Shown here in pieces: positions 1 through 19,461 of a DNA stretch of 19,461 nt. The notes under the pieces were generated by a model. That model was not told the origin of the DNA, ran no database searches, and was given only the letters and a program-made list of their open reading frames with translations. Both the position numbers and the translations under genes were made by a program. How positions within the stretch are numbered: the stretch's first letter is position 1; the number at the start of each line of letters is the position of its first letter. Origin of the DNA: Candidatus Firestoneibacteriota bacterium (GTDB lineage: Bacteria > Oederibacteriota > D2-FULL-39-29 > JBDRBU01); the NCBI GenBank assembly GCA_043822305.1, contig JBDRBU010000068.1, forward strand, positions 1 to 19,461, in the 5' to 3' direction.

Positions 1-120
1 AAGATTTCATCTTATAGATTGAAGAAAGTCGAAGATCTATTAAACGATCGTCCAAGAGAAGTGCTTGATTGGCATACACCAAAAGAAGTATTTACTGAAA
101 CCGTTGCACTAGGGACTTGA
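1..120 (+). CDS. IS30-family transposase, C-terminal fragment (truncated by window start)
   Basis: Frame +1 translates KISSYRLKKVEDLLNDRPREVLDWHTPKEVFTETVALGT*. LNxRPR..L.(W/F).TP.E.F...VAL is the characteristic IS30 transposase C-terminus. Not in the ORF track. Confidence 0.85.
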   Translation, partial: KISSYRLKKVEDLLNDRPREVLDWHTPKEVFTETVALGT

Positions 121-127
121 ATGTAAG
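1..127 (+). mobile_element. Right end of an IS30-family insertion sequence; terminal inverted repeat at about 101-127
   Basis: GTTGCACTAGGGACTTGAATGTAAG overlaps the transposase stop codon, as in IS30-family right IRs (GTTGC..N..TTGAAT...). The exact last base is uncertain. Confidence 0.7.
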
Positions 128-166
128 CTGTCCCTATTTAAAATTTAAAAAATAAAAATTTTCTCC

Positions 167-195
167 TTGACATTAACAATATATAGTAGTATACT
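167..195 (+). promoter_or_regulatory. sigma70-type promoter of nrdJ
   Basis: Perfect TTGACA (167-172), 17-bp spacer, TATACT (190-195), preceded by an AT-rich tract. GGAG at 219-222 lies before the ATG at 232. Confidence 0.85.
174..189 (+). promoter_or_regulatory. NrdR box 1
   Basis: TAACAATATATAGTAG matches the NrdR consensus acaCwAtATaTwGtgt and lies in the -35/-10 spacer of an RNR promoter. Confidence 0.85.
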
Positions 196-204
196 CATAT
201 CATC

Positions 205-220
205 ACACAATATATGGTGG
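205..220 (+). promoter_or_regulatory. NrdR box 2
   Basis: ACACAATATATGGTGG, 31 bp downstream of box 1 (typical tandem NrdR spacing), abutting the RBS. Confidence 0.85.
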
Positions 221-231
221 AGTAATAATTT

Positions 232-2526
232 ATGATACAAGAAACTTTTTTAACAGAAAACACAAAAAAAGATATCCCCGTAGAAATTAAAAAAAGAAAT
301 TTACCCGAGTTAAAACTCTCGCCGAATTCCTTAATAGTTTTAAAAAAAAGATATCTGAAAAAAATAAGCGATACGGAAACAGAAAAACCCGAAGAAATGT
401 TCATGCGAATTGCTAAAAATATTGCAGAAGCAGAAAAGATTTATGACCCTTATATCCCCCAAGATAAGTATGAAAATATAATAGATGCATTTTATTCAAT
501 GATGGTAAATTTATACTTTCTGCCTAATTCTCCAACTTTAATGAACGCCGGCAGAGATTTACAACAACTTTCTGCTTGTTTTGTGCTTCCAGTAGAAGAT
601 AGTATGGAAGATATATTTAATACCGTTAGAGATGCAGCCCTTATACATAAAAGTGGTGGGGGAACGGGATTCTCTTTTTCAAGACTTCGTCAAAAAAACG
701 ATAGGGTTAAAACAACAGGTGGAGTTGCCAGTGGTCCTGTTTCCTTTATGAAAGTTTTTAATTCGGCAACAGAAGCAGTAAAACAAGGCGGGACAAGACG
801 CGGAGCGAACATGGGAATATTAAATATCGACCATCCGGACATCATAGAGTTTATTACCGTAAAAAACAACACCAAGGAGTTAAACAATTTTAATCTTTCT
901 GTGGCCATTACTGATAAGTTTATGGAGGCTGTCTTTAAAGATGAAGAGTATGAACTCATAAATCCACATAACAAACAAGTTGAAAAGAAAATGAAAGCAA
1001 GGGATGTATTTAATTTAATAGTTGACTCTGCCTGGAAAACAGGCGAACCCGGAGTAATATTCATTGATACAGTAAACAAGGACAATCCTACACCAGGTCT
1101 TGGGCGAATCGAAAGCACTAACCCTTGCGGCGAGCAACCTTTGCTTCCATATGAGGCCTGTAACTTAGGTTCCATTAATCTGGCAAAAATGATTAAAGTA
1201 ACCAATGGAAAGACAGAGACAGATTATCAATTATTAAAAGAAACGATTTATCTTGCCGTTAGATTCTTAGATAATGTTATAGATATGAATAAGTATCCAC
1301 TCCCTGAAATAGACGCTATGGCTAAAGGAAATAGAAAAATAGGGCTTGGTGTTATGGGATTTGCAGATATGTTGGTTTTGGTAGGAATACCATATAATTC
1401 TAATGACGCCATAAAAACAGCAGAAAGAGTTATGAGATTCATAGATGAAGAGTCAAAGAAAGCCTCTTCTAATTTAGCAAAAGAAAGAGGTCCTTTTACT
1501 AATTTTGAAAAAAGCATTTACAATGGATATACTCATGTTAGAAATTCCACGACAACAACGATTGCTCCCACTGGGACACTTTCAATAATTGCAAATGTAA
1601 GCAGTGGTGTTGAGCCTTTATTTGCAATTTCTTACATAAGAACTGTAATGGATAATACAAAGATGCTTGAAGTTAATCATTACTTTGAAAAAGTTGCAAA
1701 AGGAATGGGTTTCTATAATGAACCATTACTAAAGGAAATTGCAGAAAAAAATTCCTTAAAAGATATAAAAGATATCCCGGATGATATAAAAAAAGTTTTC
1801 GTAACAGCACATGATATATCGCCGGAATGGCATGTAAAAATGCAAGCGGCTTTTCAAAAATTTACTGATAATGCTGTATCAAAAACAATAAATTTTTCTA
1901 AAGACGCAACAAAAGAAGATATAAAAATGGCATATATCTTAGCCTATAAGGAGGGCTGTAAAGGTTTAGCCGTATATAGAGATGGGAGTCGTGAAGAACA
2001 GGTACTAAGCACTGGAACTACTAAATCAAAAACTGAAACAGGTTCACAAAAAATCACACCAAGATCAAGACCTTCAGTAACCACAGGTAGAACTCAAAAA
2101 ATTAGTACTGGTTGTGGAAATCTGTATGTAACTATAAACGAAGATGAAAATGGGCCGTGTGAAGTATTTGCTCAAATGGGAAAATCAGGTGGATGTGCTG
2201 CTTCACAGTCTGAAGCAACCAGTAGATTAATTTCTTTATCTCTTCGCTCTGGTATAGATATAGAAGCAGTATTAAAACAGTTAAAAGGTATTCGTTGTCC
2301 TTCGCCATTATGGGATAAAGGAAATATGGTTCTTTCCTGCCCTGATGCCATAGCCAAAGCCATAGAAAACTATTTACAAAACGGCTCAACTCCTAAGAAA
2401 AAGGGTGGAAATGGTAATTCTTCTACTAAAAACCTTGCCGGAATGTGCCCCGAATGTGGTAATGTTTTAGAATATGTAGAAGATTGTGTGCTTTGTAGAT
2501 TCTGTGGCTATTCAAAGTGTGGGTAA
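232..2526 (+). CDS. nrdJ: Class II adenosylcobalamin-dependent ribonucleotide reductase with C-terminal TSCPD-type domain and Zn ribbon
   Basis: Motifs [57 protein letters not shown] and VYRDGSR. C-terminal SCPDAIA and CPECG...C..CGYSKC. No ATP-cone or intein visible. Confidence 0.95.
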
Positions 2527-2529
2527 AAC

Positions 2530-3606
2530 TTACGGAATAAGTTCTTTTACTTTTTTCTCATCAAGAACTTTTACAGTTTCTAAGATTAGTTTTAGCGTAT
2601 TTTCATAATCATCTGTATTAATTATACCTGCCTGGCTATGAATATATCTTGTCGGAACGCCAATATAAATACATGGAACCCCTCTGGTGTGAAGGTGTAT
2701 AACACCACCATCTGTAGCACCCCTATTTACTGAAGTAAATTGAAAAGGTATTTTCTTTTTTTTCGCAATATCAACTACCAGATCTCTTAATTTTAAATTT
2801 GGAATCATCCCGGCATCAAGAATAGTGATTTGCGGACCTTTTCCTAATTTTCCAACAACTTCTTCTTGTTTTACACCAGGAACATCAGTGGCTAGACCAA
2901 CTTCAGCAATAATGGCCACATCCGGCTCAACCACCCATGAAGATGTCCTTGCTCCTCTTAATCCTACTTCTTCCTGAACTGTGCCTACTCCGTAAACAGT
3001 ATTAGGATGTTTTGTTTTTTGTAATTCTTTTATAACATCTATAAATAATGCACATCCTACTCTATCATCCCATGCTTTTGCCAATAAATTTTTCTTATTT
3101 CCCATTTCTTTAAATTCTGAAAATGGAACTATAGGGTCACCTGGCTTTATTCCAAAATCCTCTTCTACTTCCTTTTTAGAACTTGCACCGACATCTATAA
3201 ACATATCCTTGATTTCTACAACTTTCTTTTTTTCCTCTTCGGTTAAGATATGTGGAGGTTTTGAGCCAACTATTCCAGTATAATCCCCTTTAGAAGATTT
3301 AATAATTACTCTTTGAGAAAGAATAACCTGGGCAAACCACCCGCCTAAAGGTAAAAATTTTATAAATCCATCATCAGTAATAAACCTGACCATAAATCCA
3401 ACCTCATCCATATGACCGGGGATCATTATTTTAGGACTTGCTGAATCTCCTTCTTTTTTAAATATAATACTTCCGATTTTATCATATGAAATATCAGCCA
3501 GACCTTTAAGATGTTTTTTTAAAACATTCTTCACTTCTGTTTCGTATCCAGACACCCCTCCTATTTCTGTTAATTCTTTTAACAACTGTAATCTTTCTTT
3601 ATTCAT
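2530..3606 (-). CDS. M42-family metallo-aminopeptidase (FrvX/YsdC/TET-like)
   Basis: GVSGYE, GHMDEVG, KPPH, DMFIDVGA, KAWDDRVG, QEEVGLRGA, TDGG, PTRYIHS. Confidence 0.93.
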   Translation of the reverse strand: MNKERLQLLKELTEIGGVSGYETEVKNVLKKHLKGLADISYDKIGSIIFKKEGDSASPKIMIPGHMDEVGFMVRFITDDGFIKFLPLGGWFAQVILSQRVIIKSSKGDYTGIVGSKPPHILTEEEKKKVVEIKDMFIDVGASSKKEVEEDFGIKPGDPIVPFSEFKEMGNKKNLLAKAWDDRVGCALFIDVIKELQKTKHPNTVYGVGTVQEEVGLRGARTSSWVVEPDVAIIAEVGLATDVPGVKQEEVVGKLGKGPQITILDAGMIPNLKLRDLVVDIAKKKKIPFQFTSVNRGATDGGVIHLHTRGVPCIYIGVPTRYIHSQAGIINTDDYENTLKLILETVKVLDEKKVKELIP

Positions 3607-3621
3607 AAATTTTACATCCTC

Positions 3622-4353
3622 TTAACAAATAGTAATTTTCATTAGTAATCCAATAATCAGTGAGGAAATTACTATAATCCTAAAATTTAATACTTCTAAC
3701 TTCCCTTTTCTAACTAAAAAAGCAAGATATAAAATTACCAATACTGCCGGTATATACCATAAACCGCCTCTAAATATAAAAATTCCTATTAACCCTCTTT
3801 CTAAAATTTCAATATATTTTAAAGGTAAAGTTGGAAAAGTTATCCCTTCTTTGGTATCTTTGGCAATTATTTTTTTAATATACTCTTGAAGTATTGACAT
3901 ACTGTAGGTTAAGACTATAAACCAAATAGCAAAAACCATAATCCTATCATTCTTATAAATTTTATCAAATATTTGAGGACCGGGGTAAGTGTATGGATGA
4001 ATATTGGAAAAAATATTGGATGCACTAAAACTAACTAAAACAATAACTCCTATATGCAATAATTGATCTAGTAAAAAAGTCCAAAGGTTATTCCTTTCCA
4101 TCTGTAAATTATATATAATTTTCGCCTTATCTTGAAATATATGAATAAGCCATAATAAAATTATATAGGTGACAATCTGATGTTGAGAAACATATGGTAA
4201 AATAAAAATAATACTAATTATTCCAACAATACTTCCGTGCAACAAAACTCCCCATTTATATTTAACTTTTATCTTAAAAACTTTATCTGTTTGTAGTAAA
4301 AAATCTGCTATTAAATGTGCAAGAACTAATCTAATAAAAAAGAAGATAAACAT
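3622..4353 (-). CDS. DUF3307-like integral membrane protein
   Basis: LAHLIADFLLQT, LLHG and DQLLH motifs; several TM segments. Start moved to the ATG at 4353 because the track's GTG at 4359 overlaps the AGGAGG SD. Confidence 0.75.
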   Translation of the reverse strand: MFIFFFIRLVLAHLIADFLLQTDKVFKIKVKYKWGVLLHGSIVGIISIIFILPYVSQHQIVTYIILLWLIHIFQDKAKIIYNLQMERNNLWTFLLDQLLHIGVIVLVSFSASNIFSNIHPYTYPGPQIFDKIYKNDRIMVFAIWFIVLTYSMSILQEYIKKIIAKDTKEGITFPTLPLKYIEILERGLIGIFIFRGGLWYIPAVLVILYLAFLVRKGKLEVLNFRIIVISSLIIGLLMKITIC

Positions 4354-4362
4354 CTTCACCTC

Positions 4363-5040
4363 CTATGGGGACACAATACCTATTTTACTGGGTTTGCGAC
4401 CCACCTTTTGAGGACAAAACACGCGACCAAGAGTTACTTCCAATCTGGCTATAAATGATGCATCTCCCAAAGGACGACCTGTCCGCGAATGACAACGAAT
4501 TTGCTCTAACTCCTCTTTTTTCATTCCTCCTAGTAAGAATTCTTTCCAATCCCCAACCATCTCAAGCAATACTTGAACTCTTGCTAATCGGTCATCCTTT
4601 CCATTTATATGTGCATACGCACTCGACCAAGCATACTCCCATGGCTCTGATACCATCTTAGCTCGTAATGGATTTAACTCAATATACCGCACTGCAGATA
4701 TCAAATATCTTTCGTCCATCGGATACGAAGCAAACCTCCCCTGCCACAGATACCCTCGCCACCCTTCACGGAAATTTATCATCCGTGTATAGCGACGGTG
4801 TGCTTCACCTATTCCACGAGATAGACTTTCTTCTGTTTCCGGTACCGCAATCAGATGTACATGATTAGGCATGAGACAATACGCCCATATTTGTACTTTA
4901 CACCTATCACACCATTCCCTCAAGAGAAGAATATATCTTTCGTAATCACTTTCCTGAAAAAATACATCCTGACGACGGTTACCTCGCTGAGTTATATGAT
5001 GTGGTAACCCTGGTACTACTACACGTGCTATCCGAGCCAT
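4363..5040 (-). CDS. REP-associated tyrosine transposase (RAYT/TnpA-REP, Y1 HUH, IS200-like fold)
   Basis: MARIAR...PHHITQRGNRRQDVF, AYCLMPNHVHL (HUH), G.LWQGRF, RYIELNP (catalytic Tyr), Y.WSS. Visibly more GC-rich than its neighbours. Confidence 0.92.
   Translation of the reverse strand: MARIARVVVPGLPHHITQRGNRRQDVFFQESDYERYILLLREWCDRCKVQIWAYCLMPNHVHLIAVPETEESLSRGIGEAHRRYTRMINFREGWRGYLWQGRFASYPMDERYLISAVRYIELNPLRAKMVSEPWEYAWSSAYAHINGKDDRLARVQVLLEMVGDWKEFLLGGMKKEELEQIRCHSRTGRPLGDASFIARLEVTLGRVFCPQKVGRKPSKIGIVSP
4365..4386. repeat. GGGACACA-core REP-like repeat, copy at the RAYT 3' end
   Basis: ATGGGGACACAATACCTATTTT. GGGACACAATAC (4368-4379) is the exact inverse of 5097-5108. Encodes the RAYT C-terminus KIGIVSP. 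Confidence 0.75.
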
Positions 5041-5046
5041 ACACTT

Positions 5047-5076
5047 ATTTTATCACATCCTCATCTATTTTATCAA
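5047..5076 (-). promoter_or_regulatory. Putative promoter for a leaderless RAYT transcript
   Basis: Minus strand: TTGATA (5076-5071), 18-bp spacer, extended -10 TGaTAAAAT (hexamer 5052-5047), then only 6 nt to the ATG. No SD near the start. Confidence 0.55.
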
Positions 5077-5079
5077 GCA

Positions 5080-7071
5080 TTAATAATTAGTAATTAGTAT
5101 TGTGTCCCTAAAATAATGTTGTAATATCTCTTTATAACTATAACCTTTTTTTGCCAGGCCAACTGATCCGGATTGGCATAAGCCAACACCGTGACCCCAA
5201 CCACAACCATATATAAAGTTTTTTTCTATTTTAAAAAAATTACTTCTTAATCCAGGCAAAATTCCTCTTATTTTATCTCCAACAATCTTCTTGCCATCTA
5301 CTATAACTTCTTTAACATATCCATTACTATCTCTTTTTGATATTTGTACATTATTTATATCTTCTATTATTTTAAACCATCTAAAATTACTATCGTTACT
5401 GCAAAATGCTACTGGTTCAAGTTTAATCCATTTTTCCAATTTTTCCGGAGTTAATGGCCAATTATATTCTAAATTTTCAGATTCTGGAATATAATCTGCA
5501 ATACTTTTTAAATTAGTATTAACATTTCCACCCCAGGCATCTTCAACATTACATGTTATTCCCCCACAACAGGAGAAGAAAAAAGTATTTATTACTTTAT
5601 CATTACAACTTAAAACTTCACCCCTTGTGGCATCTACTGCAAAAGTAGTATTTTTATGTTCTGAAAAAACACCATTATAGGCCAGACAATGAACATCACT
5701 ACACACCTGGAAATTCTCATGTCTCTTTTTTAACATTTTATTTAATACATAACTTCTGGCCACTACTGCTTGGGCTTTTAAACTTTCTATCTCGGCTAAG
5801 GCACTAATTTCAGAAGGTACAACACTATACAAATATTCTTCTAGATTAATATTATTTATTACAGTCAAACCATCTTCTAATAGTATTTCAAGGGAGCCTC
5901 TAAAACTTCTATCCAAATTTTTTACCCAAAAATATCCCTTATTTAAGGTAACATCATATATGGTAAAAGTTGCTTCCCTATTATCACCCTTTAAAATTAT
6001 ATTTAAGCCCTTAGACAAAACAAGTTCTAATATTATTTTATCATTTTTATCTTTAATTGTAAAATCTTTTTTACTCTTTTCAAATTTTATTTCTTCATCT
6101 CGTGGAATCTCTTTTATTATTTCATTATTCTTTAATATGTAAAATTTACCTGCACATTTTAATCTTAAGATATTTACATTGCTAACTAATCCTACTTTTA
6201 CAACAGGTATCCCTTCCGGTTTTAAAACGCAAGAAACTAAAGGCGATTTTGTAACTTTTCTAACTCCCTCCTTTTTTTCTTCTTCTTTTTTTACATATTC
6301 AGCAATTTTGCTGGCGGTATCTTTTAACTTTTTCTGCAATTCTTTATTTTTTGGTTCAATTAATGAAACCTTCTTATAATACTCATAAGATTCCTGTAAT
6401 AACTTTTTTCTTTCATAAAGATCAGCTAAAAGAAGATATGCATTGTAAAGACTTGAATCTGCCTTTACTGCTTTTTGATAATTATTTACAGATTTGTCTA
6501 ACTCCCCAAGTTTCTCATAAACCTGTCCTAACTTAAAATACGCTTGAGCAAATCTTGGTTTTATATTTAAAGTTTCATTAAATTCAGAGATCGCTTCAAT
6601 AAATCTTTCTTCCTTCAACAAAGAGCATCCTAATCCAAAATGCGTATATAAAAGAATAATATTTGATTCAACAAAGTTCTTTTTTTTTAAAACTTCATTG
6701 AATAAGATTATTGCTTTACTACTACGACCAACATAATAATAACAAAAAGCTAAATTATTCAATCTAAACAAATCTTCTTTTATCTTTAAAGAACTCTCAT
6801 ACGCAACAATAGCTTCGTTTAATCTTCCCGTATCTTTATAAAGAGTTGCAAGATTTGCATAAACTTCATCTGAAGTATAAATGGAAAGCGACTCTATATA
6901 TTTTTCTTCAGCAGACTTAAAATCACCTTCATAGTAATATTTATTACCTTCATCAAATAAGGTTTTAAACTTTTCTTCCGGCTTTATTTCTTTTCTTATA
7001 ACCTCTTTTGGGGCACAAGAGAAAAATAAAACAATAATAAAAACAGGGACACATCCCATTTTTAGGTTCAT
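5080..7071 (-). CDS. SpoIID/LytB-domain lipoprotein with N-terminal TPR repeats (putative peptidoglycan lytic transglycosylase)
   Basis: Lipobox-like LFFSC and TPR-like helices at about aa 35-245. SpoIID motifs LEEYLYSVVPSE, LKAQAVVARSY, C..VHC..Y.G, AVDATRG, FFSCCGG, GWGHGVGLCQ and EILQHYF. Start overlaps the tonB stop (ATGA). Confidence 0.9.
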   Translation of the reverse strand: MNLKMGCVPVFIIVLFFSCAPKEVIRKEIKPEEKFKTLFDEGNKYYYEGDFKSAEEKYIESLSIYTSDEVYANLATLYKDTGRLNEAIVAYESSLKIKEDLFRLNNLAFCYYYVGRSSKAIILFNEVLKKKNFVESNIILLYTHFGLGCSLLKEERFIEAISEFNETLNIKPRFAQAYFKLGQVYEKLGELDKSVNNYQKAVKADSSLYNAYLLLADLYERKKLLQESYEYYKKVSLIEPKNKELQKKLKDTASKIAEYVKKEEEKKEGVRKVTKSPLVSCVLKPEGIPVVKVGLVSNVNILRLKCAGKFYILKNNEIIKEIPRDEEIKFEKSKKDFTIKDKNDKIILELVLSKGLNIILKGDNREATFTIYDVTLNKGYFWVKNLDRSFRGSLEILLEDGLTVINNINLEEYLYSVVPSEISALAEIESLKAQAVVARSYVLNKMLKKRHENFQVCSDVHCLAYNGVFSEHKNTTFAVDATRGEVLSCNDKVINTFFFSCCGGITCNVEDAWGGNVNTNLKSIADYIPESENLEYNWPLTPEKLEKWIKLEPVAFCSNDSNFRWFKIIEDINNVQISKRDSNGYVKEVIVDGKKIVGDKIRGILPGLRSNFFKIEKNFIYGCGWGHGVGLCQSGSVGLAKKGYSYKEILQHYFRDTILITNY
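5091..5114. repeat. GGGACACA-core REP-like repeat, inverted copy upstream of RAYT, inside the 3' end of the SpoIID/LytB gene
   Basis: TAATTAGTATTGTGTCCCTAAAAT, containing a 12-bp perfect inverted repeat of 4368-4379. Confidence 0.75.
7039..7063. repeat. GGGACACA-core palindromic repeat in the signal-peptide coding region
   Basis: AAAAACAGGGACACATCCCATTTTT, with stem GGGA/TCCC and A5/T5 arms. 17 bp (7046-7062) are identical to 13260-13276. Confidence 0.8.
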
Positions 7072-7796
7072 TTCTTTAAATTAAACTTAAATGTTATTTT
7101 TCCTTCCTGGTCTATTTGTTTGGCTGACATAGGCAAAGAATCAAATTTCCATCTTCTCATACAATCTATAACAAGTTGGTCTAATTCTTTAAATCCACAT
7201 GTCCTAATCACAAATATGTCTTTAACATCGCCTTTAGGGTCTACCGTGATTTGGACACAAATTTCACCTTCTATGCCTTTTCTTCTTGCCCATTCTGGAT
7301 ATTCTGGTGCATCGTGATAAAGTATTCCACGGGAAGCTATTGGTCCTGTAACATTATAATTGCCATCGGGGCTCCCTGGTTTTTCGTTATCTTCGCCAAA
7401 CCCTCCACCTAATATAGGACCCTCTACTAATCTTCCAGAAGTTTTTAAAGAAGGCTCATCAACTCCTATTGGTGTAGTTTTTCTTATTTTTAAAATATCA
7501 TCTTCAGTTTTTGGAATTATCCTTACAGGTAGAACAACAACTTTATTTTCTTTAATATTCTTTTCTCCCTTTTTGGGAGAAATTACTCCTGTTTTTCCAC
7601 CTTCGTTACTAACCATTTCACCTTTTTGTCCAAGTCCTTGGCCATATGGCATCTCTCCTATGAAAGTAATTTCTGTAAGATACACTGTCTTCCCTATAAA
7701 CTGTGCCACATATAAACAAGAGAAGAGCAGTAATCCAATAAAATGGATTATTATTGAGATGAATATTGTATATTTTAAATCCCCATTTTTTTGCAT
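7068..7796 (-). CDS. tonB: TonB-family energy transducer
   Basis: N-terminal TM with SxxxH (SIIIH), Gly/Lys-rich linker, and TonB_C domain PEYPEWARRKGIEG.I.V.I.VD..G.V....V....G...LD......RWKF. Confidence 0.85.
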   Translation of the reverse strand: MQKNGDLKYTIFISIIIHFIGLLLFSCLYVAQFIGKTVYLTEITFIGEMPYGQGLGQKGEMVSNEGGKTGVISPKKGEKNIKENKVVVLPVRIIPKTEDDILKIRKTTPIGVDEPSLKTSGRLVEGPILGGGFGEDNEKPGSPDGNYNVTGPIASRGILYHDAPEYPEWARRKGIEGEICVQITVDPKGDVKDIFVIRTCGFKELDQLVIDCMRRWKFDSLPMSAKQIDQEGKITFKFNLKK

Positions 7797-7797
7797 A

Positions 7798-8208
7798 TCA
7801 TTTTTGTTCTATCTTTTCTGCCGCAATGGCTAGTTTCAGTGCCCCTGATTTTTTTGCAATATCAAGCACTTTAACTACATAACCATGTAATACTCCTTTG
7901 TCAGCATTTAATATAACGAGTTTATCCTTTTCATGTTTCAACAAGTCTTCTAAGTATGGCTGTAAACTACTAATATTAACTTCTTTGTCATTTACATATA
8001 TTTTATTATCTACTGTCATGGAAATTGCTATATTTCTTTGTGGAGTGGTATCGGCTGTAGTAGCCGTGGGTAATTTAACCTTAATCCCTCCTTGCAAGAT
8101 CAATGGAGTTGTGACCATAAATATTATAAGTAAAACCAAAGCAACATCTGTTAAGGGAGTAACATTTATATCGGATATTAACTTGTCTTCAGGTTTATAT
8201 CTTCTCAT
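7798..8208 (-). CDS. exbD: ExbD/TolR biopolymer transport protein
   Basis: INVTPLTDVALVLLIIFMV (conserved TM Asp), V.LP.A, ADK.V.HG.VV.VLD..K.SG. Confidence 0.92.
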   Translation of the reverse strand: MRRYKPEDKLISDINVTPLTDVALVLLIIFMVTTPLILQGGIKVKLPTATTADTTPQRNIAISMTVDNKIYVNDKEVNISSLQPYLEDLLKHEKDKLVILNADKGVLHGYVVKVLDIAKKSGALKLAIAAEKIEQK

Positions 8209-8214
8209 AGCCCC

Positions 8215-8862
8215 TCACTTTTTGATTAACTCTATAAGCTCAGAAGCACTATCTTCAAAAAGAACTAATAACTTTTTTATGCTTCTTAAAAAATAATTAT
8301 AAAAAACAACAGCTGTAATGGCCACAAATAATCCAGCAGCCGTATTTACTAATGCTTCAGCGATTCCGCTGGCCACGACTGAAGGACCTGCTGCGGATTC
8401 AATAGCTAATGACTGGAAAGCATGCATTATCCCAAGTACTGTCCCAAACAATCCAACATATAAAGAGATATTCCCTATAGTTCCCAGAATCCCTAAATAT
8501 TTTTCAAGCCCTATCATCTCTTTATCAATTGTTCTCATGGCTAATTCTGATAAATCATTTTTATCTTTACTATGCGAAAAAAGTATAATTTTAAAAACAT
8601 TTGTAAGTGGGCAGGTTACTTTAAAGAATAGCCAGTTAACCGAAAATCTTTCACAGTAACTTATAGCATCAGAAATTTTCCCTGACAAAACCAAATTCCT
8701 GACTTTGTTTTTTACTTCTTCTAATAATTTTAAACGAACCCCATAAAATGTCTTCAGCCTTTCCAAAAACACGGCTACAGAAAGCACTGAAAATATAATC
8801 AGCACTATTATCGTATAACCGCCTTTCTCAAGTATCCTTAAAAAACTTAAATCAGTAAACAT
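8215..8862 (-). CDS. exbB: MotA/TolQ/ExbB proton channel protein
   Basis: LGTIG...GLFGTVLGIM.AF, GIAEAL..TA.GL.VAI, FYNYF. Strong AAGGAGG SD. Confidence 0.92.
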   Translation of the reverse strand: MFTDLSFLRILEKGGYTIIVLIIFSVLSVAVFLERLKTFYGVRLKLLEEVKNKVRNLVLSGKISDAISYCERFSVNWLFFKVTCPLTNVFKIILFSHSKDKNDLSELAMRTIDKEMIGLEKYLGILGTIGNISLYVGLFGTVLGIMHAFQSLAIESAAGPSVVASGIAEALVNTAAGLFVAITAVVFYNYFLRSIKKLLVLFEDSASELIELIKK

Positions 8863-8876
8863 ATTTTACCTCCTTT

Positions 8877-10421
8877 TTACATAAATTTAATATTTAAACC
8901 CAGCAAAATAGATGCTTTTGGTAATATATAACCAGATATGTATTCATATTCCTGATTTAATAAATTCTCTCCTTTAACAAATACAGTTAGCCAGTTTGAA
9001 AAATTCTTACTTATCTTTGTTGACAGCAATAAAGATGGACTTAAACTATTAGAAAGATTTTGTTGATAATACCTTTCGTTAACATAATTTAATTCTATAT
9101 TAAATTCCCAATCTGTTATATCATAGTCACAACCTAATTTTAAAGTATGAGTTGGAAGATAGGTAATAAACTTATGACTATCATCTTTATTTACTCCCTT
9201 AACAAAACGATAATCAAATGTTTGAGAAAACCCGCTAAATATCTTCCATTCTTCTTTAAAATTAAATCCTATGAAAAAAACCTTGGGTATATTAACTGGT
9301 ATCCCCATCCCATTTGAACTCTCTAAAGAGATAAAATCATCTATATCTTTTTTGTAAATCTCAAACCTGATTGGTATTTCTTTGTTTAACTTATGCTCAA
9401 CACCGGTTAAGATTGAAAACCAGGTATTTTCTGGCTGTAAATTTTTATTAACATTTATAATACTATTTTCGTATAACTCTTTAAAAACCGGGCAGGTTAA
9501 TCTTGGTGTCCACTCAACATATAAATTCGTGAAATTATCAAGTTCATATACCATCTTCCCCAGAAGATTAAATCTATCTTTATCATATCTTATACCCAGA
9601 GTAAAATTAAACTGGTCAATTTTAAATTTATCTTCAAGTAAAGTAAAAAAAATTGTTTCATATATGCTATCTTTTCTTATTTTTAAATTTAACTTCGATA
9701 AATGTTTTTCATTGCTAATCATAATCTCAAAGTTAGCCCCAATATCTGCTACATAACTATCATCTTTATAATTAAATCCATTTAAATCTGAATGGTTATA
9801 TGAAAGACCTGATGATATACTGTAATTATCATTTAAAGCAGAGGAACCTCTTAAACTTATCCCATAAAAATATTTTTGATAATCAATGGAAGTAAGAGCA
9901 GCTGGCTGATAAAGGATTTCATTATCATAATTCAGCGAAAAACCTACTTCGGCTATCTTTTCAAATGTGTAGTTCGCCTCACTAGAAATATAAAAATTAT
10001 TATACCCACTATAAGAACTAAAATAATCTTTCTTGTCTTTTATAGTACTAATTAAATAATTAAAACTATCCATTTTTTGACCAAAAATTAATTTTCCATA
10101 AAAATTAGAATAAGTACCATAATAAGTAGTTATTTCTCCGAAGTTGTTTTTACCTGTAACTTTTTCCTCTAAACTTGGTGTTTTCTTCTCAGAAGATAAA
10201 TATGGTCCTTTTATAAATTCTAATTCCATCAATGGAGTTTCTTTTGGCGGAATTGGATAATTTTCCGGAAGGAGTTCTTTCTTTTCAACACCTACTTTAA
10301 TCTCGCTCTCACCAGTAATAATAACATCAGGTAAAACAAAAACAGGTTCTTTTTCCTTTTTATATTCTTGTGAATATACAATTTGAGTAAGCACTAAAAA
10401 TATTATTACTAAAAATCTCAT
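8877..10421 (-). CDS. Outer-membrane beta-barrel protein, TonB-dependent-receptor-like
   Basis: Signal peptide, TonB-box-like LPDVIITG, alternating aromatic beta-strands, and a TBDR-like C-terminus VFVKGENLLNQEY...G.......LGLNIKF. Start overlaps the TPR gene stop (ATGA). Confidence 0.7.
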   Translation of the reverse strand: MRFLVIIFLVLTQIVYSQEYKKEKEPVFVLPDVIITGESEIKVGVEKKELLPENYPIPPKETPLMELEFIKGPYLSSEKKTPSLEEKVTGKNNFGEITTYYGTYSNFYGKLIFGQKMDSFNYLISTIKDKKDYFSSYSGYNNFYISSEANYTFEKIAEVGFSLNYDNEILYQPAALTSIDYQKYFYGISLRGSSALNDNYSISSGLSYNHSDLNGFNYKDDSYVADIGANFEIMISNEKHLSKLNLKIRKDSIYETIFFTLLEDKFKIDQFNFTLGIRYDKDRFNLLGKMVYELDNFTNLYVEWTPRLTCPVFKELYENSIINVNKNLQPENTWFSILTGVEHKLNKEIPIRFEIYKKDIDDFISLESSNGMGIPVNIPKVFFIGFNFKEEWKIFSGFSQTFDYRFVKGVNKDDSHKFITYLPTHTLKLGCDYDITDWEFNIELNYVNERYYQQNLSNSLSPSLLLSTKISKNFSNWLTVFVKGENLLNQEYEYISGYILPKASILLGLNIKFM

Positions 10422-13294
10422 TTATCCTCCATGGCTTTTAATCTTTTCTTGGCAGATTCTTTCCAATCATTATTAGGGCTTTCTTTTATAATTTCTTTGT
10501 AAATTGCTTTTGCTTCTTTAAATTTTCCTAATCTTTCGTAACATTCAGCTGTCCTTGCTTTCGTTGTCATCTTCCATATATCAGTTGCATCAGGTAGACC
10601 AAATACCTTTGTATATTCTTGTATTGCTTTTTCAAAATCTCCTGAATTATAATAACAGCTTCCTATCCAGTACTGAGATTCTACCGCTTTATCAGTAAAA
10701 TTATCCACAACAAATCTATAAGATTTTATTGCTAACTCAAAATTTTTTATTTCCTCGTAAATAGTTCCAGACTCTAAACTAGCTTCTTTTGCTAAATTAC
10801 TTCTGGGAAAGTTAGTAATTACATATTGAAATTGTTTTATGGCCTCATCGTATTTTTTTATTTTTTTTAAAGAAAGTCCAGCGTTGTAAGAGCTTGAAAT
10901 CACATATTCACTTACCGGATATTTATTAATTACTTCATTATATTCACTGGCAGCATCTTCATATCTTTCTAATAAAAAATAAATATTAGCAATTTTAAAT
11001 TGTGCTTTTGGTGCCAAATTTGACTTTTGAAATTTATCTATTAAAATTCTAAAGCTTTCTACTGCTCTTCCATATTCTTTAAGATTTAAAAAAGATTCCC
11101 CTTTGTTAAAAAAAGCATTTGGGATTAAATTCGAATTAGGAAAATCATTTATAAACTTATCATATTCATAACTAGCTTCTTTAAAATTTTTATTATTATA
11201 ATAATAATCCGCTATTTTAAATTGAACCTCTGTAGAGAATTCTTCTTTTGGAAACTTCTTTAAAAACTTCTTTGATATCTCTATTGATTCATTATTTCTT
11301 CCTAGTCTTGAATAACTCCAGGAAAGTCCATATAAAGCATCTCTCTCATACTTGGTATCACTAAATGAATTAATAACCTCCTGATAATGTTCTATCGCTT
11401 TCTCATATTCTTTAAGATTATAATAACTATCTCCTATTTTAAGTATTGAATCTGCTATTAGATTACTATTAGGAAAACTACTTTTAAGTTTTTTAAAGTT
11501 TTCAATAGCTTTTAAGAAATCTTCTTGTCTAAAATAAGAGATTCCTATCCAGTAAGCACTCTCAGGAGTATTTAGTTGTGACCAAAAACTTATAGCCTTG
11601 TTGAAATCGTTCAAATTATAATAACACCAACCTGTCTGATATATTGATTTTTCCCCAGCCTCAGTTGTACTAAATTTTTCTATTACTTTTTTATAAGATT
11701 TTATTGCAGAATCATAATCCTTAAGATTATAAAAACAATTACCTGTCATATAGTTTATTTCAGAAAAATATTCTTCTTTTTTATCCAAATCTATAACTTT
11801 TTTAAATTCTAAAAGTGCAGTTGTAAACTTTTTTTCTTGAAAGAAACAGTACGCAATTCCTATTTGTGAAACGACAACAACGGATGAAGCACTAAAGTTT
11901 GTTAAAACTTTTTCATAAGAATCAAATGCTTTTGCATAATCCTTCATGGCAAAATAAACATCTCCTAATCTATACTGTGTTTCTGCGGCCCACTCGCTGT
12001 TCGGGTATTTTTCAAGTAATTTTTTAAAATTTTCTCCGGCATATGGCAAATGTTTTAATTTATAGTCACACCAACCTACCCAGTATAAAGCATCATCTGC
12101 AAATTCACTGGTAGGAAATTCATTATAAATTTTAATATATACACTTTTAGCATCCTCAAACCGGCCAAGACTATAGTAACTATTACCAGACAAATATAAG
12201 GAATAAATTTTTAAAAGTGCAGGAGCATCTTCTTTAATAACATTATTTAATTTTTTTATTGAATCCCAGAATTTTTTTTGCTTAAAATAACACCACCCTA
12301 AAGCATATTCTACCCTTAACCCCAATTCCTTTGAAATTTCGGAATTTTGACTGATCTCTTTAAGAATATTGCCTGCCGAAGAATAGTTAGATATATTGAT
12401 ATGCGCTAGACCCAGCCAATATTTAACTTCGTTTCTCAAAATACTTTCAGGATAAGCCTTGAGAAAGATATTAAACGCATCTAAGGCTGACTTAGAATCT
12501 CCTAATTTATAAAAACATTCTCCTATCCTGTAAGAAGCTGCATCACTGTATTTATGAGTTGGTGCTTTTTTTAAAAATTCCTCAAAAGAAATAATTGCCT
12601 CACTGTATTTACCTGCCAGATATAATGATTCTGACTTCCAAAATATCGCACTAATTAAAAGAGTACTTTTGGGTGTTTTTAAAATTAAATCGCTAAAACT
12701 TTTAGCAGAAGATTCAAATTTATTTAGTTTAAAATATGACCAACCTAAAGAATAGCATGAATAGTCCAACAATTTATAGTTTGGAAAACTTGTGATTATA
12801 TTTTCATAAACATTACTTGCCTGATCATAATTACCCAGATTAAAATAAGATTCAGAGACCCAAAATAGTGCATCAGCATACAAATAACTTTCAAGCGATA
12901 ATAATTCAAACCATTTTATGGCATTCTCATAATTTTTTAATCTATAGTAACATTCTCCTATCCTGTATAAAACAGTATCTTTGTATTCTAAAGAAGTGTA
13001 TCTATTTATAATATTCTCATATTCTTTAATTGCTTTCTCGTAATCTCCTTGCTTGTATAAACATTCTACGATCATGAAACTAGAATCTACAGCTTCTTTA
13101 CTTTCAGGATATGTTAAAATCACTTTTTTAAATTGTTCTAGAGCAAATTGATAATTTTTATCCTTATAAAGATTGTCTCCAAATTTATATAAATCAGAAG
13201 AAGTATCGTAAGCAAATAAAAAAACCGGCAAGAAAAGAAGAAATAGTAGGGTCGAAATGGGGACACATCCCATTTTCCAATTCACTTTTTTCAC
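10418..13294 (-). CDS. Large secreted tetratricopeptide-repeat protein (YbgF/CpoB- or BamD-like repeats, roughly two dozen units)
   Basis: Recurrent ~37-aa units A.Y.IG.CYY....Y..A...F......YP.S; signal peptide ending FLFA. The GTG at 13294 (MKKVNWK...) follows GAGG and is preferred over 13309; the ATG at 13273 is also possible. Confidence 0.9.
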   Translation of the reverse strand: MKKVNWKMGCVPISTLLFLLFLPVFLFAYDTSSDLYKFGDNLYKDKNYQFALEQFKKVILTYPESKEAVDSSFMIVECLYKQGDYEKAIKEYENIINRYTSLEYKDTVLYRIGECYYRLKNYENAIKWFELLSLESYLYADALFWVSESYFNLGNYDQASNVYENIITSFPNYKLLDYSCYSLGWSYFKLNKFESSAKSFSDLILKTPKSTLLISAIFWKSESLYLAGKYSEAIISFEEFLKKAPTHKYSDAASYRIGECFYKLGDSKSALDAFNIFLKAYPESILRNEVKYWLGLAHINISNYSSAGNILKEISQNSEISKELGLRVEYALGWCYFKQKKFWDSIKKLNNVIKEDAPALLKIYSLYLSGNSYYSLGRFEDAKSVYIKIYNEFPTSEFADDALYWVGWCDYKLKHLPYAGENFKKLLEKYPNSEWAAETQYRLGDVYFAMKDYAKAFDSYEKVLTNFSASSVVVVSQIGIAYCFFQEKKFTTALLEFKKVIDLDKKEEYFSEINYMTGNCFYNLKDYDSAIKSYKKVIEKFSTTEAGEKSIYQTGWCYYNLNDFNKAISFWSQLNTPESAYWIGISYFRQEDFLKAIENFKKLKSSFPNSNLIADSILKIGDSYYNLKEYEKAIEHYQEVINSFSDTKYERDALYGLSWSYSRLGRNNESIEISKKFLKKFPKEEFSTEVQFKIADYYYNNKNFKEASYEYDKFINDFPNSNLIPNAFFNKGESFLNLKEYGRAVESFRILIDKFQKSNLAPKAQFKIANIYFLLERYEDAASEYNEVINKYPVSEYVISSSYNAGLSLKKIKKYDEAIKQFQYVITNFPRSNLAKEASLESGTIYEEIKNFELAIKSYRFVVDNFTDKAVESQYWIGSCYYNSGDFEKAIQEYTKVFGLPDATDIWKMTTKARTAECYERLGKFKEAKAIYKEIIKESPNNDWKESAKKRLKAMEDK
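13254..13277. repeat. GGGACACA-core palindromic repeat in the signal-peptide coding region
   Basis: GAAATGGGGACACATCCCATTTTC forms a near-perfect hairpin and shares 17 identical bp with 7046-7062. Confidence 0.8.
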
Positions 13295-13376
13295 CAAAAT
13301 AATCCTCACTTCTCGACTAAGACGAGTACATTAAACAGCATCTAAAGATGCTTAACTACATGCTTAACTATAGTCT

Positions 13377-13405
13377 AATATAACATAATTTTTGGGTGTT
13401 ATCAA
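13377..13405 (-). promoter_or_regulatory. Putative sigma70 promoter of the TPR-barrel-exbBD-tonB-spoIID operon
   Basis: Minus strand: TTGATA (13405-13400), 17-bp spacer, extended -10 TGtTATATT (hexamer 13382-13377). Confidence 0.6.
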
Positions 13406-14094
13406 GAATTTTTTTTAATGCGTATTTGTTTCTTATGCTCTATATTATTTTTTCGACAATAATCTACTACTTTTTCAACCACTTCTTCGGGTTTATCTAC
13501 TAGACTAAATATTTTTAAATCTTCTTTATCTATATAACCTCTTGTTATCATTTTTTTATTTAGCCAATCAATAAGTCCTGTCCAGTAATTTCTGTCAACT
13601 AAAATAACCGGGAAAGGATTTATTTTTTTTGTTTGTATCAATGTTATTGACTCAAAAAATTCATCCATAGTTCCAAACCCACCAGGCAGTATCACAAATG
13701 CTGTCGCATATTTCACAAACATAACCTTTCTGGCAAAGAAATATCTAAAACTTAAATATTTAGTTAAATATGGATTAGGCTTTTGTTCAAGTGGAATTTC
13801 TATATTCAATCCAACAGATTTACCCTTTCCTTCATAAGCACCTTTATTGGCTGCTTCCATTAAGCCAGGACCACCTCCTGTTATTACAGTAAAACCTTCT
13901 TTAACTAAGAGTCTACCAATCTCTTCTGCTACTTTATAAAACTTATCTTTCGGCTTAAGGCGAGCAGAACCAAATATCGAAACAGCAGGAGTAATTTTTG
14001 AAAGTTCATCAAATCCTTCCACAAACTCTGCCATTATTCTAAAGACTCTCCAGTTATCCTCTGTGGTAAAATTTCCTATATTCTTTTTTTGCAT
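13402..14094 (-). CDS. LOG family (TIGR00730) nucleotide phosphoribohydrolase
   Basis: WRVFRIMAEFVEGF, VSIFGSAR, TGGGPGLMEAANKGA, FRYFFARKVMF, PGGFGTMDE. Start placed at the ATG at 14094, which follows GGAGG. Confidence 0.93.
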   Translation of the reverse strand: MQKKNIGNFTTEDNWRVFRIMAEFVEGFDELSKITPAVSIFGSARLKPKDKFYKVAEEIGRLLVKEGFTVITGGGPGLMEAANKGAYEGKGKSVGLNIEIPLEQKPNPYLTKYLSFRYFFARKVMFVKYATAFVILPGGFGTMDEFFESITLIQTKKINPFPVILVDRNYWTGLIDWLNKKMITRGYIDKEDLKIFSLVDKPEEVVEKVVDYCRKNNIEHKKQIRIKKNS

Positions 14095-14214
14095 TTTTAC
14101 CTCCATTCTTAAACTTTTTCTAATGACTAAAAATAGAATTTTGATCCACACCCCAGAAAGCCATCCTGCTTAAAGTTGTAGATCTTCACTTATTAGTAAC
14201 TTGTTTATCTGGGA

Positions 14215-14320
14215 GTGCCAAGAATACCCCGTCTCTTGAGACGGGGATGAATTGGCACCATAAATAATATATTTTCCTTGCAGAGAAGATACCCCGCCAT
14301 TTATGGTGGGGGAGATTCAT
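14215..14320 (+). mobile_element. Gene-less IS200/IS605-type remnant (left-end and right-end hairpins; MITE/PATE-like)
   Basis: Hairpin CCCCGTCTC-TT-GAGACGGGG is enclosed by GTGCCAA/TTGGCAC. A second hairpin CCCCGCCAT-TT-ATGGTGGGG is followed by GAGATTCAT. Both start within ATACCCCG. They resemble IS605-group subterminal palindromes. Confidence 0.6.
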
Positions 14321-14546
14321 AATTAGTTACTTCTATTATTTTTTCATTTTTTTGTTTTTTGAATGTTTTTTTCATCATCCTTGGTAAAAGTATCAGACCT
14401 ATTGGAAGCAAAACAGCACCTATAACCATTGCAATAAAAAAAGCAAATATCAGAATCGGTATAGCAATTATTGTAAACAATAAAAGTATCCATTTTGTCT
14501 CTAAGTTATTAGGCATATCACTTCTAAAAAAAACCATTTTCTTCAT
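14301..14546 (-). CDS. Small hypothetical membrane protein
   Basis: 81 aa with a long hydrophobic segment and a basic tail ending IIEV..YE. Starts 1 nt after the upstream stop codon. Confidence 0.7.
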   Translation of the reverse strand: MKKMVFFRSDMPNNLETKWILLLFTIIAIPILIFAFFIAMVIGAVLLPIGLILLPRMMKKTFKKQKNEKIIEVTNYESPPP

Positions 14547-14547
14547 T

Positions 14548-15123
14548 TCATTTTACAACCTTAATTGAAAAATCCTTGTAATAAGCAATTGATGGAGATA
14601 AAAAATCTCCGAAGATCCGCAGCCCAACCTTTCCTTCGGATAAATTTTCATCTTCAACAGATAAGACAAAATTATCATTTGAATAAATATCAATCTTTTT
14701 CCCTTCTGTTATTATTTTTATTTTTATCCAAGTCTTTAAAGGAACATACTGTTCCGCTCCGGCGAAATAAGTCTCTCTCCCTTTTATTCTCTTTATTAAA
14801 AGTAAACTCCCCTGAATGTCCTTGTTTATTTTTGGACTAAAGACCAAGATATACGAATTATTTTTATCTAAAGTTCTAAAAGCAATACTTCCTTCTCTAT
14901 TTTCTACATTAATCTTGCATTCTAAAATAAAGTCTTTAAAAACTTTATCCTTTAAAAACAATAAACCATCGCCACCAGATACAGACCCTTTTAATGTATC
15001 ATTTATGGCTACCCAATCACCTGAGATTTTTTCCCATTTATCAAAATCTAATGCATTAAAATTTTCAACAAATTCAAAAGTCTCGCCTAATAAAAGGCTA
15101 ACGCAAAGCAATAACAGTTTCAT
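14548..15123 (-). CDS. Secreted DUF1080 / concanavalin-A-like beta-sandwich protein
   Basis: Signal peptide; W....G.W......L, F.DF.LE..I, IAFR..D..N.Y, W..IKI...G..I.IY, G.VGL pattern. Start overlaps the upstream stop (ATGA). Confidence 0.7.
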   Translation of the reverse strand: MKLLLLCVSLLLGETFEFVENFNALDFDKWEKISGDWVAINDTLKGSVSGGDGLLFLKDKVFKDFILECKINVENREGSIAFRTLDKNNSYILVFSPKINKDIQGSLLLIKRIKGRETYFAGAEQYVPLKTWIKIKIITEGKKIDIYSNDNFVLSVEDENLSEGKVGLRIFGDFLSPSIAYYKDFSIKVVK

Positions 15124-16202
15124 TCTTTTTTCCTTATATATAATGGATTAGTCCATGCTTTTCTAAAATCTTTTGAAAAACATTCTGCCCTATAGTATGA
15201 ATTTAATCCATTAAATTTATCGTTTATATTTATTTTAAAAACTTTTTCGTCATTTAGTTTATACTCTTTAAATATCCTGCCGTTTTTTATTAACCAGACT
15301 AAACTTAATCCAAAACTATCCACACAGGTTAAATTTATTTTTATTTTGTTTTTATTTTTTAAATATATCTTATCTCCCATTAAATACTTTCCACTTTTTA
15401 AAACTATAACAGGAGCATCTGAAACAAATGCTTTTCCATTTTTTACAGCATTTATTATATCTTTTTTATTTAATCTATTACAAACTACTCCATTCCATAT
15501 ATCTCCTATACTTTGTGATGAATGTGCATCTGAATTACCCAAGGCTATAACCTCTTTTCCTTGTGATAAAAACTTATCCCAAAGTTTTATGGACATTTCA
15601 TCAGTAATATCATAACAATCAAAAATATTATTTGCACCATTTACTATTTCCATTATAAACTTATTACCGAGATTATTTAAAGAATTTATTTGTTTATCTG
15701 TATATCTTTCTGATGGAAACCAACCTGTTGGATGAGGGATAAAGGCAAAACCACCCAGATTTTCTATTTTTTTGTAATCTTTAACAAAATCTCCTGTTGG
15801 TTTAAAAGTATTTTTTAAACCTATAATACCTAAATGATGAAAACCACTACCGGGTTCCTGACCCCACCATATGTTTTTAAATTTTTCACAATCTCTTTTT
15901 TGTCTTATAGTAGAATGGTCGGTAACAAAAGCAAAATCCAATCCAGATACATCTACATACTGCTTAATTTCAGCAACTGAACCTATACCATCACTATAAG
16001 TAGAGTGAATATGAAAGTCCCCTCTACAAATTTTGGTTTTAATTAATCTTAAACTTTCATCAATTCTTTTATGCATTATATTTTTTTGTAATATTATTGT
16101 CTTATTTAAGTAATGGATATACTTCTTGGTATCTTTAGGCTTAGCAATAATATTATTTATAATTCTGACTAATTTTCTATCTAACTTTATTTGCAATTTC
16201 AT
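15120..16202 (-). CDS. PHP-domain (CehA/McbA-like) metallohydrolase
   Basis: GDFHIHSTYSDG, VTDH, GQE, HHLG, HP, E..NG, GNSDAH and C-terminal YYRAE...AWTNP. AGGAGG directly abuts the ATG, so the true start may be the TTG at 16196. Confidence 0.85.
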   Translation of the reverse strand: MKLQIKLDRKLVRIINNIIAKPKDTKKYIHYLNKTIILQKNIMHKRIDESLRLIKTKICRGDFHIHSTYSDGIGSVAEIKQYVDVSGLDFAFVTDHSTIRQKRDCEKFKNIWWGQEPGSGFHHLGIIGLKNTFKPTGDFVKDYKKIENLGGFAFIPHPTGWFPSERYTDKQINSLNNLGNKFIMEIVNGANNIFDCYDITDEMSIKLWDKFLSQGKEVIALGNSDAHSSQSIGDIWNGVVCNRLNKKDIINAVKNGKAFVSDAPVIVLKSGKYLMGDKIYLKNKNKIKINLTCVDSFGLSLVWLIKNGRIFKEYKLNDEKVFKININDKFNGLNSYYRAECFSKDFRKAWTNPLYIRKKE

Positions 16203-16214
16203 CCTCCTTAGAAT

Positions 16215-17213
16215 CTATATTACAATTAATTCAAAAGACTCTTCAACTTTTTGTTTTATTTTGGTAATATCGTATTTTACATCCTGACCGATATGTTTTA
16301 TTATACTACTTTTTAATCTTTTTTTAAAATCATTTTTTCTTAAATCTAAACATTCTGTTTTCAAAAAACCACAAAAATTCTTTACTTTCTCGTCGCAATT
16401 TATTCCAATAAATGGAATATTAAAAACCGAGGCTAATATTAAACTATGGTATCTAGCACCAATAACCATATCTAAAGAAGATATCTTTAATATTAATTTT
16501 TTCATATCTGGCAGAACGATCACTCTGCCAGGCAAAATATTATCTTCTGGTGGTTGAAAAGGAAAAGAAATAAATTCAATTTTTTTTAATTTACTTAAAT
16601 CATCGCAAACTTCTTTAATCTCTTTTGCAAAAAATTTATAGTTTTTAAATTTTCTTAACATAACACCTAGGGTAAAATAACGATGTGTTTTTCTTTCATA
16701 CCCAGAAAAATCCAATGAAAACACAGCATCCCCAGTTACAATCATTTTTTTACTTACTCCAATTTTTTTTAACTCGGCTGCAGATTCCATATCTCTTAAG
16801 GTTATAACCTCAACCTTTTTTAATATTTTTTTGGTTAACCATCGATTTAATGAAAAATTTATTGGACCAATACCCAGAGAGAATAAAACTACTTTTTTAT
16901 TTAATATTTTTCCAATAAAAATTAATCCCAGATAATACCAAATACTTTTTTTACTCGTTTTGTCCTGAAGTAATCCTCCTGCTCCCAGTAAAATTTCACT
17001 ACTAAAAATTTCTTTCACTAATTCAAAAACATTATTTCTTTTCACTGCTTTAACTTTAAACTCGTTCGATGTTTTTTCAGGATTAGCCGAAAGAACTGAA
17101 ATACGAGCATTATCTTTTAAATGATTTACCAAAGAAAGAAGTATTAACTCATCTCCAGTATTACCAAATCCAAAATAACCAAATATTAAGATTTTCTTGC
17201 GATTTTCTGACAT
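16215..17213 (-). CDS. csaB: Polysaccharide pyruvyl transferase CsaB
   Basis: GYFGFGNTGDE, GGLLQDKTS..SI.YY, GIGP, LRD..S, D.VF, RYHSLI.A; adjacent to a DUF5693-like gene. Confidence 0.88.
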   Translation of the reverse strand: MSENRKKILIFGYFGFGNTGDELILLSLVNHLKDNARISVLSANPEKTSNEFKVKAVKRNNVFELVKEIFSSEILLGAGGLLQDKTSKKSIWYYLGLIFIGKILNKKVVLFSLGIGPINFSLNRWLTKKILKKVEVITLRDMESAAELKKIGVSKKMIVTGDAVFSLDFSGYERKTHRYFTLGVMLRKFKNYKFFAKEIKEVCDDLSKLKKIEFISFPFQPPEDNILPGRVIVLPDMKKLILKISSLDMVIGARYHSLILASVFNIPFIGINCDEKVKNFCGFLKTECLDLRKNDFKKRLKSSIIKHIGQDVKYDITKIKQKVEESFELIVI

Positions 17214-18598
17214 ATTATTAATATATACCCTATAAAAACCCCTAAGATAAGTCCGTAAATTGTTCTAAGTAATGATATAATAAAATTAGTATGAAGATGA
17301 CAAAATGTATTTATCATGGAAGTTTGACCAACAAATCCAAGACTAATAAATAAAATAGAAAATATTTTTTCAACATTATTTTTTGTCTTTGAGTAAAAAT
17401 ACAAACCAAAAATTAATAATGGATGTCCAATTAAAAACTCTTTTAGTCTTGGCCTGGCCACAAAAATATTTTCAAAAAACTCTCTAACATTTTCCTCAAA
17501 TGGAAATAGCGGAAAACTATAATTACCAGACCTTAAAATCATAAGAATAAAAAATACAACCAATAAACTTATTATTATTGGTAAAAAAAATTTTACCCAC
17601 GCACCAGAAGGTGCAGGGGTTGCTTTCAAAATTTCCTTATTAAGATACAAAAGATAAAAGAAAATAAAAAACGAAGGAAGCGCTAATGACAATTTTGCCC
17701 CTGCATATTGCTCTACTTTAATAAGAAACAATGAACTTGGCAATAATCCAGATATTAAAATTATTCCACAAAAAGAAGACACTAATATAACTAAAAATTT
17801 CCACTGGATTCTTTTCATCTTTAACGATACTATAAAACCAAAAATTGGGAAAATTATAGAAATTAAAAAAGATATGATTTTTTTAAACCAAATATATTTA
17901 TCAGAACCTAATATATATGGATTTTCATCTACTCTTCCTGTCACAAATCCTGATTTTATTAAATTTATTTTCAAATCTTCAATTAGCTCTAAATTTTCTC
18001 CCAGAATATCCTTAAAACCAAAATTTAATTTTACATAAAGAATTTTTATTTTCCTTTCCACACAAGCCCTTAAAAATCTTTTAATTATTTTATCTTTTGA
18101 GTATTTAAAAATCTCGTTTTCTTTAAATGTATGTAAGGTTATTAAATTTTCCGCATGAATTCCTTCATAACCAATTGGTTTATAAAATTCAACTAAGGCT
18201 ACTTTTAAGTTTTTCGCTATTACTGTTTTACTATTAAATATCTCATTATTTTCGAATATCACCACAGTCTTGGCATAAATGTCATTTAGGGTTTTTTCAT
18301 CTTCTTTGCAGATTTTTATTATTTTCCTTATTGATGCCCGATGTTTTGGCAAAACATCCAATGAGTCTAATTTAACAACAATTGAGTTTATGCCTTTTTT
18401 TTCAAAAACATCCAGCAATTTTGGTATTTCAGTTTTTGTTATAACGCTTAGATTTTTTAAATCTTCAAAATCTAAGGCCATCTCAACTACTTTGTTTTTT
18501 TCTTCTATGGAAATTCTTTTAATAATTTGGCAGATATATAATGAAAGTAATATTATAAGGGAAGAAAGAAAGATTAATATTATTATTCGTTTATTCAT
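17186..18598 (-). CDS. DUF5693-like membrane protein (csaB-associated)
   Basis: R...E..NK.VE.A.D, RA..ER.I..LY, GAKL, LRSGN, E..VR...E.....RPR.KEFLIGHP, S.INTFCHLHT....SL.R. Confidence 0.8.
   Translation of the reverse strand: MNKRIIILIFLSSLIILLSLYICQIIKRISIEEKNKVVEMALDFEDLKNLSVITKTEIPKLLDVFEKKGINSIVVKLDSLDVLPKHRASIRKIIKICKEDEKTLNDIYAKTVVIFENNEIFNSKTVIAKNLKVALVEFYKPIGYEGIHAENLITLHTFKENEIFKYSKDKIIKRFLRACVERKIKILYVKLNFGFKDILGENLELIEDLKINLIKSGFVTGRVDENPYILGSDKYIWFKKIISFLISIIFPIFGFIVSLKMKRIQWKFLVILVSSFCGIILISGLLPSSLFLIKVEQYAGAKLSLALPSFFIFFYLLYLNKEILKATPAPSGAWVKFFLPIIISLLVVFFILMILRSGNYSFPLFPFEENVREFFENIFVARPRLKEFLIGHPLLIFGLYFYSKTKNNVEKIFSILFISLGFVGQTSMINTFCHLHTNFIISLLRTIYGLILGVFIGYILIICQKIARKS
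17595..17620. repeat. GC-rich palindrome in-frame within the DUF5693-like gene
   Basis: ACCCAC-GCACC-AGAA-GGTGC-AGGGGT encodes TPAPSGAWV and shares GGTGCAGGG with 19227-19235. Confidence 0.5.
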
Positions 18599-18606
18599 AT
18601 TTTTAT

Positions 18607-19167
18607 TTATTTTTTTTGTTTGCGGATATTTTCAATCGTTTTATACACTAAAATTCCTAATACGCCAAATAAAAATCCTATAATCATTCCACCAATTACA
18701 TCAAATGGGTAATGCACCCCAACATATATTCTTGAAAAGCCAATGATGCAGGATAAAATTATAAAACATACTCCAATTTTTTTTGAAAAGTAAGTAACAA
18801 TAGTAGCCAGAGCAAATGAGTTTGCGGCATGATTAGAAGGGAATGAAAGATAACCCGCATTTACAAGATCATACACATGCGGTAGGACATAAAACGGTCT
18901 TATTCTTCCAATAAATGGTTTAACAACTCTGTAACAAAAAAAGTCGACAAAAACAACCACAATTATACCTAAAATTATTGCGATTTTAACCTCCTTCTTG
19001 CCAAATATAAATAAAACCACAAGAACAACCAAAAGAGGAAATATCCAGTATTTTACATTAGTAATAATCGGCATTAAAAAATCAAGAACAGGATTTTTTA
19101 AATTATTATTTATAAAATAAAATATAGTGATATCTATTTTTATAATAAAATTTAAGATTTCTTCCAT
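18607..19167 (-). CDS. PAP2-family membrane phosphatase (undecaprenyl-PP/lipid phosphatase-like)
   Basis: K....R.RP, SFPSNH and SRIYVGVHYPFD catalytic motifs. Confidence 0.93.
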   Translation of the reverse strand: MEEILNFIIKIDITIFYFINNNLKNPVLDFLMPIITNVKYWIFPLLVVLVVLFIFGKKEVKIAIILGIIVVVFVDFFCYRVVKPFIGRIRPFYVLPHVYDLVNAGYLSFPSNHAANSFALATIVTYFSKKIGVCFIILSCIIGFSRIYVGVHYPFDVIGGMIIGFLFGVLGILVYKTIENIRKQKK

Positions 19168-19204
19168 ATTATGACTTTCAATAGTGTAAATAAATAATAC
19201 TTGT

Positions 19205-19271
19205 CCTGTGCCTGAGCCTTGTGAATGGTGCAGGGTTAGGAATAGTTGCCCGCATTAGACGGGCAGACTAT
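19205..19271. repeat. Two adjacent intergenic hairpins
   Basis: CCTGTGCC/GGTGCAGG (19205-19234, two G-T pairs) and ATAGTTGCCCG-N7-CGGGCAgACTAT (19242-19271). Confidence 0.5.
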
Positions 19272-19324
19272 GCATTTTTAGTATTTAAAGGCCATGAGGG
19301 TCCATTTTTTTGATTGATATACTT

Positions 19325-19388
19325 GTTGCCTCACATAAGAATCGATACGAAATAAGGTATCGTTGCCTCATATAAAATCTATATGAAA
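19325..19388 (+). repeat. Imperfect direct repeat, two copies starting 37 bp apart
   Basis: GTTGCCTCACATAAGAATCGATACGAAA (19325-19352) versus GTTGCCTCATATAA-AATCTATATGAAA (19362-19388). Confidence 0.7.
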
Positions 19389-19461
19389 CTTTTATTGGAT
19401 TTAATAAAAATAGGTGAAAAAGTGAAACCCCCATCTTTACCACTAAAACACTATCAAGTTT

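Follow-up and report, generated by a model that had tools for sequence, protein, structure and literature searches.

Two genes in the 19,461-nucleotide stretch of DNA analysed here (the window) encode unrelated envelope proteins and carry the same short repeat close to their starts, which raises the questions of where the repeat comes from, whether the transposase encoded nearby has placed it, and whether it does anything for its host genes. The initial annotation saw an identical 17-bp sequence at 7046-7062 and 13260-13276, and the match is exact: GGGACACATCCCATTTT occurs on the plus strand at both places, against 0.01 expected, and none of 200 shuffled sequences had two matches. The two copies are alike over 37 nt at 78%. 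Both lie on minus-strand genes in one orientation and one frame, AAA ATG GGA TGT GTC CC(T/C), and thus read K-M-G-C-V-P both times, as claimed. Copy 1 provides codons 4-10 (K-M-G-C-V-P-V) in the TPR-SpoIID lipoprotein gene, and copy 2 provides codons 8-14 (K-M-G-C-V-P-I) in the large TPR gene, counted from its conserved TTG start, which gives a product of 959 aa (the longest ORF, 10418-13309, would give 963 aa). The operon order is TPR, a 514-aa ORF, ExbB, ExbD, TonB and TPR-SpoIID, with the large TPR gene first. Positions are collected in Table 1.

Table 1. Genes and repeat copies of the window discussed in the text
Feature	Position	Strand	Remarks
Third solo superfamily copy (…GCTGTCCCTATTTAA), other subtype	115..141	+	PWM 23.1 bits; upstream of ribonucleotide reductase promoter
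Y1 (HUH) tyrosine transposase, RAYT-like/TIRYT type, 225 aa	4363..5040	-	GC 43.9%
3' end-repeat of window cassette (GGGGACACAATACC)	4367..4380	+	Overlaps last transposase codons; fits GGGGWSAS
TPR + SpoIID/LytB lipoprotein gene, 663 aa	5080..7071	-	ATG overlaps tonB stop (ATGA), as in relative
5' end-repeat of window cassette (GTATTGTGTCCC)	5097..5108	+	Inverted partner of 4368-4379; inside last 10 SpoIID codons
Solo end-repeat copy 1 (AAAAATGGGATGTGTCCCTGTT)	7042..7063	-	PWM 28.3 bits; absent at orthologous site of L014
Large TPR (TolA-binding/YbgF-like) gene	10418..13297	-	Likely start TTG 13297-13295 behind GTGAGGA; both conserved in relative
Solo end-repeat copy 2 (AAAATGGGATGTGTCCCCATT)	13256..13276	-	PWM 25.8 bits; absent at orthologous site of L014

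In both genes K-M-G-C-V-P follows a Lys-rich start and is directly followed by a hydrophobic core, VFIIVLFFSC in one and ISTLLFLLFLPVFLFA in the other, and the hydrophobic window past the element scores 2.48 and 3.07, respectively. This agrees with the earlier placement of the repeat between the basic n-region and the hydrophobic h-region of a signal peptide, a term applied here to both genes from features of the sequence (basic start, hydrophobic core, Cys). Neither gene has an in-frame ATG or GTG between the element and the core. Every aligned orthologue (14 of 14) has the Cys of LFFSC.

A relative with 77% amino acid identity (L014) is syntenic with the window over 15.5 kb and has, in this stretch, neither of the two repeat copies and no transposase. 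The copies are missing there, but the start signals upstream of the element are kept, namely the ATGA overlap with tonB in one gene and the ribosome-binding site and TTG of the TPR gene in the other, which suggests that the element is translated in the genome studied here; we consider it probable, from these conserved signals, that it is read within the signal peptide, harmlessly. The net change relative to L014 is +3 and +6 nt (+1 and +2 codons), and a clean +22-nt insertion is seen at neither site, so that the block of about 8 aa anticipated as an indel did not appear in that form. What did hold is that the block is lineage-specific and not a conserved peptide: the closest orthologues lack KMGCVP and read MRKIFFTT... 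and ...KWIKNKG... at the element sites. A homologue search with the 963-aa TPR protein gave only matches of 18-26% identity and no close orthologue; the gene used for comparison is the large TPR gene of L014.

The common frame of the two copies and the presence of a Cys near the N-terminus would also be expected if selection at the level of the protein acted on K-M-G-C-V-P as a peptide motif (a signal for sorting or lipidation, say), with the DNA identity secondary. Such a motif has next to no chance of being the explanation, and was rejected as contradicted by the orthologues. It is the nucleotides that are identical, at 17 of 17 positions including synonymous sites; most of the other eight exact copies in the genome are non-coding or read in other frames; and the conserved lipobox Cys is located further downstream. 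K-M-G-C itself presumably does not fit the lipobox consensus.

The repeat unit is about 22 nt long (AAAATGGGATGTGTCCCTATTT). Further genomic copies, whose absence would have counted against the initial annotation, were looked for and found: there are 10 exact 17-mers and 11 exact 12-mers, within a superfamily of about 146 copies with the core TGTCCCTATT (146 matches above 18 bits of the PWM, against 3 in a reversed-sequence control). The genome, of 2.1 Mb, holds some 146 solo ends. ATAG is present in most family members and GTAG in a few; on the plus strand the two copies in question read ACAGGGACAC and ATGGGGACAC, with no GTAG or CGTC tag. Sense and antisense copies are nearly equal in number (37 and 34). 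With ORFs defined by crude longest-ORF calls, 30 of the 37 sense copies end from 2 nt inside to 18 nt before the called start codon (median, 10 nt before), while 22 of the 34 antisense copies overlap a stop, and the copy itself supplies a TAG stop in 14 of the 34.

The observation that the repeat enters coding sequence is borne out by both envelope genes, where it is in frame, and by others. The linker of MutL contains a doublet that accounts for 11 additional aa in comparison with a 70% relative, and in at least seven further genes, judged by eye, a hydrophobic core or lipobox directly follows a copy. Signal peptides were also considered as a preferred target, and this idea was dropped because there is no convincing enrichment: signal peptides are found in 8 of 24 genes with element-bearing N-termini and in 30.4% of 1824 ORFs genome-wide, as scored by a crude hydrophobicity window that misses about three more short lipoprotein signals recognizable by eye.

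Clustering of copies at starts and stops could also reflect selection for a function. The unit might then be a host cis-element, that is, an mRNA hairpin, a weak bidirectional terminator or a translation tuner kept near starts and stops, and the signal-peptide copies would modulate initiation or provide an alternative internal ATG. Its layout of A-run, GC stem and T-run and its exact conservation across phyla (see below) point the same way as the preference of sense copies for a site just before starts and of antisense copies for stops. The folding properties of the two copies argue against it. Their stem has no more than 4 bp (GGGA/TCCC), with an A/T extension in addition; folded as DNA they reach -4.1 to -5.5 kcal/mol, with z-scores of -5.1 and -5.8 for copy 1 and -2.2 and -2.5 for copy 2, and the RNA folds in a context of 56-76 nt are unexceptional (z of -1.47 and +0.05). 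The label "hairpin" holds only weakly. A long stem forms only in facing doublets, such as the one in MutL (-13.7 kcal/mol as DNA). No terminator-like site was called at either copy, Rfam searches of the whole window gave no family at gathering score, and, on reading the sequence, no GGAGG-like site precedes the internal ATG of the element at either copy; nothing found here speaks for the tuning of initiation that was initially proposed. Moreover, the unit occurs in both orientations about equally, within ORFs and as the ends of transposase cassettes, and the relative's orthologues of the two genes manage without it. Altogether, a host cis-element appears unlikely.

The same end is found far outside this genome. 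Among the matches listed, the exact 19-mer is present in at least 121 stretches from at least 76 assemblies (counted by hand from the accession prefixes of these matches) and about 14 phylum-level groups, and conservation across these matches stops at the ~22-nt unit. Some of the matches are labelled Methanoperedens or Patescibacteria and could reflect binning errors. Both orientations are found in 25 of the 121 loci, of which 24 are facing pairs 6-258 nt apart. In three genomes among the matches listed (L142, L143 and L145) the exact unit ends a 749-bp transposase cassette on both sides; it stands there on both sides of a Y1 gene for 221-223 aa, and is followed by TTGACA. The enzymes bracketed by the exact end are only 54-83% identical. 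Open frames in other phyla likewise contain the unit; a HypF-like ORF (L049) and a prepilin-like leader (L126), both named from their translations, are two such cases. By comparison, none of 40 related genomes, which range from the same order to the same phylum and include none of the same family, has the unit within one mismatch. That one exact 19-nt end is common to dozens of assemblies of unrelated phyla suggests that the lineage of cassettes that carries it travels widely, and that its ends are very constrained.

Five Y1 (HUH) transposase paralogues are encoded in the genome studied here. Around each of the Y1 genes on contigs C100, C51 and C81 there is an inverted pair of repeats of its own subtype; in the C100 and C51 cassettes about 35 nt separate the end of the upstream repeat from the ATG, and the downstream repeat is found from the stop to about 60 nt past it. 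These subtypes also have solo copies: C100 has 10 exact ones and C51 has 7, and for C81a there are 12-19 if one mismatch is allowed. The Y1 proteins are 208-225 aa long and continue past the Y1 domain with a conserved stretch of about 85 aa; H60/H62 (NHVHL) and R118-Y119-x-E-x-N-P are invariant in four paralogues. The window transposase matches Pfam Y1_Tnp at 1.1e-14. Scores with the NCBI RAYT equivalog model NF047646 are 67.6, 71.2, 77.0 and 74.4 bits, all below the cut-off of 80, and the NCBIfam IS200 model gives 27-33 bits against a cut-off of 55. No C-terminal HTH was detected in the transposases by Pfam at E-values up to 1, an HTH-like extension being a feature of subclass 2.1. The unit found in the two signal-peptide genes flanks none of the five paralogues, among which the best match of the L145 enzyme is 44% identical, and no cognate transposase for it exists in the assembly; as the latter is 96.8% complete, the cognate gene could be absent from it.

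In the initial annotation the source of the two copies would be the RAYT-like enzyme encoded 2 kb away, with the copies being its REPs, made and moved by it. The genes are close to each other, the enzyme has the HUH motif and the catalytic Tyr (RY[IV]E.NP), and the 8-mer TGTGTCCC, missing from most other subtypes, is common to its flanks and the unit. In fact, the window contains 4 copies of GGGACACA, where 0.16 would be expected, and a pair of them stands in inverted orientation on either side of the transposase gene. This much of the claimed common core stands, but beyond the 8-mer the cassette flanks share nothing with the repeat, and no fold forms in them (0 and -0.8 kcal/mol). The ends of the window cassette have no solo copies in the genome, each having one exact match, which is the end itself; a 60%-identical relative has GTATGGTGTCCCC at its 3' end. 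In an ungapped comparison by eye, the unit fits the C100-type end at 11 of 14 positions and the window end at 10 of 14. The exact unit brackets cassette transposases in other phyla that are 36-42% identical to any of the four compared from this genome, and 39-40% to the window enzyme. The GC content of the window transposase gene is among the top five of 1363 ORFs, and this, together with its absence from the relative, makes it look like a recent arrival. The proposed link to the neighbouring RAYT thus finds no support, and we regard this enzyme as a very improbable source of the copies; what remains of the notion of a RAYT-associated family is that the repeats are dispersed and tied to RAYT-like Y1 transposases in general.

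A family of this kind has been described. TIRtrons, their TIRYT transposases, the GGGGWSAS end motif and TIR repeat families were introduced by Di Nocera, De Gregorio & Rocco (2013, PMC3733652), and according to that paper the majority of TIRtron ends fit GGGGWSAS and the ends of some TIRtrons belong to a dispersed repeat family. TIRYTs correspond to TnpA-REP subclass 2.1 in Quentin et al. (2018, PMC6006769). The "non-canonical" family of the initial annotation is better named after this class: on the published description, the element fits TIRtron/TIRYT and not the classical GTAG REP. In GGGGWSAS terms, the 3' end of the window cassette (GGGGACAC) fits, as do C51 and C81a, and the unit itself (AGGGACAC) agrees at 7 of 8 positions.

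We therefore favour, with good though incomplete confidence, the view that each copy is a solo terminal inverted repeat of a TIRtron, translated without a function of its own, whose enzyme is gone or unassembled. A TIRtron would here be a mobile cassette of roughly 750 bp with a RAYT-like Y1/HUH tyrosine transposase (TIRYT). The copies were probably placed by an enzyme of this type acting on single-stranded DNA, or may be the remnant of a lost cassette; judging from the conserved start signals, they would be translated as K-M-G-C-V-P at the junction of the n-region and h-region. That they persist may be explained by the absence of stops from all three sense frames of the unit, by the A-run and the T-run at its flanks, which encode Lys and Phe/Ile/Leu, respectively, and by their position in a part of the signal peptide that is hardly constrained and probably cleaved off. 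Neither copy would have a function of its own; the depositing enzyme would no longer be in the assembly, or be unassembled; and the neighbouring transposase would be a separate, probably recent arrival.

As described in PMC3733652, TIRtrons resemble the present case in having a RAYT-like Y1 gene for about 220 aa between terminal inverted repeats at fixed short distances, ends that fit or nearly fit GGGGWSAS and are scattered as singles and facing dimers, and several cassettes with different ends per genome. The present case differs in that many solo ends coincide with start or stop codons or are placed in frame within genes, that the subtype in question has no cognate gene in the assembly, and that one exact end is common to at least 76 assemblies from many phyla. 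GTAG/CGTC REPs with RAYTs (REPtrons) are also short dispersed units linked to HUH/Y1 enzymes and located at ORF ends. PMC3733652 records that REP termini often supply TAG stops and that some REPs are within ORFs, notably in DNA repair genes, to be compared with the copies in MutL and MutS here; the presence of REP-like repeats inside ORFs is, accordingly, already in print. Unlike REPtrons, however, both copies here lack a GTAG/CGTC tag and have a stem of 4 bp, and the enzymes score below the NCBI RAYT cut-off.

Other known repeats offer more distant parallels. Rickettsia palindromic elements (RPE), reportedly described by Ogata et al. in 2000 as inserted in frame in protein genes and cited in PMC3733652 and PMC2759123, are likewise selfish palindromic repeats tolerated in frame in functional proteins, N-termini included; RPE are longer and add whole peptide segments, whereas the unit here is 22 nt and the net gain is 1-2 codons. 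We know of no transposase for RPE. Compared with a 168-bp MITE-like repeat in a poorly characterised ORF, we deal with a 22-nt end in two conserved envelope genes, and an orthologue serves for comparison. The IS200/IS605 family (TnpA Y1) has the same catalytic domain (Pfam Y1_Tnp), and single-strand chemistry is expected in both; IS200/IS605 elements are known for subterminal hairpins and not for terminal inverted repeats.

Literature searches with the exact motif gave only unrelated mammalian studies, and those for RAYT with in-frame signal-peptide copies gave nothing relevant; this end, or the N-terminal cases, may already be among the TIRtrons in Figure 9 or Additional files 3 and 5 of PMC3733652. 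The locus provides a clean, controlled case of a selfish repeat built into real proteins, with empty sites and conserved starts in the syntenic relative, and is also a warning for annotation, as transposon ends can supply starts, stops and N-terminal residues in such genomes.

Finally, the solo TIRtron ends may spread in one more way. It is conceivable, though on the whole rather doubtful, that templated in-place replacement also contributes, so that a selfish motif of 22-27 nt overwrites similar resident DNA, coding sequence included, and leaves its length unchanged. Should more pairs of occupied and empty sites confirm them, coding copies with little or no length change would be relevant to the copying mechanism of REP/TIR units, which is still unsolved. 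A perfect copy inside trpC has no indel relative to three solved structures and to 8 of 8 order-level relatives recovered, so that simple insertion is not an explanation there; relatives share with the motif no more than 10-15 of its 27 positions. The window cassette end overlies the last 10 SpoIID codons with no change in length, and the two signal peptides have gained one and two codons. The retention of one exact end over about 14 phylum-level groups, despite the divergence of the bracketed enzymes described above, points in the same direction.

A 17-mer, GGGACACATCCCATTTT, occurs twice in identical form in the window (0.01 expected by chance; two matches in 0 of 200 shuffles). The minus strand is the coding strand for every gene of the stretch, and there the motif reads AAAATGGGATGTGTCCC and encodes K-M-G-C-V-P, in the same orientation and frame of two genes, as the initial annotation had it. 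The large TPR gene heads the operon TPR / 514-aa ORF / ExbB / ExbD / TonB / SpoIID gene. A hydrophobic core directly follows the motif in both genes, and reading of the sequence finds no later in-frame start between motif and core in either.

Features of the window, of other contigs (C) of its genome (G000) and of L014, a contig of a syntenic relative
Feature	Location	Strand	Basis
TPR + SpoIID/LytB protein gene	window 5080-7071	minus	Pfam
Large TPR protein gene	window 10418-13309	minus	Pfam
Copy 1, 17-mer	window 7046-7062		scan of window
Copy 2, 17-mer	window 13260-13276		scan of window
Y1 gene	window 4363-5040	minus	
3' end of ORF	window 1-118		
Doublet in MutL linker	G000:C97:9629-9666 (L016, about 1830-1867)		
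Copy in trpC	G000:C100:20724-20750 (L015/L150)		
Composites	G000:C26:2863 and C26:6785		
Signal peptide with two end-repeats	G000:C39:36330-36398 (L018)		
Spacer before TPR gene	L014:1516-1935		

Both copies are best read as solo ends from a TIRtron lineage, that is, of mobile cassettes with a RAYT-like Y1/HUH transposase gene between terminal inverted repeats. The initial annotation, which saw a dispersed, transposase-linked repeat in coding sequence, was right as to the kind of element, and the further genomic copies that it proposed to look for exist. Across the whole genome (125 contigs, 2.15 Mb, 31.6% GC) there are 10 exact 17-mers and 11 exact 12-mers; looser searches reveal a superfamily with the consensus AAAAA-TGG-NNNC-TGTCCCTATTT, whose invariant core TGTCCCTATT has 75 exact copies, and the pattern TGTCCC[CT][AG]TT has 112. 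A 27-nt weight matrix gives 146 superfamily matches above 18 bits, against 3 in a reversed-sequence control; subtypes differ in the 8 nt preceding the core, and 11 matches are of the subtype in question, ATGGGATG.

Five Y1 paralogues are encoded in the genome, and those on contigs C100, C51 and C81 are each framed by two repeats of their own subtype in inverted orientation, with the downstream repeat at the stop or at most about 60 nt past it and, in the C100 and C51 cassettes, the upstream repeat ending about 35 nt before the ATG. Solo copies of these ends number 10 (exact) for C100, 7 for C51 and 12-19 for C81a (at most 1 mismatch). The enzymes carry HUH and RY[IV]E.NP catalytic motifs and match Pfam Y1_Tnp; with NCBI's RAYT model they score 67.6-77 bits, under its cut-off of 80. 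A TIRtron, in the description by Di Nocera and colleagues (2013, PMC3733652), is a RAYT-like gene between terminal inverted repeats, and many of these ends fit GGGGWSAS; the enzymes are named TIRYT, which Quentin et al. 2018 (PMC6006769) equate with subclass 2.1. The 3' end of the window's cassette, GGGGACAC, fits this motif, and the unit under study, AGGGACAC, fits it at 7 of 8 positions.

The initial annotation took the window's RAYT for the partner enzyme, which was not borne out. This Y1 gene lies between inverted copies of a 12-mer, GTATTGTGTCCC, an end that does not fold and of which the genome has no solo copy, and a 60% relative of the enzyme (on L140) has a 3' end reading GTATGGTGTCCCC; the enzyme belongs to a different lineage. 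The gene is likely a recent arrival, since the syntenic relative lacks it; with 43.9% GC it ranks in the top 5 of 1363 ORFs. Its upstream region has TTGATA-N17-GATAAAAT just some 7 nt from the ATG, which points to a transcript with little or no leader.

Cassettes bounded by the exact unit are found in other phyla. The 19-mer AATGGGATGTGTCCCTATT occurs in at least 121 stretches of a species-representative genome collection, where about 4 would be expected by our own arithmetic with uniform base composition. The matches listed come from at least 76 assemblies (counted by accession prefix), with host labels including Omnitrophota, Atribacterota, Nitrospirota/Thermodesulfovibrionales, Planctomycetota (with anammox genera), Deltaproteobacteria/Thermodesulfobacteriota, Elusimicrobia, Cloacimonadota, Aminicenantes, Clostridia, Actinomycetota, Caldisericum, Gemmatimonadota, Patescibacteria and one Methanoperedens bin. 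Among them conservation stops at the ~22-nt unit, and 25 of the 121 have both orientations, 24 as facing pairs 6-258 nt apart. In three stretches (L142, L143, L145) the exact unit stands on either side of a 221-223-aa Y1 gene, with TTGACA after the upstream copy and the downstream copy abutting the stop. These enzymes are 54-83% identical among themselves and only 36-42% to four compared enzymes of this genome; the best match of the L145 enzyme here is 44%, and therefore the cognate enzyme is not in this assembly (96.8% complete). By names read from translation, the unit also lies in frames open through the flank as a doublet in a HypF-like ORF (L049, an Omnitrophota bin), in a prepilin-like leader (L126, …KWDVSLFFKKGFTLIELMVV…) and at a MATE-like N-terminus that begins at the unit's own ATG (L051). 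The exact 19-mer on a short, 2.1-kb contig of the Methanoperedens-labelled bin (L035), and on a 1.3-kb Patescibacteria-labelled contig with a partial Y1 gene (L114), could reflect real transfer or binning error.

Both window copies are probably read by the ribosome, and tolerated where the n- and h-regions of the signal peptides meet. The closest SpoIID orthologue (P0002, 77% identity) is encoded on L014, whose synteny with the window spans all 15.5 kb. Upstream of copy 1, L014 keeps the ATGA in which tonB and the SpoIID start overlap; upstream of copy 2, it keeps a GAGGA-type ribosome-binding site and the TTG at which the TPR gene starts. The element is therefore within the reading frames. 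The SpoIID peptide is MNLKMGCVPVFIIVLFFSC here and MRKIFFTTILIVFLFFSC in L014 (net +1 codon), and the TPR peptide MVKKVNWKMGCVPISTLLF... and MVNILKWIKNKGLTLLF... (net +2 codons); thus the ~8-aa KMGCVP block is lineage-specific, but it is not the clean insert of 7-8 codons envisaged in the initial annotation. L014 lacks a transposase between SpoIID and DUF3307, and of the repeat family it has two weak matches, both in an intergenic stretch, and no strong one. The cassette's 5' end covers the last 10 SpoIID codons with length unchanged (RDTILITNY vs PGSEIKKIY in L014).

Similar occupancy is seen in trpC, where a perfect C100-type copy (34 bits) codes in frame for KNMVSVPIL, 2.2 kb upstream of the C100 cassette within one trp operon. 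Comparison with three solved IGPS structures shows no indel there, and neither does comparison with order-level relatives, in all 8 of those recovered (the search pattern missed a ninth locus, L153); in the relatives' DNA only 10-15 of 27 positions match the unit. Simple insertion leaves one feature unexplained, the near length-neutral way in which coding sites are occupied. We retain, as a bold and unlikely reading, templated replacement of resident DNA by the unit. The other truly internal case, in the MutL linker (…IKGHIPFGCVPII…), is an in-frame facing doublet of the present subtype whose 12-bp stem has a DNA folding energy of -13.7 kcal/mol; a 70% relative has a linker 11 aa shorter.

ORFs were called crudely as the longest open frames (2072, together 91.8% of the genome). 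On this basis 96 of the 146 copies are intergenic, 26 sense and 3 antisense copies lie within 30 codons of an ORF start, 15 within 30 codons of an ORF end, and 6 are internal; copies counted at ORF starts include some in 5'-UTRs, since called ORFs are lengthened by the ATG of the unit itself (e.g. argG, radC). Where neighbouring genes are co-directional, the end of 30 of 37 sense copies falls from 2 nt inside to 18 nt before the called start (median 10 nt before). Of the 34 antisense copies, 22 run over the stop upstream, and 14 of these supply it as AAA TAG|GGACAG. This positional bias would favour a regulatory role of the unit, which is otherwise unsupported and in our view unlikely: the hairpin of the initial annotation is a 4-bp stem with an A/T extension (-4.1 to -5.5 kcal/mol as DNA), and the RNA folds of the two copies in context are unexceptional (z -1.47 and +0.05). 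All three sense frames of the unit are open (KMVSVPI, KWYLSLF, KNGICPYF). By eye, a hydrophobic core or lipobox comes right after a copy in at least 7 further genes (on C29, C34, C39 with two copies, C64, C103, C104 and C118); a crude test detects no enrichment of hydrophobic-core N-termini among element carriers (8 of 24 genes vs 30.4% of 1824 ORFs). REP-like repeats in ORFs, at N-termini and as stop suppliers are already in print: for REPs in general, PMC3733652 describes copies inside ORFs, at N- and C-termini and in repair genes, with termini giving TAG stops. The exact motif has no occurrence in the running text of the literature searched.

Several minor observations concern individual loci. 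The 420-nt spacer before the TPR gene in L014 (92 nt in the window) contains repeats ending TTTCCC[CT]ATTTTT, perhaps an end family of the relative's own that is related to the present one. Synteny with L014 breaks at the ORF end with which the window opens (…LNDRPREVLDWHTPKEVFTETVALGT*), where L014 has an apparent 3' end of a tRNA gene; the ORF end presumably resembles the C-terminus of IS30-family transposases. On C26, a thymidylate-kinase-like gene and a TatD-like gene have the same composite in frame ahead of their conserved N-termini, made up of a ~66-nt purine-rich stretch (GTGGGGAAAGTG…) and a C51-type end-repeat, with no ordinary start codon between repeat and conserved motif. On C39, one putative signal peptide contains two end-repeats of different subtypes (MIHQINKKVRAVPICLLAIIIIMVSVPIYAASF).
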